This document shows positions 1 to 64,000 of a stretch of DNA of 64,000 nt, one piece after another. The position numbers and the translations under genes were made by a program. Positions within the stretch are counted from its first letter, which is position 1, and each line of letters begins with the position of its first letter. Origin of the DNA: an uncultured Phycisphaerales bacterium (lineage in GTDB: Bacteria > Planctomycetota > Phycisphaerae > Sedimentisphaerales > Anaerobacaceae). The DNA lies in the NCBI GenBank assembly GCA_963718665.1, contig OY970359.1, positions 160,001 to 224,000 on the forward strand, read 5' to 3'. Below the pieces are notes generated by a model. It was not told where the DNA came from, did no database searches, and was given only the letters and a program-made list of their open reading frames with translations.

Positions 1-1325
1 GAATGAATAGAACCAATGACAAAATCAATCTGGGCCAGTAATTTATCATCATAATCAAGCGAGCCATCCGCGAGGATATCGACCTCCGTGCCAACCAAAA
101 CGGTAACGCCTTTGAGCCGGTCGTTGAGTTTGCGAATCCGCTCGATTTGCTTAGCCAGACGAGCAGGTGATAAGCCGTTGGCAATCGCGACGAAAGGCGA
201 ATGGTCCGTTATGCAGATGTATTGATAGCCCTTTTGCTTGGCAGCATTGACTAATTCCTCAATCTCACAGGAGCCGTCCGAGGCCGTCGTGTGCATGTGC
301 AAATCGCCTTTTATGTCCTCAAGGCGCACCAAATCGGGGAGTTTATGCTTTTGGGCCGCTTCGATTTCGCCCCTGTCCTCTCTTAACATCGGCTCAACGT
401 AATCGAGTCCGAGTTTTTTATAAATTTCGTTTTCCGTCTCGCCGGCTATCATTTTTTTGCCGCGGAACAGACCATATTCGTTCAGTTTCAGTTTCGCCTT
501 GACCGCTATCTCACGCAATCGCACGTTGTGCTGTTTCGAGCCAGTGAAATACTGCCAGGCAGCACCGAAACTCTTATCCGGCACAACGCGCACATCGACA
601 TGAACGGGACAACTATTTGTTTTTATGATTGCCGCTCCTTTGGTGTCCCCTGCTGCGATAACCTCCTGCACGAATTCCGCTCCGACAAAAGTATCGATAA
701 TTTTTTTGCCTTCCTTTGCGGCGACAAGAATATCGACATCGCCTATGGTTTCGGCGCACCGGCGGAGTGAGCCGGCATACTCTATTTTTTTGATGCCGGG
801 TAAACCCTTAAGAAACTCAATCACGATAGTTGCCGCGTTAAACGCCTGATCTAATCGAATTCTTCCCGTTGATTTTTCGAGGAACTTAATGCCTTTGGCA
901 ATAATCGCCGCTTTTTTATCGCCGAAACCGGTCAGTTCCGCTAATTTGCCGGTCTCAATCGCCGCTTTCAAATCAGCGATACTTTTGACCTTGAGGTTTT
1001 CATAAACCGCCTTGACGCCCTTTGGCCCCATCCCCGGTATTTTTAACAGCTCCAATAGCGTTTGTGGAATGTTCTTCAAAAGCTCCTGATGAGCCGTAAT
1101 TTTGTCTGTCTTTATGAATTCCTCGATTTTCGCTAATGACGATTTCCCGATTCCCGGCGTCTCCGCCAATTTCCCCGCCGCTAACATTTCTTCGATATCC
1201 GTCGGCATATCACCGATGACTCGTGCGACCTTGCGATAGCTGTTGATGCGGAATCTGTCCTCGCCGAGGATTTCCATCACGTCCGCCATCTCAGAAAACA
1301 ATTCACTTATCGCCGCGTTCTTCAT
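1..1325 (-). CDS. polX: DNA polymerase X family / PHP-domain protein (3' end beyond window edge)
   Basis: Manual translation from ATG at 1325 gives MKNAAISELFSEMADVMEILGEDRFRINSYRKVAR. HhH motifs (TPGIGKS, IPGMGPK), GSLRRCAETIGDVDIL, YFTGSKQHNVRLR and PHP DLHMHT follow. Missing from the ORF track because it runs off the edge. Confidence 0.93.
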   Translation of the reverse strand, partial: MKNAAISELFSEMADVMEILGEDRFRINSYRKVARVIGDMPTDIEEMLAAGKLAETPGIGKSSLAKIEEFIKTDKITAHQELLKNIPQTLLELLKIPGMGPKGVKAVYENLKVKSIADLKAAIETGKLAELTGFGDKKAAIIAKGIKFLEKSTGRIRLDQAFNAATIVIEFLKGLPGIKKIEYAGSLRRCAETIGDVDILVAAKEGKKIIDTFVGAEFVQEVIAAGDTKGAAIIKTNSCPVHVDVRVVPDKSFGAAWQYFTGSKQHNVRLREIAVKAKLKLNEYGLFRGKKMIAGETENEIYKKLGLDYVEPMLREDRGEIEAAQKHKLPDLVRLEDIKGDLHMHTTASDGSCEIEELVNAAKQKGYQYICITDHSPFVAIANGLSPARLAKQIERIRKLNDRLKGVTVLVGTEVDILADGSLDYDDKLLAQIDFVIGSIH

Positions 1326-1328
1326 TGT

Positions 1329-2231
1329 TTATTCGCCAAACTCCCATCCGGCTAATCTGTCTATATAATAATCGAGTAGCGAGCAATATCTGAATGCGAG
1401 TTTAGTGTTCTTTTCTTCCTTATATCTGGCTTGTTCAGATTTGACAAAGTTAAACCCCTTAATGACTAAATCTTTTAATTCTCGTAGATTTTGGTCGCCA
1501 AATAAATCACGCAAACTATGAATGTTGAGGAAATCTACGATTGGAATACCATCTTGATCCTCGATAATAAAAGATAAACATATGTCTGCTATTTTCCTAT
1601 TTATCAAATGAAAAGGGTCGTCACGTATGTCATTTTTCCACGAAATAAGATATTTTTTAAGCTCTTCACCTATGACTATCCGTGGGTACTGAGCAACTCT
1701 CTCTGCTATATCATATGCCCCATAAAGTGCCGAACCATATATTCCAAATTCGGGCCAATCGGCAGCTATTCCAATTTCGATACCTCCACGTAGAGGGATA
1801 CCTGCCTGCAATCCCACTATCATAATAGTAGCGCACCCACCTAGCATCATCATTGATGAAGAAAGGTTAAGAATACCCTGTGAGTTTGAAAGATTGCTAT
1901 AAAAAATCATCGCATCACCAAAGTGTTGCGACCGTATATCAGACTGATCCATATTCTTTAGGATATCTTTTTGTTCGGAAGATAAAATACTATGCCATGC
2001 AGACGATTGTTTGTGAATCGCTGAATTGAAATAATGTTCTAATGTCTGTCGTGTATTATGAACTCTTCCATACGTATCTTTAAGACTTCTCATAAGCTCA
2101 TCTGTCTTACCTTCACCAAGAAGTACTTTAGGAAGTTTTGCTAAACATTCTTTCTGACCAAGAACATCAATATAAGTAACTATATGATTGCATACCTTGA
2201 TATCATGTTGTTTTGGAGGATTATCCGTCAT
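1329..2231 (-). CDS. Class III nucleotide-cyclase-like protein, AT-rich singleton
   Basis: Motifs YIDVLG, FGDAMI, PLRGGIEIG and YGSALYGAY..AERVAQYPRIVI resemble the two-Asp cyclase core. Visibly more AT-rich than its flanks. Confidence 0.6.
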   Translation of the reverse strand: MTDNPPKQHDIKVCNHIVTYIDVLGQKECLAKLPKVLLGEGKTDELMRSLKDTYGRVHNTRQTLEHYFNSAIHKQSSAWHSILSSEQKDILKNMDQSDIRSQHFGDAMIFYSNLSNSQGILNLSSSMMMLGGCATIMIVGLQAGIPLRGGIEIGIAADWPEFGIYGSALYGAYDIAERVAQYPRIVIGEELKKYLISWKNDIRDDPFHLINRKIADICLSFIIEDQDGIPIVDFLNIHSLRDLFGDQNLRELKDLVIKGFNFVKSEQARYKEEKNTKLAFRYCSLLDYYIDRLAGWEFGE

Positions 2232-2272
2232 ATCAATTCTTTAATTCCTTTCCTAAAAAAATATAGTTAGTA

Positions 2273-3292
2273 CTATTTTATCATATTACCAATTTTCAAC
2301 ACACCTGCGGCTTTCAGTTTAGATTGTTTTATCCGCAACAAAACTTCATTGGCCTGCTCAAGGGGGAATTCTTCTATTGTGGGGACAATTGGAATCTGGG
2401 CGGCTAATGGCAAAAACTCCTCGGCATCCCTGCGAGTTACATTTGCGACGCTTTTGATTTCTTTTTCCAGCCAGAGGTATTCAGCGTAATCGAGGGCGGG
2501 GATGGGCGTTTCTTTGCGAATAGCGTTTATGACTAATCGCCCGCCACGGTTAAGAATCTTGAGCGCATCGCGGACACATTCCCCTACTGGAGTAAAATCC
2601 ATAATCTTGTCAAGTTTGACAGGTGGAATATCCCCTGACAGTCCTGTCCAGGCCGCACCTAAGGATTTTGCCAGCTCCGCGTGTCCGCCGGTCTTGGAAA
2701 ATGTAAATACGGGATTATCGGGGAATTTGTGTTTTATGATTTGAATGACGATATGTGCCGACGCCCCGAAACCGTATAGGCCTATTGTTTCGCCTTTTTG
2801 GATATCCGCAAGTCGCAAAGTGCGATAGCCGATGACACCGGCGCACAATAATGGTGCTGCCTGTGAATCGGTGAACCGCTTGGGAATCGGGTATGCGTAA
2901 TTCTCGTTTATGACCATATATTCCGCGTAGCCGCCGTTAGCGTCCTTACCGGTCCATTTCGCCTTCTCGCAAAGGTTCTCCTCACCCTTTTTACAGAAAT
3001 CGCATTGTCCGCAGGAACTGTAAAGCCAGGTAACGCCCACCCTGTCGCCGACTTTATGCTTACTTACACCTTTGCCCAACTCCGAAACCATCCCCACCAC
3101 TTGATGCCCCGGCACAACTGGTAATTTCGTCGGCAATCTGCCTTCGGCCTCATCCAAATCGGTATGGCACGCCCCGCAAACCGAAACCTTTATGAGTATC
3201 TCCCTTTCTTTTGGTTTCGGTATGGGCAATTCAACCAAAGTCAATGGTTTGCTTTCTATGGGGCCGGTCTTAGTCAAAACAATTGCTTTCAT
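2273..3292 (-). CDS. Zinc-dependent alcohol dehydrogenase
   Basis: CGACHTD, PGHQVVG, structural Zn motif CGQCDFC..GEENLC, GLYGFGASA. Confidence 0.92.
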   Translation of the reverse strand: MKAIVLTKTGPIESKPLTLVELPIPKPKEREILIKVSVCGACHTDLDEAEGRLPTKLPVVPGHQVVGMVSELGKGVSKHKVGDRVGVTWLYSSCGQCDFCKKGEENLCEKAKWTGKDANGGYAEYMVINENYAYPIPKRFTDSQAAPLLCAGVIGYRTLRLADIQKGETIGLYGFGASAHIVIQIIKHKFPDNPVFTFSKTGGHAELAKSLGAAWTGLSGDIPPVKLDKIMDFTPVGECVRDALKILNRGGRLVINAIRKETPIPALDYAEYLWLEKEIKSVANVTRRDAEEFLPLAAQIPIVPTIEEFPLEQANEVLLRIKQSKLKAAGVLKIGNMIK

Positions 3293-3819
3293 TTCGCAAT
3301 TTCCTGTTTGAGTCGATTTTCAAAAATCAGGTAACTGTCGCTGCCAAACAAGCAAAAGACAACTTTTTTCAAACTCGTTTTACCTTTGAGGTATTCGATT
3401 GTTGTCCGTAACATAATTTCGGCGCACCTGTCAATCGGGAAACCGAATATACCTGCGCTTATGGCTGGGAAGGCAATGCTCCTGAGATTATGTTTATCCG
3501 CCAGTTTAAGCGAATTCAGCGTCGCATTTTTGAGTTTATTATCTTCGTCGCCTTCCCTCATCCTTGGACCAACAGCGTGAATAACGTATTTGGCCCTGAG
3601 TTTGCCGCCCGTGGTGATTACCGCCCCGCCAACGAATGTCCCGCCTATTTTATTGCACTCCTGCTGAATCGTAGGCCCGCCTTTTCGTCTTATCGCGCCC
3701 GCGACTCCGCCGCCCAGAATCAATTGTGCATCAGCAGCGTTTACGATTGCGTCGGTATCCATCTCGGTGATGTCGCCGTCAATAAGTTCAAGAACGGTAT
3801 TTGCAATATCCGCCTTCAT
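3289..3819 (-). CDS. Macro-domain protein (O-acetyl-ADP-ribose deacetylase-like)
   Basis: GDITEMDTDAIVNAA, GGGVAGAI, VIHAVGP, SIAFPAISAGIFGFP. Confidence 0.92.
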   Translation of the reverse strand: MKADIANTVLELIDGDITEMDTDAIVNAADAQLILGGGVAGAIRRKGGPTIQQECNKIGGTFVGGAVITTGGKLRAKYVIHAVGPRMREGDEDNKLKNATLNSLKLADKHNLRSIAFPAISAGIFGFPIDRCAEIMLRTTIEYLKGKTSLKKVVFCLFGSDSYLIFENRLKQEIAK

Positions 3820-3945
3820 AATATGCCTATAGATTACTTACGAAACCACGAATTGGAAGCAAAAAAAACAAGGTGATAACGGGAATCAAGCCCGGCACGA
3901 ACAGGTATTTCGCAGGTTGATATGAATGGGTAATTTGTAGATAAA

Positions 3946-4019
3946 AGGCGACGGTGGGAATCGAACCCACGAATAACGGTTTTGCAAACCGTCCCCTTAG
4001 GCCGCTTGGGTACGTCGCC
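3946..4019 (-). tRNA. tRNA-Cys(GCA), CCA not encoded
   Basis: Reverse complement GGCGACGTACCCAAGCGGCCTAAGGGGACGGTTTGCAAAACCGTTATTCGTGGGTTCGATTCCCACCGTCGCCT folds as a cloverleaf: acceptor GGCGACG/CGTCGCC, anticodon arm ACGGT-TTGCAAA-ACCGT, T loop TTCGATT. Confidence 0.95.
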
Positions 4020-4120
4020 AAAATCGAATTTTAATCTACTAATATATGCGCGATTTTGCAACTAAAATTTCGTGATGCTTCGTCTTAAATTACTCGCCGG
4101 CCAATCCGGGAATAGGCCGT

Positions 4121-5512
4121 TTAACCTGCTTTAGGCGGCTGGTGAACGCTAAGGCCGAAAGCATCTTCCCACGCTTCTTTGAGGACTTCGGAAACGGTCG
4201 GGTGCGGAAAGCTAACAGAGTGAAAATTTTCGGTTGAACCAATGAGCATCCGGGCGCCAGCCAAAAGCTCGGTAACCTTTGCGCCGACCATAGTAACGCC
4301 CAATATCTTATTATTTGCCTTCTCACGAACGACCCTGATTTCGCCGGCGGTCTCATTGTGGGCCAAGCTTCTGCCGTTGGCCCTGAAAAAGCCCCTGCCG
4401 ACGGCAATATCGATACCTTCCTTTACGCATTTTTCTTCGGATTTGCCAACCGAGGCAATTTCGGGGAAAGTATAGACGGCCCTCGGTATAAGTGAATAGT
4501 CGCCTATTGTTGAGTTGCCGCCCAAAAGGTTATCCGCAACGACCTCCGCTTCGGCAAACGCACCGTGCGCCAGATATGTCGTGCCGACCACGTCGCCTAT
4601 GGCATAAACACCGGGGATGTTCGTCTGCATCCTGTCGTTGACCTTTATCGCAGGGCCATTGGTCTGTAATTTCAGGTTGTCGATGGTTTGCCTGTCGCAG
4701 GCCGCTTTTCTACCTATGGCTACGAGGACCTTTTCAGTTTCAAGGGTTTGCCCCGACTGCAAAACTACTTTTGCCACATTACCTGCCTTGCCAACCGCTG
4801 TAACCATCTGGCCGGTTAAAACCGTGATGCCAAGTTTTTTGAATTCGCGTTCCAGAAGCCGGCTGACCCATTTGTCTTCGGTGTTAATGATTCGCTCGAG
4901 CGCCTCGACGATTACGACTTTTGTTCCGATGGCCGCGTAAACGCAGGCAAGTTCGCAGCCGATAATGCCGCCGCCCACGATTACCATTGACGCCGGAATT
5001 GCCGGTAACGATAACGCCTCTGTGCTGCTGATAATGGTTTGTCCGTCAAATGGGAATGCCGGTATTTCAACAGGTATTGAGCCGGTAGCGACTATGATGC
5101 CCTTTATGGCGTTGATTTCTATTTGCCCTGTATGGGTTTCAACGATGACCACCTTCGGCGAAGAAACAATGGCCGTCCCCGCAAATATCTTAATTTTGTT
5201 TGCCTGCAGAAGACCGGAGAGCCCTTTCCTGGAACCTGAGACGATTGCGTCTTTGCGCTGCTGCATTTTTACCCAGTTTGGCGAGACCGATGGTATATCG
5301 ATACCCATGACGCCTGCGTTTTTCGCCTGCAGCAGGACCTCCACAGAAGCAAGCAGCGCCTTTGAGGGGATACAGCCGCGATTCAGACAGGTACCACCCG
5401 TCTCGGCCTTTTCGATAATTGCGACCGATGTGCCTTTTTGCGCACATCGGATCGCCACGTAATAACCGCCCGGCCCCGAGCCAATTACAACAACGTCAAA
5501 TATCTCTGCCAT
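4121..5512 (-). CDS. lpdA: Dihydrolipoyl dehydrogenase
   Basis: VIGSGPGG, GGTCLNRGCIPSK redox disulfide, C-terminal HPTVSE. Confidence 0.93.
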   Translation of the reverse strand: MAEIFDVVVIGSGPGGYYVAIRCAQKGTSVAIIEKAETGGTCLNRGCIPSKALLASVEVLLQAKNAGVMGIDIPSVSPNWVKMQQRKDAIVSGSRKGLSGLLQANKIKIFAGTAIVSSPKVVIVETHTGQIEINAIKGIIVATGSIPVEIPAFPFDGQTIISSTEALSLPAIPASMVIVGGGIIGCELACVYAAIGTKVVIVEALERIINTEDKWVSRLLEREFKKLGITVLTGQMVTAVGKAGNVAKVVLQSGQTLETEKVLVAIGRKAACDRQTIDNLKLQTNGPAIKVNDRMQTNIPGVYAIGDVVGTTYLAHGAFAEAEVVADNLLGGNSTIGDYSLIPRAVYTFPEIASVGKSEEKCVKEGIDIAVGRGFFRANGRSLAHNETAGEIRVVREKANNKILGVTMVGAKVTELLAGARMLIGSTENFHSVSFPHPTVSEVLKEAWEDAFGLSVHQPPKAG

Positions 5513-5733
5513 TTACATCGCTCCAGTTTTTAAGACATTCCGCAGTCGCAACGGATACCTTATCTTTGTCTTCGCCATAAGCCCCGGCTGATACCATACC
5601 CATCGCCTCTCCCCAAAAGCAAATGTATTTTATCTTTTATGCAGGATTGAACAAGGGAAATCAGGCAACAGGAATAACGCCTTTATGGGAAAGCAAACCG
5701 AAACTTGTCTGCTGCGGGCCGAATCAGGAAAAA

Positions 5734-6978
5734 CTAAACTTTTCCGAAAACGACGCAGGCATTGTGTCCGCCAAAACCGAAGGAGTTGCTCATCGCGACG
5801 CCGACTTTGTGTTCCCTGGCTTTCAAAGGCACAAAATCCATCTTCGCGTCGCAACGCTCGTCCACGTTATCGAGGTTAATCGTGGGCGGGACAATCGATT
5901 TCTTAATAGCCTGGGCACACACTATCATCTCGACGGCTGCGCTTGCCCCAAGCAAATGCCCGTGCGCGCCCTTCGTCGAACTTACCATCACTTTATACGC
6001 GTGCGGTCCAAACACAGTCCTGATTGCCGAGCTTTCCGCGATATCGTTCAATTCAGTTCCGGTCCCGTGGGCATTGACGTAATCGACCTTATCGGGCGAC
6101 ACCTGCGCGTCTTTTAACGCAAACTCCATCGCCTTGGCCGCCCCCGCCCCATCCGACAGAGGCGCGGTAATATGATTCCCGTCGTCGGTCGCCCCGTATC
6201 CCAGCACTTCCGCGTATATCGTGGCCCCGCGTTTCTTCGCATGCTCGTATTCTTCGAGAACCGCTATGCCTGCGCCTTCTGAAAGCACAAATCCGTCCCT
6301 GTCCTTGTCGAAAGGCCTCGATGCCTGTGCGGGACTGTCGTTTCGCAAGCTAAGCGACCTTGCAGCGCAAAAACTCGCTAATCCTAACGGCGTTAGTGCC
6401 GCTTCAGTTCCGCCCGTTATCACCATGTCGCTGCGGCCCGCCACTATATTACAAAACGCCTCGCCAATCGCGTGGTTGCTGCTGGCGCATGCGCTTGATA
6501 CGCAGAAATTCGGTCCGCGCAGGCCATACTGTATCGCGATATTGCCCGCCGCGGCGTTGGCCATAAGACGCGGAACCGTAAACGGCGAAATCCTCATCGG
6601 CGCCTTTTTCAAAAGTATAAGGTGCTGTTCCTCGATTTCTTTTATGCCGCCGATACCCGTTCCGACTATGACGCCCATCCGGTACGGGTCTTCCTTGCTG
6701 AAATCCAGCCCGCTTTCCTTTACCGCCTGAATTGCCGCGGAAACCGCAAACTGGGAAAATCGGTCCATCCGCTTGCTTTCGCGGAAGTCGATATATTTGG
6801 TAACGTCGAAATGCTTGATTTCGCCGCCGAAGTGAACCGGATACGCGGTAGTATCGAACGACTCTATCGTCGCGATACCACTTTTACCATGGCAAAGCGC
6901 CCCAAAAAACTCGTCAGCGGTTTCTCCCAAGGCGGTAATGCAGCCCAGACCTGTAATTACGACTCTTCGTCTGCTCAT
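5734..6978 (-). CDS. fabF: Beta-ketoacyl-ACP synthase II
   Basis: RVVITGLG, SACASS, NAHGTGT, KGAHGHLLG, SNSFGFGGHN; directly downstream of acpP. Confidence 0.96.
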   Translation of the reverse strand: MSRRRVVITGLGCITALGETADEFFGALCHGKSGIATIESFDTTAYPVHFGGEIKHFDVTKYIDFRESKRMDRFSQFAVSAAIQAVKESGLDFSKEDPYRMGVIVGTGIGGIKEIEEQHLILLKKAPMRISPFTVPRLMANAAAGNIAIQYGLRGPNFCVSSACASSNHAIGEAFCNIVAGRSDMVITGGTEAALTPLGLASFCAARSLSLRNDSPAQASRPFDKDRDGFVLSEGAGIAVLEEYEHAKKRGATIYAEVLGYGATDDGNHITAPLSDGAGAAKAMEFALKDAQVSPDKVDYVNAHGTGTELNDIAESSAIRTVFGPHAYKVMVSSTKGAHGHLLGASAAVEMIVCAQAIKKSIVPPTINLDNVDERCDAKMDFVPLKAREHKVGVAMSNSFGFGGHNACVVFGKV

Positions 6979-6990
6979 TTTCTATAGCTG

Positions 6991-7260
6991 CTATTTCTTC
7001 TTTGCCGCCTTGCCCACGTTTACTATGTAATCAACCGCCGCTCCGACCGTCTGTATCTTCTCAGCTTCCTCGTCGGGAATGCTCATTCCGAACTCGTCCT
7101 CGAATTCCATTACCAGCTCGACTGTATCCAGCGAGTCGGCATTCAGGTCGTTTATGAAGGAAGTTTCGCGGCTGATTTCCGCTTTATCAACGCCCATCTG
7201 CTCACTAATTATCTCTATTACCTTTTGCTCTACTACCTGGACATCTATATCAGCACTCAC
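6991..7260 (-). CDS. acpP: Acyl carrier protein
   Basis: [23 protein letters not shown] start at 7260 with GGAGG RBS. Confidence 0.96.
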
Positions 7261-7542
7261 TTGCTTGTCCTCCAAAAACAACGTTTTTTTACATAAACAA
7301 ACTGTTTACCAGCGGATTCACATCTCAACGCTGCGCCATCCGATGACGGTCGGGTGGTATAATAACTGCCTGAAGCCCTATCGACAACCATTTTTTTTGA
7401 ATTTTTTTGGAAAAAATAACCGCCAGCTAATAATTCATAACAATTGGCTGGTGTCAACCACCAACAGACGCTTTCAGGCAAATTCTCAATTTACCCTTGC
7501 GGTTTGGGCGAGAAAAGTCAAAATAGGCCAAATAGCGTTGAT

Positions 7543-9444
7543 ATGGATAATCTCAATACGAACAACCAGGCGGGCAATCACTTTGCCGATTCCATAGATG
7601 TCAGGAAACACGGCTGGCTGCGCCGTCTTTTCGCCTTTATCGGGCCTGCCTATTTAGTCAGCGTCGGGTATATGGACCCGGGCAACTGGGCAACGGATAT
7701 CGAGGGTGGCGCACGATTCGGCTATTCGCTTATCTGGGTACTGCTGATGTCCAATCTTATGGCAGTCCTTTTGCAGACCCTTGCCGCCCGGCTGGGGGTT
7801 GTTACGGGCTTTGACCTGGCACAGGGCTGCCGACGGGAATATCCGAAGCGATTCAATCTCTTATTGTGGCTGCTGGCGGAAATCGCGATAGCCGCAACCG
7901 ATTTGGCGGAGGCACTTGGAACCATAATCGGGTTAAACCTGTTATTCAAACTGCCGCTGTTGTGGGGTTGCTTAATTACCGCGTGTGATACATTCCTGCT
8001 GTTGGTATTGCTGCGATTGGGCGTCCGCAAAATGGAGGCATTTATCGTATCGCTTGTGGCAGTCATAGGCGGCTGTTTTATATTGGAGGTATTCCTCGCG
8101 AAGCCGGAATGGTCAAGCATCGCCGCGGGATTTAAACCCAGTTTGAATTCGCAAAATTTATACATTGCCATCGGTATGATTGGCGCAACGGTTATGCCTC
8201 ACAACCTTTACCTGCATTCCTGCCTGGTACAGTCAAGACGGATATCTAAAACATTCACCGGCAGGGAGCAGGCGTGCAAATTCAATTTCCTCGATTCAAC
8301 CATAGCATTAAATTTGGCGTTTTTCGTCAACGCGGCTATCTTGATTATGGCGGCAGCCAATTTTTACAGCAGAGGCATCGAAGTTACCCAGATTCAGCAG
8401 GCACACAATTTATTAGATACTATTTTAGGCAGTAGTATCGCTCCCATCGCCTTTGCGATTGCCCTGATTGCCTCGGGCCAAAGCTCAACTCTCACAGGCA
8501 CAATATCAGGACAGATTGTTATGGAGGGCTTCCTGAACATTAAAATGCGTCCCTGGCTGAGAAGGATGATGACACGCGGTATCGCCCTTGTGCCCGCGGT
8601 TATAGTAATCGCAATAGCAGGTAATGAAGGAACGTATCAGCTGCTGATTTTCTCGCAGGTTGTGCTCAGTTTGCAACTGCCCTTCGCGATTATACCGCTG
8701 ATTCATTTCACTTCCGACAAAAAGAAAATGGGCACGTTCGCCAATAATCTGCCCGTAAAAATCGCTGTATGGGTTGTGGCAGGGATTATCGTGGCGTTGA
8801 ATTTGAAATTAGTTTATGATGAATTTATGGTTTGGGGCAGCTCATCACAATGGCTTTGGTTGGTTCTTGCTCCACTTGCACTTTTGCTGATTGGTTTGCT
8901 TGGCGCTATCACGTTTTTGCCGCTGTTCCGCAAAGGCACAGCGTGGACAACAACGGACGACCAAGCCGGCGAGAGGTTAGCGAAACAAATCAAACCAATG
9001 ACCATCAAACACGTCGGCGTCGCACTTGAGCATACCGAAGGAGACGCAAAAATCATCTCCGCCGCTATCACTATTGCTAAAAGCCACAATGCAAATATCA
9101 CGCTGGTTCACGTCGTCGATACCCCCGGCGTAATGGTTTACGGCAACGAAAGTGAAAGCGCTCACAGCACAAATGACCGGGCATATCTCGAACAATTAGC
9201 GGAAGAAATCGCGGAGAGGGAATTTCAGGTGAACACTGATTTGCGCTTCGGCAGGCCAGTCGAGGAGCTTGTCAAATCCGTCAAGGCGAACGGCTTTGAC
9301 CTTTTAGTGCTCGGTTCCCACGGCCACCGCCTTATGGGCGATATCATATATGGCGAAACCGTTGACAGCGTCCGCCACGCAATCAATATCCCCGTCTTTG
9401 TCGTCCGGACGCATAACCAGGAACATCCGCAAAGCGACCACTGA
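7543..9444 (+). CDS. mntH: Nramp divalent metal (Mn) transporter fused to a C-terminal universal stress protein domain
   Basis: GYMDPGNW and MPHNLYLHS Nramp motifs; C-terminal DLLVLGSHGH..G USP motif. Start uncertain. Confidence 0.9.
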   Translation: MDNLNTNNQAGNHFADSIDVRKHGWLRRLFAFIGPAYLVSVGYMDPGNWATDIEGGARFGYSLIWVLLMSNLMAVLLQTLAARLGVVTGFDLAQGCRREYPKRFNLLLWLLAEIAIAATDLAEALGTIIGLNLLFKLPLLWGCLITACDTFLLLVLLRLGVRKMEAFIVSLVAVIGGCFILEVFLAKPEWSSIAAGFKPSLNSQNLYIAIGMIGATVMPHNLYLHSCLVQSRRISKTFTGREQACKFNFLDSTIALNLAFFVNAAILIMAAANFYSRGIEVTQIQQAHNLLDTILGSSIAPIAFAIALIASGQSSTLTGTISGQIVMEGFLNIKMRPWLRRMMTRGIALVPAVIVIAIAGNEGTYQLLIFSQVVLSLQLPFAIIPLIHFTSDKKKMGTFANNLPVKIAVWVVAGIIVALNLKLVYDEFMVWGSSSQWLWLVLAPLALLLIGLLGAITFLPLFRKGTAWTTTDDQAGERLAKQIKPMTIKHVGVALEHTEGDAKIISAAITIAKSHNANITLVHVVDTPGVMVYGNESESAHSTNDRAYLEQLAEEIAEREFQVNTDLRFGRPVEELVKSVKANGFDLLVLGSHGHRLMGDIIYGETVDSVRHAINIPVFVVRTHNQEHPQSDH

Positions 9445-9473
9445 AGACAGAGGACAGATAACAGAAGACAGAA
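9445..9473 (+). repeat. Degenerate heptamer tandem tract after mntH stop
   Basis: AGACAGA GGACAGA TAACAGA AGACAGA. Confidence 0.75.
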
Positions 9474-9534
9474 AGGCAACAATGCAAAAATGTTGACATT
9501 CTATTACCCCTAAACTAAATTCATAGATTAGAGA

Positions 9535-9954
9535 ATGGATACTATCGGAATACAACTTAAACGATACCCATACGAAGAGCCATACCATTTAAATCTCGCT
9601 TTGTCTGCGAGTAACGGCCTTTTTGCAGGGCAGCTTGAATATTTCTGCAACGCAGATGATATAAAGAAAATCGGCACAACTCTTCAATCTTTCCCGAATA
9701 AAATCCCCGATGAGTATTTATATGAGATTGGATCGGCACAAAAGGGAAACAATTCTGCATATTATTTTGCGCTACACGCCTACACAACGGATATGAGTGG
9801 GCAGTGTGCCTTACAAATTGTTATTGATAACAATCGGGACAAACCCGATGAAGGGGCTTGTCGCTTTTCAATCAAAGCGGAACCATCAGCAATCAACCGT
9901 CTCGGTAAATTACTGCTGAGATTCTCAGAAATGAAGCATCAAACACTAAATTGA
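9535..9954 (+). CDS. Hypothetical protein, possibly extending to 9996 past a TGA
   Basis: 139-aa ORF with TTGACA upstream; the frame stays open for 13 codons after the TGA. Confidence 0.7.
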   Translation: MDTIGIQLKRYPYEEPYHLNLALSASNGLFAGQLEYFCNADDIKKIGTTLQSFPNKIPDEYLYEIGSAQKGNNSAYYFALHAYTTDMSGQCALQIVIDNNRDKPDEGACRFSIKAEPSAINRLGKLLLRFSEMKHQTLN

Positions 9955-10083
9955 TCGTTGTCGGGAGAGAACGATTGTCTGATTGAAAACGAATAAAAAT
10001 CTGCCGCTTTCGCTGTTCTGCCCAAAAACCAGAAATAACTTCAATCCGAATCAAACTAAAAACTCAAAACTAAGGACTTAACA

Positions 10084-10821
10084 CTACATCGCCATACCGC
10101 CATCGACGCCAAGGACCTGCCCTGTGATGTATCCGGAGTCGTCGCTGGATAAAAACGCCACTCCGCGGGCAACATCCTCGACGTTGCCAAACCGTTTTAC
10201 GGGTATGAACGCCATCGCGCCTTCCTTTACGGCGTCGGGCAGGACAGCCGTCATATCGGTCTGGATAAAGCCCGGCGCGATGCAGTTGGCGGTAACGTTC
10301 TTTTTGCCGACCTCGCGTGCGATTGATTTGGTCATACCGATTAATCCCGCCTTGCTGGCTGCGTAGTTTGTGGAGCCCGCCTGGCCTATGACGCCCGCGA
10401 CGGAGCTGATACTGACGATTCTGCCGAATTTATTGCGAACCATCGACCTTACAGCAACGCGCGTCGCCACGAAGGCCGCGCGAAGATTTACGTTGATGAC
10501 CTTGTCGAAATCCTCGTCGTCCATCTGAATCATCAGCCTGTCGCGCGTTATGCCTGCGTTATTGACCAAAATGCCTATGCCGCCAAACTGGTTAGCTAAT
10601 TCTTCGAGAAGCGCGGTGAGCTTTTCGGAATTTGTAATGTCGATGCACTTGGTGATAACATCGTATCCCTGCTGTTTGCATACAGCCACAAGCTCTTCAA
10701 GCTGCACCGCGTTAAGGTCTAAGCCGGCAACGATACGCCCCTGCTTCAAAAGTTCCAATACGATTGCCCTGCCGATTCCTCTTGCAGCGCCCGTTACTAC
10801 CGCTAATCTTTTTTCAGACAT
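10084..10821 (-). CDS. fabG: 3-oxoacyl-ACP reductase
   Basis: TGAARGIG, NNAGITRD, YAASK. Confidence 0.96.
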   Translation of the reverse strand: MSEKRLAVVTGAARGIGRAIVLELLKQGRIVAGLDLNAVQLEELVAVCKQQGYDVITKCIDITNSEKLTALLEELANQFGGIGILVNNAGITRDRLMIQMDDEDFDKVINVNLRAAFVATRVAVRSMVRNKFGRIVSISSVAGVIGQAGSTNYAASKAGLIGMTKSIAREVGKKNVTANCIAPGFIQTDMTAVLPDAVKEGAMAFIPVKRFGNVEDVARGVAFLSSDDSGYITGQVLGVDGGMAM

Positions 10822-10930
10822 TACAAATTTCTCCAGATTACGAAATATTAATCGTTTTGCGCAAGTATATTGGTTTTAGAACAGGATGCAAGCCGGTAGT
10901 TGGCAGCCAACATACAGCAAATGCCTGTGA

Positions 10931-11122
10931 TTACTTTTTATTTTCCTTCCAGAGCCAGATTGCCAGAGCAGCTGTAACGATACACGCCGGGATGCTCATC
11001 CACATCGGCACCACAAAAAGATCAGTTATAACCTTCACCTGCAAAATCAGTCGGAGCAAATGTGCGATTGAAACAATCAACAGGAATATCACCGTGATGG
11101 TTGTTGCCGGTTTCATAATCAT
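10931..11122 (-). CDS. Small two-TM membrane protein
   Basis: 63 aa with two hydrophobic segments and an AAGGAG RBS. Confidence 0.75.
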   Translation of the reverse strand: MIMKPATTITVIFLLIVSIAHLLRLILQVKVITDLFVVPMWMSIPACIVTAALAIWLWKENKK

Positions 11123-11134
11123 TCTCCTTAAAAT

Positions 11135-12067
11135 TTACAATTCGCTAATTGCCGCCGCGGAAGAAACGTTAATTATGTTTGCCCTGCGGTGGATGCGTTT
11201 CATCAGGCCGGTAAGGACCTTGCCTGGACCTATTTCATAAAATGTATCTGTGCCGTCGGCCATCAGCCGTTCAACGCATTTTTGCCAGTATATCGGCTGG
11301 ACAAGCTGCCTTGCAAGTGATTCGCGAATCTGGTTTGCGCTTGCATAATAATCGGCTGTGATATTGGCGATAACTTTCGGCTGGGTCGGGTCTTTAATAC
11401 CGGTCTGGGCAAGTGCCCGGCTAAGCGCATCCGCCGCCGGGGACATCATCGTCGTATGAAATGCGCCGGCGACCTCCAGCCGGATTGCCTTCATCGCACC
11501 GTATTTTCCCGCTAATTTTTCCGCCCGTTCACAGGCCGATATTGTGCCGCTTATTGCGATTTGGCCCGGGCAATTGAAATTGACGCCTGCCAGCAATTCC
11601 CCCTGGGCCGCCTCGGCGCACAGGGCTTTGGTCTTTTCCTCATCAAGGCCGATGAGCGCGACCATGCCGCCTTTGCTGTTGTCGGCTGCGGCCTGCATCG
11701 CCTCGCCGCGCTTTTTGACCAACTTCAAACCGTCCTCAAAACTAATCAGTCCCGCCGCGTAAAGTGCGGTATATTCGCCCATACTCAGGCCCGCTGTTAC
11801 ATCCGCTGTGATATTTTTTGTTTTTTCGCCCGCTCTAAATATCTCCAGAATCGCCGCCGAAACTGTAAAAATCGCTGGCTGAGACATTGTCGTTGTATTC
11901 AACATCTCGGCAGGCCCTTCGAAGCAAATCCTGGCGATATCGAATCCTAAAATCTGATTGGCCTTGTCAAATATGGCTTTTCCTGTGCCAAACGCCTCCA
12001 CGACGTCTTTGCCCATCCCGATAAATTGTGCGCCCTGACCCGGAAATAAAAATGCTGTTTTCATCAT
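11135..12067 (-). CDS. fabD: Malonyl-CoA:ACP transacylase
   Basis: FLFPGQGAQ, GLSMGEY, VAGAFHT, EIGPGKVL. Confidence 0.96.
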   Translation of the reverse strand: MMKTAFLFPGQGAQFIGMGKDVVEAFGTGKAIFDKANQILGFDIARICFEGPAEMLNTTTMSQPAIFTVSAAILEIFRAGEKTKNITADVTAGLSMGEYTALYAAGLISFEDGLKLVKKRGEAMQAAADNSKGGMVALIGLDEEKTKALCAEAAQGELLAGVNFNCPGQIAISGTISACERAEKLAGKYGAMKAIRLEVAGAFHTTMMSPAADALSRALAQTGIKDPTQPKVIANITADYYASANQIRESLARQLVQPIYWQKCVERLMADGTDTFYEIGPGKVLTGLMKRIHRRANIINVSSAAAISEL

Positions 12068-12244
12068 TTCGTCCTTAGTATATAGTATCTCGTTGGTTGT
12101 TTGGGTTTCAAAACCGCGAGTTTTATCGCAGAAACAGCAGTGGGTGTCAAGAGACAGCCGGTATTTCAACGGGGCAAAATCCGCCAAAATTGAACCATGG
12201 GTGAGTCATCCGGTCGGATATGCGGTAAAAAACGCAATTTCGTC

Positions 12245-12273
12245 TTGACAAACCTTCCGCTGTAAAGTATCAA
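12245..12273 (+). promoter_or_regulatory. Putative sigma70 promoter of rpmF-plsX-fabH
   Basis: TTGACA-N17-TATCAA. Confidence 0.5.
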
Positions 12274-12328
12274 TACTCGTTTTAATCGAGGATGCTTAAA
12301 TCAGAAGCGATTTTTGGAGTACCAGTTA

Positions 12329-12523
12329 ATGCTGCCGATAAAAAAAATTAGTAAGAGCCGAACTCATTCACGCAGGGCACATCACGCCCTTAAGCCGGTG
12401 AATTACACCGTATGCCCGAAGTGCGGCCAGGCAAAGCTGCCACACGCCGCATGCGAAAAATGCGGTTATCTCAATTCAAAAATCACCCTGAAAATAGCGG
12501 AAAAAACCGAAAAAAAGGGGTAA
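12329..12523 (+). CDS. rpmF: 50S ribosomal protein L32 (Zn-binding form)
   Basis: MLPIKKISKSRTHSRRAH..CPKCG..PHAACEKCGY; located before plsX. Confidence 0.93.
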   Translation: MLPIKKISKSRTHSRRAHHALKPVNYTVCPKCGQAKLPHAACEKCGYLNSKITLKIAEKTEKKG

Positions 12524-12529
12524 TTCCTG

Positions 12530-13597
12530 ATGCGTATCGCTATAGACGCGATGGGCGGTGATTATGCACCGGATGCTATTATTTCGGGCGCAGTTGAGGC
12601 ACTTGCTCTGCTCGAAAAAGGCGACGAGGTGATTCTCGTCGGCCGCAGGGAAGCTATTGAACCAAAGCTGCCCAAAATGGCTGCCTACCCCGCTACGCTT
12701 ACTATTGTTCATGCGCCCGATGTTATTGGTATGGACGACCCCCCTATCGATTCATTGCGGAAGAAACCCCGCAGCTCGATATCGATTCTTGCCAAGTTAG
12801 GCAAGCTGGACCGGGCCGACGCAGTCATCTCCGCAGGAAATACAGGCGCGTGTGTCGCGGCCTTCCAGATGCGTATGCGAAATCTGCAGAGCGTCAATCG
12901 TCCCGGAATCGCGGTGGTCTTCCCAACCTTCGAAGGCCCCGTTACTATTTGCGACGTCGGGGCTAATATCGCCTGCAAGCCAATCAATCTTTACCAGTAT
13001 GCGGTTATGTCTTCGATATATGCACGAGAACTGTTCGGGATACAAAACCCCAGGGTAGGGCTGATTAGCATCGGCGAGGAAGACGCCAAGGGTAACGAAG
13101 TAGTCAAAAAGGCGAGAGGACTCATAAAACAGGACCCGAAAATCAACTTCATCGGGAACATCGAGGGGCGGGATATCTTCAAGGGCGCCTGCGACGTGGC
13201 AATATGTGAAGGATTCGTGGGAAACGTCATCCTGAAGCTGACCGAGGGACTTATCGAAGGGCTTGTCAAGGCAATAAAGCAGGAGATTATGACGCATAAG
13301 TTCCGGCTGGTAATCGGGCCTATGTTCAAAGGGTTAATGAAACGATTCTTCAAAAAGCACGATTATCACGAATACGGCGGCGCGTTGCTGCTGGGCATAA
13401 ACGGCACAGCGTTGATTTGCCACGGGGCAAGCGAAAGCAGGACGATAAAAAACGCCATAATGGCGGCGAAAAAATATCACGTAATAAACATAAACGGTAA
13501 AATTGCCGAATACCTTTCGGCAAGCAACATAGGCGGCGAAGAAGGACAAAACGCCGAACCGGAGGAAGAAGGATTAAGGGCCAGGGATGAGCAATAA
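12530..13597 (+). CDS. plsX: Phosphate acyltransferase
   Basis: MRIAIDAMGGD, ISAGNTGA, CEGFVGNVILK, YGGALLLG. Confidence 0.96.
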   Translation: MRIAIDAMGGDYAPDAIISGAVEALALLEKGDEVILVGRREAIEPKLPKMAAYPATLTIVHAPDVIGMDDPPIDSLRKKPRSSISILAKLGKLDRADAVISAGNTGACVAAFQMRMRNLQSVNRPGIAVVFPTFEGPVTICDVGANIACKPINLYQYAVMSSIYARELFGIQNPRVGLISIGEEDAKGNEVVKKARGLIKQDPKINFIGNIEGRDIFKGACDVAICEGFVGNVILKLTEGLIEGLVKAIKQEIMTHKFRLVIGPMFKGLMKRFFKKHDYHEYGGALLLGINGTALICHGASESRTIKNAIMAAKKYHVININGKIAEYLSASNIGGEEGQNAEPEEEGLRARDEQ

Positions 13598-14611
13598 GAT
13601 TGAGTCGCACCACTCGGATTTCAACGCGGTAATCACGGGACACGGTTCATACGCGCCGCCCGGAATTCTTACGAATGAAGAACTCGCCAAAATGGTCGAG
13701 ACATCGGATGAATGGATAAAGACGCGGACGGGCATCGAACGCAGGCACATCTGTAAAAATAACGAAAGCACGGCGCAATTAGCGACCGAGGCCGCCAAAA
13801 AAGCTATTGCCAAAGCCGGGTTACAGCCGGAACAAATAGAGCTTATCATCGTCGCAACAATCTCCCCTGAAATGGTATTTCCTTCAACAGCGTGCTTTGT
13901 GCAGCAGAACCTCGGCGCAAGAAAGCATGGGCATTCGACCTGGCGGCAGCATGCAGCGGGTTCATTTACAGCATTTCAATTGCGCAGCAGTTCATCGAAA
14001 GCGGCAGGGTTCATAACGCCCTTATCGTCGGCGCGGAAACGCTGACTAAAATCACCAACTACAAGGACCGCACGAGCTGTATTCTCTTCGGCGACGGCGC
14101 AGGCGCCATAGTCATCGAGGGTAAGCCGAAAGAAAAGGGAAAACCGCAAAGAGGCATCATTTACAGCACGATGTACACCGATGGCAGCTCGTGGCAGGCG
14201 CTGAATTGTCAGGCGTATGGTTCTCGCAATCCTGTAAGCAAACCTCTGGATGACCCCAAAAAGATTTTTATGGAAATCAAGGGACGAGAGGTTTATCAGC
14301 AGGCGGTGCGAAGAATCGTCGAGACGATAACGGAGTGCCTGGAGAAATGCAAAATCACCCTCGATGACGTTAAAATGATTGTCTCGCACCAGATGAACGC
14401 CCGAATCATCGAATCGGCAGCCAAACGGCTGGAACTGCCGGATGATAAAATATTCATCAATATCAACGAATACGGCAACACTTCCGCAGCTTCAGTGCCG
14501 CTCGCCTTTGACCAGGCCATACGCGAAGGGAAAATCCAGCGGGGAGATATTGTTATCCTGGTCGCTTTCGGTGCAGGCCTTACCTGGGGCGCCAACGTCA
14601 TACGCTTCTGA
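13587..14611 (+). CDS. fabH: Beta-ketoacyl-ACP synthase III, frameshifted near 13920 (probable assembly error)
   Basis: N-half (TSDEWIKTRTGI, FPSTAC) and C-half (AFDLAAACSGF, HQMNARI, YGNTSAAS) are in different frames; one extra A restores LGAKKAWAFD. Confidence 0.92.
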
Positions 14612-14637
14612 CAACCGCTTTGTGATTTTGCGGTACG

Positions 14638-15210
14638 TTATTTTTTGCTCGTATCCACAAGAGTGAAGGCGGAAACGTAATTGAATTTCTGACCGCCAAG
14701 CGATGCATCGACCATCAGGCCTTTGTCGGTAGCGATGAACACGGCCATTCCTGAATGGTAATCGGCCTTGGCTGCTGCGCCGGCGGTAACTGCAACGCCT
14801 GTAACCTGCGCGGAGAAGGTGTATTCATCGGTTTTGAAACTGTCTAAGTCGGATTTGTCTCTGAAAAATACTATTTCACGGAAATATTCACCGCCGAAAG
14901 AGAAACCGAGTGTTGCCTGTTTCATGTCGCAGTAACCAACCATCTGGCCTTTTTCGTAAACTTCGCCTTTGCCGTAGGCGCCGCCGAGCCAGAATGCCCC
15001 TTTGAAGACCTTCGGCAGGACCGCGTAGCCATAGGATTGATTGAAGAATTTATCGATGCCTGGGTCTTTTTCCTTGAATATCGTGATGGCTTCATTGACT
15101 TGTGCGCTTAGGACGGCCTGTCCTTCGGCTTTTTCGGGTTCAACAGAACAACCCGCGAAAAATAACGACGCCGTAAGTATTACCGTAACAAATTTTATTG
15201 CGTTCATTTT
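14638..15210 (-). CDS. Ysc84/SYLF-like lipid-binding lipoprotein
   Basis: Lipobox FAGC; GYAVLP.V.KGAFWLGGAYGKG; GLMVDASLGGQKF. Start approximate (ORF track allows 15243). Confidence 0.8.
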   Translation of the reverse strand, partial: KMNAIKFVTVILTASLFFAGCSVEPEKAEGQAVLSAQVNEAITIFKEKDPGIDKFFNQSYGYAVLPKVFKGAFWLGGAYGKGEVYEKGQMVGYCDMKQATLGFSFGGEYFREIVFFRDKSDLDSFKTDEYTFSAQVTGVAVTAGAAAKADYHSGMAVFIATDKGLMVDASLGGQKFNYVSAFTLVDTSKK

Positions 15211-15300
15211 AGCTCCTTTCGCATAATTAACAGTTTGTCTCATCTTTTACTTCTACAGCAGGCAATTTGCAAGTGTTTTTGAAGATCAAAAAGAGCAGGG

Positions 15301-16899
15301 TCAGAAAAGCATCGAGTCGGCGAAGGCCGATTGGAAGAAGGGGTCATTGGCGATTTCAATATATTCAATTCGGCGGGCAAGGTCCGCCGCAAGCGCCCGG
15401 AAGCTGGAGCTGACCAGAATCAATTGAGCCCCGGACGAAGCTGCGTTGCCTACGGAGTGGATACGTTCGACAGGGACATTCGGCAGCAGGCCTATGCGAA
15501 GGGCTGATTGCCGGCGGATGTAATTGCCGAATGCACCGGCGAGATAGATTGCTTTTATGTCCGCGTCGGCAACCTTCAGGCGATGCTGAAGAATATGGAT
15601 GCCCGCGCGGATTGCGGACTTGGCGAGCTGAACCTCGCGGATATCCTGCTGAGTGAGATAAACCGCCGGAGTATGGCCTTTGTAAGCAAGGACAAAAGCG
15701 GGGCCTTCATCTTTGGGATGAGAATGTGTGTGTTTAATTTTGGTTATACGTTTCGCGATGGCCGAGGGTAGGGACATTTTGGGGTTGAACCGGCCTGTAA
15801 AATCAATGACGCCCGAATCGAGCATAACAGCGACGGCGTCGATAAGGCCTGAGCCGCAAATCGAGACGGGTTTGCCCCCCCCTATTACGTCAATGGCGAT
15901 ATTGTGTTTCTCGAGAACGACGGCCTCGATTGCGCCGTCGGCAGCCCTTGAACCACAGGCGATTCTTGCGCCTTCAAAGGCAGGTCCCGCGGCACAGCTC
16001 GCAGCAATGAGTTTGTCTTTTGTGCCGAGTAAAACTTCACCATTGGTTCCTATGTCAATGACGAGGGTCATCTGGTCCGCGGAATCGAGCGACGTCGCCA
16101 GAGCAACAGATGTAGTGTCGGCTCCGACAAAGCCGGCGATATTGGCAACGGTGTGAACATTGCCCGCGGGATTAACTCGCAGACCGATTTCGGCTGGAGT
16201 GGAATCATTTGTATCGAGCGAGAATGCCTTATATGGCGCCTCGCCAAGCTGAGTTACTGGTAATTGAAGGAAGATGTGATGCATCGTGGTATTGCCGACG
16301 ACGCAGGTTTCGTATATGTCGTTATTTTTAGCATTGACCTGCCGGCAGCAATCGTCGATGAGGTCGTTAAGCCGACCTGCAATCAACTCGTTTAGCTCTT
16401 TTAATTTTGCGTCGGTCCCGGCGTAGCCGATTCTGGAGATTACGTCATCGCCGAATTTTGTTTGCGGATTAAGGGTGGCACAGGTCGCTAAGAGCCGGCC
16501 TGTTTTCATATCTATTAATTTGACGACGACGGTTGTGGTGCCGATATCGACCGCCAAACCGAGTATGGGACGAATGCCGGCGGCAGAGAGGTATTTCTTA
16601 TAAATATCGGCTCCGACGGCGTCTTTGCGGGCGGCCCCATCGGTGAGGATTTTGTGCTCAACGAAACGGGAATCGGGGAGCACAAGAACCGTCATATTTT
16701 CGGTAACGTGATATTGGCAGGCGAGGACGGTTTGGCCCGCCGGCTGAAGGACAACAGCGCATTTGCCGCAGGTGCCCTTCTCGCCGCATATAGTATTGAG
16801 AACGATACCCGCCAACCCCGCGGCTTCCAACAGCGTTGCGCCGGGGTGAATGGAAACCTGCCTGCCGTCGGGCTGAAAGGTAACGGTAAAATGCTTCAT
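15301..16899 (-). CDS. 2Fe-2S/ASKHA corrinoid reductive activator (RACo/RamA-like)
   Basis: CGEKGTCGKC ferredoxin N-terminus; AVDIGTTTV, GDDVISRI, IDIGTNGE, AAGPAFEG, LAGAFGNY. Confidence 0.88.
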   Translation of the reverse strand: MKHFTVTFQPDGRQVSIHPGATLLEAAGLAGIVLNTICGEKGTCGKCAVVLQPAGQTVLACQYHVTENMTVLVLPDSRFVEHKILTDGAARKDAVGADIYKKYLSAAGIRPILGLAVDIGTTTVVVKLIDMKTGRLLATCATLNPQTKFGDDVISRIGYAGTDAKLKELNELIAGRLNDLIDDCCRQVNAKNNDIYETCVVGNTTMHHIFLQLPVTQLGEAPYKAFSLDTNDSTPAEIGLRVNPAGNVHTVANIAGFVGADTTSVALATSLDSADQMTLVIDIGTNGEVLLGTKDKLIAASCAAGPAFEGARIACGSRAADGAIEAVVLEKHNIAIDVIGGGKPVSICGSGLIDAVAVMLDSGVIDFTGRFNPKMSLPSAIAKRITKIKHTHSHPKDEGPAFVLAYKGHTPAVYLTQQDIREVQLAKSAIRAGIHILQHRLKVADADIKAIYLAGAFGNYIRRQSALRIGLLPNVPVERIHSVGNAASSGAQLILVSSSFRALAADLARRIEYIEIANDPFFQSAFADSMLF

Positions 16900-16951
16900 T
16901 TTTAGACCGCTATTAAGTGTGTTTAACTGCCTAAAGCGGATACCTATAAGC

Positions 16952-17035
16952 TTACCAGCTTATCTTGTGGCGAATTTTCCACTTCTGGTGGCGCTTTTTG
17001 CTTCCGATTTTGCGCCTGCGTCTTGGTTTTGCCAT
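16952..17035 (-). CDS. 27-aa highly basic peptide (not in ORF track)
   Basis: MAKPRRRRKIGSKKRHQKWKIRHKISW; GGAG RBS and a near-consensus promoter upstream. Confidence 0.7.
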   Translation of the reverse strand: MAKPRRRRKIGSKKRHQKWKIRHKISW

Positions 17036-17102
17036 ACTATACTTACTCCGTCAATCCAAACATACAATCAAAAATAACCCTGTTTATTATATCGGGCGTT
17101 TG

Positions 17103-17131
17103 ATAATATAAGAAAAGCGATGAAATGTCAA
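17103..17131 (-). promoter_or_regulatory. Sigma70 promoter upstream of the basic peptide
   Basis: TTGACA-N17-TATTAT. Confidence 0.7.
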
Positions 17132-17186
17132 AGTGCAATTTGATTTATGCGAATAATCTTTGACCCAGGCAAGCGGAGAAACTTAT

Positions 17187-17507
17187 ATGATTCAGTGCAC
17201 GCAGTGCGAATTATGCGAAATCGGGCCTGACGGCAGGCGGGTATTCAAATGCGACCCCTTCTCGAATATCAAGGAGCCGGAGTGCGTCGCGAAGTGGCAG
17301 CTTATTCGGCTGGATATGCTGTTGGTCAGCTACCAGAGTATGATGCGATGGCAAAAAGAGATGGAGCCGATGCAGCGGAAAATGATGAAATACGTCGATA
17401 GAGAAATGAACGACATCGATGAGAGCGACAAGTGGAAGATAGACGAGGAGGAGCCGCCGCAAGATGATGACAAAGGACCGAAACCGGACGATGGCGGAAA
17501 GCTTTAG
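17187..17507 (+). CDS. Hypothetical protein with Cys-rich N-terminus and acidic tail
   Basis: MIQCTQCELC..CDPFSNIKEPEC; GGAG RBS. Confidence 0.8.
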   Translation: MIQCTQCELCEIGPDGRRVFKCDPFSNIKEPECVAKWQLIRLDMLLVSYQSMMRWQKEMEPMQRKMMKYVDREMNDIDESDKWKIDEEEPPQDDDKGPKPDDGGKL

Positions 17508-17588
17508 GGTTGCGGATTTCGGACAAGAATGGGTCCCCTGTTGTAAAACCAGAAGAGAAACTTCCCGGGGATTACACTGCGCGTTAAT

Positions 17589-18758
17589 TTATTGTCGCGA
17601 TGTGGAGGATGCCCCGTTGGTCGCGGCTGCCCCGCGGATTGCGGCATCTCTGACAGAATAGATGATATTCATTACTTCATCCCGATTTTTAATGTCCGTG
17701 CTAAGGGTAAGAAGCTTGTTAATTTGCTCCCAAAGCCATTTTTCATCAACTTTGGCGGGCGGGGTAAGATATAAAGGCATACCCGGGACACAATAAGCCC
17801 CATCCGGCAGCACTTCTTCGACCTTTTCGCCCTTGCCATCAACAAAACTCATATGCTCTTTGGCAAAGCCCTCGACATCCGCCACGCCAAGCTCCTTACA
17901 AACCAGCGACGCAAGCGACTTAATATCAATGGGGGCAACAGAGGAGGGCAAAATACCAAAAGCGTGGCCTCCCCTGCAGAAGGCGGCGAACCTCAAAAAC
18001 AGCTTTGCGGCTGTGGCCGGACAGGAAAACCTGCGTTTGGGAATTTGGCCGTCGATTACGCGAAGACGAATTGGTTTGCCTGTTTTTACGCCGTCTATTA
18101 ATGAACGCAGGAAATACGAACCGCCCGTGGAGCAGATATTGACTAATTGAAGGGTCCCAAAACGAATCCTCGGGAAATTCGACGCCATTTGTCTTACCAG
18201 AAAGTCGAGACAGAAGTTTGTAACGTCGTAAACGCTCGAAGGGGCATTGGCCTTTTCGGAAGAAATAAAAATGCAGGCCTGCATAGACGGACAATCGGCG
18301 GCGGCATTGAGAATGTTGTGGGTACCCCGGATATTGGTAACTATGAAAGCTTCAGGAGAGATGTTTGAAAGTTTGACGGAGGTCCTTGCGGCGAAACTAA
18401 AACACACGGTGGGCTTATAAACTTCGAATATCGAACGCATCCACTTCTCGTCGGCGATATCCCCGATTTCGTAGTGGACTTTTGATGATTCGAGGGGTTT
18501 GTCTTCGAGCGACTCGACGATGTCGTACATCGCCTTTTCGCTGGCGTCAACAAAAACGAAACTATCAACACCCTTATTTCTCATAAGCCCGAACAACTCG
18601 CGCCCTATCCGGTTGCCTATGCCGATAATCAGGACCACGGCCCCTTTAATAAAGCGAAAATCCTCATCAGACAGCTCAAACTTCTCCAGCTCATTGGAAT
18701 CAAGATAAGATTTAATCAGGACTTGCTCTTCGTTTTTGGTTAGCACAACATCCCCCAT
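17589..18758 (-). CDS. Degenerate CapD/FlaA1-like nucleotide-sugar dehydratase-fold protein
   Basis: VVLIIGIGNRIGREL, EIGDIAD, TNIRGTHNIL and FISSEKA align by eye to the polysaccharide-biosynthesis SDR subfamily, but several catalytic positions are changed. Confidence 0.7.
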   Translation of the reverse strand: MGDVVLTKNEEQVLIKSYLDSNELEKFELSDEDFRFIKGAVVLIIGIGNRIGRELFGLMRNKGVDSFVFVDASEKAMYDIVESLEDKPLESSKVHYEIGDIADEKWMRSIFEVYKPTVCFSFAARTSVKLSNISPEAFIVTNIRGTHNILNAAADCPSMQACIFISSEKANAPSSVYDVTNFCLDFLVRQMASNFPRIRFGTLQLVNICSTGGSYFLRSLIDGVKTGKPIRLRVIDGQIPKRRFSCPATAAKLFLRFAAFCRGGHAFGILPSSVAPIDIKSLASLVCKELGVADVEGFAKEHMSFVDGKGEKVEEVLPDGAYCVPGMPLYLTPPAKVDEKWLWEQINKLLTLSTDIKNRDEVMNIIYSVRDAAIRGAAATNGASSTSRQ

Positions 18759-19163
18759 GGCAAATAACCGTTACAGGCGTCAAAACCCATACCAGCACAG
18801 GCATTAAAGACAGGAAACAAGGCAGGATTGATAACCGGCAAACTACTGAATTGGCTAAATAATACGGCTGTTTTGACCGACATATACAATACCCGAATAT
18901 ATAATTTTTGCAGCAACTGTTGACCGCACAAATTACAATAGTATAATCGGCTAAATGGCTTTAAAAAGCAATAGGGCAAGGGATAAAACACAGCGCCGAC
19001 GTCAATTTCAACGTTGCCAATAAGGCATAAAGTCGAATTTAATCAACATAAGCCGGGATTGTATGTCGAATGGTTTTAACATAATCCGCTTTTGTGTCTT
19101 AGAATATCAACCTGGGGATAATCTCGTGGTCCAATCCGTCAAAATTCCGCAAGAGGTGTATTA

Positions 19164-20258
19164 ATGATAATAAAAATGCGTCTAAAAAAACTGCTGCAGG
19201 AGCATAATTTGTACAAACGCGGCATTATGCAGGTTATGGCCAAGGACCTGGGGCTGCACAGGCAGACAGTTTCGAAGATGTTCAGCGACGAAATCGGGAC
19301 CATATCGACCGGCACTTTAAGCAAAATCTGCTCCTGGTTAATAGAGAACGATGTGCCCGCAAAGTCACTGCCTGCCGCGCTTTTCGGGCGAGGGCGGGGC
19401 AAATTATGGCAGGAATTCGCTGAGAAAGAAAAATGCAACTTCTTCATAGGCGAATATCACGAGCCGCGGGAGCAGGAGGTGCTTTGGAAGTGGCTCAGCC
19501 GGAGTGATACGACGGCGCTGGGACTTTTCGCCCAGCAATTATCAACACCACAGGAAGATAATGCCACGACGCCCGGACTGTTTTTTGAATACATACCATT
19601 CCATTACCCTCTGCAAAGCTACGATGTCAGACAGGAACCTTTGACGCAGGACATACAAAGGAGCGGAAAAATCTTCCAGAAGATGCTGTCGGACAAAAAC
19701 ACCTCCTCGATATTAATCGGCAGCCAGCGGGTTAACTATCTGCTGGAGCATTTTGTGGCCGATTTATTCAAATGCGCCCCATTTGCCACCTCTGCACAAC
19801 CTCGCGTGCCGTGGTTTACGGTATATCGTGAAAGCGACCACATGGTACCAAGCTGCTTTGGAGGCAAAATCAGGCCCGGAGGCGGCAAAGAATGTTCGAC
19901 GCCGGGGCTGCATTACATCAATGAGAGGGGCAAATGGGTGGCCTTTCCGTGGCATTTGCACGAGCAGGACGGCGGGGTAGTGATTATTGTCCGCGACAAC
20001 GAAAAAGACACGATGAGTATGGCGGTATTCGGCTTCGGGGGACTGACGACCGAGGCAATCGCCAGAGCTACAGTTCTTCAGGAGGAAAAATTCGTTGAGC
20101 CGCAATGGGAAACAGGCAGCAGGGAAATCGGGGTTTTTATCTGCTTAGTGAAATACCAGGTGAATCATCTGCCGGGTGAAATAGAGGAAACGGTTACCCC
20201 GACGGATTACGAAATAATACCGATGAAGGAAAAGGTATTGAAGCAATTCCTGCTCTAA
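19164..20258 (+). CDS. XRE/Cro-type HTH protein with a large uncharacterised C-terminal domain
   Basis: N-terminal RLKKLL..MAKDLGLHRQTVSKM..ISTGTLSKICSWL. Confidence 0.75.
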   Translation: MIIKMRLKKLLQEHNLYKRGIMQVMAKDLGLHRQTVSKMFSDEIGTISTGTLSKICSWLIENDVPAKSLPAALFGRGRGKLWQEFAEKEKCNFFIGEYHEPREQEVLWKWLSRSDTTALGLFAQQLSTPQEDNATTPGLFFEYIPFHYPLQSYDVRQEPLTQDIQRSGKIFQKMLSDKNTSSILIGSQRVNYLLEHFVADLFKCAPFATSAQPRVPWFTVYRESDHMVPSCFGGKIRPGGGKECSTPGLHYINERGKWVAFPWHLHEQDGGVVIIVRDNEKDTMSMAVFGFGGLTTEAIARATVLQEEKFVEPQWETGSREIGVFICLVKYQVNHLPGEIEETVTPTDYEIIPMKEKVLKQFLL

Positions 20259-20283
20259 CGATAGTCATTATGCCGAAGCAAAA

Positions 20284-20307
20284 CAGCCCTCCTCCGACGA
20301 AGGGCTG
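20284..20307. terminator. Hairpin between the convergent HTH gene and Cys-rich peptide gene
   Basis: CAGCCCT-N10-AGGGCTG; followed by TTTT on the minus strand. Confidence 0.6.
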
Positions 20308-20333
20308 CATTGCTTGTGGTGTTGAGGAAGGTA

Positions 20334-20456
20334 TTATTTTTTGTATTTTTTCTCACAGGTACATTTATCAGCCAGCTTGTTACAGCCGGAACAGACGGTA
20401 TCGATTATCTCTTTGCCGCATTTCCTGCACGGTGAACACCCACATGTCTGACACAT
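20334..20456 (-). CDS. 40-aa Cys-rich metallothionein/Zn-ribbon-like peptide (not in ORF track)
   Basis: MCQTCGCSPCRKCGKEIIDTVCSGCNKLADKCTCEKKYKK, 9 Cys; TAGGAG RBS; downstream hairpin. Confidence 0.8.
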   Translation of the reverse strand: MCQTCGCSPCRKCGKEIIDTVCSGCNKLADKCTCEKKYKK

Positions 20457-20632
20457 TGCAAATCTCCTAAATGCCAGTTTTTTTACGAGCATCACCTACG
20501 TATTACTATACTGTTTGACGAATTTGGATGTTATTAGAAAATTACCTATTTAGCGGTTCTCAAAAGCTTACCGCAGGGACAAAGACAGATTAACAATTGA
20601 CGGCCGGATATTGGGGGATTAGGATTTCGGGT

Positions 20633-21940
20633 ATGAAGAATATAAAAAGCCATCAGGTAAACACTAAGTCAGCGGAGGCATTCGCGGAGGCAAGACGGTA
20701 TATCCCAGGTGGAGTAAACTCGCCGGTGCGAGCATTCGGAGGTGTGGGCTTAAAGCCATTGTTCATAGCCAAGGCCAAGGGAGCAAAAATTTACGACATA
20801 GACGGTAATGCCTATATTGACTACGTCGGGTCGTGGGGGCCGATGATATTGGGGCACGCTCATCCGGCGGTTGTGAGGGCAATAAATAAAGCAGCGAGAA
20901 AAGGAACAAGTTACGGTGCGCCGACCGTCGCGGAGACGGAATTGGCAGAAAAGATACATAACGCTTTCGCGTCGATTGAGAAAGTGCGATTAGTAAGCAG
21001 CGGGACAGAGGCGGTGATGACCGCGATTCGCGTCGCCCGCGCATACACGCACAAGGATTTGATAATCAAAATGGCGGGATGCTATCACGGGCATAGTGAT
21101 TCGTTATTGGTGTCGGCTGGGTCGGGAGCGGCTGAACACGCTGTGCCTTCGAGTGCGGGCATCCCCCCTGCCATAGCGAATCTGACGGTTGTAATACCAT
21201 ATAATGATGTTGAGGCGGTGAAGAATTGTTTCTTAGTTCACCGGGGTAAAATCGCGGCGGTACTGGTTGAGCCGGTGGCGGCGAATATGGGAGTTGTGCC
21301 GCCTGCGGAAGATTATTTGCAGCTTGTGCGGGCTTTGTGCGACGCCGAGAAATCGGTTTTGATTTTCGATGAGGTGATAACGGGCTTTCGCGTGGCTTAT
21401 GGGGGAGCACAGGAGCTTTATGGTATAAAGGCGGATATAACTTGTCTTGGAAAAATAATAGGCGGCGGATTGCCATTGGCGGCTGTTGGGGGACAGGCGC
21501 AGATTATGGATATGCTTGCGCCAACGGGACCTGTTTACCAGGCAGGAACACTAAGCGGCAATCCGATTGCCACGGCTGCCGCAAACGCGACGCTGGACAT
21601 ATTGGCCAGAGGTGATTGCTACGGCAAACTCGAAGCAAAAGCGGGAACGTTGGCTGACGGATTGAAAGACGCAGCCAGCGTGGCGGGCGTCCCCATCGTT
21701 ATCAACCGGGTTGGGTCGATTCTGAGCTGTTTTTTCACTGACAGGCCCGTATGTAATTTTGAGGATGTTCAATCAACTAATATCCGACAGTTCAAAAAGT
21801 TTTTCGCGTCAATGTTAAGCAATGAAATTTATATCGCCCCGAGCGCATACGAAGCAATGTTTGTCTCCCTGGCTCATTCGAAAAAAGACATCGATAAAAC
21901 GATTGAGGCAGCAAAAGCAGCGTTTAAAGCGGTTGACTGA
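20633..21940 (+). CDS. hemL: Glutamate-1-semialdehyde 2,1-aminomutase
   Basis: PGGVNSPVRAF, SSGTEA, FDEVITGFR, LGKIIGGGLP, YQAGTLSGNP. Confidence 0.96.
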   Translation: MKNIKSHQVNTKSAEAFAEARRYIPGGVNSPVRAFGGVGLKPLFIAKAKGAKIYDIDGNAYIDYVGSWGPMILGHAHPAVVRAINKAARKGTSYGAPTVAETELAEKIHNAFASIEKVRLVSSGTEAVMTAIRVARAYTHKDLIIKMAGCYHGHSDSLLVSAGSGAAEHAVPSSAGIPPAIANLTVVIPYNDVEAVKNCFLVHRGKIAAVLVEPVAANMGVVPPAEDYLQLVRALCDAEKSVLIFDEVITGFRVAYGGAQELYGIKADITCLGKIIGGGLPLAAVGGQAQIMDMLAPTGPVYQAGTLSGNPIATAAANATLDILARGDCYGKLEAKAGTLADGLKDAASVAGVPIVINRVGSILSCFFTDRPVCNFEDVQSTNIRQFKKFFASMLSNEIYIAPSAYEAMFVSLAHSKKDIDKTIEAAKAAFKAVD

Positions 21941-22000
21941 TTAGCGGTCGTGTCGATTTCAACTTATAGACAACCTATTTAGATATTCTCAGGCGAAACC

Positions 22001-22066
22001 AAAAAAAAGAGGGGTCTGCCCACACCCTAAGCGAGACCCCTCAACGCCCCTTTGCAGGGACATTTG
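22001..22066 (-). ncRNA. Candidate ~65-nt small RNA
   Basis: Promoter TTGACG-N17-TATTAT (22101-22073); GTCCCT-GCAA-AGGGGC hairpin; GAGGGGTCT/AGACCCCTC hairpin plus T8. Confidence 0.55.
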
Positions 22067-22187
22067 GAAATAATAATAAATGGTAAAGCAGAGGCCGTCA
22101 AGATGCTTTTTGAGAAAAATGGATATTCGAAAATCCTGTTATTATAGAGCTAAACAGCCGCGGTTGGTTCTGATATAGTATGCAGTC

Positions 22188-23861
22188 ATGAAACGGGAAA
22201 CCGACAAAACAGGAAAAAGATTGGTTTTACTGACCGGTGTGATTGCTATAGTCGCGGGCTGTTTGGCGGCGTATATGCCTGCGATACTGCAAGGCGGGTT
22301 TATCTGGGATGACGACCTGTATGTGACCAATAACCCGCTTTTGACGGCCCCGGACGGGCTGCGTCAAATCTGGTTTTCTATCGACGCTCCTCCGCCGCAA
22401 TATGTGCCACTTGTATATACAACCATAAGCACAACATTCTGGATTGAACATCAACTATGGGGGTTCAATCCGTCGGGATATCACGCGGTAAACGTGGGGA
22501 TTCACTGTATCAACGCATTACTATTGTGGGTGATTTTGAGACGGCTGTCGATACCGGGAGCGTGGCTGACGTCGGCGACTTTTGCGCTGCACCCGGTGCA
22601 GGTCGAATCGGTGGCGTGGATAACCGAGCGGAAGAATGTTTTGATGGCGTTTTTCGGGCTATTGATGGTGCTGTGCTGGGTGGAATATGTATTCGGGGAC
22701 AAAGGCAGGCGAAAGGCGATTTTATTATATGCGGGTTCATTGCTTTTTTGTTCGCTGGCACTCCTTAGCAAGGCGACGGCGTGCACGCTGCCCGCAGTTC
22801 TCGTTTTGATATTGTGGCTCAAAGGTTCGCCTATTGGGGTGAAGCGTCTACTGGAAATTGTGCCTTATGTCGCCATAGGGTTCGGGACGGGGCTGCTGGT
22901 AATTTGGAGGGAGCTGCGTCTTGGAACGGGTTTTCTCAATCTTGGGCTACAGGCAGCAGATAAGTTGATAATAGCAGGCCGGGCTTTATGGTTTTATCTA
23001 TGGAAGCTGGTTTGGCCAGGGAATCTGACGTTTAGCTATCCCCGCTGGAATATCGACGCAACTGATGTTTGGCAGTATGCCTGGCCGGTGAGTTTCGCAG
23101 CGGTTATGGCTGCCAGCTGGCTGCTGAGAAAACGAACAGGACGCGGGATACCGACCGCAATTATTTTTTTCCCGGCGATGCTGTTTCCGATGCTCGGATT
23201 TTTCTCTCTTTACACGTTTGTATATACGTTTGTCGCAGACCATTATCAGTATCTTGCGTGTATCGGGCCTATAGCGATTGTTGCCGGAATCACGGCAACG
23301 GTTTATCGCAGGTCGGGTGAAAACTCCAAATTCATAATCGTGTCGGCAGCGGGTGTTTTGCTGATAACGCTTGGGGTATTGACCTGGCGACAATGCGGGG
23401 TATATAAAAACTCGGATACGCTATGGGCTGATACGCTGAATAAAAATCCCGATTCGTGGCTGGCACACGGGCAAATAGGAGAGTCGCTTTTTGGACAAGG
23501 CAAATTCGACGAGGCCTTGATTCACCTTGACCGGCAGCTCGAACTTGCCTCTTACCTGAAGAAGATTCACCCAATGGCTTACTCGGACGTTTATTACTGC
23601 AAGGGGCTTATATTCTCCGCCAAGGGGAAACTGCAGGAAGCAGCAGAACAATTCAAACTGTCGCTCGAAATCAATGACAAATCCGCGCTGGTGCATTACC
23701 TGCTGGCTGATGTATTAATCAAACAGGGCAAGATTGAGGAGGCAACAATGCATTTGCAAAGAGGCTTTGAGATAGCAAAAGCCAAGGGGGCAAACAATCT
23801 GGCCGAGGAAATCCGGCATCGGCTGGAAACAGTTGAAAAACAGAAGACCCTGCTTCGCTAA
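22188..23861 (+). CDS. Polytopic membrane protein with C-terminal TPRs (TMTC/GT-C-like)
   Basis: GFIWDDDLYV, FALHPVQVESVAWITERK, VADHYQY, TLW..TL..NP, followed by TPRs. Confidence 0.85.
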   Translation: MKRETDKTGKRLVLLTGVIAIVAGCLAAYMPAILQGGFIWDDDLYVTNNPLLTAPDGLRQIWFSIDAPPPQYVPLVYTTISTTFWIEHQLWGFNPSGYHAVNVGIHCINALLLWVILRRLSIPGAWLTSATFALHPVQVESVAWITERKNVLMAFFGLLMVLCWVEYVFGDKGRRKAILLYAGSLLFCSLALLSKATACTLPAVLVLILWLKGSPIGVKRLLEIVPYVAIGFGTGLLVIWRELRLGTGFLNLGLQAADKLIIAGRALWFYLWKLVWPGNLTFSYPRWNIDATDVWQYAWPVSFAAVMAASWLLRKRTGRGIPTAIIFFPAMLFPMLGFFSLYTFVYTFVADHYQYLACIGPIAIVAGITATVYRRSGENSKFIIVSAAGVLLITLGVLTWRQCGVYKNSDTLWADTLNKNPDSWLAHGQIGESLFGQGKFDEALIHLDRQLELASYLKKIHPMAYSDVYYCKGLIFSAKGKLQEAAEQFKLSLEINDKSALVHYLLADVLIKQGKIEEATMHLQRGFEIAKAKGANNLAEEIRHRLETVEKQKTLLR

Positions 23862-23878
23862 AGCTACGCAGGGCAGGC
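23848..23878 (+). repeat. REP-like palindrome, family B (other copies 49829-49863, 51564-51602 inverted, 58430-58455)
   Basis: CCCTGCTTCGCTAAAGCTACGCAGGGCAGGC, overlapping the stop codon; shared core approximately CCCGCC-TTCG..CTACGGCGGG. Confidence 0.75.
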
Positions 23879-24005
23879 AGCGGACTGAAGACAGAAGATA
23901 GTAAAGCGTATCCAATAAAATACTTGAACTGATGAATAGAGAGGGTCATAATAGCGGTCGCATACGAAGGGTAAAATATAAAAACAGTTGAAATAAGAGC
24001 GCATT

Positions 24006-24826
24006 ATGGATTTTGAATTTGAAAATGAATCGGAATCCGGTAACAGGAGAAACCAAATGAGCCAGGAACAGTCAAGGATGGGTAATCTGGTCGATACGAC
24101 AGATTGTCTCGAGGCAATAAGTGCAATAAAGTTCTGGAAGAATTTTTTGTTTATAGTAATCCTGCTGGCGCTGATTCTTGTGCAGGGATCGTTCTGGGTT
24201 ATGAATCTTCACTTAGTCAGGGGAGATAACGTTGTACTTGGTCCCGCGGGCGGCGAGGCAACAGGAGAGAAACAGCCGGCAACGGAGGAGGACAAGATTA
24301 AGGAGGCGGCTAAACAAATCACGGCGGATACTAATGCGGCTGCTGAGCCAAATTTACAACAAACGCTGCATATGGGAGCCGAACCGAACAAGCCGGCGCC
24401 TGTGGAGGTAACAGTGCGATTCGAACTGCATGCCAGGCACATCGCAGCGATCGTACGTTTCCTGGACTTTATCCTTATACCATGCTCGCTGCTTTATTGT
24501 CTGACGATACTTTTCGCGATGAAAGTGTCGCTGATTGGGCGATTGGGCGGAATAAACCATATCGCAAGAGCATTCTTTATGTCTCTGTTGTTTGTCGTGT
24601 TGCTGCTGCCGTGGCAATTGATGTTTGCGCCGGTATTCGCCGGCGCTATGTTCACACCATCCGAGATGATGGCCGCGTGCCAGGCAGACAAAACCAAACT
24701 TGCATACGTGTCGATGATTTTCCGATTCAGCGTTTACTGGCGCTGGCAGTACTGCTGTTGCTGGGATCGCAGATGCGGAGTATGCGATGGGCAAGGGCGA
24801 CGCTGCGACGGCTTGACGTGATGTGA
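24006..24826 (+). CDS. Membrane protein, frameshifted near 24740
   Basis: Several TM segments. One extra G at TACTGG|CG joins VYW to ALAVLLLLGSQMRSMRWARATLRRLDVM, a more plausible C-terminus. Confidence 0.7.
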
Positions 24827-24875
24827 GATAAAACCCCGGCCATCCCTGCCAACGATATGCCGGGGCCAAACAATT

Positions 24876-25835
24876 ATGACAAGTCCGTTATTCGTCAAGA
24901 GAAAGAAGCCAAAAAAGGAGCATAATGCCATTCTCGACTGGCTGGAGTATACAGGTCTGAGAATCCTTGTCGGCATACTGCAACTGTCCAGTGTTGAAGC
25001 AAACCTGAGATTCGCCAGGTTTCTTGGTCGATTGTTGTGGAAGCACTACGGCCGGGGGAGACAACGGGCATTGGATAATCTTCGCACGAGCTATCCCGAT
25101 AAGGACGAGCAATGGTATGAGGAAACGGGACGAAAGAGCTGCGAGCAGCTTGTGATGCTGGCGGTAGATGTTATTTTTACGCCGCGTCTCGTCAAGAAAG
25201 ACAACTGGAAGCAATATTCAAGATTCAAAAATGCGGAACGCGCGAAGTGGCTGAGCAAGGAGGGAAAGGGGCTGATTCTTGTCGGGGCACATTACGGCAA
25301 CTTCGAAATCATCGGCTATATGATGGGGCTTTTCGGGTTCAATGTTTACAGCATCGCAAGGCCGTTGGATAACCCGTATATAAGCAAATACCTGTATGGG
25401 GTGCGGGAACGGGCGGGGCAAAAAATCATCGACAAAAAAGGCGCGGCGGAACTTTTTGGCAAGGTGGCGTCATCGGGGGCGACACTGGGCTTTATAGCGG
25501 ACCAGGACGCGGGCGAAAAGGGAATCTTCGTTGACTTTTTCGGCAGAAAAGCGAGCACCTACAAGAGCATCGGGTTACTTGCGCTGACGGAAAATCTGCC
25601 GATAGTCATCGGATATGCCAGAAGAATAGACAACCGCTTTTTCTTCGAGATTGGAGTTACGCGGATAATAATGCCTGAAGAATGGGCGAACAAGGAAGAC
25701 CCCCTGCTTTGGATTACAGCAGAATACACCAAGGCGATTGAAACATTTGTCCGCGAAGACCCGACCCAGTACTGGTGGCTCCACCGCCGTTGGAAACACA
25801 GACCAAAAAACGAACTGCCCGTTTCTGCTGTATGA
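24876..25835 (+). CDS. Lipid A late acyltransferase family (LpxL/HtrB-like)
   Basis: AHYGNFE (HX4E), ARPLDNP, ADQD, FFGR, PTQYWWLHRRWK. Confidence 0.9.
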   Translation: MTSPLFVKRKKPKKEHNAILDWLEYTGLRILVGILQLSSVEANLRFARFLGRLLWKHYGRGRQRALDNLRTSYPDKDEQWYEETGRKSCEQLVMLAVDVIFTPRLVKKDNWKQYSRFKNAERAKWLSKEGKGLILVGAHYGNFEIIGYMMGLFGFNVYSIARPLDNPYISKYLYGVRERAGQKIIDKKGAAELFGKVASSGATLGFIADQDAGEKGIFVDFFGRKASTYKSIGLLALTENLPIVIGYARRIDNRFFFEIGVTRIIMPEEWANKEDPLLWITAEYTKAIETFVREDPTQYWWLHRRWKHRPKNELPVSAV

Positions 25836-25992
25836 TTTTCCCCCTGCCATTCTGCGTTTGATATTATAAATTGACGCGATGATTTTGCAATGTTGCAAAA
25901 ACACAAAAGAAATAGTCCCGATGTCGATTGTTCGACTCTCGGGACTATTTCGCTTTTATTCGCTTTCGGCGGATTCAGTCAGTCAAAGATTG

Positions 25993-27474
25993 CTAATTGT
26001 CGGTTTTGCCGGCCTCGATGTCTTTTTCAGCTCTTGTCTGCTGAGGTTCCGGCCCCCGGAATTCCGTTACCTCGTACTGCTTTTTCTCGCGTTCCGTCAG
26101 AGACATATCGTTGATAATCTTAGGAGTAATGAATACGACCATCTCGCTGTTGGTTGTCTCTTCGCCCTCAAACCTGAACAAATAGCAAATGATTGGTATA
26201 TCGCCGAGAAGCGGTATCTTGTTGACGGACTTGGAAACATCTTTCTTTCTGAGTCCGCCGAGGACGACCGTCTGGCCGCTGTCAACCAGCAGTGTTGTCG
26301 AAGCTGTACGCGCATCAACAACCGGCTGCGGATATGTAAGCGCGCCACTGGCAAACGTTACGCTACCGGTCTGTACGCTGAATTCCGGCTCAACCTTCAT
26401 CCGTATTTTCTCTCCACGTGCCAGATGAGGGGTAACTTTCAGTTTTACGCCAACGTCCTTGAAGTCGGTCGTGCCTATATTGCCGCCGCCGGAGGTCTGT
26501 GTCAAGTCCTGATACGGAATCTCCGAGATAATGTTTATCGTGGCTGTCTCATTGTCCAGAACAAGGATTCTCGGATTGGCAAGCAGTTTGGCATCAGTGA
26601 TGTTCTTTTGCGCCGAGATAATCGCATCGATATCGAGGTTATTGGATAACCAGCCGAACTTCAACTGTCCGGTTACGCCCGATGTCTCGGCTGTATTGCC
26701 GCGGAACATACCTGTTTCAAATGGGTAGGTTTGGCCGGTCTTGGTCTCGCCCATTGTACCTGGGGCGTCAACTGCCGCGCCGTTTGTATAATACTGGGTG
26801 TTGCTTCCTGTGTTCCATTCAACACCCAGGTCAAGAGCATTCTTGCTGGTTAAATCGTATATTCTCGCTTCGACAAGTATCTGCGGAGTAACGCGGTCTA
26901 TATCCTCAATGAATGTGCCGATTGCTTTTATATTGCTTTCGGTATCCTTGACGATAATGTTGCTCGTGCCAGGGTTGGTCGTTATCGCGCCTCGCTGCGA
27001 TACGAATTTAGAAAGCGATTTCTCGACTTCCTTGATATCTGCGTAATTGACCCGGTAAATCTTGGTCACCAGCTTTTCCGCTTCCTCTGAAATTTCTCCC
27101 GTCGGAGCAACTCTAATAATATTTTTGCTCATAACGTAGTCATAACCCTGAGAGGCGAGTATGTTACGCAGCGCCTCTTCGAGGGGAACGTTGCTTAGCT
27201 TGGCGGTTACTGTTCCAGTAACCTTCGGGCTTTTGACGACATCGACATTGGCCTGCTCGGCCATAATCCTTATGACGTCGTCAATGGCGGTATCCCTGAA
27301 ATCCACACTGATTCGTTTCTGCATTCGCTGTTCGAGGGTGGGCAGGACATCCGCCTTGCTGTTGGCATTGGCATCGCTTTCATTGGCAGCCGATACCGCG
27401 GCGAATACAACTGTTCCCGGCAACAGCAATAACACGGCTATCACCAGCAAACACGTTACCTGATTGGTCAACAT
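25993..27474 (-). CDS. pilQ: Secretin (PilQ/GspD family)
   Basis: Signal peptide, ISVDFRDT, QILVEARI, LLANPRILVLDN, KIPLLGDIP; last gene of the pilMNO operon. Confidence 0.88.
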   Translation of the reverse strand: MLTNQVTCLLVIAVLLLLPGTVVFAAVSAANESDANANSKADVLPTLEQRMQKRISVDFRDTAIDDVIRIMAEQANVDVVKSPKVTGTVTAKLSNVPLEEALRNILASQGYDYVMSKNIIRVAPTGEISEEAEKLVTKIYRVNYADIKEVEKSLSKFVSQRGAITTNPGTSNIIVKDTESNIKAIGTFIEDIDRVTPQILVEARIYDLTSKNALDLGVEWNTGSNTQYYTNGAAVDAPGTMGETKTGQTYPFETGMFRGNTAETSGVTGQLKFGWLSNNLDIDAIISAQKNITDAKLLANPRILVLDNETATINIISEIPYQDLTQTSGGGNIGTTDFKDVGVKLKVTPHLARGEKIRMKVEPEFSVQTGSVTFASGALTYPQPVVDARTASTTLLVDSGQTVVLGGLRKKDVSKSVNKIPLLGDIPIICYLFRFEGEETTNSEMVVFITPKIINDMSLTEREKKQYEVTEFRGPEPQQTRAEKDIEAGKTDN

Positions 27475-27531
27475 TCTTATACCCTGTCCCTTTCTAAACG
27501 TTACACAAATTTCTTTTGATTTAAGTTACAT

Positions 27532-28500
27532 TTAATGTTCGACTTTTTGGCTCCATTTTTTATCGCCCACCGCAAAATCGACGCTATCGGGATTTATTTT
27601 TACGATGGTAGCGCCGGCGACAGTGTCTCCGGCAGAGACGATTCGGTCGCCAACAATAGCAGAAGGATTATCTTCACTATAAACGATACCTTTAACGGCC
27701 GGGCCTTCGGCAGTTCCCTTTCCCGAAGTTGAGACGGCACCGAAAACCATTGGGTCTCTGAGGTTGGCAGGAATCGGCTGCGGTATTTCCCAGTTGATTT
27801 TGCTGCCTAAGACAGGGGCAACAGCTTTATTTGAGGGCTTGACCGAAATTCCAGGCGAGGTTTTGACAGCGTTCACAACAACAAGAAGTAAAACTATCGC
27901 CAAAACCGGTGAGAGCAGAAGCATCATTTTCTGCCTGCCCGATGCAGCGCCATGTTTTAAGGTAAGCAGTTTGGCTTTGACTTTATCAATGATTTTCAGC
28001 AGAGGTGAATCTTTGGGCTGTTTAATAACAAACTCGGATTTTGACTGCTTTGCCGGAGCCGAAACGGGCAATGAAGCTGGTGCAGATGGTTCAAAGGCCG
28101 TCTGTCTTGGTTTGGGCGGCTCATAAACAACCTGTCTTGTCGGTTGCGATGTTGCTTGCGTTGGGGGTTCTTGGATAGTGAACGGTTTGGGTGATACAAC
28201 TGCCGGTTTCGGAGTTACGGTCTTCGCAGGAGTCGCAACAGGAGCAGGCACAGTCGATGCAGGTGCAGTTACTGCCGGGATAACCGTGGTGGAAGTCGCA
28301 ACTAGCGCAGGAGTTATCACCCGGGCAGGAGGCGTCGCTGGCGCAGGTGTCGCGGCAGGTGCGACCTGTGTATGCGGCGTTATCGGTGAAGCCGGCACGG
28401 TTGAACTCGCATCCGGCCCCGCAACATTCTTCTTGGGTATCTGGATACCCGTAAAGATTTTGGAGACCTCTTTCTGCAATCCCAGTTTGCTTTTATCCAT
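27532..28500 (-). CDS. Pro/Ala/Thr-rich linker membrane protein at the PilP position
   Basis: Low-complexity N-half, one TM, then LRDPM..VKGIVYSEDNPSAIV beta domain; lies between pilO and the secretin. Confidence 0.65.
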   Translation of the reverse strand: MDKSKLGLQKEVSKIFTGIQIPKKNVAGPDASSTVPASPITPHTQVAPAATPAPATPPARVITPALVATSTTVIPAVTAPASTVPAPVATPAKTVTPKPAVVSPKPFTIQEPPTQATSQPTRQVVYEPPKPRQTAFEPSAPASLPVSAPAKQSKSEFVIKQPKDSPLLKIIDKVKAKLLTLKHGAASGRQKMMLLLSPVLAIVLLLVVVNAVKTSPGISVKPSNKAVAPVLGSKINWEIPQPIPANLRDPMVFGAVSTSGKGTAEGPAVKGIVYSEDNPSAIVGDRIVSAGDTVAGATIVKINPDSVDFAVGDKKWSQKVEH

Positions 28501-28503
28501 TGT

Positions 28504-28635
28504 TCAACTCCCCTGTGGGTCGAGGGCCACGACAAGAACCTTCTTGCCCTTTCGTCCAAGAGCCGCAGCAAGATTGACGGTTGTCGTCGTCTTGCCGCAT
28601 CCACCCTTCTGATTTGCTATTACGATTACTCTCAT
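28504..28635 (-). pseudogene. 43-aa ParA/Soj N-terminal stub
   Basis: [47 protein letters not shown]; deviant Walker A intact, remainder absent. Confidence 0.85.
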
Positions 28636-28666
28636 TTTTTATATAACAAGCTGTCGCCTGCTTCTC

Positions 28667-29233
28667 TTAACCGGCTTGTTTCCTTCTGACAAGAAATGAC
28701 AATGACATATCAACCCTGTTTGCGGCCCCGCCCTGGCCATCACGCTGCACTCTGAACCTGTCAACAAAAACGACGGGCTGATGCCTTTCAAGGGTATTAA
28801 CAAAATTGGCAAATTGCATAAAATCAGACGCAAAAGAAATTTCCATTTTGTTTTCCTGGAGGTTCTTTGTCGCAAGCTGGTCCGGCTGTCTGCCAATCTC
28901 CGGCGTTTTGACGGTAAAGGCCCTAACCTGCCTATCGCCGGCGATACGACTGACGGCGAAAGTAAGGTTGGGAGAATCTTCATACTCAGAAACATAATTG
29001 CTCAACCTGGTCTTGAGCGATTCAACTTCGGCGGCCAGCTTTTTCTTGTTATCTTCGAGCGAAGCGTCAATAGCCATATCAAGCCGCCCCTTCTTTTCAG
29101 TCGCTTCCTCCTGGATCTGCGCCTTGATTTTCAACTGCGGGGTAATAAATAAATAATACGCAATCGCAAACAGAAAGAACGATACGCCCCAAACTATACC
29201 CATCGCTATAATATATTTTCTATAAGCACCCAT
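28667..29233 (-). CDS. PilO-like protein
   Basis: N-terminal TM, coiled coil, DFMQFANFVNTLE; position after pilN. Confidence 0.7.
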   Translation of the reverse strand: MGAYRKYIIAMGIVWGVSFFLFAIAYYLFITPQLKIKAQIQEEATEKKGRLDMAIDASLEDNKKKLAAEVESLKTRLSNYVSEYEDSPNLTFAVSRIAGDRQVRAFTVKTPEIGRQPDQLATKNLQENKMEISFASDFMQFANFVNTLERHQPVVFVDRFRVQRDGQGGAANRVDMSLSFLVRRKQAG

Positions 29234-29242
29234 AATTTCTCG

Positions 29243-29908
29243 CTATATCCCCGGTTTGAATATACAGTCAATGTCGTAAGAAACAACATCTCTGCCGTCC
29301 ATGGTTCCATTTGTCTGCGAAGCAATAACGACGTCTTCGAGCTTTGTGCCAATGACATTCGAAGCAAGCAACCGGTCACGAAATGCCTTGATTTCACGGT
29401 CGAAATCGGAGTTTGGATTTCCGCAGAGTCGCATCCTCAAGGTTCTAACGGTAATGCTTGTATCGCCCGTTTTATCTTTCTTGTCCTTTTCCGCAATCGC
29501 ACTGCCGCCTACGGCTGCCTTTTTATTTATTGAGGTCTGCTTAACCTCCAAACCGTTAAGTACCGCTGAATCGGGAAGATTTTGGACCAGCGATACAAGG
29601 ATTGGCGACCACTGGGTATGCGTCCTGATAGAGCTTGCTACATCGGAGAGACAATTATTCAGGTTGATTTTGTCTCTCTCCCATGACTCCTTGAGCTTCA
29701 AGGTGTCGACGAGTCGTTCTATCTGCGTGGTGTAATTGGCAACATTTTGTTTGTTAATCGATATGACGACTTTATTGTTATAATAGTAGCTGGCCATCAG
29801 TATAGCAACCAGCATTGGAACCACGAAGGTAGCAACAAAAATGGCGATGCCCTTTGGCCTTGTTCTAATCGGACGTCCCTGACCTTTAAGTAAATCTATG
29901 GTAAACAT
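29243..29908 (-). CDS. PilN-like protein
   Basis: MFTIDLL N-terminus, TM, WSPILVSLVQNLPD; position after pilM. Confidence 0.7.
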   Translation of the reverse strand: MFTIDLLKGQGRPIRTRPKGIAIFVATFVVPMLVAILMASYYYNNKVVISINKQNVANYTTQIERLVDTLKLKESWERDKINLNNCLSDVASSIRTHTQWSPILVSLVQNLPDSAVLNGLEVKQTSINKKAAVGGSAIAEKDKKDKTGDTSITVRTLRMRLCGNPNSDFDREIKAFRDRLLASNVIGTKLEDVVIASQTNGTMDGRDVVSYDIDCIFKPGI

Positions 29909-29909
29909 A

Positions 29910-30974
29910 TCAGACCGACCTCATAGCAAGACCCGCGGCAACAACCATAGCCGGACCTTTTGACTGAATTACTTCAAGACACTGCCTGTCCACATTGCAT
30001 TTCATAGTATCAAAGGGATTCCAGAGGACTACTTTGATGGGCAGTTGTTTGTTGAGTATATCGACGAATCCTTTGACCATTCCAAAAGTTCCGCACACAA
30101 GAAGCTGCTCGACTGGCGCAGATTTGGCCTGAGTGCTGTGATAACGCAGGGTTTCGGCAACGTCGCTGACTAATTTTATGGACGCCTTTTCCATACTGGC
30201 CTGCAGATTCTCCGGAGCTATCGTTGGCGAGGCGGAATCGTAAAGCTCATCTTCCACACTTTTTGCGCTAACGTTGTTTTCTTTCGCAATCTGACCGACA
30301 ATATCATTCCCTGCGTAAGGGACAGTTCTGACAAACGGCAAACCATTTTCGCCCATTACGGCGAGGGTAGCACAGGATGTGCCGATATCGAGAACCGCTG
30401 ATGTGCTGATGTTTATGCCGGTGTTTTTGTCTGCATTAAGACAATTAAGCAATGCGAGTCCATCGACATCCATCATAACACAGGACATATTCGCTTTCTC
30501 TACAATTCGAATTTTACGTTGTATCACATCATTCGACGCAGCGACGAGAACGCCCGCGGCGGTATTGTCGGACTCGTCTGACGGGATAATCTGATAATCG
30601 ACGACGCCTTCATCGACGTTGAATGGGCAGACCTGCGACGCTTCAAGCCGAACAGCGCCATCAAGCTCTTCTGTTTGCAGAGGCGGGAACTTGAATGGTC
30701 GCACTGCTACTTCAGGCCCCGAGACGCTGCATACCGCCCAGCGAGCGTTTTTTCTGGCGAAAACCATGCACTTCTGAACCGCTTGAACAATGTTCTCTTC
30801 TCTGACAGCAACGTCGGCGTTATCCCGCTCGATATCGCAAACGTGGGCGGCAACAACTGTGCATCCGTCGCCGTTTTTGGCAAGCTGAATCATCCTGACA
30901 GAGGATGAGCCGATGTCAAGTCCAAGAACATCATCCTGGCTACACCCGAGCAATCGTTTCCAGTTAAAACTCAT
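29910..30974 (-). CDS. pilM: Type IV pilus assembly protein PilM
   Basis: LGLDIGSSSV, VLDIGTS, WNPF, VAAGLAMR. Confidence 0.9.
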   Translation of the reverse strand: MSFNWKRLLGCSQDDVLGLDIGSSSVRMIQLAKNGDGCTVVAAHVCDIERDNADVAVREENIVQAVQKCMVFARKNARWAVCSVSGPEVAVRPFKFPPLQTEELDGAVRLEASQVCPFNVDEGVVDYQIIPSDESDNTAAGVLVAASNDVIQRKIRIVEKANMSCVMMDVDGLALLNCLNADKNTGINISTSAVLDIGTSCATLAVMGENGLPFVRTVPYAGNDIVGQIAKENNVSAKSVEDELYDSASPTIAPENLQASMEKASIKLVSDVAETLRYHSTQAKSAPVEQLLVCGTFGMVKGFVDILNKQLPIKVVLWNPFDTMKCNVDRQCLEVIQSKGPAMVVAAGLAMRSV

Positions 30975-31435
30975 AATGCTTTCAGCCCTTTCTTCGGCCA
31001 AACCATGCAAAAGCAGTTTTTTCGTACAACCGCCAATGCGATTCAATATCAAACGCCATTCATTCATCGGCCTGCAAAATGGTGTGTTTTAGATATAAAT
31101 TGCGATGAGTGAATAATGTGGCGTTTTTGATATTTATCCATTATTGCGGGTTCCGTATGCCCTATAAGAAACGATGATTGATATCGCTAATGCGTCTTTT
31201 GGGCCTTTTCAGGTCGTTGTGCGGTTATAATGCAAAGCTGAGAAATAGTCGGCTTGAGCATGTCTATAAAACAAAAAGCCCCCTGCCGTAGTTATCGGTC
31301 GTAAATTGGTTTGTCCCGCGTATTGGGTAGTGCGTGCTGTGTCGCACAGCGCAGGACAGCGGGAAAGAACCCCCGCATTAAGAACAATACTTTTAAAGCA
31401 TAGGAAATAAAGTCAACGAAGACAAATTATGAGGG

Positions 31436-31545
31436 AATTGATGATTGATGATTACAGATTGTCGATTGCGGATTAAAAAAATGGTGTGCACAGCACACCC
31501 TGCAAATCACAAAGACGAAGAAATGTCCAACATCGAACATTGAAC
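31436..31545. repeat. Heptamer tracts plus a small REP-like palindrome downstream of the second pilin
   Basis: GATTGAT/GATTACA/GATTGTC/GATTGCG; ATGGTGTGCACAGCACACCCTGC (31481-31503); TCCAACA TCGAACA TTGAACA. Confidence 0.65.
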
Positions 31546-31556
31546 AGAAAAACCTA

Positions 31557-31991
31557 TCAGGGTATTTCGGTAAAATTTCCTGCGCTGTCGAGGGTCATCT
31601 GCCTTGGGGCGGTGGGTGCGTCACCACTGAGCGACTTGGTGGCATCAACGGTAATCAGGTAATCGTTGTACCCGTTGAACGCTATGGAGAAACATTCATC
31701 GGTGAAGAACTTGCCGTCGAGATCCCCGCCTGTCACCCCTGGATTTACGACAAAACCAAGCTGTGTCAGGGTCGTGCCTGGATAATTGTAGCTTGAGCCC
31801 ATTTGCGCACAATAGGTTCGTGCGGCGGTGCGAATAGTGCCGGCGATGGCCTTGCCTTCAGACCATTTGGAGGCATCGGCTCGGTTCAGCATATATGGAA
31901 TCGCCGCGGCGGATAATACGCCGATGATGAAAAGAACTACCATCAGCTCGATAAGCGTGAAACCTTCTTTAGTTCTGGAATTAAATATCAT
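31557..31991 (-). CDS. Type IV pilin (second copy)
   Basis: KEG|FTLIELMVVLFIIGVL prepilin cleavage motif. Confidence 0.92.
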   Translation of the reverse strand: MIFNSRTKEGFTLIELMVVLFIIGVLSAAAIPYMLNRADASKWSEGKAIAGTIRTAARTYCAQMGSSYNYPGTTLTQLGFVVNPGVTGGDLDGKFFTDECFSIAFNGYNDYLITVDATKSLSGDAPTAPRQMTLDSAGNFTEIP

Positions 31992-32075
31992 AACAATCCG
32001 TCTCTCCGGAAGCATCCATCCTTCGCCCCCACGTCTTCTCGCCGAAGAGAATGGCGGTGGCTACGGAATACACAA

Positions 32076-32100
32076 GGTGGGGGTCTTTACAACCCCCACC
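32076..32100 (-). terminator. Hairpin between the two pilin genes
   Basis: GGTGGGGGT-N7-ACCCCCACC; weak U tail. Confidence 0.55.
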
Positions 32101-32158
32101 CTTTAAGTCAACAAACTCAAGCGTGTACCTTTTGTTACACACCAAACCAGACACCGGA

Positions 32159-32578
32159 CTATGGAGTAAATGTTCCGGTATTGTCCAAAACTTCTGTTGC
32201 CGGCGTTGTCGGTGCCTCTGTGCTTGTAGACTTTGCCGCAGTGCACGTAATAGTATAAACATCGTAGCCAGTCATGGCGACAGTATAGCATTCCTCTGTG
32301 AAGTACTTGCCGTCAAGGTCGCTGACTTTGGCGCCACTTGAGCGCAAGGTGAAGCCAAGGTCACTCAGAGCCGTCCCGGGATAGGTCCAGGTCGTGCCTT
32401 TCTCAGCTTCGTAGGCACGAATCGCAGTGCGGATACTGCCCATCGCGGCCTTGCCTTCCGACCACTTGGCAGCATCGATACGGCCACGCATAATCGGTAT
32501 GGCGACCGCTGCCAGGATGCCGACGATGAATATGACCACCATCAGCTCGATAAGTGTAAAACCTTTTCTGTTCATCAT
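32159..32578 (-). CDS. Type IV pilin (probable major pilin)
   Basis: RKG|FTLIELMVVIFIVGILAAVAIP; strong AAGGAG RBS. Confidence 0.93.
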   Translation of the reverse strand: MMNRKGFTLIELMVVIFIVGILAAVAIPIMRGRIDAAKWSEGKAAMGSIRTAIRAYEAEKGTTWTYPGTALSDLGFTLRSSGAKVSDLDGKYFTEECYTVAMTGYDVYTITCTAAKSTSTEAPTTPATEVLDNTGTFTP

Positions 32579-32690
32579 TTGCTTTCTCCTTTTTAAAAAC
32601 TGTAAACCGGTTTAATTACCATTTCCGACTTGCTACTATGCAAATCGGCAAATTTTGGAGGCAACTTTATTACCTCCAACGTCCGACTTG

Positions 32691-33909
32691 TTAGCCACCG
32701 TTGCCGTTGCCGCCCATCGTGAAGATAGGCAGGTATAAGGCCAGGATGACAATCAATACAATCCCTCCGACCGTTACAATCATAATAGGCTCGAGCAGGC
32801 CAAGTACCGTGTTTATAGTGGTATCGACCTTCCGCTCGTAATAATCGCTGGTTCTTTCGAGGACCTGGGGCAGGGAGCCGCTTTCCTCGCCTACCTGAAT
32901 CATCTTGATGACCATATTCGGGAAAAATCCGGCCGAGGCCAAACTAAGCGATACATTTGACCCCTGAACAATATGTTCGCGGCTTCGAATAATCGCGTCT
33001 TTAATTACGTCGTTTTTGGTCATAGTGGAAAGAATATCGAATACCTCGAGGACGGAAACGCCCGCCGCAAGCAGCGTCGCCATTGTTTTACAGAAACTGG
33101 CAACAAAGGCCTGGCTGATAATTTTACCTATCAGCGGTATTCTCAGGGCAAGCTTGGAATAGAAAATGTGACCTTTCGGCGTCTTGTTGATAAAAGTGGC
33201 GACGAAGGCAAACAGAAAGCACGAGCCGATGATGTAAATTATATTTAAACGAAGAAAGTCGTAGAAATCCATAAACGCCTGTGTAAAGGCGGGCAACTTG
33301 CCGCCGAACTGGTCGAATATGGCGCGGAATCTCGGGATGATGAACGTCATAATGCCCGTAACAATCAGGACAATAAAACACAAGACAAATATCGGATATG
33401 ACATAGCGCTCTTGACCTTTTTGGCCAAGCGGTCACGGCTGTCAAAATGTTCCGCGACTCTCTTTAACGCGCCGGGCAGATTACCGCTGGTCTCGCCGGC
33501 AAGAACGATGGCTTTGGAGAGCTGGTCAAAGACCTTTGGAAACTCGGCGATACCGCTGGAGAAGTTTTCGCCCTTTCGCATTTTATCGAGAATGCGATGC
33601 AGCACTTCCTGGAGCTGGAGGTTTTCTATATCGGATGATATGGTTTCAATCGCGGTGGTAATTGGAATACCACCCTCGACCATCGTCGTCAACTGCCAGC
33701 AAAGAGCCGCGATTTCGGCGGACTTGATTTTCCTTCTTTTCTGTTTTTTGGGCGACATGTTTAACGGCTTCAACAATTTCCTGAATCGATATCGGCGTCA
33801 ACCCTCGCTCGCGAAGCCAGCCGATTACGTCATTGGCGGAATTGGCCTGTGTCAGCCCTTCTTTCCGCGAACCCGTTGTATCACACGCACTATATTTGAA
33901 GGTCTTCAT
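32691..33909 (-). CDS. pilC: PilC/GspF platform protein, frameshifted near 33744-33780
   Basis: MKTFKYSA N-terminus is in one frame and AGETSGNL..AMSYP / VGEESGSL..LLEP in another; an A6 run lies at the junction. Confidence 0.88.
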
Positions 33910-34053
33910 TAAAAGAATCCTTGAAAAATCACTCCTCGCTCGTCTAATGTTTGCAGTTCCCTCCGCTGCTTGTGTATCGTCCCGTGGAAAACGGACCTTT
34001 AATAAAACCCGTTTTAACTGCTGTTAAATCAATATCAGCGGTTTTTACGTCCT

Positions 34054-35889
34054 CTATTTTTCAGGCGTTTCCAAAATCACAACTGTCTGCCCCTCCTGCT
34101 CCACCTCTATATCCCCTATATCCTCACTAAACGTTACACCCAGCACCTCCTCTGCAGTTGTAAGCCCCTGAAGCATTTTTATCACGCCACTTTCGAGCAG
34201 CCCGCCATAACCTTTTTCCCTCGACGCAGCCCTAAGCTGCGACTCTGTCGCGGCAGCGGTAACAAGTTCCCGCATTTCATGGTCCATAACCAGAAACTCA
34301 AAAATTGGCAGCCGTCCGTGGTAGCCGGTGTTTCCGCATGCGGGGCAACCCCTGCCACGACAAAGCTTGGCGTTTTTCAATTTTGCCGGGTCAACTTTCA
34401 GCCGTTTCAATACCTGTTCGCTGAGTGTTGTCGGTTCCTTACATTTTTCGCAAATCTTTCTGACTAATCGCTGGGCGACTACCAGGTTAAGCGATGAAGA
34501 CAACAGGTACGGCTCAATTTCCATATTAATCAAGCGAGTTATAGCGCTGGGAGCGTCGTTGGTGTGGAATGTGCTCAGCACTAAGTGCCCCGTCAATGAC
34601 GCCTTTATCGCAATTTCAACTGTCTCTTTGTCTCGAATTTCTCCTATCAGGACAATATCAGGGTCCTGTCTGAGTATGGATCGCAGGCAGGACGCAAACG
34701 TCAGGTCAATTTCCGGCTTGACCTGGACCTGGTTAATGCCTGCAAGACGATATTCAACAGGGTCCTCAACCGTGGTTATATTCACTGTCGGGTCTTTGAG
34801 GTGATTAAGACAGGCATAAAGCGTGGTGCTTTTGCCGCTCCCCGTAGGCCCCGTTACAATCATAATGCCGTGCGGCTGGTTTAGTGCGTTCTTCAGCACG
34901 GCCAGCAGCTCCGGCTCGATGCCGAGCTTATCGATATTGTGTGATGTCCCGGCAGTATCGAGAATACGCATAACTATCTTTTCGCCGTATATCGTTGGAA
35001 GCGTTGATACGCGAACGTCAATATCCCTGCTGGCCGTCCTGATTTTGAGACGACCATCCTGAGGAAGACGACGTTCGGCAATGTTCAGATTCGAAAGAAT
35101 CTTTATCCTGGCAAGGACTGCGCCCTGCATATTCCTCGCAGGAGGAACCATATCTCGCAATATGCCGTCGATTCTCATGCGAATCATCATCGTCTTTTCC
35201 TGCGGTTCGATGTGCACGTCGCTTGCGCGGCTTTTTACTGCCTGGCTCAACAGCAAATCGACAAATTGAATAACCGGGGCTTTGCCCGCCTCTTCTTCAC
35301 TGTCGCTATCGCCGTCCGCAGCCTCTTCGAGAATCGACTCGACTTTTTCGTCGGCATCCCGGTCAAACCTGTCACCTTCCGTCTGCACCAGCTCTCTTAG
35401 CCGCTGTTCCTCCACATCTGAACCGTGATAGATAATCTCAATGGCCTTGCGAATTTCGGGGGCAGAGCCGATGACGACCTTGATAGGCCGTTTTATTTTA
35501 AGCGTTATGGTATCGATAGCTATGACGTTGAGCGGGTCTGCCATAGCGACGACAATTCTGCCGTCAACTTCGCCGATGCCAACGAGGCAAAATCGCTTGG
35601 AGACGGCCTCGTCGAACATTCTCGCGATATTCATGTTGATTTTGGACATGTCGTCAAAATGAAAATATTCCATAGAGAGATGCTCGGCCAGGGCCTGTGT
35701 AACCTGTTCCTCAGTCATCATATTGAGACGAACAATGGCCTCGCCGAGCCGGCCGCCGAACCTGCGCTGTTCATCAAGCACCTTGCTCAACTGGAGACGG
35801 GTAAACACTCCCTTGGACACCAAAAACTCACCAAAAAGATGCGTGGTTTTAGGCTTTTCCATAACAGAGGTCTCTGGAGCTACCTTCAT
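34054..35889 (-). CDS. pilB: Type IV pilus extension ATPase (PilB/GspE)
   Basis: ASDVHIEP, RLPQDGR, GPTGSGKST, LRQDPD, tetracysteine; N-terminal FGEFLV..G / RLGEAIV..MshEN-like motif. Confidence 0.92.
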   Translation of the reverse strand: MKVAPETSVMEKPKTTHLFGEFLVSKGVFTRLQLSKVLDEQRRFGGRLGEAIVRLNMMTEEQVTQALAEHLSMEYFHFDDMSKINMNIARMFDEAVSKRFCLVGIGEVDGRIVVAMADPLNVIAIDTITLKIKRPIKVVIGSAPEIRKAIEIIYHGSDVEEQRLRELVQTEGDRFDRDADEKVESILEEAADGDSDSEEEAGKAPVIQFVDLLLSQAVKSRASDVHIEPQEKTMMIRMRIDGILRDMVPPARNMQGAVLARIKILSNLNIAERRLPQDGRLKIRTASRDIDVRVSTLPTIYGEKIVMRILDTAGTSHNIDKLGIEPELLAVLKNALNQPHGIMIVTGPTGSGKSTTLYACLNHLKDPTVNITTVEDPVEYRLAGINQVQVKPEIDLTFASCLRSILRQDPDIVLIGEIRDKETVEIAIKASLTGHLVLSTFHTNDAPSAITRLINMEIEPYLLSSSLNLVVAQRLVRKICEKCKEPTTLSEQVLKRLKVDPAKLKNAKLCRGRGCPACGNTGYHGRLPIFEFLVMDHEMRELVTAAATESQLRAASREKGYGGLLESGVIKMLQGLTTAEEVLGVTFSEDIGDIEVEQEGQTVVILETPEK

Positions 35890-36207
35890 TCCAACACCTT
35901 AGTCCACATAAGTTCTTTCACGAGCATAATTCACACTAACCACCATGCAAAACCCGGCATTTAAATTAACACAGCCATATAGAACGCCGGGATTATCCTC
36001 CCTCTTTAAAACAGGCAGTCGCACACAATTAAAATATAGAGAAAAAACGGGGTGCTGCCAAAAATAACGGTCTAATAAAAACCTGTGAAACACATCCGAT
36101 GACGCTGCCTCTCTCGTATTTGCCCTCCGCCATCCAAAAGATATTGTTTTATGGGACCGGCACAGTCAATTCGAGACATTAATACTTTCAAAGTCGCGGC
36201 AAATGTA

Positions 36208-36561
36208 TTAAACTTTTTGCCTGCTGCCGCTCGGGGATTGAATTGCCGCCAGAGCAGCAAACTTGTCGTCGGCAAACTCAAATACCTCGTCGAGTCCGAC
36301 CACGCTGAAAACGCTCCTGGTAGCTGACGGAACATTGCAGAATATCAGGCGATGCCCGCAGTCGCTGAGCAGCTTGCGCAAGCGTAAAAGCCCGGATATG
36401 CTCGTCGAGGTCATTATGTCCACGCTCGAAAAATCCACAACAACATCACAGTCGCCGCGGTCTCGGACGATTTCGACAAGTGTTTTAAGCTCACTCCTCA
36501 TCCGCGGTTCGCGCGGCAGGTCAACAAGAATAATATCATCAGACCAGTTCTGAAATCCCAT
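36208..36561 (-). CDS. STAS anti-sigma-factor antagonist
   Basis: VVVDFSSVDIMTSTSISGLLRL with the phospho-Ser position; AGGAG RBS. Confidence 0.88.
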   Translation of the reverse strand: MGFQNWSDDIILVDLPREPRMRSELKTLVEIVRDRGDCDVVVDFSSVDIMTSTSISGLLRLRKLLSDCGHRLIFCNVPSATRSVFSVVGLDEVFEFADDKFAALAAIQSPSGSRQKV

Positions 36562-36609
36562 CACTTTTCTCCTAAAAGACCATACAGCTATATCCTGTTC
36601 CAATCACCC

Positions 36610-36636
36610 CTATCGGCACATAAAGCCGGATGGTTA
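36610..36636 (-). promoter_or_regulatory. Sigma28 (FliA)-like promoter upstream of the STAS gene
   Basis: TAAC-N15-GCCGATAG versus consensus TAAA-N15-GCCGATAA. Confidence 0.55.
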
Positions 36637-36793
36637 ATCAAAAAGACCTGCACAAAATCAGCCAAAAACCCTCGCCGACAACCGATAATAATTCGATTAA
36701 TCGCGACTACGCAAGGACAGGAAAATTGAAAGGATTAGCCAAAAGGGGGCTTGTTTTCCGATTACCGAACAGTAATGGCGACTAATTGAACGG

Positions 36794-38068
36794 CTACTGA
36801 ACTTCCAGACCCAGGGCAGTGATATCGTCAACCTCTGAAGGGGCAATGTTCTGGTTCTGCGCCATCATATTAAATCTGTCCATCATTTCGACAATCTGCA
36901 GGTCTTTAAGCTCGAGGAATTCCTTCATAAAATGAAAGCCCGTCAAATCATCGTAGCTGCCTATGAACGGCTCAGCGCCGTCGGAATAGAGCAGAATTTT
37001 GTCGCTGGGTTGAAGCTGGACTTTGTCCTCGGAATATTCGGCTTCCTTGAAGACGCCGAGTAATGACCCGCGTACCTCGAGCTGTTTTGGCTTCTCACCC
37101 TGCCTCAATAGTATGGGATAAGGATGCCCCGCGCGGGCGAATGTCATCTCGAGCGTCTCGGTATTCAGTAGGCAATAACAGCAGGTGGCAAACTGGTAGC
37201 CGGAAAGTTTCTGTGTGGCCATTTTCTTGTTGAGATTCTTCATTACCTCGGCAGGCGAGAAAATGTGATACGCATTGTCAACGGTGGTTCTCATAACCAG
37301 CGCCTGTTTGAGAAAAATGGTCAACAACGCCGCGGGCATACCGTGCCCAACAACGTCGGCTACATAGAAGCCAAGATGCTTTTCATCAATTCTGACGGCA
37401 TTATATATATCACCGGAAACCCACTCAGCAGGCAAAAAGACCGATGCCCATTTGATTTTGTCGGTATTTGGCATTTGGGTGGGCAGGAAGTCCTGCTGGA
37501 CGAGACCGGCAAGGCGAAGCTGCTCGGTAAGGTTGTCAACAAGAGCACCAGTCATACTGAGCTGCTCGGCGAGCTTGTTTTTGTAAATGGTTTGTATCTG
37601 CTTTGGCGGAATGGCCGGCTTAACCGCTATCCCATCGCTTTTCTTGCGATAGGCAAGATTCACGCTTACCCTGGTCCAAAGCTCATCTATCGAAACGGCC
37701 TCGGTCATCCCCCCCATGCTGAAACTGCTCTTCACCGGCGCCAGTGAAAAACTTTTCACCGGGACTTTTACGCGGTCGGTAATTAGTATTACGCCGATAT
37801 TTTCCATTTCGAGCGTCTCAATTATCCTGGCAAGCTTCTGCTGCTGAGCGGCATCTGAATCCTGGGCGTCAATGATGACCGTTCCGACAAGACCAAGCTT
37901 GTCTCTGACGTCACCGAATTTATCTACGCGCAGGATTTGATGCGTAAGGTTCCTTTCCTTAAGCAGGTGCTTTATTTCCTGTGGTATCTGCTTATCGTTG
38001 GTCAGGTAAAGCACATCAACAAAATGTTTTTGAAGCTCGATGGCACTTAATAATTCGCTCTGGACCAT
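36794..38068 (-). CDS. PP2C/SpoIIE (RsbU-like) phosphatase
   Basis: VSGDIY, VADVVGHGMPAAL, ARAGHPYP, LYSDG, DDIT. Confidence 0.9.
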   Translation of the reverse strand: MVQSELLSAIELQKHFVDVLYLTNDKQIPQEIKHLLKERNLTHQILRVDKFGDVRDKLGLVGTVIIDAQDSDAAQQQKLARIIETLEMENIGVILITDRVKVPVKSFSLAPVKSSFSMGGMTEAVSIDELWTRVSVNLAYRKKSDGIAVKPAIPPKQIQTIYKNKLAEQLSMTGALVDNLTEQLRLAGLVQQDFLPTQMPNTDKIKWASVFLPAEWVSGDIYNAVRIDEKHLGFYVADVVGHGMPAALLTIFLKQALVMRTTVDNAYHIFSPAEVMKNLNKKMATQKLSGYQFATCCYCLLNTETLEMTFARAGHPYPILLRQGEKPKQLEVRGSLLGVFKEAEYSEDKVQLQPSDKILLYSDGAEPFIGSYDDLTGFHFMKEFLELKDLQIVEMMDRFNMMAQNQNIAPSEVDDITALGLEVQ

Positions 38069-38369
38069 TTATTTATCCCCTTTTTAATACCAGCCCGAAC
38101 TGGGCAGTAACAAATGCAATTCAATACACAACGATAATAATCAACAGGCAACAAATATGATTTTCGTCTTGTTCCCCGCAACACTTTGTTAGTTTTTTTC
38201 TTTTTTTGCGTCTTTAGAGATTATCGGCTATAAGCCGTACCTGCCGGGAGTTTTGCGGATTTTAGACCGATAAAAAAAGAGTGCTATTCGAAAATATACT
38301 GATTTGGGTCCGAGAATAACAATGGTTGCAGTGTGATTGAATTTTGTGATGAGTTTTACCCGACAGCCG

Positions 38370-39092
38370 TCAGCCGGAGAAAATCGCTGAACCGATTCGC
38401 AAAATTGTGGCCCCCTGCTCCACCGCAATTTCGTAATCTGAGCTCATCCCCATACTCAGCTCTTCAAAATTATGCCCGACAACCCTCCCGCCCCGCATTT
38501 CGAGGAAAAGCTCCCTGGCACGGGTAAAACACTTGCGAATCACGTCCTTGTTGTGCGTCAGGGGCCCCATCGTCATCAGTCCCACCAGTTTTATATTAGA
38601 CAGGGTATCAATCTGCTCAGCCAGGTGCAGTGCGGCCCCCACGGGAACCCCGTATTTCTGCGACTCCTCAGAGGTATTGACCTGAAGCAGTACACGCGAG
38701 ACGGTATTCATTTTGGCGGCTGCGGCGTTGATTTCCTCGGCCAGACGAAGAGTGTCAACGGAATGTATAAGCGTAACCATAGGCAAAACCTGCCTGACCT
38801 TGTTTCGCTGAAGGTGCCCTATCATGTGCCAGTTCACCTTGCGTGGCATCCCCGGCTCATCGGCGTTATGCTGAATAAACTCATCAACCTGGGTAACAAC
38901 CTTTTTGAGCTGCTGGACCCTGTTTTCGCCAAGCTCGGAGAACCCAAGTCGAACAATCTCCTCGATTGCCTCCTGCGAGGCGGACTTCGTTACGACAACG
39001 AGTTTGACCTCCGCGGGGTCCCTGTCCACGCGGGCACAAACCGAAGATATGTTTTCCCTGAGACGCTTAACACGTTCGGCTATCTTTATCAT
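38370..39092 (-). CDS. yggS: PLP homeostasis protein
   Basis: LVVVTK, GENRVQ, WHMIGHLQRNK, LSMGMSSDY, RIGSAIF. Confidence 0.93.
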   Translation of the reverse strand: MIKIAERVKRLRENISSVCARVDRDPAEVKLVVVTKSASQEAIEEIVRLGFSELGENRVQQLKKVVTQVDEFIQHNADEPGMPRKVNWHMIGHLQRNKVRQVLPMVTLIHSVDTLRLAEEINAAAAKMNTVSRVLLQVNTSEESQKYGVPVGAALHLAEQIDTLSNIKLVGLMTMGPLTHNKDVIRKCFTRARELFLEMRGGRVVGHNFEELSMGMSSDYEIAVEQGATILRIGSAIFSG

Positions 39093-39395
39093 AAACAACA
39101 AACAGCAAAATACACTGTTTCACTCACCCCAACAACACCACAACGGGATATGTCCCGCACGCCAGTAATTTACGCCAATACCGCCTGTGTTGCAAGCACA
39201 TTTGGCAGATTTGAGCATGAGTTTTGAGTCGCCAAAAAAGGTGCTAATTGGGTGTTTTTAACTTGCTTTTTGTGGCTGGCAGGTATATAATAATCAGAGT
39301 TCAGGCAAATTGTTGTGAACAGGCCCAATTCTGAACAACGGGGGCAGTGATACTTTTTGTTTGACAGGTCAATCAGGGGCGGGTTAGATTCCACT

Positions 39396-39512
39396 TTTTG
39401 CCATAGTTATTTTACATCGATAAATACTGCGTTGGAGCAGTTCTTGAACCTCGGCGAGGCAGCGTGGTTTACCGGTTTCCCCCCCAGCCGGCCCCACCAC
39501 CTCGCCTTTTTT
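39396..39512 (+). ncRNA. Candidate ~115-nt small RNA ending in a long hairpin with a C-rich loop
   Basis: TTGACA(39361)-N18-TAGATT; hairpin 39453-39506 followed by T6; no + strand gene to terminate. Confidence 0.5.
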
Positions 39513-39513
39513 A

Positions 39514-40728
39514 TTAATTCTTAATCACCTTTTGGCCTGTAAAATGCCGGCTTAAAATCACAAAAACCGCAATAGCCGCAATCGCAGTCGCCCCGCCAAA
39601 GATAAAAGTATAAACAGGCGATTTGTCCCATAAAAATCCCGCAACGATGCCAGCGGGCAAAGCGGCCAGACCTGTAATAGTAGAGTATGTTCCAAGAGCG
39701 GTCGCCTTGTAATCAGGTCCCGCCAGGTCGGATACCAACGCCCTTTCCGTGCCGTCAACTGCCGCGAACACCACGCCATATAACGCAAACAGGATAATAT
39801 AAAACCCCAGCGAATTGCAAAATGCGAAGCCAAACGACACAACCGCGAACAGCCCGAATCCGAAAATAAGAACCTTCTGCCGGCCAATCTTGTCTGAAAC
39901 AACTCCCAGCGGGATAGACAGCACACTGTAAAATATATTGAAAAGTACATATAAAAGAATCGGTGCGGTAGTCCTCCAATGCCCCTCGAACAAATGCTGC
40001 GACCTCAGGACAAAAAACATATAGCTGAAATTGCCGAGAGCAAAAATGGCAGCCACCAAAATAAAAAGCTTCAGAGGCCTCGGCAAAATCGACAAGCTGA
40101 GTTTCAATTTTGCGTTTTGCCGGCCTGTTTCCGGCTCGCTGACAAACCGAAGCGGAACCAGCGACGCAAGACCTATTACCGCAGAGATAATTATTATGGC
40201 GTTGAATCCAAGCCCCGTGAATTGTAAAAATAGAAACGCTACTCCCGCGCCAAGAACGGCTCCCGCACTATCCATCCCACGGTGAATGCCAAAGCTTTTC
40301 CCCCGCTGAGCCGCGTCCACCGATTCGGCTATGATAGCATCGCGAGCAGCAGTGCGAAGCCCTTTACCAACCCGCTCAACTGAGCTGAAAACAACCGCCC
40401 CACCGGCTGTTTTTGTCAGACCAAGCAAAAGTTTGAAAACCGAGGAAATACCGTAACCCGCGTAAACGAATATCTTCCGCTTGCCCGTTTTGTCCGACCA
40501 GTACCCGCACAACACCTTCAATAAGCCCGATATGCCATCACGAATACCGCCGACAAGGCCAACAATCTGCCCCGTCGCCCCCAGCGATTCCAAAAACATC
40601 GGCAGTATGGGCATTATCATTTCGCTGCTCAGGTCATTGAGGAAACTGACTATACTGAGAATTATGACGTTCCTAAACCCGCCCTTTTTGCCGGCCTGCG
40701 GTGAGCTTGCCGAATCCGTGTTTTCCAT
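39514..40728 (-). CDS. MFS transporter
   Basis: About 12 TM segments; GYWSDKTGKRK and GVVSDKIGRQK loop motifs. Confidence 0.92.
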   Translation of the reverse strand: MENTDSASSPQAGKKGGFRNVIILSIVSFLNDLSSEMIMPILPMFLESLGATGQIVGLVGGIRDGISGLLKVLCGYWSDKTGKRKIFVYAGYGISSVFKLLLGLTKTAGGAVVFSSVERVGKGLRTAARDAIIAESVDAAQRGKSFGIHRGMDSAGAVLGAGVAFLFLQFTGLGFNAIIIISAVIGLASLVPLRFVSEPETGRQNAKLKLSLSILPRPLKLFILVAAIFALGNFSYMFFVLRSQHLFEGHWRTTAPILLYVLFNIFYSVLSIPLGVVSDKIGRQKVLIFGFGLFAVVSFGFAFCNSLGFYIILFALYGVVFAAVDGTERALVSDLAGPDYKATALGTYSTITGLAALPAGIVAGFLWDKSPVYTFIFGGATAIAAIAVFVILSRHFTGQKVIKN

Positions 40729-40731
40729 ATC

Positions 40732-41142
40732 CTATTGTCCCCGAACCTGAACCGTAAAATTCCTGCTCCTCGGCCCGTCAAATTCGCAGAAGTATATCCC
40801 CTGCCATGTCCCAAGAGCCAGTTGACTATCCTTTATCAAAACCGTTGTGCTGCAGCCGACAAGCGAACTTTTGCAGTGAGCGTCTGAGTTGCCCTCGTCG
40901 TGCCGATAGCCCGCGCGAAGATGAGGAATCAATTCTTCCAGAGTAAGCAAAATATCGTGGGTAACGGACGGGTCCGCATTTTCATTTATTGTAATGCCCG
41001 CCGTCGTATGGGGACAATATATTATCGCGTCGCCCTCTTTAACACCTGATTTACTAACAGCCGAAGCGACCTCGCTTGTTATGTCAACAAACTCGCAGTG
41101 ACTTTTCGTACTTATGTGAAAATCCTTAGTAATGATTTTCAT
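40732..41142 (-). CDS. yjbQ: YjbQ/UPF0047 family protein
   Basis: PHTTAGITINENADP, GNSDAH.KSSL, LGTWQGIYFCEFDGPR. Confidence 0.92.
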   Translation of the reverse strand: MKIITKDFHISTKSHCEFVDITSEVASAVSKSGVKEGDAIIYCPHTTAGITINENADPSVTHDILLTLEELIPHLRAGYRHDEGNSDAHCKSSLVGCSTTVLIKDSQLALGTWQGIYFCEFDGPRSRNFTVQVRGQ

Positions 41143-41151
41143 TATGCCCCC

Positions 41152-43011
41152 CTACATTTGCTCGATGACTTCGATACCCAGAAGATTATGCAGGCCGTGC
41201 TCGATTGTCTTCGCCGTCAAATCGCAAAGCAACAGGCGCGTTGGCCGTTTATCAGCAGATGCGTCAAGAACGGGACAATCATTATAAAAGCTGCTGAACC
41301 TCTGCGCAAGGTCATAAAGATATGCCGTAAGATAATTGGGCCTGTAATCACCCGCTGATGACTGCACCGCTTCGCCATAGCGAATCAAATGCTTCGCCAA
41401 ATCCAGCTCACTCGGCCCTGTAATGCTTAATGTCTTTATGCCCGCAAGCTCTCGCTCGATATCAATGTTCCTCTCGCCGGCCTTTCTCTCAATCGACCTT
41501 ATTCGAGCGTAGGCGTACTGCATATAGGGAGCGGTGTTGCCCTCCATCGCCAGCATCTTGTCGAAACTGAAAATATAATCGCTCGTCCGGTTATTTGTAT
41601 AATCTGCGTATTTCACCGCACCTATACCAACGGCGTTGGCAATTTTTTTCTTCTCATCTTCAGATAAACCCGGATTTTTCTCTTCGACAACCTTCCTCGC
41701 CCTATCGACTGCTTCATCCAAAAGCTCTTTGAGTTTTACGTTCTCGCCCGACCGCGTCTTTAAGGGTTTGCCATCCTCGCCAAGCACCGACCCAAAAGTA
41801 ACGTGAACCAGTTCGGTCTCCGGCTTAACCCACTTGGCCATTCTCGCTACCGCAAATACCATTTCAAAATGCAAACCCTGACGGGCATCGGTAACGTAAA
41901 TTATTTTATCCGCCTTCAATTCCCCTACCCGATATCGAATCGCCGCCAAATCAGTCGTCGCATACAAATACGCCCCATCGCTCTTTTGCACAATCACCGG
42001 CAGCGGTTTGCCTTCCTTATCCTTAAACCCCGCCTGTGGTGAGCCTGTCGAATCCACCGGAAAAACACACACCGCCCCTTCCGACTTTTCAGCAATACCA
42101 CGTTTTAATAACTCGTCTACAACTTTGTGTAACTCATCTTTATAAAAACTTTCACCACGAACATCTTCTTCGGTAAGCGTAGCATTTAAAAGGTCATATA
42201 TTCGTTGGCATTCTTTCAGCGTAATATCTCGCGCTTTTGACCAAAAGCTTAAGCAATCCGCTTTACCCTGTTGTAATCCCAATAAAATGTTTCTAGTTTC
42301 ATTTTCAACATCAGGATGCGGATTTTCGATGGATGCTTTATTTGCTCTAACATACAGCTCTTCCAATTGCTCTAAACTCAAATTAATTCTTTTGAGAGAT
42401 TCCTTTTCATATTCTGTGCGATTTGTTGAATATAGGTCAAAAAGATATTTATCATTATCAGTAAGATTAAAACACGCAACGCTAATTGCCTGAACCACCA
42501 TCCCCATTTGCAGGCCCCAGTCGCCGATGTGATTTTGGCGGATGACCTTGTGGCCCTGGAGCTCCAGCAATCGGCAGATACAGTCGCCTATGATTGTGCT
42601 GCGTAAATGCCCCACGTGCATTTGTTTGGCAATGTTGGGGCCTGAAAAATCGACGACGATTGTCTTCGGCTTTTCGGCCTTTTCTATACCAAGCCGGTCG
42701 GTGTCTTTGCTGATTTGCACAAGATTCGCCGAGACGAATCCGGGTTTCAATCGCAGGTTTATAAAGCCGGGGCCTGCTATTTCAGGCGTCTCGCAAATAT
42801 CGCTGATATCAAGTTTAGCGACGATTTGTTCAGCTAATTTTCGAGGATTGGTCTTGAGTTGTTTTGCTAAGGGCATTACGCCATTGACCTGATAATCGCC
42901 GAATTTGGCATCCGTTGCGGGCCGAACCAAAGCGACACATCCCGCCTGCCCGGAGACCTCGCCCATCACTTCGCTGATTCTCGTTTCAAGTATATTAAGA
43001 ACGGACTGCAT
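41152..43011 (-). CDS. argS: Arginyl-tRNA synthetase
   Basis: FGDYQ, PNIAKQMHVGHLRSTIIGD, KSDGAYLYATTD, EGNTAPYMQYAYAR. Confidence 0.96.
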   Translation of the reverse strand: MQSVLNILETRISEVMGEVSGQAGCVALVRPATDAKFGDYQVNGVMPLAKQLKTNPRKLAEQIVAKLDISDICETPEIAGPGFINLRLKPGFVSANLVQISKDTDRLGIEKAEKPKTIVVDFSGPNIAKQMHVGHLRSTIIGDCICRLLELQGHKVIRQNHIGDWGLQMGMVVQAISVACFNLTDNDKYLFDLYSTNRTEYEKESLKRINLSLEQLEELYVRANKASIENPHPDVENETRNILLGLQQGKADCLSFWSKARDITLKECQRIYDLLNATLTEEDVRGESFYKDELHKVVDELLKRGIAEKSEGAVCVFPVDSTGSPQAGFKDKEGKPLPVIVQKSDGAYLYATTDLAAIRYRVGELKADKIIYVTDARQGLHFEMVFAVARMAKWVKPETELVHVTFGSVLGEDGKPLKTRSGENVKLKELLDEAVDRARKVVEEKNPGLSEDEKKKIANAVGIGAVKYADYTNNRTSDYIFSFDKMLAMEGNTAPYMQYAYARIRSIERKAGERNIDIERELAGIKTLSITGPSELDLAKHLIRYGEAVQSSAGDYRPNYLTAYLYDLAQRFSSFYNDCPVLDASADKRPTRLLLCDLTAKTIEHGLHNLLGIEVIEQM

Positions 43012-43027
43012 CCACGACGACCCGCAA

Positions 43028-43102
43028 AATTCTAAATTCTTACTTCTTACTTCTAAATTTTTAATTATAATTCTCTGTGTGCTCTGTGTCCTCTGTGGCT
43101 AA
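43028..43102. repeat. Heptamer tract and 9-mer tract between rsfS and argS
   Basis: AATTCTA AATTCTT ACTTCTT ACTTCTA; CTCTGTGTG CTCTGTGTC CTCTGTGGC, with a near-identical 9-mer tract at 50117-50146. Confidence 0.75.
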
Positions 43103-43115
43103 AAAAACTCGGTGG

Positions 43116-43472
43116 CTAAATTTTGACTTTTTTCGCATCGCCCCAGAGCATTTCCAGGTCATAGTAGCCGCGTGACTGCTTATCGAAGATGTGGACGACA
43201 ACATCGACAAAATCGAGCAAAACCCAGTGCGAGGTCTCATAGCCCGCTCTGCCGAAAAGCGACGATTTTTGCTTTTTGGCGATGTCTGTTATCTCGTCAG
43301 CCACGCTTCGCATCTGCCTGTCGCTTGTGCCGGTAAGAATAACGAAATAATCGGTAACCTGCGAGACCTTCCGCAGGTCGAGGACGACGACGTCGGTGCA
43401 ATGCCGCTCGCCGGCTAATTTGGCCGCCGCGACCGCTAATGTCTTTGCCTTACGATTTAATTTTCTTATCAA
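43116..43472 (-). CDS. rsfS: Ribosome silencing factor
   Basis: TDYFVILTG.S.RQ, WVLLDFVDVVVHIF, YYDLEMLWGD. Confidence 0.94.
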   Translation of the reverse strand: MIRKLNRKAKTLAVAAAKLAGERHCTDVVVLDLRKVSQVTDYFVILTGTSDRQMRSVADEITDIAKKQKSSLFGRAGYETSHWVLLDFVDVVVHIFDKQSRGYYDLEMLWGDAKKVKI

Positions 43473-43506
43473 ACTGTCTTCCTGAAAATATCAATAAACG
43501 ACCACA

Positions 43507-43535
43507 ATAATACAATCAACCGTCCCGTAAGTCAA
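43507..43535 (-). promoter_or_regulatory. Sigma70 promoter of rsfS-argS
   Basis: TTGACT-N17-TATTAT. Confidence 0.65.
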
Positions 43536-43662
43536 TTGTCTGGCCTAACAACGCCGACTTCGCCCCCGAATTCCTTTACAAAATCGGAAAATAACTCTCA
43601 CATAGGGTGGGTTTTATCCCAGCGGAACACTATCCGCTATACGCTGCACGCTGAACGCTGAT

Positions 43663-44868
43663 TTACGTGTGATAATCCGCATTTATTGTCACATAACCCT
43701 TGCTGAGGTCGCAGCCGACGCAGAAATCACTGTATTTGCCCACGCCCAAATCAACCGTTATCGTGTGGCTTTTCTGTGAGACAATCTTGCTCGCTTTTTT
43801 GCGGTCGAAATTCGTCGGTGCTCCGTTTTTGAATACCGCTAAATCGTCGAGTTTGCAGGATACCTTTTGCGGATTCAGCTTAACGCCCGATGAGCCGACT
43901 GCGCAGATGATTCTGCCCCAGTTAGGGTCTCCGCCGTGAACTGCGCATTTGACCAAATCATAATCCGCGACCGCTCTTGCTGCCTTTGCCGCATCCGCCT
44001 GGTTTGCCGCACCTGTGATAATCACTTTAAATATCCGCGTCGCGCCCTCCGCATCGAGGGCCATTTGCTTGGCCAAATCCTGGCACAGGTCTATCAGCGC
44101 AGCCGCGAACTTCTTGTATGACGAATCCTGATTTTTTATCAGCTTATTTCCCGCTAAACCAGACGCGAGGATTATCGCCGTATCATTGGTGCTTTGATGG
44201 CCATCAACGGTTAGCTTATTCAGTGAATCGCCTATCGCTGCCTTGAGCGCCTTCGCTAGTAATGGTTTTGTAATCGCGGCATCGGTCGTTATAAAGCACA
44301 AAGTTGTCGCCATATTCGGCCCAATCATCCCCGCGCCCTTGGTTGTCCCGGCTATTACGATTTTCTTACCAGATATCTCAATCCGCCGACAGGCAATCTT
44401 GGCTTTGGTATCCGTTGTCATTATCGCCTTTGTAAAATTCATCCCCGCTGTCGCTGAATCCGACAACTCCCCTATCGCGTCTTCGATACCCGCAGTAACG
44501 TTTCCCATCGGCAAATGCTCGCCGATGATACCCGTTGAGGCAACCAAAACCTCGTGCGGGTCAACCACAAGATAACCGGCAGTTTCCGCGCACATTCGGA
44601 CTGCCGTTTTGATTCCCTTTTCACCCGTGCAGGCGTTAGCATTGCCCGAATTGACAACCACCGCGTAAATCGTATCGCTTTTGGCGTGCTTTTGACTAAT
44701 CTGCACCGCCGCCGAGATGATTTTATTCGTCGTGAACACTGCCGCCGCCTTCGCCCCGGCCGGGCAGACAATCATTCCCAAATCGTGCTTACCCGATTTT
44801 TTTATCCCGCACTTCACACCCGAAGCCAGAAAACCCTTCGGAGCAGTTACCGTATTATCAACACTCAT
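43663..44868 (-). CDS. argJ: Ornithine acetyltransferase
   Basis: NSGNANACTG, IMTTDT, KGAGMIGPNMA|TTL, DPNWGR, INADYHT. Confidence 0.96.
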   Translation of the reverse strand: MSVDNTVTAPKGFLASGVKCGIKKSGKHDLGMIVCPAGAKAAAVFTTNKIISAAVQISQKHAKSDTIYAVVVNSGNANACTGEKGIKTAVRMCAETAGYLVVDPHEVLVASTGIIGEHLPMGNVTAGIEDAIGELSDSATAGMNFTKAIMTTDTKAKIACRRIEISGKKIVIAGTTKGAGMIGPNMATTLCFITTDAAITKPLLAKALKAAIGDSLNKLTVDGHQSTNDTAIILASGLAGNKLIKNQDSSYKKFAAALIDLCQDLAKQMALDAEGATRIFKVIITGAANQADAAKAARAVADYDLVKCAVHGGDPNWGRIICAVGSSGVKLNPQKVSCKLDDLAVFKNGAPTNFDRKKASKIVSQKSHTITVDLGVGKYSDFCVGCDLSKGYVTINADYHT

Positions 44869-44901
44869 TATTCACACCTCTTTATTGTCTCGTTGTTTGT
44901 C

Positions 44902-45720
44902 CTATCCGTTGCTAAGTTTGCCTGCGATAGCGATTTCACGAAAACCCGCCATCGGGTCGTAAAATTTCTTACTCAAATCAACGGCGTTTACCATAACGCC
45001 CGCTTTATTCTGCTCCAACTGTCCCGCAATCACCCCATCGGGCTGTATAAAACACGATGGATACGGCGAATAATATCCCGACGCATTTGATATACTCACC
45101 CAGAAATGGTTCGTCGCCGCGTGACACTGCATCGTCTGCCTCATAATATGCGTATGCACGCTTGGCCCTTTTTGCCGGGCGTTATAAAACGATTGAAATA
45201 CACAGTTAACCCCCTGCTTATACAACGCCCTGTATAATTCAGGGAAACGCAAATCGAAACAAATCAGCAGCGAACACTTCACACCATTTATGGTAAAAAA
45301 TACGAACCTGTTGCCGGGCGCAAATCGCCGTATTTCCCCAGCCGTGCAAAACCGCTTGTCATATCTGTCAACCATTTCCCCGTCGGAGTTTATTAGATAA
45401 AGGCAGTTATATGGTTTATCAGGACTGGTTAGCGGATGAACACTGCCCAAAACTACCCACAGTTTCAATTTGCCTGCCAATGTCATTATCCTGCTGGTTT
45501 CCTTTTCGAGGAGTTCCCAGTCGAAACCATCGAAGTTGGGAAAATCAAAACCGATATAGCCCGCCAATGCACACTCCGGAAAATGCGCAATCTCCGCCCC
45601 GGCCTTTTTGGCCTTTTGCATTTGAACGCAAATCTGCTGCGCATTCCGCGTAATCGATGCGCTCACAGCAAACTGACACGTCGCTATTTTGATATTACTT
45701 TTCACCTTTTTCAGTCTCAC
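44902..45720 (-). CDS. Carbon-nitrogen hydrolase (nitrilase family)
   Basis: FPE, YDK, ICFDLRFPE catalytic triad. Confidence 0.9.
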   Translation of the reverse strand: MRLKKVKSNIKIATCQFAVSASITRNAQQICVQMQKAKKAGAEIAHFPECALAGYIGFDFPNFDGFDWELLEKETSRIMTLAGKLKLWVVLGSVHPLTSPDKPYNCLYLINSDGEMVDRYDKRFCTAGEIRRFAPGNRFVFFTINGVKCSLLICFDLRFPELYRALYKQGVNCVFQSFYNARQKGPSVHTHIMRQTMQCHAATNHFWVSISNASGYYSPYPSCFIQPDGVIAGQLEQNKAGVMVNAVDLSKKFYDPMAGFREIAIAGKLSNG

Positions 45721-45737
45721 ATAATCAACCTAATTTT

Positions 45738-46541
45738 TTAAGAAGGTAAGGCGTAAACAATATCAGAGAACGATTTTTCGATATTACCTTTTGGGAAGGT
45801 TATGTGTTCATAATCAGTCCCAATGATGCCTTTTTTAAAATCGATTCCATCCTCACAAATTATGATTATGTACTTGTTGTGCGCCATCGCAAATGTCGTT
45901 TCACCAATTATCCAAGAACTATCTCCTGGAGTAACGAGACAAAGAAAAATATCTTGTGAGAAGATACGATCTTTAATTTTTTGTGGTATATCTCGCGCTT
46001 CATATCCTTCACCTTCAACGATTTGAAACCCAATTCTTCGAAGAAGCTTTTCTAATGCAGCGCTAATATTTCTTCCGCTTTCATCAAATCTATGCGCCAT
46101 AAAAATCGTTTTCTTCAGATTATATCGAGATAGATATGGAGATTTTTCAGGGGTCGGATTAGACGCCTGAAAGATTCTGCGTGACTGCTCATGTAATCCA
46201 TCGAGAAAAGTTAAATCGTCTGCCTCTATATCTAAAGTAATACTCGAAGATGTTAATCGAATACCCCACATGATTTCCTGTTTACCTTTTTTGTTTTTCC
46301 AATGAGAGTGGACATTAACTTCTTGGGGATTTGGATGTTTTCTAAGAATTTTCAAAATATCAGCGTAGTTACGACCTTGAAGCCACTGCTTATCATCCAA
46401 ATCAACGTGATACTTGTCGTTGGAACATACTCCAGTGCGCTCTTCAAATCCTGTTTCGGTAAAATAGGTCTCAATATCACAAAACGCATTTAATAAATTG
46501 AGAGTGCTTGGGTAAATTGAGTATTTTCTACCATCACGCAT
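45738..46541 (-). CDS. AT-rich protein with C-terminal TIR-like/nucleotide-hydrolase domain
   Basis: KTIFMAHRF..IKDRI..DIFLCLVT..SSWIIGETTFAMAHNKYIIII. Confidence 0.6.
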   Translation of the reverse strand: MRDGRKYSIYPSTLNLLNAFCDIETYFTETGFEERTGVCSNDKYHVDLDDKQWLQGRNYADILKILRKHPNPQEVNVHSHWKNKKGKQEIMWGIRLTSSSITLDIEADDLTFLDGLHEQSRRIFQASNPTPEKSPYLSRYNLKKTIFMAHRFDESGRNISAALEKLLRRIGFQIVEGEGYEARDIPQKIKDRIFSQDIFLCLVTPGDSSWIIGETTFAMAHNKYIIIICEDGIDFKKGIIGTDYEHITFPKGNIEKSFSDIVYALPS

Positions 46542-46566
46542 ACTTTCCTCAATTCTTTAATAGAGT

Positions 46567-47574
46567 TTATTTTAATCCCAGTGTTTCATCCAAACCGAAA
46601 ATTATATTCATATTCTGAATCGCCTGGCCCGATGCGCCTTTAATCAGGTTATCGATAGCCGAGAAGCAAACGACCGTCCCTTTTACGACCGTCGGGAAAA
46701 CGTGGCAGTAATTTGTCCCCGCAACGTCCTTGACGTTCGGGCTGCCCTCGCAAACCTGCACAAACGGCTCACCCGCGTAAAAATCCTTATATAGCTTGGC
46801 CAAATCGTCGTTGTACACCTTGTCCTTCGGCTTGCAATACACCGTCGAAAAAATCCCGCGGTCGAAAGGCCCTGCGTGCGGCTGAAACAGAACACCCACC
46901 CATTTACCCCCCACCTCTACCGCAATCTGCTCTATCTCAGGCAAATGCCGGTGCGTCCCGATGCCGTATGCAAATATATTCTCGTTCATATTCGGGTAAT
47001 GAAATTTAACAGACGGATTTTTACCCGCGCCGGATACGCCAGTCACGGCGTTGACGATAATCTCATAAGGATCTATCAGCCCCTTTTTCAAAAGCGGCGC
47101 AATCGCCAGAATCGCCCCCGTTGGAAAACAGCCGGGATTGGCTACAAGCTGAGCGCCTTTTATTTTATCACGGAAAAGCTCCGGCAGACCATAAACAGCC
47201 TTGGCCAGATTGCCCGTGTCAGTGTGCTTTTGATAAAACTTCTCATACACCGCCACGTCCTTTATCCGGTAGTCCGCGCTGAAATCGACAACCTTCATCC
47301 CCGCCTCCAGCATCTTCGGCACAAAGCCCATCGATACCTTATGAGGCAGGCAGCACAACGCAACGTCCGCCACGTCCGCCAGCTTTTCCAAATCCAGCGG
47401 CGTAACCTCCATTTCGCAGCGGCCCTTGAATCGCCCGAATATATCGCTGATAAGTCCGCACTCTTCAGGCAGCGCGCTCAAATACGTCAGTTTCGCCCCG
47501 CTGTGCCGAAGCAGTATCTCAATCGACTCCGCGCCCGTATATCCGCTTGCCCCGATAATCGCAACACGTACCAT
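46567..47574 (-). CDS. argC: N-acetyl-gamma-glutamyl-phosphate reductase
   Basis: IIGASGYTG, SADYR, VANPGCFPT, GVSGAG, DNLIKGASGQA. Confidence 0.96.
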   Translation of the reverse strand: MVRVAIIGASGYTGAESIEILLRHSGAKLTYLSALPEECGLISDIFGRFKGRCEMEVTPLDLEKLADVADVALCCLPHKVSMGFVPKMLEAGMKVVDFSADYRIKDVAVYEKFYQKHTDTGNLAKAVYGLPELFRDKIKGAQLVANPGCFPTGAILAIAPLLKKGLIDPYEIIVNAVTGVSGAGKNPSVKFHYPNMNENIFAYGIGTHRHLPEIEQIAVEVGGKWVGVLFQPHAGPFDRGIFSTVYCKPKDKVYNDDLAKLYKDFYAGEPFVQVCEGSPNVKDVAGTNYCHVFPTVVKGTVVCFSAIDNLIKGASGQAIQNMNIIFGLDETLGLK

Positions 47575-47585
47575 ATTTTCTCCTT

Positions 47586-47618
47586 AAAAAAAAGCCGTCG
47601 AGTATTGTTCTCGACGGC
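47586..47618 (-). terminator. Intrinsic terminator after rpsI
   Basis: GCCGTCGAG-N7-CTCGACGGC followed by T8 on the minus strand. Confidence 0.85.
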
Positions 47619-47664
47619 CATTGTAATAATCAAATTGTAGTTTTGCAAACCTGCCCCCAAGGGG

Positions 47665-48120
47665 TTAGCGTTTCGAGAACTGGTATCTCTTTCGAGCGCC
47701 CGACTGGCCGGCTTTCTTCCTTTCGACCATTCTCGGGTCGCGTGTCAGGAATCCGCTTTCGCGCAGCATCTGGGCAAGACTCGGGTCGTATATCTTCAGC
47801 GCCCTTGCTATTCCCAGCACCGTCGCGCCCGCCTGCCCCGTCGTGCCGCCGCCGTTTACGTTGACAAATACGTCAAGCGTCTTTTCGGCTTTGGCCGCCG
47901 CAAGCGGAGCCATCACTGCGCTTCTGTCCTGGTCGCTCCTGAAAAAATTATTAAGCTCCCTCTTATTGATGAGCATCTTGCCGTCGCCGGGTCTTATCCG
48001 CACACGGGCAACCGATGTTTTTCTTCTGCCTGTGCCCCAGTAAAAACCGCCCTTATCTGGCCCTTTTGCCGCCGGAGCCGGCGTCTCTGTTTTTACTACT
48101 GTTTCCTTTGCCTTTGCCAT
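47665..48120 (-). CDS. rpsI: 30S ribosomal protein S9
   Basis: GTGRRKTSVARV, GGGTTGQAGA, LTRDPRMVERKK, QFSKR. Confidence 0.97.
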   Translation of the reverse strand: MAKAKETVVKTETPAPAAKGPDKGGFYWGTGRRKTSVARVRIRPGDGKMLINKRELNNFFRSDQDRSAVMAPLAAAKAEKTLDVFVNVNGGGTTGQAGATVLGIARALKIYDPSLAQMLRESGFLTRDPRMVERKKAGQSGARKRYQFSKR

Positions 48121-48142
48121 AACCTGCTATCTTTCCGAAAAA

Positions 48143-48577
48143 TTATATCTTCATCTCTTCGGGTTTTTGCGCCTGATACGTATGTTCCGGCCCGCGGACA
48201 ATCTTGAGCCGAAGAATCATATGCCTGCCTAATTTGTTCTTCGGCAGCATCCTTTTGACCGACATCTCGATTACCTTTTCGGGTTTCGATTTGAACATAT
48301 CCGCGAACGTCGTGTATCGGTGTCCGCCCGGATAATGCGTGAAATAATCGTATTCCCGCTGTTCGGCTTTTGCGCCCGTAACGCGGACCTTTTCGGCATT
48401 AACGACGACTACACAATCGCCGCCGTCAACGTAAGGCGTATATGTCGGCCTGTTCTTGCCCATCAGTATCCGGGCTATCCTGGTTGACATTCTGCCAAGA
48501 ACCAACCCATCGGCGTTTACCAGCCACCACTTACGCTGGGCCTGCACTTCTTCTGCTTTCATCATAAACGTCTTCAT
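48143..48577 (-). CDS. rplM: 50S ribosomal protein L13
   Basis: LGRMSTRIA..LMGKNRPTYTP, GDCVVVVNAEK, MLPKNKLG. Confidence 0.97.
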   Translation of the reverse strand: MKTFMMKAEEVQAQRKWWLVNADGLVLGRMSTRIARILMGKNRPTYTPYVDGGDCVVVVNAEKVRVTGAKAEQREYDYFTHYPGGHRYTTFADMFKSKPEKVIEMSVKRMLPKNKLGRHMILRLKIVRGPEHTYQAQKPEEMKI

Positions 48578-48608
48578 ACGAACTCCATACAATCATCTAA
48601 AGCCCCTT

Positions 48609-48636
48609 ATTTTAGCGAATTTCGACGATATGTCAA
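48609..48636 (-). promoter_or_regulatory. Sigma70 promoter of rplM-rpsI
   Basis: TTGACA-N16-TAAAAT. Confidence 0.7.
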
Positions 48637-48699
48637 ATGCCTAAATGCCTTTTTTAAAGATTTTTTCCCATTTACCTGTTTTGGGCGGATTTAGCTACC

Positions 48700-48880
48700 G
48701 CGCAGCGTCATTCCGAGCGAAGTCGAGGAATCTGTTAAAATCTTTTGCCCTTGGCATCCTTATCCGTATTTAGTATTTGTAGGGCATGTTTTCCCCCGCC
48801 TCCGGCGGCTTCCGAATATACGACACGTAGCGAAGCGCAGGGCCCGCTTCGGCAATACTAACGACTATCGACTACTAACT
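48700..48880. repeat. Cluster of REP-like fragments and heptamer tracts
   Basis: GTCATTCCGAGCGAAGTCGAGGAATC palindrome; CCGCCTCCGGCGG; ACTAACG ACTATCG ACTACTA. Confidence 0.6.
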
Positions 48881-48986
48881 GTTCACTGAACGCTGTAAAA
48901 TTAACTGGACAGACGCCTCCGCCGGAGATATTCTCATTTGGTACGGAAATCCAATAAAAAACCATTTTTTTAAGGAGAGGCGAATT

Positions 48987-49736
48987 ATGAAGTCAATCAG
49001 AGCAATTCTGGCAGTCGCGGCACTTGCGGTCGTTTTGTCGGCATCGGTTGTGATAGCGGCCCAGGGCGTTACCGGCGAATGGAATTTCACAAGCAAATTC
49101 GAGGCCATGACATCTGACGCGACAATGACAATTACCAAAAACGCGGACGGCAAATACACCGGGACGTGGTCAGCGCAATGGGGTGAAAGCACACTATCGG
49201 ATATTACGGCAGATGCCGGCAAAGTTAAATTCACCCAGACCAGCAACTTCGGCGGCCAGGATATGAAAACCTCTTACGAAGGCACTCTCGAAGGCGGAAA
49301 ACTCAAGGGCGCAGCCAAAGGCCCCTGGGGTGAGTTTACTTTTGAAGGAACTCGCGGAGAAACAAAAAACCAGGCAGACCCCCTCGTCGGCGAATGGCAA
49401 ATGAATATTATGATCCCAGCCAGAGAAATCGTTGAGAAATTGACCATAACCCAAAACGCCGATGGCAACCTCGCAGGTAAATGGGAAGGAATGCGTGGTG
49501 GAGAAAATACAATCTCCAATTTGAAATTCGCCGACGGCAAACTGACGTTTACGCGCACCAGCAAAATGGGCGGCAACGACTTTACATCGACCTTCACGGG
49601 CACTGTTACAGGCGACACGATAAAGGGCTCTTTCAGCAGTGACTTTGGCGAAAGGGAAGCAACCGCCTCGCGCGCCGCCGCTAAAATGGAAATGCCAAAG
49701 GCCGAACCAAATAAACCCCCTCCCCCCAAAAGATAG
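48987..49736 (+). CDS. Secreted protein with two repeated beta domains
   Basis: Signal peptide; two units of GEW..TIT.NADG...G.W....GE.T.S......GK..FT.TS..GG.D. Confidence 0.85.
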   Translation: MKSIRAILAVAALAVVLSASVVIAAQGVTGEWNFTSKFEAMTSDATMTITKNADGKYTGTWSAQWGESTLSDITADAGKVKFTQTSNFGGQDMKTSYEGTLEGGKLKGAAKGPWGEFTFEGTRGETKNQADPLVGEWQMNIMIPAREIVEKLTITQNADGNLAGKWEGMRGGENTISNLKFADGKLTFTRTSKMGGNDFTSTFTGTVTGDTIKGSFSSDFGEREATASRAAAKMEMPKAEPNKPPPPKR

Positions 49737-49756
49737 GGTTATTCTTTCCGAATCCG

Positions 49757-49798
49757 TATTTAGCCCCGTCATCATCGCCGAAGGCGTGTGACGGGGTT
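49757..49798 (+). repeat. REP-like palindrome, family A (copies at 50764-50802 inverted, 51327-51610, 51715-51756, 61399-61428 inverted)
   Basis: Shared arms TTTAGCCCCGYCA...TGRCGGGGTT around variable internal hairpins. Confidence 0.85.
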
Positions 49799-50182
49799 TT
49801 GGTATGCTGTTAATTTAGGCAATTTAATCATCCCCCATCGCCAAGAGCTACGGCGGGACAGGCACGCTCACACGCGAGGGTCAAAAAAAATCCGGCGACT
49901 CTCTAAATATTTTTTTATTCTTTACAGCAAAAGAACTTACCGATTTTGGGCATAAAAATAATATGTCGTAACTCCTTAAAACCCACGCAATTTCACCCTA
50001 TATATAGAGGGACGTTGTTCCTCTGTAGCAGCGCAGAAGCACAAAACATTTCGCCCCGGGTGGGCACGGTCGCAGGAACAGAAGTTCCATTTCGGATTTC
50101 AATTAAACCAGAAAAACTCTGTGAACTCTGTGCCCTCTGTGGCTGAAAAATTTGCTCTGTGGCAAGAAAGGGAGAGGACAGT

Positions 50183-50764
50183 ATGTTTGCACAACTAATA
50201 AAGATTCAAAATTGTCTCGACTTTATTATCACCTGTCCACTGCTCGCCTGTCGCCTGTTCCGTTATGGCTACACCTTCCGCAAAATCGACATCGGCGAAG
50301 GTTATTTCACGCTCGTCGAGCCGCGCGACTATTACCGAATCAGACGCTTCAAATGGTGTGTTTGGGGAAACGGTAGTAAATTTTACGCTGTCAGAATTAT
50401 GGTAACTGGGCCGGGAAAGACAAAGATAATGTATTTACACAGACAGTTATTGAATGCGCCCAAGGGGGTTTTGGTTGACCATAGAAATCGCGACCCATTG
50501 GATAACCGCCGAGAAAATCTGCGGTTCGCGACACAGTCAGAGAATATGCAAAACAGGGGCAAAAGAAAAAATGGCACCTCGAAATTCATCGGCGTATGGT
50601 TTGTGAAGGTAAAAGGAAAATGGGAAAGCAGAATCACCCATAAAGGCAAACTAATATACATCGGCTGCTTCGACTCCGAAATCGACGCCGCCCGCGCCTA
50701 TGACGCCGCCGCAAAAAAATTTCGCGGGGAATTCGCGAGGTTGAACTTTCCGGAAAATACTTGA
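50183..50764 (+). CDS. HNH endonuclease with C-terminal AP2 DNA-binding domain
   Basis: YLHRQLL..VDHRNRDPLDNRRENLR..SEN..N (HNH); SKFIGV..KWESRI..IYIGCFDSEIDAARAYDAAA..GEFARLNFP (AP2). Confidence 0.92.
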   Translation: MFAQLIKIQNCLDFIITCPLLACRLFRYGYTFRKIDIGEGYFTLVEPRDYYRIRRFKWCVWGNGSKFYAVRIMVTGPGKTKIMYLHRQLLNAPKGVLVDHRNRDPLDNRRENLRFATQSENMQNRGKRKNGTSKFIGVWFVKVKGKWESRITHKGKLIYIGCFDSEIDAARAYDAAAKKFRGEFARLNFPENT

Positions 50765-50798
50765 ACCCCGTCACTCGCCGGGGGCGGAGATGACAGGG

Positions 50799-51257
50799 CT
50801 AATTATTCTTGCGGTGATTTTTATTTACATAATTGATTTTTATTTGAAGGGTATTCGCGTCGAAACAATATCGTTTATTAAAGCCGGCCGTCCATACCCG
50901 GCCCCGCATTCCATTTTTACGAAGCGCATACACGGCACAACTCTTGTATCGCTGCACAACAATCCCGATTGGCTTGGGAATATATTCCGCCACAAGGTGA
51001 ACATGCTTTGCGCAAACCGACAGGGCATAAATTCGCTGGCCCAACTGAATCGCTTGTTGCCGGATGGCCTCTGCCGCAATCCGTCGCTGGTTAAAAGACA
51101 ACTGCACCGCGTCTTTCGTAAGCGCCTTTGAATTTGCGTCCGCCAGTTCTTCATTTGGGGGCATAATTTCCCCGTCTTTGGAATATTTGCGTTTGTCCCC
51201 TTGCAGCCAGCTTCCGTAGGTTGTCCACGTCACCATATATCCGATTGTCTTCGCCAT
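50799..51257 (-). mobile_element. REP-associated tyrosine transposase-like (HUH/Y1) gene
   Basis: GYMVTWTTYGSWLQGD, HVH metal motif, WTAG..KRY, catalytic Tyr in INYV; palindromes on both sides. Confidence 0.8.
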
Positions 51258-51336
51258 ATCGCAAATTTTATGAAATCATATTTTCTTTTTCAATTGATAT
51301 TTAACGTTCTTCCTCATCCATATAATATTTAGCCCC

Positions 51337-51526
51337 GCCATCTCCGGCTTGCCCGAAAGGGCAAGACGAGTGGCGGGGTTAATTTGTCGTTCCCCTGCCA
51401 TCTCCGGCTTGCCCGAAAGGGCAAGACGAGTGGCGGGGTTAATTTGTCGTTCCCCTGCCATCTCCGGCTTGCCCGAAAGGGCAAGACGAGTGGCGGGGTT
51501 AATTTGTCGTTCCCCTGCCATCTCCG
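51337..51526 (+). repeat. Perfect 60-bp tandem repeat, about 3.2 copies
   Basis: Unit GCCATCTCCGGCTTGCCCGAAAGGGCAAGACGAGTGGCGGGGTTAATTTGTCGTTCCCCT; consecutive 60-base lines are identical. Confidence 0.97.
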
Positions 51527-51981
51527 CCCGCCTGCCCTCGAATGTTTTTGTCGGGGGTGGCGAGCCTGTCCCGCCGTAGTCCCTTAGGGACGAAGGGGGA
51601 TGGCAGGGTTAATTTCGCGTGTGATGGGGTTTATCCGCCGCAGGCAGATTACACAATGAACGCCCGCATCGGGCGTTTGTATTTACCACCATACCGCCGA
51701 CCTTGTCGGCGGCGTATTTAGCCCCGCCATCTCCGCCCTTGGCGAGTGGCGGGGTTATTTAATCTTATGACGGGGTTTTTGAAATTGTGTGGCAGGGTTA
51801 CTTTCGCAACGCAGGCAACTCCCGTAAGGGATGCTGCAACAACGATTTTTACACAAAAAACTGGTCTGGTCCCTGACAGAAGACCCCCTGTGGGGCAGGC
51901 AGAGGAGCATCCACCTTGGGATCTGCGCTGCGCTCCGAGGGGCGGGGAAAAACGGCTGATGGCCCCATTATTCCGACAAGG

Positions 51982-53664
51982 TCATTTTGCCGCTTTAGCA
52001 GCGGTTCGTATCATTTCTGCGATCTTCCCTTGTTTGTGCTTGTATGCAATGTCCAAAGCTGTCATATCATCACGGTCTTTGATGCTAGTATTAGCCCCTG
52101 CCTTAAGTAGCATCTCTGCTACATCGGCACTTCCTAGAAAAGTAGCTATCATTAACGCGGTCTGACCAGATATATCTTTGAGATCAGGATTTGCGCCAGA
52201 TTCAAGCAGGAGTTTGCATACTTCGATATTTTTGTAACGCGCACCGTACATTAGTGGTGTAATTCCGTGTACATTCCCCATGTCTGGGTTTGCACCAGCA
52301 TCTAACAATAACCGCATAATCTGCGGATAACCCTGCGCCGCGGCCATCAAAAGAGCTGTCCAGCCAGCTTCTGCTCGTTCATTGACATCGAGGTTCTTTT
52401 GTTGCAAGATATCTCGTACTTGCTGTTCTTGACCGTGCTCAACAGCTCTGTGCAGCAAATGCTCAGCATAATGCTCAGCATATTGATCACTCATACTTTT
52501 TATTACGGCTTGATTGATTGCGAAGGATAATAATTTCCGGGGTGTCTCGTTATCCTGATCAGGGTGAGCGCTGATATACTCCTCCGCATAGCTCTCCACA
52601 AGATTGATGGGAATTGTGATTTCCCGATTGCCATCCTTAGGATTTTCAGGAATGCACAGAACTCGGAGTGCTTCCTTCTTACTATGCAGATTTTGAATCC
52701 TGACACCACGGTTCTCGGGGCTCTCATTCTTTGGATTGTCGTCTTTGTGATATATTAGGAGTTTAATATCCTCCAATGGTATGACACGGAAGTTAATTGG
52801 AGTTTGGGATTGTGTGTCCGAGAATTTCTCCCGTATTGTCTTCTGGATAGCCTGAGGATCTATGACCTTAGAATCTGCATTTATAGGAAGACCAACATTT
52901 TGGGCAGCCTGTTTGCCATATTTATGCAGAAAATAGAAATAGTCGTGGGGATCAAAGATTATTGTCTTTAACTGAACAATACGTTTACGGTAAGGAACAT
53001 GATTTCCTTCTTTATCTTGACTGAAACAAAGTGATGCTACTCGTGGTCCAAGCATGAAAAGATATGCAAAAGTAACGAGGCAAGGGCCTATTACCTGGAG
53101 TACCATTGGTGTGAAGTACCAAAGCACATAGTAGGTAACCATCAGAACAATAACTATAGGAATCGACATCTTGAACACTGCGCGGGTGGCCACAGGCACA
53201 CGGGAAAGATTAATGGCCTTGGCTTCCACCTGGGTCCGAATCATAAGCGAAGCAAATGCTACAACCGACACAAATAAGCCAATGAGAAAACCAACTGCAA
53301 TGAATATGAAATACCATGCCGGTAATACGTCTGCAAAAGAGGTGTTTGCTGCGATAAGTGAATAACTTAACCAGAGTGCCACACAGGAGAAAAGTATTGT
53401 AAGCCCAACATGTAATCGTGCCCGATATAAACGATGCGATAAATGCATCCATTCCCAAATAAGATATAATGTGGCGGCTACAAGCATCGCTGCGACAAAA
53501 CGTGAGTAAAGCTGCTGATTCTCCAAAGTTACATTGAGTATTGGTAAAGTCTGAGAAGGAGCAAGACCTAAAAAGCGCGCGAGTAAAAGAATCCCTCCGA
53601 GCACCCAGATTAACACCTCTGCTTTGTAGGGTACTGCCGACAAATCTGTCTTGATATCATCCAT
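51982..53664 (-). CDS. Membrane protein with C-terminal ankyrin repeats
   Basis: About 6 TM segments, then GWTALLMAA, GITPLMYGA, GQTALMIA, MTALDIA. Confidence 0.88.
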   Translation of the reverse strand: MDDIKTDLSAVPYKAEVLIWVLGGILLLARFLGLAPSQTLPILNVTLENQQLYSRFVAAMLVAATLYLIWEWMHLSHRLYRARLHVGLTILFSCVALWLSYSLIAANTSFADVLPAWYFIFIAVGFLIGLFVSVVAFASLMIRTQVEAKAINLSRVPVATRAVFKMSIPIVIVLMVTYYVLWYFTPMVLQVIGPCLVTFAYLFMLGPRVASLCFSQDKEGNHVPYRKRIVQLKTIIFDPHDYFYFLHKYGKQAAQNVGLPINADSKVIDPQAIQKTIREKFSDTQSQTPINFRVIPLEDIKLLIYHKDDNPKNESPENRGVRIQNLHSKKEALRVLCIPENPKDGNREITIPINLVESYAEEYISAHPDQDNETPRKLLSFAINQAVIKSMSDQYAEHYAEHLLHRAVEHGQEQQVRDILQQKNLDVNERAEAGWTALLMAAAQGYPQIMRLLLDAGANPDMGNVHGITPLMYGARYKNIEVCKLLLESGANPDLKDISGQTALMIATFLGSADVAEMLLKAGANTSIKDRDDMTALDIAYKHKQGKIAEMIRTAAKAAK

Positions 53665-53731
53665 GTCATTTATCCACAGCTAACAATAATAATGAATAAT
53701 TAGGAAATAATTATCTACTAACGACTACTAA

Positions 53732-54244
53732 CTATCCCCATACCGCGGCGAAGGCGCGCTTCACTTTTTCGGTCTTCATAAAAATCAAAAGCAGGATGGG
53801 GTAAATAAAAGCCATCAGCGTCATGCCTGCATAGGTAACCCAAAAGTGCCACCTGCCTACGTCTTTCGGCAGATTTGCCAAACCCAAAAGAATTATAACA
53901 GCGGGATAACCACGGATAACAGTGTGCAATCCGATACTAACCCATGCGTATATAATCGAACCGCGTCTCGACCATTTTTTCATTCTTAGAAGCCCTATGC
54001 CCAGCACAATCAGCCAAATCGATAAAACAACACTAACAAGGCACGAGAGTAAGAATAATGGCATCCCTGGCATTGCGGTCTTGCCCATTAAAACCGGCGC
54101 TATTATTTTGTATAACTGCGGATAAGTGCTTATAAAAGGGTAACAGCCGAGCACAAAACCCAGCAGCCCGAACACCGCAACAGATATCGGCCTTTCAATA
54201 ACCTGCGGCGGTTCTTGCGTTTGATTGGAATCTAAATCCGACAT
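53732..54244 (-). CDS. Four-TM membrane protein
   Basis: RPISVAVFG, GIGLLRMKKWSR, YPILLLIFM; GGAGG RBS. Confidence 0.8.
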   Translation of the reverse strand: MSDLDSNQTQEPPQVIERPISVAVFGLLGFVLGCYPFISTYPQLYKIIAPVLMGKTAMPGMPLFLLSCLVSVVLSIWLIVLGIGLLRMKKWSRRGSIIYAWVSIGLHTVIRGYPAVIILLGLANLPKDVGRWHFWVTYAGMTLMAFIYPILLLIFMKTEKVKRAFAAVWG

Positions 54245-54278
54245 AAATCGATACCTCCCAATATCGTCTTGCGTTTTA

Positions 54279-54338
54279 ACTATCCGCTATCCGCTGCCCG
54301 CTGTACGCTGTACGCTATACGCTATACGCTATACGCTG
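54279..54338. repeat. Heptamer tandem tract after nrdJ stop (related tract at 43629-43660 after argJ)
   Basis: CTATCCG CTATCCG CTGCCCG CTGTACG CTGTACG CTATACG CTATACG CTATACG. Confidence 0.9.
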
Positions 54339-54341
54339 ACC

Positions 54342-57300
54342 CTACGAACAGCCCATACTGTTTCCGCAATTGAAGCATTTATAGCAGGTTCCGTTGCGGA
54401 CGGTGATTGAGCCGCAAATATCGCAGGCGGGAGCATCATCCTGAAAGTGCTGGAACTGGTAATTGAACTGCTGCATAACCGCGGCGTCGGACTTTGTGCC
54501 ATCCGCCTGTTCGGGTGAGCCGGCAGTTACCACTATCCCCAGACCCGCTAACCTGTTGGCGGATTTGGCTGGTATCTCGACAATTCGAGAGGGCTTGATT
54601 GTATCTTCGCAGGCATCGTCATCCTCATCGACTTTTGAGACGGACTGGATTCCTGCTTTCGCAGGAATGACAGACGCTTCTGAGGAGGCCTTGGCCTCTT
54701 TAACCTCGGCAATTTTCTGGGCGAGGTCGCGGGTCTTTTCCACGACCTGCCGGGCCGTAGTAACGTTCTTATTTTCGCCCCCTGCTGTCGCGGTGCGGTT
54801 CGGGGTATTATGTTCCGCGTAGCCGGGGATGAACTGGCAGCCCATCCAGCAGAAGATATAGTCGATTACGCTCTTGGCGAACGGAATATCTCTGTTCGAG
54901 GTCATTCCCGCCGGCTCGAAACGAGCGTGCCTGAACTTATCCACTAAGGTAATCAGCGGCACACCGTATTGCAGCGCCATCGACGTGCAGGTTCCAATGA
55001 CGTCCATCAATCCGCCGACGGTGCTGCCTTCTTTTGCCATAGTGATAAATAATTCACCGGGCTGGCCGTCTTCGTAAAGACCGACGGTGAGGTAGCCCTC
55101 GTGGTTGGCGACGGAGAATTTGTGGGTGATGCTGTGGCGGGTATCCGCAAGGCGATGCCTGTAAGGTCTGGCGGGGGCAACGACGGCCTTATCCTTGTTT
55201 TTATCTTTGTGATTTTTGGTGGAAACGGGCTGGAGCATCTTGGAGCCATCGCGGTAAATGGCGACGGCCTTGAGGCCCAGTTTCCAGCCCTGCATATAAG
55301 CGGATGCGATTTCATCGGCAGTGGCTTCTTTGGGCATATTTATGGTTTTGCTGATGGCGCCTGTGATGAAAGGTTGCACCGCGGCCATCATTTTGATATG
55401 CGCCATATAGTGAATATAGCGTTTGCCGTTGCGGGGCTTGAAGGCACAGTCGAAGATGGGCAGATGCTGAGTATTGAATTTTTGGGCGCCTTCGATGGTT
55501 TCGTGCTCGTCGATAAAGTCGGCGATTGATTTTATTTCGTCTGCGCTGTAGCCGAGGCGCTCGAGGGCCATACCAACGGTGTTATTGACGAGCTTGAGCA
55601 TACCGCCGCCGGCTAAGAGCTTGTATTTTACGAGAGCGATATCGGGTTCGATACCCGTTGTGGCGCAATCCATAAGGAAGCCGATTGTGCCTGTGGGGGC
55701 GAGGACTGTAACCTGGGCATTTCGGAAGCCGGTCTTTGAGCCGGCGTCGAATGCCTCATCCCAGGCGTCCTTGGCGGCGTTGCGGAGATAAGCCGGACAA
55801 TGTGATTCGGGGATGCTGGAAGCATGTTGCCTGTGCATGTTTATAACTTTGAGCATCGATTCGGCGTTTTTGGGAAATTCGTCGAATGCGCCTTTTACGG
55901 AAGCGATTTCGGCACTGACGGTATAGGCGGCGCCTGTCATTACCGCGCTAATGGCGGCGGCCAATGCCCGTGCCTGGTCGGAGTCATAAGGAAGCGCCAA
56001 GGCCATAACCAGCGAACCGAGATTGGCATAGCCAAGACCGAGGGGCCTGAAAAGATGACTGTTGATTGCGATTGCCTTATCGGGGTAGGAGCCGTTATCG
56101 ACGAGGATTTCCTGTGCGATAATGAACAGGCGGACGGCCTTTTTGAATGCGGTGATATCGAATGTGCCATCTTCTTTGAGGAATTTCATCAGGTTGAGCG
56201 AGGCGAGGTTGCAGGCGGAATCATCGACGAACATATATTCGCTGCACGGATTGGAGGCGTTAATCCGTCCGGAGGCCGGGCAGGTATGCCAGCGGTTGAT
56301 GGTGCTGTCATATTGAACGCCCGGGTCGCCGCAGAGACGAGTGCCTTCGGCTATAAGGGTCATAAGCTCGCGGGCGTTGTGCTCTTCGATTTTCTGGCCA
56401 TTGGTTACGGCGTAGGTGGCCCACTTGGCGTCTTTTTCGACGGCTTCCATAAATTCGTCGGTAACGCGAACCGAGAAATTGGAGTTCTGGAACATTACGC
56501 TGTTATAGGCCTCGGCGTTGTGGTCGCCTGTGTAGCCGGCTTCGATGAGGGCCCAGGCCTTTTTTTCTTCTTCGGTTTTGCAGGTGATGAATTCTTTGAT
56601 GTCAGGATGAGTAACCTTCATTGACTGCATTTTGGCAGCGCGGCGAGTTTTGCCGCCCGATTTGATTACCGCCGCAATCTGGTCGTAAACACGCATAAAG
56701 CTGAGCGGGCCTGACGGTTTGCCGCCGCCTGAAAGCTTTTCCTTGGAGCTGCGAAGGGTTGAAAGGTCTGTCCCTGTCCCTGAGCCGTGCTTGAAGAGCA
56801 TCGCTTCGCTTGTGGCGAGGCGCATTATATCTTCCATTGAGTCCTTGACGGACTGGATGAAGCAGGCGGAGGCCTGCGGGTATTCGTAGGAGTTCTCGCA
56901 GGGGACGGCCTCGCTGTGTTTGGGGTCCCAGCGATAGTTGTGCGAACCGCCCTCGATGCCGTAAACATCATAAAGGCCTATGTTGAACCAGACGGGGGAA
57001 TTGAATGCGCCGCACTGGTTGACGCAGAGCCAGGTTAATTCGTTATAGAAGATTTCTGCGTCTGCGTCGGAGGCGAAGTAGCCATCTCGTTTGCCGCGGT
57101 CTGCGATTGTCCGGCAGACACGGTGGACTAACTGCTTTACAGAATTTTCGCGAGCGAATGTTGTAACGTCGCCGTAGAAATATTTACTGGAGACAACTTT
57201 GGTCGCCAGTTGTGACCAATTGGTCGGGACTTCGATATCATTTTGCTCGAAGACGGCTTCGCCCGTGTCGTTGGTAATTTTGGCGGAGCGCTTTTCCCAT

Positions 57301-57455
57301 TGCAGCTCGTCAAAAGGATGAACACCCGGGGCGGAGAAGCACTGCTCTATCTTCATACCCCGATTGAAGTTAGACGAAACGGGGACAGTTTTGCCCATCG
57401 GCTTGTTTGATTGAGTGTTTTTGAAAGGATTATCAGGGTTGAACGAGCCAGCCAT
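54342..57455 (-). CDS. nrdJ: Adenosylcobalamin-dependent (class II) ribonucleotide reductase
   Basis: FNSPVW, QASACFI, NASNPCSEY, APTGTI, AISKTIN, AIYRDGS; C-terminal CDICG..CFNCG. Confidence 0.95.
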   Translation of the reverse strand: MAGSFNPDNPFKNTQSNKPMGKTVPVSSNFNRGMKIEQCFSAPGVHPFDELQWEKRSAKITNDTGEAVFEQNDIEVPTNWSQLATKVVSSKYFYGDVTTFARENSVKQLVHRVCRTIADRGKRDGYFASDADAEIFYNELTWLCVNQCGAFNSPVWFNIGLYDVYGIEGGSHNYRWDPKHSEAVPCENSYEYPQASACFIQSVKDSMEDIMRLATSEAMLFKHGSGTGTDLSTLRSSKEKLSGGGKPSGPLSFMRVYDQIAAVIKSGGKTRRAAKMQSMKVTHPDIKEFITCKTEEEKKAWALIEAGYTGDHNAEAYNSVMFQNSNFSVRVTDEFMEAVEKDAKWATYAVTNGQKIEEHNARELMTLIAEGTRLCGDPGVQYDSTINRWHTCPASGRINASNPCSEYMFVDDSACNLASLNLMKFLKEDGTFDITAFKKAVRLFIIAQEILVDNGSYPDKAIAINSHLFRPLGLGYANLGSLVMALALPYDSDQARALAAAISAVMTGAAYTVSAEIASVKGAFDEFPKNAESMLKVINMHRQHASSIPESHCPAYLRNAAKDAWDEAFDAGSKTGFRNAQVTVLAPTGTIGFLMDCATTGIEPDIALVKYKLLAGGGMLKLVNNTVGMALERLGYSADEIKSIADFIDEHETIEGAQKFNTQHLPIFDCAFKPRNGKRYIHYMAHIKMMAAVQPFITGAISKTINMPKEATADEIASAYMQGWKLGLKAVAIYRDGSKMLQPVSTKNHKDKNKDKAVVAPARPYRHRLADTRHSITHKFSVANHEGYLTVGLYEDGQPGELFITMAKEGSTVGGLMDVIGTCTSMALQYGVPLITLVDKFRHARFEPAGMTSNRDIPFAKSVIDYIFCWMGCQFIPGYAEHNTPNRTATAGGENKNVTTARQVVEKTRDLAQKIAEVKEAKASSEASVIPAKAGIQSVSKVDEDDDACEDTIKPSRIVEIPAKSANRLAGLGIVVTAGSPEQADGTKSDAAVMQQFNYQFQHFQDDAPACDICGSITVRNGTCYKCFNCGNSMGCS

Positions 57456-57503
57456 TATAACGCCTCCATGCAAAAGCCGCCTAAAAGGCGGGGATTATTA
57501 AAT

Positions 57504-57549
57504 ATACAATATGTTGTTAAGGCGGGCAAAATAATACCATATATAGTGT
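57504..57549. promoter_or_regulatory. Tandem NrdR boxes
   Basis: ATACAATATGTTGTTA (57504-57519) and ATACCATATATAGTGT (57534-57549) resemble the acaCwAtATaTwGtgt consensus upstream of nrdJ. Confidence 0.8.
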
Positions 57550-57704
57550 AACGCCCGCAAAATCAGTATCGGCAAGTTAACGGGATTTCGATATGGTGTA
57601 AAGAGCAAATTAACGATTTTTTCATCATTTTTTTGCGCTTTTCATATCTCTTTGTTACTTCACAATCTATGGCGCGAAAATTTTTTTCAAATAATAGAAA
57701 ATTC

Positions 57705-58348
57705 TTATAGACCGGCAGCAATTAACCACTGTTGCGCAATCCATGCGTGCGCCCAAATTTCGGGATGAACCATATCAAGCGACCAGTTTTGGGGCGGAAC
57801 TTCCTTTATACGCTCATTGATTGCCTTTTGCAGGGGAACCAAACAAGCGTTAAAGTCGTCGGCGATGCGGCGAACCACCTCGATATAACGGCGAAGATGA
57901 GCGAACATAGGGTCGTTAAAGTCATCGCAGAACATAAACGGCTCGCATATCACAAGTTGGCTGTTACATCTTTGTGTCACCATCATCAAAAGCTGCCTGT
58001 AAGTCGCTTCGTATTCGTCGAGCGGGACGGCGTAAGGCAAGTCGTCTTCGGTAGCGAACTGTCGCCAGACGTCATTTACACCAATCATAATGCTGAGGAT
58101 ATCGGGGTTGTGGTCGAGACAATCCTTTTGCCAGCGGGATTTGAGATCGCGAATGGTGTCGCCTGAGATTCCGGTGTTAAGGATATTAAAGTTGTATGCT
58201 GGGTATCTGCCAAGAAGAAACCTGGTGACGAAGTTGACATAGCCGAAGCCGAAGGGCTTGTAGGCGCGGCGACTCCTGTCGGCGTCGGTGATGCTGTCGC
58301 CGATGAAAAGATTTTTTGGCCTGGCCTTAGTTCTATCTTGTTGGGCAT
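57705..58348 (-). CDS. SGNH/GDSL hydrolase, frameshifted near 58308
   Basis: Adding one base gives MPNKIELRPGQKIxFIGDSITD..NTGISGD..MIGVND..DMVHP. Confidence 0.88.
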
Positions 58349-58591
58349 ATAAGGGATTTTAACATTTAGACGCGAAGGAACAAAGTTAGAAGTGAGAAGT
58401 TAGAAGTGAGAAAGGAACACCGATTGCCGCCCGCCTTCGTTAAAACTACGGCGGGTAAAATTTTGGGATGCGGATTAAAAAATTGCTGATTTCCGATTGC
58501 CGATTGCCAATTTAGGGATGCGGATTTTGTCTAATAAGGTAAAATGGGCGGCTGATACAGCAGGGGTAATTAATAGAAAGGTAAAACAATT

Positions 58592-59218
58592 ATGACGGAA
58601 AACCATCAAAAAGTGCGTCCGGGCGGATTAACGGGGTTCCTCGATAACATTTTCAGGAGATCGGTTCATAATGAAAGAGTGTGTCCGGTCGGATCAGCGT
58701 GGGTACTCGACAATATTTTCAGGAGGTGGATTCATAATCCGAGGAAGATTTTCAGGGGCCTTGTTAAAGAAGGAATGGTCGTCTTAGATGTTGGCTGCGG
58801 GCCAGGGGTATTTTCTATCGCAATGGCGGAAATGGTCGGCAAAAGCGGGAAGGTCATCGCGGCGGATTTGCAGGACGGGATGCTTGAAAAAGTTAAGAGC
58901 AAACTCAACGAGAGCAACAAGGCGATAATAAAACTGCACAAGTGCCAAGAGGACAAGATTGGTGTTACCGAAAAGGTCGATTTTGTTCTGGTGTTTTATG
59001 TTCTCCACGAGGTCCCCAGCCAAGAAGGGTTTTTGCGGGAGATTAAGACGATTCTGAAGCCGGGAGGCGGGGTTTTGATAATAGAGCCGAATTTTCACGT
59101 AGGTAAAAAGGCATTCGAGGAAAGCATCGCCACGGCAATATCAGTAGGATTCGAGTGCGAACAAGGGCCGAAGGTCTTTAACAGCAGCGCGGTAATTTTA
59201 AGAGTTTTGAGTGCTTAG
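58592..59218 (+). CDS. Class I SAM-dependent methyltransferase
   Basis: VLDVGCGPG, VIAADLQ, VLHEV, LKPGG. Confidence 0.9.
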   Translation: MTENHQKVRPGGLTGFLDNIFRRSVHNERVCPVGSAWVLDNIFRRWIHNPRKIFRGLVKEGMVVLDVGCGPGVFSIAMAEMVGKSGKVIAADLQDGMLEKVKSKLNESNKAIIKLHKCQEDKIGVTEKVDFVLVFYVLHEVPSQEGFLREIKTILKPGGGVLIIEPNFHVGKKAFEESIATAISVGFECEQGPKVFNSSAVILRVLSA

Positions 59219-59340
59219 TTTATGTCACGTCGAAAAACTTCGTTTTTAGCGTAAAAACGCAACTTGCCATTAGTTGTCATTAGTTTTGCCGGCGGCATGA
59301 TAGATTTTTTAAAATATTTTAAAGTTTAGCACAAAAACAG

Positions 59341-59375
59341 TTGATGGTATGTATAGCTTATGCTATACTATAGCA
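59341..59375 (+). promoter_or_regulatory. hicAB promoter with overlapping palindromic operators
   Basis: TTGATG-N17-TATACT; GTATAGC-TTAT-GCTATAC and TGCTATA-C-TATAGCA. Confidence 0.7.
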
Positions 59376-59558
59376 ATGGCAGGAGAACAAAGATTCAGTT
59401 TGGTCAGGAAGGCCTTGGAAAAGAAAGGTTATGAATTAACAAGAATTTCAGGGTCGCATCATATATTTACGAAAAAAGATTCATCGTTAGTAAGCATACC
59501 GGTGCACAAAGGAAAGGTAAAAGGGTTTTATGTTAAACAAATCGAAAAAATTGAATAA
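59376..59558 (+). CDS. hicA: HicA-family toxin
   Basis: LEKKGY..RISGSHHIF..VSIPVH. Confidence 0.9.
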   Translation: MAGEQRFSLVRKALEKKGYELTRISGSHHIFTKKDSSLVSIPVHKGKVKGFYVKQIEKIE

Positions 59559-59922
59559 GCCATTTGACCCTCAGATTTTGGGTACTGCCAGGAAAATAGC
59601 TGAAAAGTATGAAGTCATTCTGAGTTTTGAGAACAATGAATGGTATGGTAGAGGTCTTGAAATGCCAAATGTATTTGGAGATGGGAAGACGCCCAACGAA
59701 TGTATTCAGAGTACAAAAGAAGGGCTTGTTTCGGCCATCGCGCATCTTCTGGAACTTGGCGAAACCGTCCCAGCGCCATCAAGTGAAGGAAAGCGTACCG
59801 AACAAGTAAATATACGTTTAACTGTCGAAGAAAGAACCATTCTTTGTGCGTCAGCCAAATCAAAAGGATTTCAGGGCCTCGCTGATTTTATCAGAGCTAA
59901 AGCATTAGCTCCTCAATATTAA
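59530..59922 (+). CDS. hicB: HicB-family antitoxin with RHH-like C-terminus
   Basis: LEMPNVFGDGKT..E..GETVPAP, then QVNIRL; overlaps hicA. Confidence 0.88.
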   Translation: MLNKSKKLNKPFDPQILGTARKIAEKYEVILSFENNEWYGRGLEMPNVFGDGKTPNECIQSTKEGLVSAIAHLLELGETVPAPSSEGKRTEQVNIRLTVEERTILCASAKSKGFQGLADFIRAKALAPQY

Positions 59923-60017
59923 AATCCATGATATTCTACTAAGTATAAGATCATGGAAATGAGATCATTTCTTGAGGGTGATGTTCTGAAAATTCTCACA
60001 AGCTAACCTTGCCTTTT

Positions 60018-60434
60018 CTACGCACAAAACAAAACCAAAAGAACACTAATACAAGATGCTATTGCCGCTATCGCTGCCCAAAAACAAGACCATTTAGCCA
60101 ACACACAAGCATTGAACATCTCTTCTGTTTGTAGAACGTAATATATGTTGTGGCAGAGTTCTTTATATATCTCTTCGCAAAGTGCTATGCTTTCACGGAA
60201 TAACCACTCATTAGAAAGATGCTGCTCTGCCGTGGCACACAGCTCGTCGGTTGTTTTCAAGTCCGTTCCAAAATATTTAGTGGCACAAACAACATCCGCC
60301 AAGTTTTGAAGCTGTTTTATTCCATCATACAATTTTATCAGTCGTTCCTTCAATTGCTCTTTGTCTGCTATATTAACATCCTTCTGTATATCAGCAAACT
60401 TTTGTTTGTAATCTTTGATTTCTTTGTTTGTCAT
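60018..60434 (-). CDS. Hypothetical helical protein with C-terminal TM
   Basis: AT-rich ORF ending WAAIAAIASCISVLLVLF. Confidence 0.65.
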   Translation of the reverse strand: MTNKEIKDYKQKFADIQKDVNIADKEQLKERLIKLYDGIKQLQNLADVVCATKYFGTDLKTTDELCATAEQHLSNEWLFRESIALCEEIYKELCHNIYYVLQTEEMFNACVLAKWSCFWAAIAAIASCISVLLVLFCA

Positions 60435-60512
60435 TTTTTCACCTGCCTTTTCTTTTTGGCCTACGGCCTTAACCATTTTGCAACAATGCCAACTGAAGCG
60501 AACTACAGACTC

Positions 60513-61175
60513 CTACCGCGGAGCCATCCAGATGACATTCCCGTTCGGGTCGAACAACAAAAGAGAGGATTCGGGATATGTAAAGACCTTCCCATCCGGT
60601 GTGGTAGTTTGGCTAATACCAAGAGCCGCGCGACCCTTGTCGTTCTTGTCGAACAGGTCCAACACTGGCCCGTCTTTGTCCACAGCCAGACTGGCGCGGA
60701 GTTTTCCATTCTTGTCGTTCAGGCCCAGCATTGACCCCTCTTTGCCCACGGACAGATAGGTGCGGATATTTCCGTTCTCGTCGGATATGCTCAGCCCCGG
60801 TCCGCTTTTGTACACGACCAGACCGATGCGGGTCTTCTCGTTCTCGTCGTTCAGGGACAACCCCGGCCCGTCCTTTGACACACTCAGAACGATGCGGGTC
60901 TTGCCATTCTCGTCGCTCAGGCCCAGCAGCGTTGGCCCGTCCTTCACCACGGCCAGCCCAGCGCGGGTCTTGCCATTCTCGTCCACAAGAATGAACTGCT
61001 TGGCCTTGATGACTTCCTCGCGGCTGGCTACGCCTGCGGTTGTTGTTACTCTTACTATGACTGCGGCCATTGCTACTACCGCCACTAGAACCACAACAGC
61101 CAGCAATAGGCGATTACGGCGCTTCGCACAAGCCAGTTCCTTTTCCATTTTTTCTATTCTTTCCTCAATGGTCAT
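60513..61175 (-). CDS. Membrane-anchored beta-repeat protein
   Basis: Coiled coil plus TM, then about 6 repeats of L.DENGKTR..L.V.KDGP.L; AGGAG RBS. Confidence 0.85.
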   Translation of the reverse strand: MTIEERIEKMEKELACAKRRNRLLLAVVVLVAVVAMAAVIVRVTTTAGVASREEVIKAKQFILVDENGKTRAGLAVVKDGPTLLGLSDENGKTRIVLSVSKDGPGLSLNDENEKTRIGLVVYKSGPGLSISDENGNIRTYLSVGKEGSMLGLNDKNGKLRASLAVDKDGPVLDLFDKNDKGRAALGISQTTTPDGKVFTYPESSLLLFDPNGNVIWMAPR

Positions 61176-61434
61176 TGATATTCTCCTTTCGTTACCCTTC
61201 TGTAGGTTTCTGCCTTTGCATCTTGTATCTTTTGTCCGAAACAAGTTTAAACCCGATTTATTTGAGCAGAATATCAGATATACACGCCACCGGCAAGGCC
61301 AGTGGTTTAAGGTTAAGCATTCCTCGCGAAGGATTTAAGATTTAAAATTTCCGAAGCGGGTTCGTCGCTTCGCTCCGTGTGAGATTTGAGAAATAACAAA
61401 CCCCCACCGCGCGGGGTGGGGGCTAAATCAGAAT

Positions 61435-61463
61435 CTGGATTCCTGCTTTCGCAGGAATGACAG
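61435..61463. repeat. 29-bp palindromic element, identical to 54645-54673 inside nrdJ
   Basis: CTGGATTCCTGCTTTCGCAGGAATGACAG at both sites. Confidence 0.95.
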
Positions 61464-61484
61464 CGGGATTACAATAATCGCAAT

Positions 61485-62819
61485 ATGGATAAATCGAAAT
61501 CAATCAAGGAGCAGATACAAGGGTTTCCGACAGGGCCGGGGTTGTATTTTATGAAAGGGGCCAAGGACGAGGTTCTATATATCGGCAAGGCGAAGAACCT
61601 GCGGTCGCGGGTGGCGAGCTACTTCCAGCCGGGCAGCGATATAATGGAATCGCGCGGGCCAAAAATTGTCGAGATGCTCAACAAGGTCGAAACGGTAGAT
61701 TACATCGAGACGGAAACCGAAGTTGACGCGATGCTCAAGGAGGCGCGGCTGATAAAGGACATCCAGCCAGCGTATAATTCCGACCTGCTTGACGACAAGA
61801 CGTTTCCGTATTTAGAGATTACGACGGGCGATGATTTTGCGGGCGTTTATATAACGCGTAAGCCACGGGCGAAGGGGAATCGCCTCTTTGGGCCGTTTGC
61901 CAGCGCGAAGGATTTGCGGGCGGTATTCGTCGAGCTGCAAAAGATATTCAAATTCAGGAGCTGCACGCTGGATATACGGGCGGACGATGAGAAGCGGCGA
62001 TTTTTCAGACCCTGTATATTACACAGCATAAACCAGTGCGTCGCTCCCTGCGGGGCGAGAATCGAGAAGGCGGAATATAAAACGATTATCCGCGATTTGA
62101 TTAAATTCCTGCAATCGAAACGGGCGACGGCGCTGAGGCAGCTTAAAAAAGAAATGGAAGAGGCGTCGGCGAAGATGGATTACGAAAAGGCGGGGATGCT
62201 GCGCGACCGGATTCGGCTGATTGGAAAATTGGACGAGCGAGGTGAGCCGGAAGAGGACGTTCAGCCGGAGGTGTTCGCGGCGGAACCGACCGAGGCATTA
62301 GTGAAACTGCAAAAGATTTTAGACAGCCCAAACCCCGTGCGAATCATCGAGGGAATCGATATCGCCAACATTGGGGGCAAAGAGGCGGTGGGGTCATTAG
62401 TGAAATTTATCGACGGCAGACCTTTTAAGGCGGGGTATCGGCGATTCAAAATCAAGACGGTCGAGGGAAGCGATGATTACGCGATGATTGCGGAGGTTGT
62501 CAGACGCAGATACAAATATGCGCTGGCGGGTGAGGAGCTTTGGCCAGACCTTATCCTCATTGATGGCGGACTCGGCCAACTACACGCCGCTGAAAATGCC
62601 CTTCAACAAATCACCAATCAGAAATCAGCCATCAGCAATGTCAAACTGGCCAGCATAGCGAAACGAGAAGAGGAGCTTTATTTGCAGGAAAGTAAAAGGC
62701 CTTTGAAGCTGCCGAGGAATTCGTCCGCGTTGAAGCTGCTGCAATACGTCCGCGACGAGGCGCATCGGTTCGCGCAGCATTATCATCATCTCCTCAGGAG
62801 TAAAAAACTCCTAGAATGA
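61485..62819 (+). CDS. uvrC: Excinuclease ABC subunit C (short form)
   Basis: GIY-YIG (PGLYFM..LYIGKAKNLRSRV), UVR coiled coil, RIIEGIDIA, DDYAM, LIDGG.GQL, RDEAHRFA; no C-terminal HhH. Confidence 0.92.
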   Translation: MDKSKSIKEQIQGFPTGPGLYFMKGAKDEVLYIGKAKNLRSRVASYFQPGSDIMESRGPKIVEMLNKVETVDYIETETEVDAMLKEARLIKDIQPAYNSDLLDDKTFPYLEITTGDDFAGVYITRKPRAKGNRLFGPFASAKDLRAVFVELQKIFKFRSCTLDIRADDEKRRFFRPCILHSINQCVAPCGARIEKAEYKTIIRDLIKFLQSKRATALRQLKKEMEEASAKMDYEKAGMLRDRIRLIGKLDERGEPEEDVQPEVFAAEPTEALVKLQKILDSPNPVRIIEGIDIANIGGKEAVGSLVKFIDGRPFKAGYRRFKIKTVEGSDDYAMIAEVVRRRYKYALAGEELWPDLILIDGGLGQLHAAENALQQITNQKSAISNVKLASIAKREEELYLQESKRPLKLPRNSSALKLLQYVRDEAHRFAQHYHHLLRSKKLLE

Positions 62820-62826
62820 TTATAAG

Positions 62827-63747
62827 TTACACAAACCAGGAGGCGAGGCGCATCAGGAGGCGTTTGAGGAACGGTTTGGTATAAGAAGTGGCGATGAGGG
62901 TTTGTCTGATTGCGTCCGAGGAGCCGGGGCCGAAGCCGGTCAGAATTGTGTTGGCGACGTTGGCGGATTCGTTGATTTGGAATTCGTAGCCGCGGATTAC
63001 GGCGACGGGGATTCCTTCGCCGGTCTGGCCGAAGACGAGCGCGGAGGCGGAGCACAATTCGTGGCCGATTAAATCCATACCGCCGAATTTCGGTTTGTCG
63101 AAGATGTCTTTGTGACCGAATAGTTTCGAGACGGGGTTGATGCCGGAGGAGCCGACGGCAAAATCCATTGTGCCGAAGGGAATCATTTCGGTATCGGCGA
63201 GAATTACGGCCAATTTTTTGCCTGTTAATTTCTGAAGTTCTTCACGGATGTCTTTTGCGGCCTGGTCGGGGTCTTCGGGAAGCAAACTGACGACGCCTTT
63301 TTCGTGGTTCGAGCCGTCGATACCTGCGTCGCAGGTATGTAATCGGCTGTCTTTGCCCATAGTGATGCAAAGGGCCTGTTCGTGCTCGACAAGCTCGTTT
63401 GTTACCGCTGCGTTCTCAGAAGAACCGAAGATGTGCTTTTTGATAACGCCCCTGAGGGGCATAATCGCGAGGATTTCGTTATCCTCGTCGAAAATCATCT
63501 GAAGCCACTGTGCGTCCTTGCCGGTTTTTTTTGAGATGAAGAGCGCCTTTTCGCCGGGGACAACGTCGGCCATCCGTCTTATCCGGCCCTGGGCCTTGGA
63601 GACGATTTTGCTCGTGAGGACAACAATATCGTTTTTCTGCAGGCCGCCGATTTCCTGTTCAGCACAGGAACGAATTATTTCGGCGAGGTTGTCGCCCTGC
63701 CTGATTTTGGGGATTGTCCCGAGGCCGAATACTTCTATTTTTTTCAT
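62827..63747 (-). CDS. Coenzyme F420-0:glutamate ligase (CofE)-family protein
   Basis: IRQGDNLA, DIVVLTSKIVSKAQGR, AGIDGSN, LLPEDPD, VILADT, GQTGEGIPVAVIRG. Confidence 0.82.
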   Translation of the reverse strand: MKKIEVFGLGTIPKIRQGDNLAEIIRSCAEQEIGGLQKNDIVVLTSKIVSKAQGRIRRMADVVPGEKALFISKKTGKDAQWLQMIFDEDNEILAIMPLRGVIKKHIFGSSENAAVTNELVEHEQALCITMGKDSRLHTCDAGIDGSNHEKGVVSLLPEDPDQAAKDIREELQKLTGKKLAVILADTEMIPFGTMDFAVGSSGINPVSKLFGHKDIFDKPKFGGMDLIGHELCSASALVFGQTGEGIPVAVIRGYEFQINESANVANTILTGFGPGSSDAIRQTLIATSYTKPFLKRLLMRLASWFV

Positions 63748-63749
63748 AG

Positions 63750-64000
63750 TCAATCCTCTCTGATTCCGGCAGCCGTTATACCTTTTTTCGTCAGACCGGT
63801 TATACGTATGTCGTCGCGGATGAGTTTTATTTCCGCACGGCACAATCGTAAATTATTTATCGCCCACGAGATGCCCGCGTCGCCTTTGGCGTCCAGTATT
63901 TTTGGCGCGACGTATATGACGATTTCATCGGCAAGTTTAGCTTTCAGGAATGAGCTGATGACAATCGGGCCTCCTTCGACAAGCAGATGCCGGACGCCGC
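63750..64000 (-). CDS. ribD: RibD reductase C-terminus (partial, 5' end beyond window)
   Basis: GVRHLLVEGGPIVISSFLKAKLADEIVIYVAPKIL. Only the last 82 aa are visible, so a RibD-like paralogue is possible. Confidence 0.75.
   Translation of the reverse strand, partial: GVRHLLVEGGPIVISSFLKAKLADEIVIYVAPKILDAKGDAGISWAINNLRLCRAEIKLIRDDIRITGLTKKGITAAGIRED

Follow-up and report, generated by a model that had tools for sequence, protein, structure and literature searches.

The HNH-AP2 endonuclease gene in the window (the whole stretch of DNA that was analysed, 64,000 nucleotides) belongs to a multicopy chromosomal family whose copies share a conserved upstream element (UE), are under purifying selection and sit at fixed sites within a halo of short repeats that reaches about 12 kb. 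At these sites occupants are swapped between genomes, chimeric genes and scars of gene 3' ends are found, cargo genes move from site to site, and a transposase lies tail-to-tail with the nuclease gene more often than expected. The association of the two genes is real and repeated, and its partners change. The original prediction read the locus as a composite unit of two nucleases: that reading is partly supported and the sequence observation itself holds, while the larger feature (the multicopy family, its UE, the fixed sites and the repeat halo) had been missed.

The locus in the window and its REPtron

The window comes from genome G000 (2.6 Mb, 94.6% complete), to which all C1 coordinates refer. 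The locus is laid out as follows, in window positions:

49757..49798 (+): TTAG-foot REP (family A), kept at the orthologous G015 site, where the transposase is absent
49829..49867 (+): family-B repeat, a minor genome-wide repeat and no conserved end of an element
49872..50012 (+): UE of the HNH-AP2 family, subtype 1 (nhmmer match, E 4e-32)
50013..50182 (+): leader, a mosaic of short repeat modules in common with other HNH-AP2 leaders
50183..50764 (+): HNH-AP2 endonuclease, 193 aa, with HNH_3 and AP2 Pfam matches
50735..50764 (+): HNH-AP2 3' end (GEFARLNF codons), the REPtron join point, where paralogue homology ends and scars recur
50764..50802 (-): the REPtron's right-hand REP with a TTAG foot, which overlaps the two stop codons
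50799..51257 (-): Y1 HUH transposase, 152 aa, related to class 3 TnpA_Y1
51327..51612 (+): BIME-like REP array on the left-hand side, made of three 60-nt units plus a composite REP in which family B is nested at 51560-51604
51715..51756 (+): TTAG-foot REP
51895..51940 (+): relic like the end of HNH-AP2 leaders, 83% identical to a G017 leader; possibly the trace of a former HNH-AP2 position
51982..53664 (-): ankyrin-repeat cargo gene; homologous genes sit at two more HNH-AP2 sites (G015 and G019)

As had been claimed, the HNH-AP2 ORF (50183-50764, +) and the Y1 HUH ORF (50799-51257, -) converge on a palindrome (50764-50802) that touches both stop codons: its first base also belongs to the HNH stop (TGA), and the transposase stop (TAG) lies inside its TTAG foot. 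Contigs from two runs of one study span this junction with zero differences, so it is not an assembly artefact. The family-A copies listed at 49757, 51327 (three tandem 60-nt units), 51512-51610 and 51715 are all there, with folding energies of -10.7 to -25.4 kcal/mol; the distant copy at 61399 has the TTAG foot and a CCCC/GGGG stem but lacks the CCCCGYCA arm. The two inverted family-B copies also exist, as a 20-nt, 95% inverted repeat (49848-49867 and 51560-51579) with the second nested in a family-A copy. As the ends of an element they had to be given up: family B is missing at six of six comparable loci and has five clear copies among 11 pattern matches genome-wide, and it is therefore no element end.

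The HUH protein carries H85-x-H87, W122 and Y143, and its matches to Y1_Tnp (E 0.002) and to NF047646, REP_Tyr_transpos (E 2.5e-6; 27 bits, cut-off 80), both fall under the curated cut-offs, as does that to NF033573, IS200 (21.6 bits, cut-off 55). It lacks the sequence marks of a class 2 REPtron (TnpA_REP/RAYT): the foot is TTAG, not GT[AG]G, and the motifs are WT and YV, not WQ/WE and Y..NP. Class 3 TnpA_Y1 is closer, with the NHVH consensus (KHVH in the window), WT, an extended conserved N-terminus and a Planctomycete host, but YVNKN replaces the YV[VI][AENY]EQ tail and TTAG the CnGA foot. Because a protein 29% identical to it (L035) shows the class 3 tail as YVIFEQ, the window transposase is placed in a sister subfamily of class 3. 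Inverted TTAG-foot hairpins flank its relatives on the 5' side in 67/73 cases and on the 3' side in 55/80, among the best 80 of 450 loci. G000 holds three transposase copies, 20 strict-sense family-A arms, 33 TTAG-REP clusters and 48 TTAG-type hairpins, compared with 3-5 in three shuffles. Thus the motifs, together with inverted flanking and dispersed TTAG hairpins, identify a REPtron of this sister subfamily with family A as its REP, in keeping with the original assignment of a REP-associated transposase. We rejected an IS605/IS1341-type composite: the partner HNH-AP2 is not TnpB/IscB, is convergent and is not co-inherited, and the NF033573 score is as given above.

Elsewhere in the genome, a cluster of TTAGCCCGTGAGATAA hairpins (C1:1835173-1842443) lies within a long HNH-free stretch, with no transposase of the searched family nearby. 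Upstream of the window locus, further repeat types are crowded at 48708-48856, between rplM and the gene for a 249-aa protein, and form part of the halo; one of them may be akin to GIY-YIG/Ssn-type repeats, which it resembles. The 249-aa protein itself (48987-49736) looks secreted, has two lipocalin-like repeats and is kept upstream of the window site in four congeners; Shiga StxB identity was discarded, the NCBIfam matches of about 18 bits (cut-offs 175-203) being judged spurious.

The HNH-AP2 family and its shared sites

In the window protein an HNH domain (HNH_3, E 1e-9) is followed by an AP2 domain (E 7e-8), with the catalytic residues intact. An N-terminal helix (2-28) leads into an I-HmuI-like beta region with the HNH, and the AP2 domain is C-terminal; D99, H100, N108, N112 and N121 are invariant in 63 HNH-AP2 sequences. 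The structure predicted from a deep alignment (pLDDT 93.7) resembles I-HmuI in the nuclease part (Z 5.6 over 77 residues) and shows an AP2 domain (Z 9.2); I-HmuI is also matched by sequence (E 7e-5). By tblastn and HMM, G000 has 27 paralogous loci, 25 intact and two frameshifted, which are 38-60% identical to the window gene, with no within-genome pair closer than 66-79%. Pooled dN/dS is 0.17 over 22 orthologue pairs, and the copies are under purifying selection. Of 151 genomes from the order, 64 have the family at E<=1e-25, many with at least 10-22 matches, and 21 of 23 congeners have 2-32 matches; copy number among congeners runs from 0 found up to 32, with 5-10 matches even in 95-97% complete genomes. 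A known defence system was set aside, PADLOC having returned just a weak "HEase" match.

Two side observations concern the proteins. In genomes G052, G061, G093 and G047 there is another HNH-AP2-like group, more distant and of shorter length (only residues ~70-190 are matched), and it too is multicopy in family f5. At C1:891855-895442 (-) and orthologous sites the HNH-AP2 frame stays open into the next gene, giving 1170-1925 aa in several genomes, which suggests candidate fusions or read-through.

Ahead of the genes stands the UE, about 150 nt long; its subtype 1, the form in the window, has A/T tracts, an AAG(A/G/C)ACTTA box, a GCGCAAG(T)-like motif and the 3' terminus TATATATAGAGG. The UE precedes 20 of the 27 G000 loci and 56 of 63 congener copies; among 20 loci sampled in other genera and families, it can be detected at 11. 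There are 21 matches in G000, and 20 of them lie 94-410 nt upstream of an HNH-AP2 start; because 20 of the 21 matches themselves went into building the profile, only the rarity of solo copies is informative. A solo UE with a repeat leader and no HNH-AP2 behind it is found at C1:1659871-1660023. A known RNA was dropped as its identity, Rfam having no match at E<=1; the UE is likely both a promoter and a recombination junction. A mosaic of short repeats fills the gap between UE and start codon.

At the other end, paralogue homology stops at the LNF codons and the frames then continue into repeats. Scars of such 3' ends, 27-55 nt long, recur: those of other paralogues lie directly downstream of three of the 27 G000 genes, and a solo scar (C1:1281523-1281563) occupies a site where G022, G002 and G015 have a full HNH-AP2 gene. 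Relatives at that site carry the full gene, which in many cases faces a convergent transposase across 0-2 kb of cargo.

The sites themselves are shared among congeners. We compared all 63 full-length listed copies in G006 (21), G017 (16), G020 (17) and G015 (9), with locus L041 counted to site S14, not to the window site. In 59 of the 63 a flank maps within 9 kb of a G000 copy (chance about 19% per flank), yet only 24 are orthologues, at 80% identity or more to a G000 copy; occupants are therefore swapped at shared sites. Across five genomes the window site is filled by three occupants unrelated to one another: G000 and G015 share a lineage, G006 and G017 have a second, and G020 has a chimeric gene. 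In G017 identity at this site ends at the 3' end of the UE. Some occupants are inverted or lie a few kb away, one has changed places with its neighbour, and the flanks of several come from two different sites. The 800 kb of G017 that were compared contain a single rearrangement between large synteny blocks, and an HNH-AP2 gene is only 415 bp away from it; the other break was a 30-kb gap. No even spacing or replichore bias of the sites was evident on inspection.

Fixed sites are also polymorphic for presence, with new sites in G006 and G017. Bearing on empty-site alleles, one of the checks proposed originally, G015 has an 84%-identical orthologue of the window HNH-AP2 with no transposase and with REP 49757 still in place, and HNH-AP2-empty alleles occur in G017 and G007, with clusters of short repeats at the junction. 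Ankyrin, restriction-modification-like, TPR-like and IS genes recur at different HNH-AP2 sites (named from sequence inspection, the ankyrin alone by family search). The cargo part of the original idea stands insofar as cargo genes do move between such sites. The genome's sole GxxExxY gene (C1:1520020-1520370) lies about 450 bp downstream of an HNH-AP2, and three of seven near-identical 1044-bp IS copies (C1:501118, 1062252, 1714091, 1951826, 2346691, 2466801 and 2569270) are within 2.4 kb of one. G000 also has a ComEC gene, which offers a route for DNA entry.

The transposase was surveyed in the best 80 of 450 loci, which are related and not independent samples. Within this set an HNH-AP2 gene or fragment lies within 1 kb of the transposase at 14 loci (about 1.9 expected), and the tail-to-tail arrangement at up to 260 bp occurs at nine, at sites that are not syntenic (about 0.1 expected). 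Adjacency thus recurs far above chance, so the refuting condition set originally, which asked for no recurring adjacency, does not hold. Where an HNH-AP2 lies downstream within 1 kb it is convergent in 11/12 cases, as against 35/74 for any neighbour (P 0.001, same set). Each gene is nonetheless mostly alone: 66 of these 80 transposase loci have no HNH-AP2 inside 1 kb, and 26 of the 27 G000 HNH-AP2 loci have no adjacent transposase. Each of the three transposases in G000 has an HNH-AP2, or the scar of one, no more than about 7 kb away; around two transposases with 89% identity, the retrieved flanks contain none.

Nor do the partners travel together. A G006 transposase 92% identical to that of the window sits at another chromosomal site beside an HNH-AP2 only 44% identical, the orthologue of another G000 copy that is transposase-free in G000, and at L300 a 94%-identical transposase fragment meets a third paralogue's scar at an unchanged register. 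Near-identical transposases (92-94%) have therefore met three different HNH-AP2 3' ends in a single junction register; in a second uncoupled pair the identities are 83% and 54%. From such re-paired near-identical transposases and the mostly solo genes it follows that partners change, and the pairwise identities of the two proteins are weakly correlated (rho 0.40), driven by host relatedness. The composite, co-inherited two-nuclease unit of the original prediction is not borne out.

Short repeats around the sites

Repeats gather around the family well beyond the immediate flanks. For thirteen hand-picked, unrelated short-repeat types, 87 of 181 sites lie 1-12 kb from an HNH-AP2 gene, against a null of 39.7±8.3 with a maximum of 68 in 1000 circular shifts; the types include what we take, by resemblance, to be SRM/NTS-like repeats. 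A de novo test that counted intergenic gaps only and ignored immediate flanks agreed (58/308 vs 65/864; OR 2.85, P 1e-7), and the repeat rate drops from 13-26% to 5-8% at 12 kb. GGATCC and terminator controls were flat; the other genes considered as controls were too few to serve (four-helix-bundle 3, GxxExxY 1, GIY-YIG 3). We discounted gene density, tRNAs or composition as the source of the halo, as tRNAs, GC3 and gene length do not mark it.

With one repeat each, halos were found in congeners G020 (11/35, P 0.004), G015 (5/14, P 0.003) and G017 (6/17, P 0.017); against this, G014 and G007 each had none of five repeat sites near an HNH-AP2. In other families, where the HNH set takes in partial and divergent matches and the G061 REP list was left out, one repeat each gave 18/25 in G052 (6.0 expected), 9/20 in G047 (3.1), 4/14 in G026 (1.1) and 12/42 in G061 (6.3); G093 (9/20, 5.8 expected), G042 (1/8 and 2/8) and a second G052 repeat (2/5) were not significant. 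Of 37 repeat sites in G017, nine lie near positions occupied in G000 only (12% expected) and ten near neither (70% expected). The repeats round sites that are empty in G017 fit a fossil halo and, equally, a property of the region.

The idea that the halos are zones of foreign DNA found no support. Identity to G017 is 90.9-91.3% inside and 90.8-91.4% outside, and indels number 23 per 147 kb inside and 51 per 443 kb outside; because neither differs clearly, there is no sign of extra foreign DNA in them. Two further repeats were seen: six copies of a ~140-160-nt repeat, 2-4 kb apart, at C1:616153-630239 and 2229526, and, with no tie to the HNH-AP2 halos, a dispersed ~150-nt repeat with TGTATGACTTCAAAAGCC.../AAAAAAACTCATCCGATG motifs (C1:794132-829332, 1425466, 1682405, 1690897 and 2110215) that may be attC-like or promoter-like.

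Explanations and known relatives

The explanation we favour, with moderate confidence, is that these are chromosomal free-standing homing endonucleases whose sites serve as landing and swapping pads, the REPtron being a passenger biased to the 3' end. We infer all of its enzymatic steps. About 30 chromosomal sites would each be held by a unit of UE, repeat-mosaic leader, HNH-AP2 gene and 3' junction. Each nuclease, given its I-HmuI-like fold, would nick or cut DNA near its own gene, with targets that differ among paralogues. Recombination repair could then find shared homology in the UE and in the gene's final ~40 nt, swapping occupants and downstream cargo between sites and sometimes rearranging the chromosome. 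The repair tracts, up to about 12 kb on each side, would expose single-stranded DNA and drag linked DNA along, and ssDNA-hairpin elements (the REPtron) and other short repeats would build up there. A REPtron once joined to an HNH-AP2 3' end might reach other sites by HUH strand transfer or by crossover within that end, so that direct cooperation of nuclease and transposase would be unnecessary. Several results count against this reading: the unremarkable identity and indel rate inside halos, the genomes with no or no significant halo, the repeats round sites empty in G017, the two 89%-identical transposases with no HNH-AP2 in their flanks, and TTAG REPs standing alone at HNH 3' ends, which favour neither strand (6 vs 7 of 95). 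Related genomes, moreover, do not count as independent samples.

A more active picture, which we put forward only tentatively, is chromosome-wide shuffling in Sedimentisphaerales, in which some 30 UE/HNH-AP2 platforms would nick local DNA, open single-stranded tracts of about 12 kb to either side and trade both occupants and cargo by way of the UE and the gene's 3' end, with the TTAG REPtron specifically targeting the HNH-AP2 3' end as a landing site. Just as doubtful, to our minds, are passive shared hot spots: some 30 regions would tolerate or attract insertions on their own, through local supercoiling, expression or relaxed selection, all parts being independent and the nuclease causing nothing. 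Such regions would account for the repeats that remain round HNH-AP2-empty sites, for the defence-like and IS cargo that collects there and for the REP clusters within 700 bp of an HNH-AP2 (9/33 in G000, a rate similar to that of the transposase), but they leave unexplained the 11/12 convergent bias among the best 80 of 450 loci, the one junction register on three HNH tails, the sharp edge at about 12 kb and the purifying selection on the copies; the halos' indifference to tRNAs, GC3 and gene length also speaks against them.

It is unlikely, we think, that the host has domesticated the system and needs its sites, with HNH-AP2 binding the UE or repeats and either releasing about 10-12 kb for exchange by origin-like nicking or organising the nucleoid. 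A UE kept across families of the order and nearly never without its gene (20/21), sites that any paralogue can fill, a dN/dS like that of a core gene and a halo of limited length would all suit a host function; a copy number that ranges from 0 found to 32 among congeners (5-10 in 95-97% complete genomes), the irregular spacing and the lack of mosaic identity inside halos do not. Gene-transfer-agent packaging was set aside on two marker families, terminase (PF03237) and capsid (PF05065), neither of which has a match in the 94.6% complete genome, and this too weakens the case for domestication. Least probable of all is a dedicated mobile unit of two nucleases, with family-B inverted repeats at its ends, that makes REPs or captures cargo: the nine tail-to-tail loci (best 80 of 450), one site where transposases 57-77% related keep facing an HNH lineage tail-to-tail across 0-2 kb of variable cargo, and the weak, host-driven identity correlation are outweighed by partners that are not co-inherited (92/44% and 83/54% transposase/HNH identity), by genes that mostly stand alone, by the missing family B and by a UE and a REP (49757) that belong to the site and not to the transposase, so that a fixed unit is already largely refuted.

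The folds of both proteins are known ones; for the way the system is organised (UE, shared sites, swapped occupants, halo) we found no description in the open-access literature. There, HNH-AP2 and multicopy AP2+HNH led to plant or phage work, and REP-associated tyrosine transposases with palindromes and HNH, or Sedimentisphaerales with HNH, led to nothing. Magnani et al. (2004) are reportedly tied to the free-standing HNH-AP2 (IPA-HNH) homing endonuclease genes of phages. Such phage genes occur in clusters alongside other nucleases and lie where exchanges begin or end, according to the excerpts available of PMC10055350; the planctomycete genes are like them, and like I-HmuI (PDB 1u3e), in being free-standing with an HNH, a C-terminal AP2 and an I-HmuI-like fold, and like them in clustering with other nucleases and lying at exchange boundaries. 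Measured against the same excerpts, they differ in being chromosomal, in 10-30 copies with an extra N-terminal helix, and in their common UE, swapped occupants at shared sites and 12-kb halo.

The concentration of REPs close to their own transposase is already known (PMC8266576, in extract). Compared with class 3 TnpA_Y1 and REPtrons as the extracts of PMC6006769 and PMC8266576 present them, the window type shares the HuH, W[TA] and Y-V motifs, the extended N-terminal conservation, the Planctomycetota host, the inverted flanking hairpins, the dispersed copies and the several paralogues per genome. It departs from them in lacking the YV..EQ tail (at 152 aa), in changing loci on short time scales with a bias to HNH-AP2 3' ends, and in its TTAG foot where they have CnGA or GTAG, although the class 3 REPs tabulated for PMC6006769 may include some with a TTAG foot. 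Picocyanobacterial TnpA_REP/procA (10.1101/2020.03.09.984088, in part) may serve by analogy as a looser REP-transposase precedent for the pairing: there too a REP transposase repeatedly faces an expanded gene family with no phylogenetic linkage, but here the partner is a nuclease family and the TnpA subclass differs. The Ssn GIY-YIG ssDNA nucleases with SRM/NTS repeats, as far as the extract of PMC11893778 describes them, are likewise small nuclease genes amid short repeats; HNH-AP2, unlike Ssn, has no single cognate flanking palindrome, and a UE and mixed repeats instead.

If the reading is true, a bacterial order that keeps dozens of intact copies at shared sites, each under selection of its own, would be a case of a cellular chromosome shaped by homing-type drive or by the domestication of such drive. 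To our knowledge free-standing homing endonucleases have been studied nearly exclusively in phages and organelles. The halo would be a measurable footprint of short-repeat entry that bears on REP spread and REPtron persistence, and the REPtron, as predicted from its sequence, would add a class-3-like HUH enzyme with a new foot, TTAG. As a natural library, the family would offer small HNH-AP2 nucleases by the hundred, diverged from one another and with targets that are predicted to lie, in all likelihood, within a few kb of their genes.
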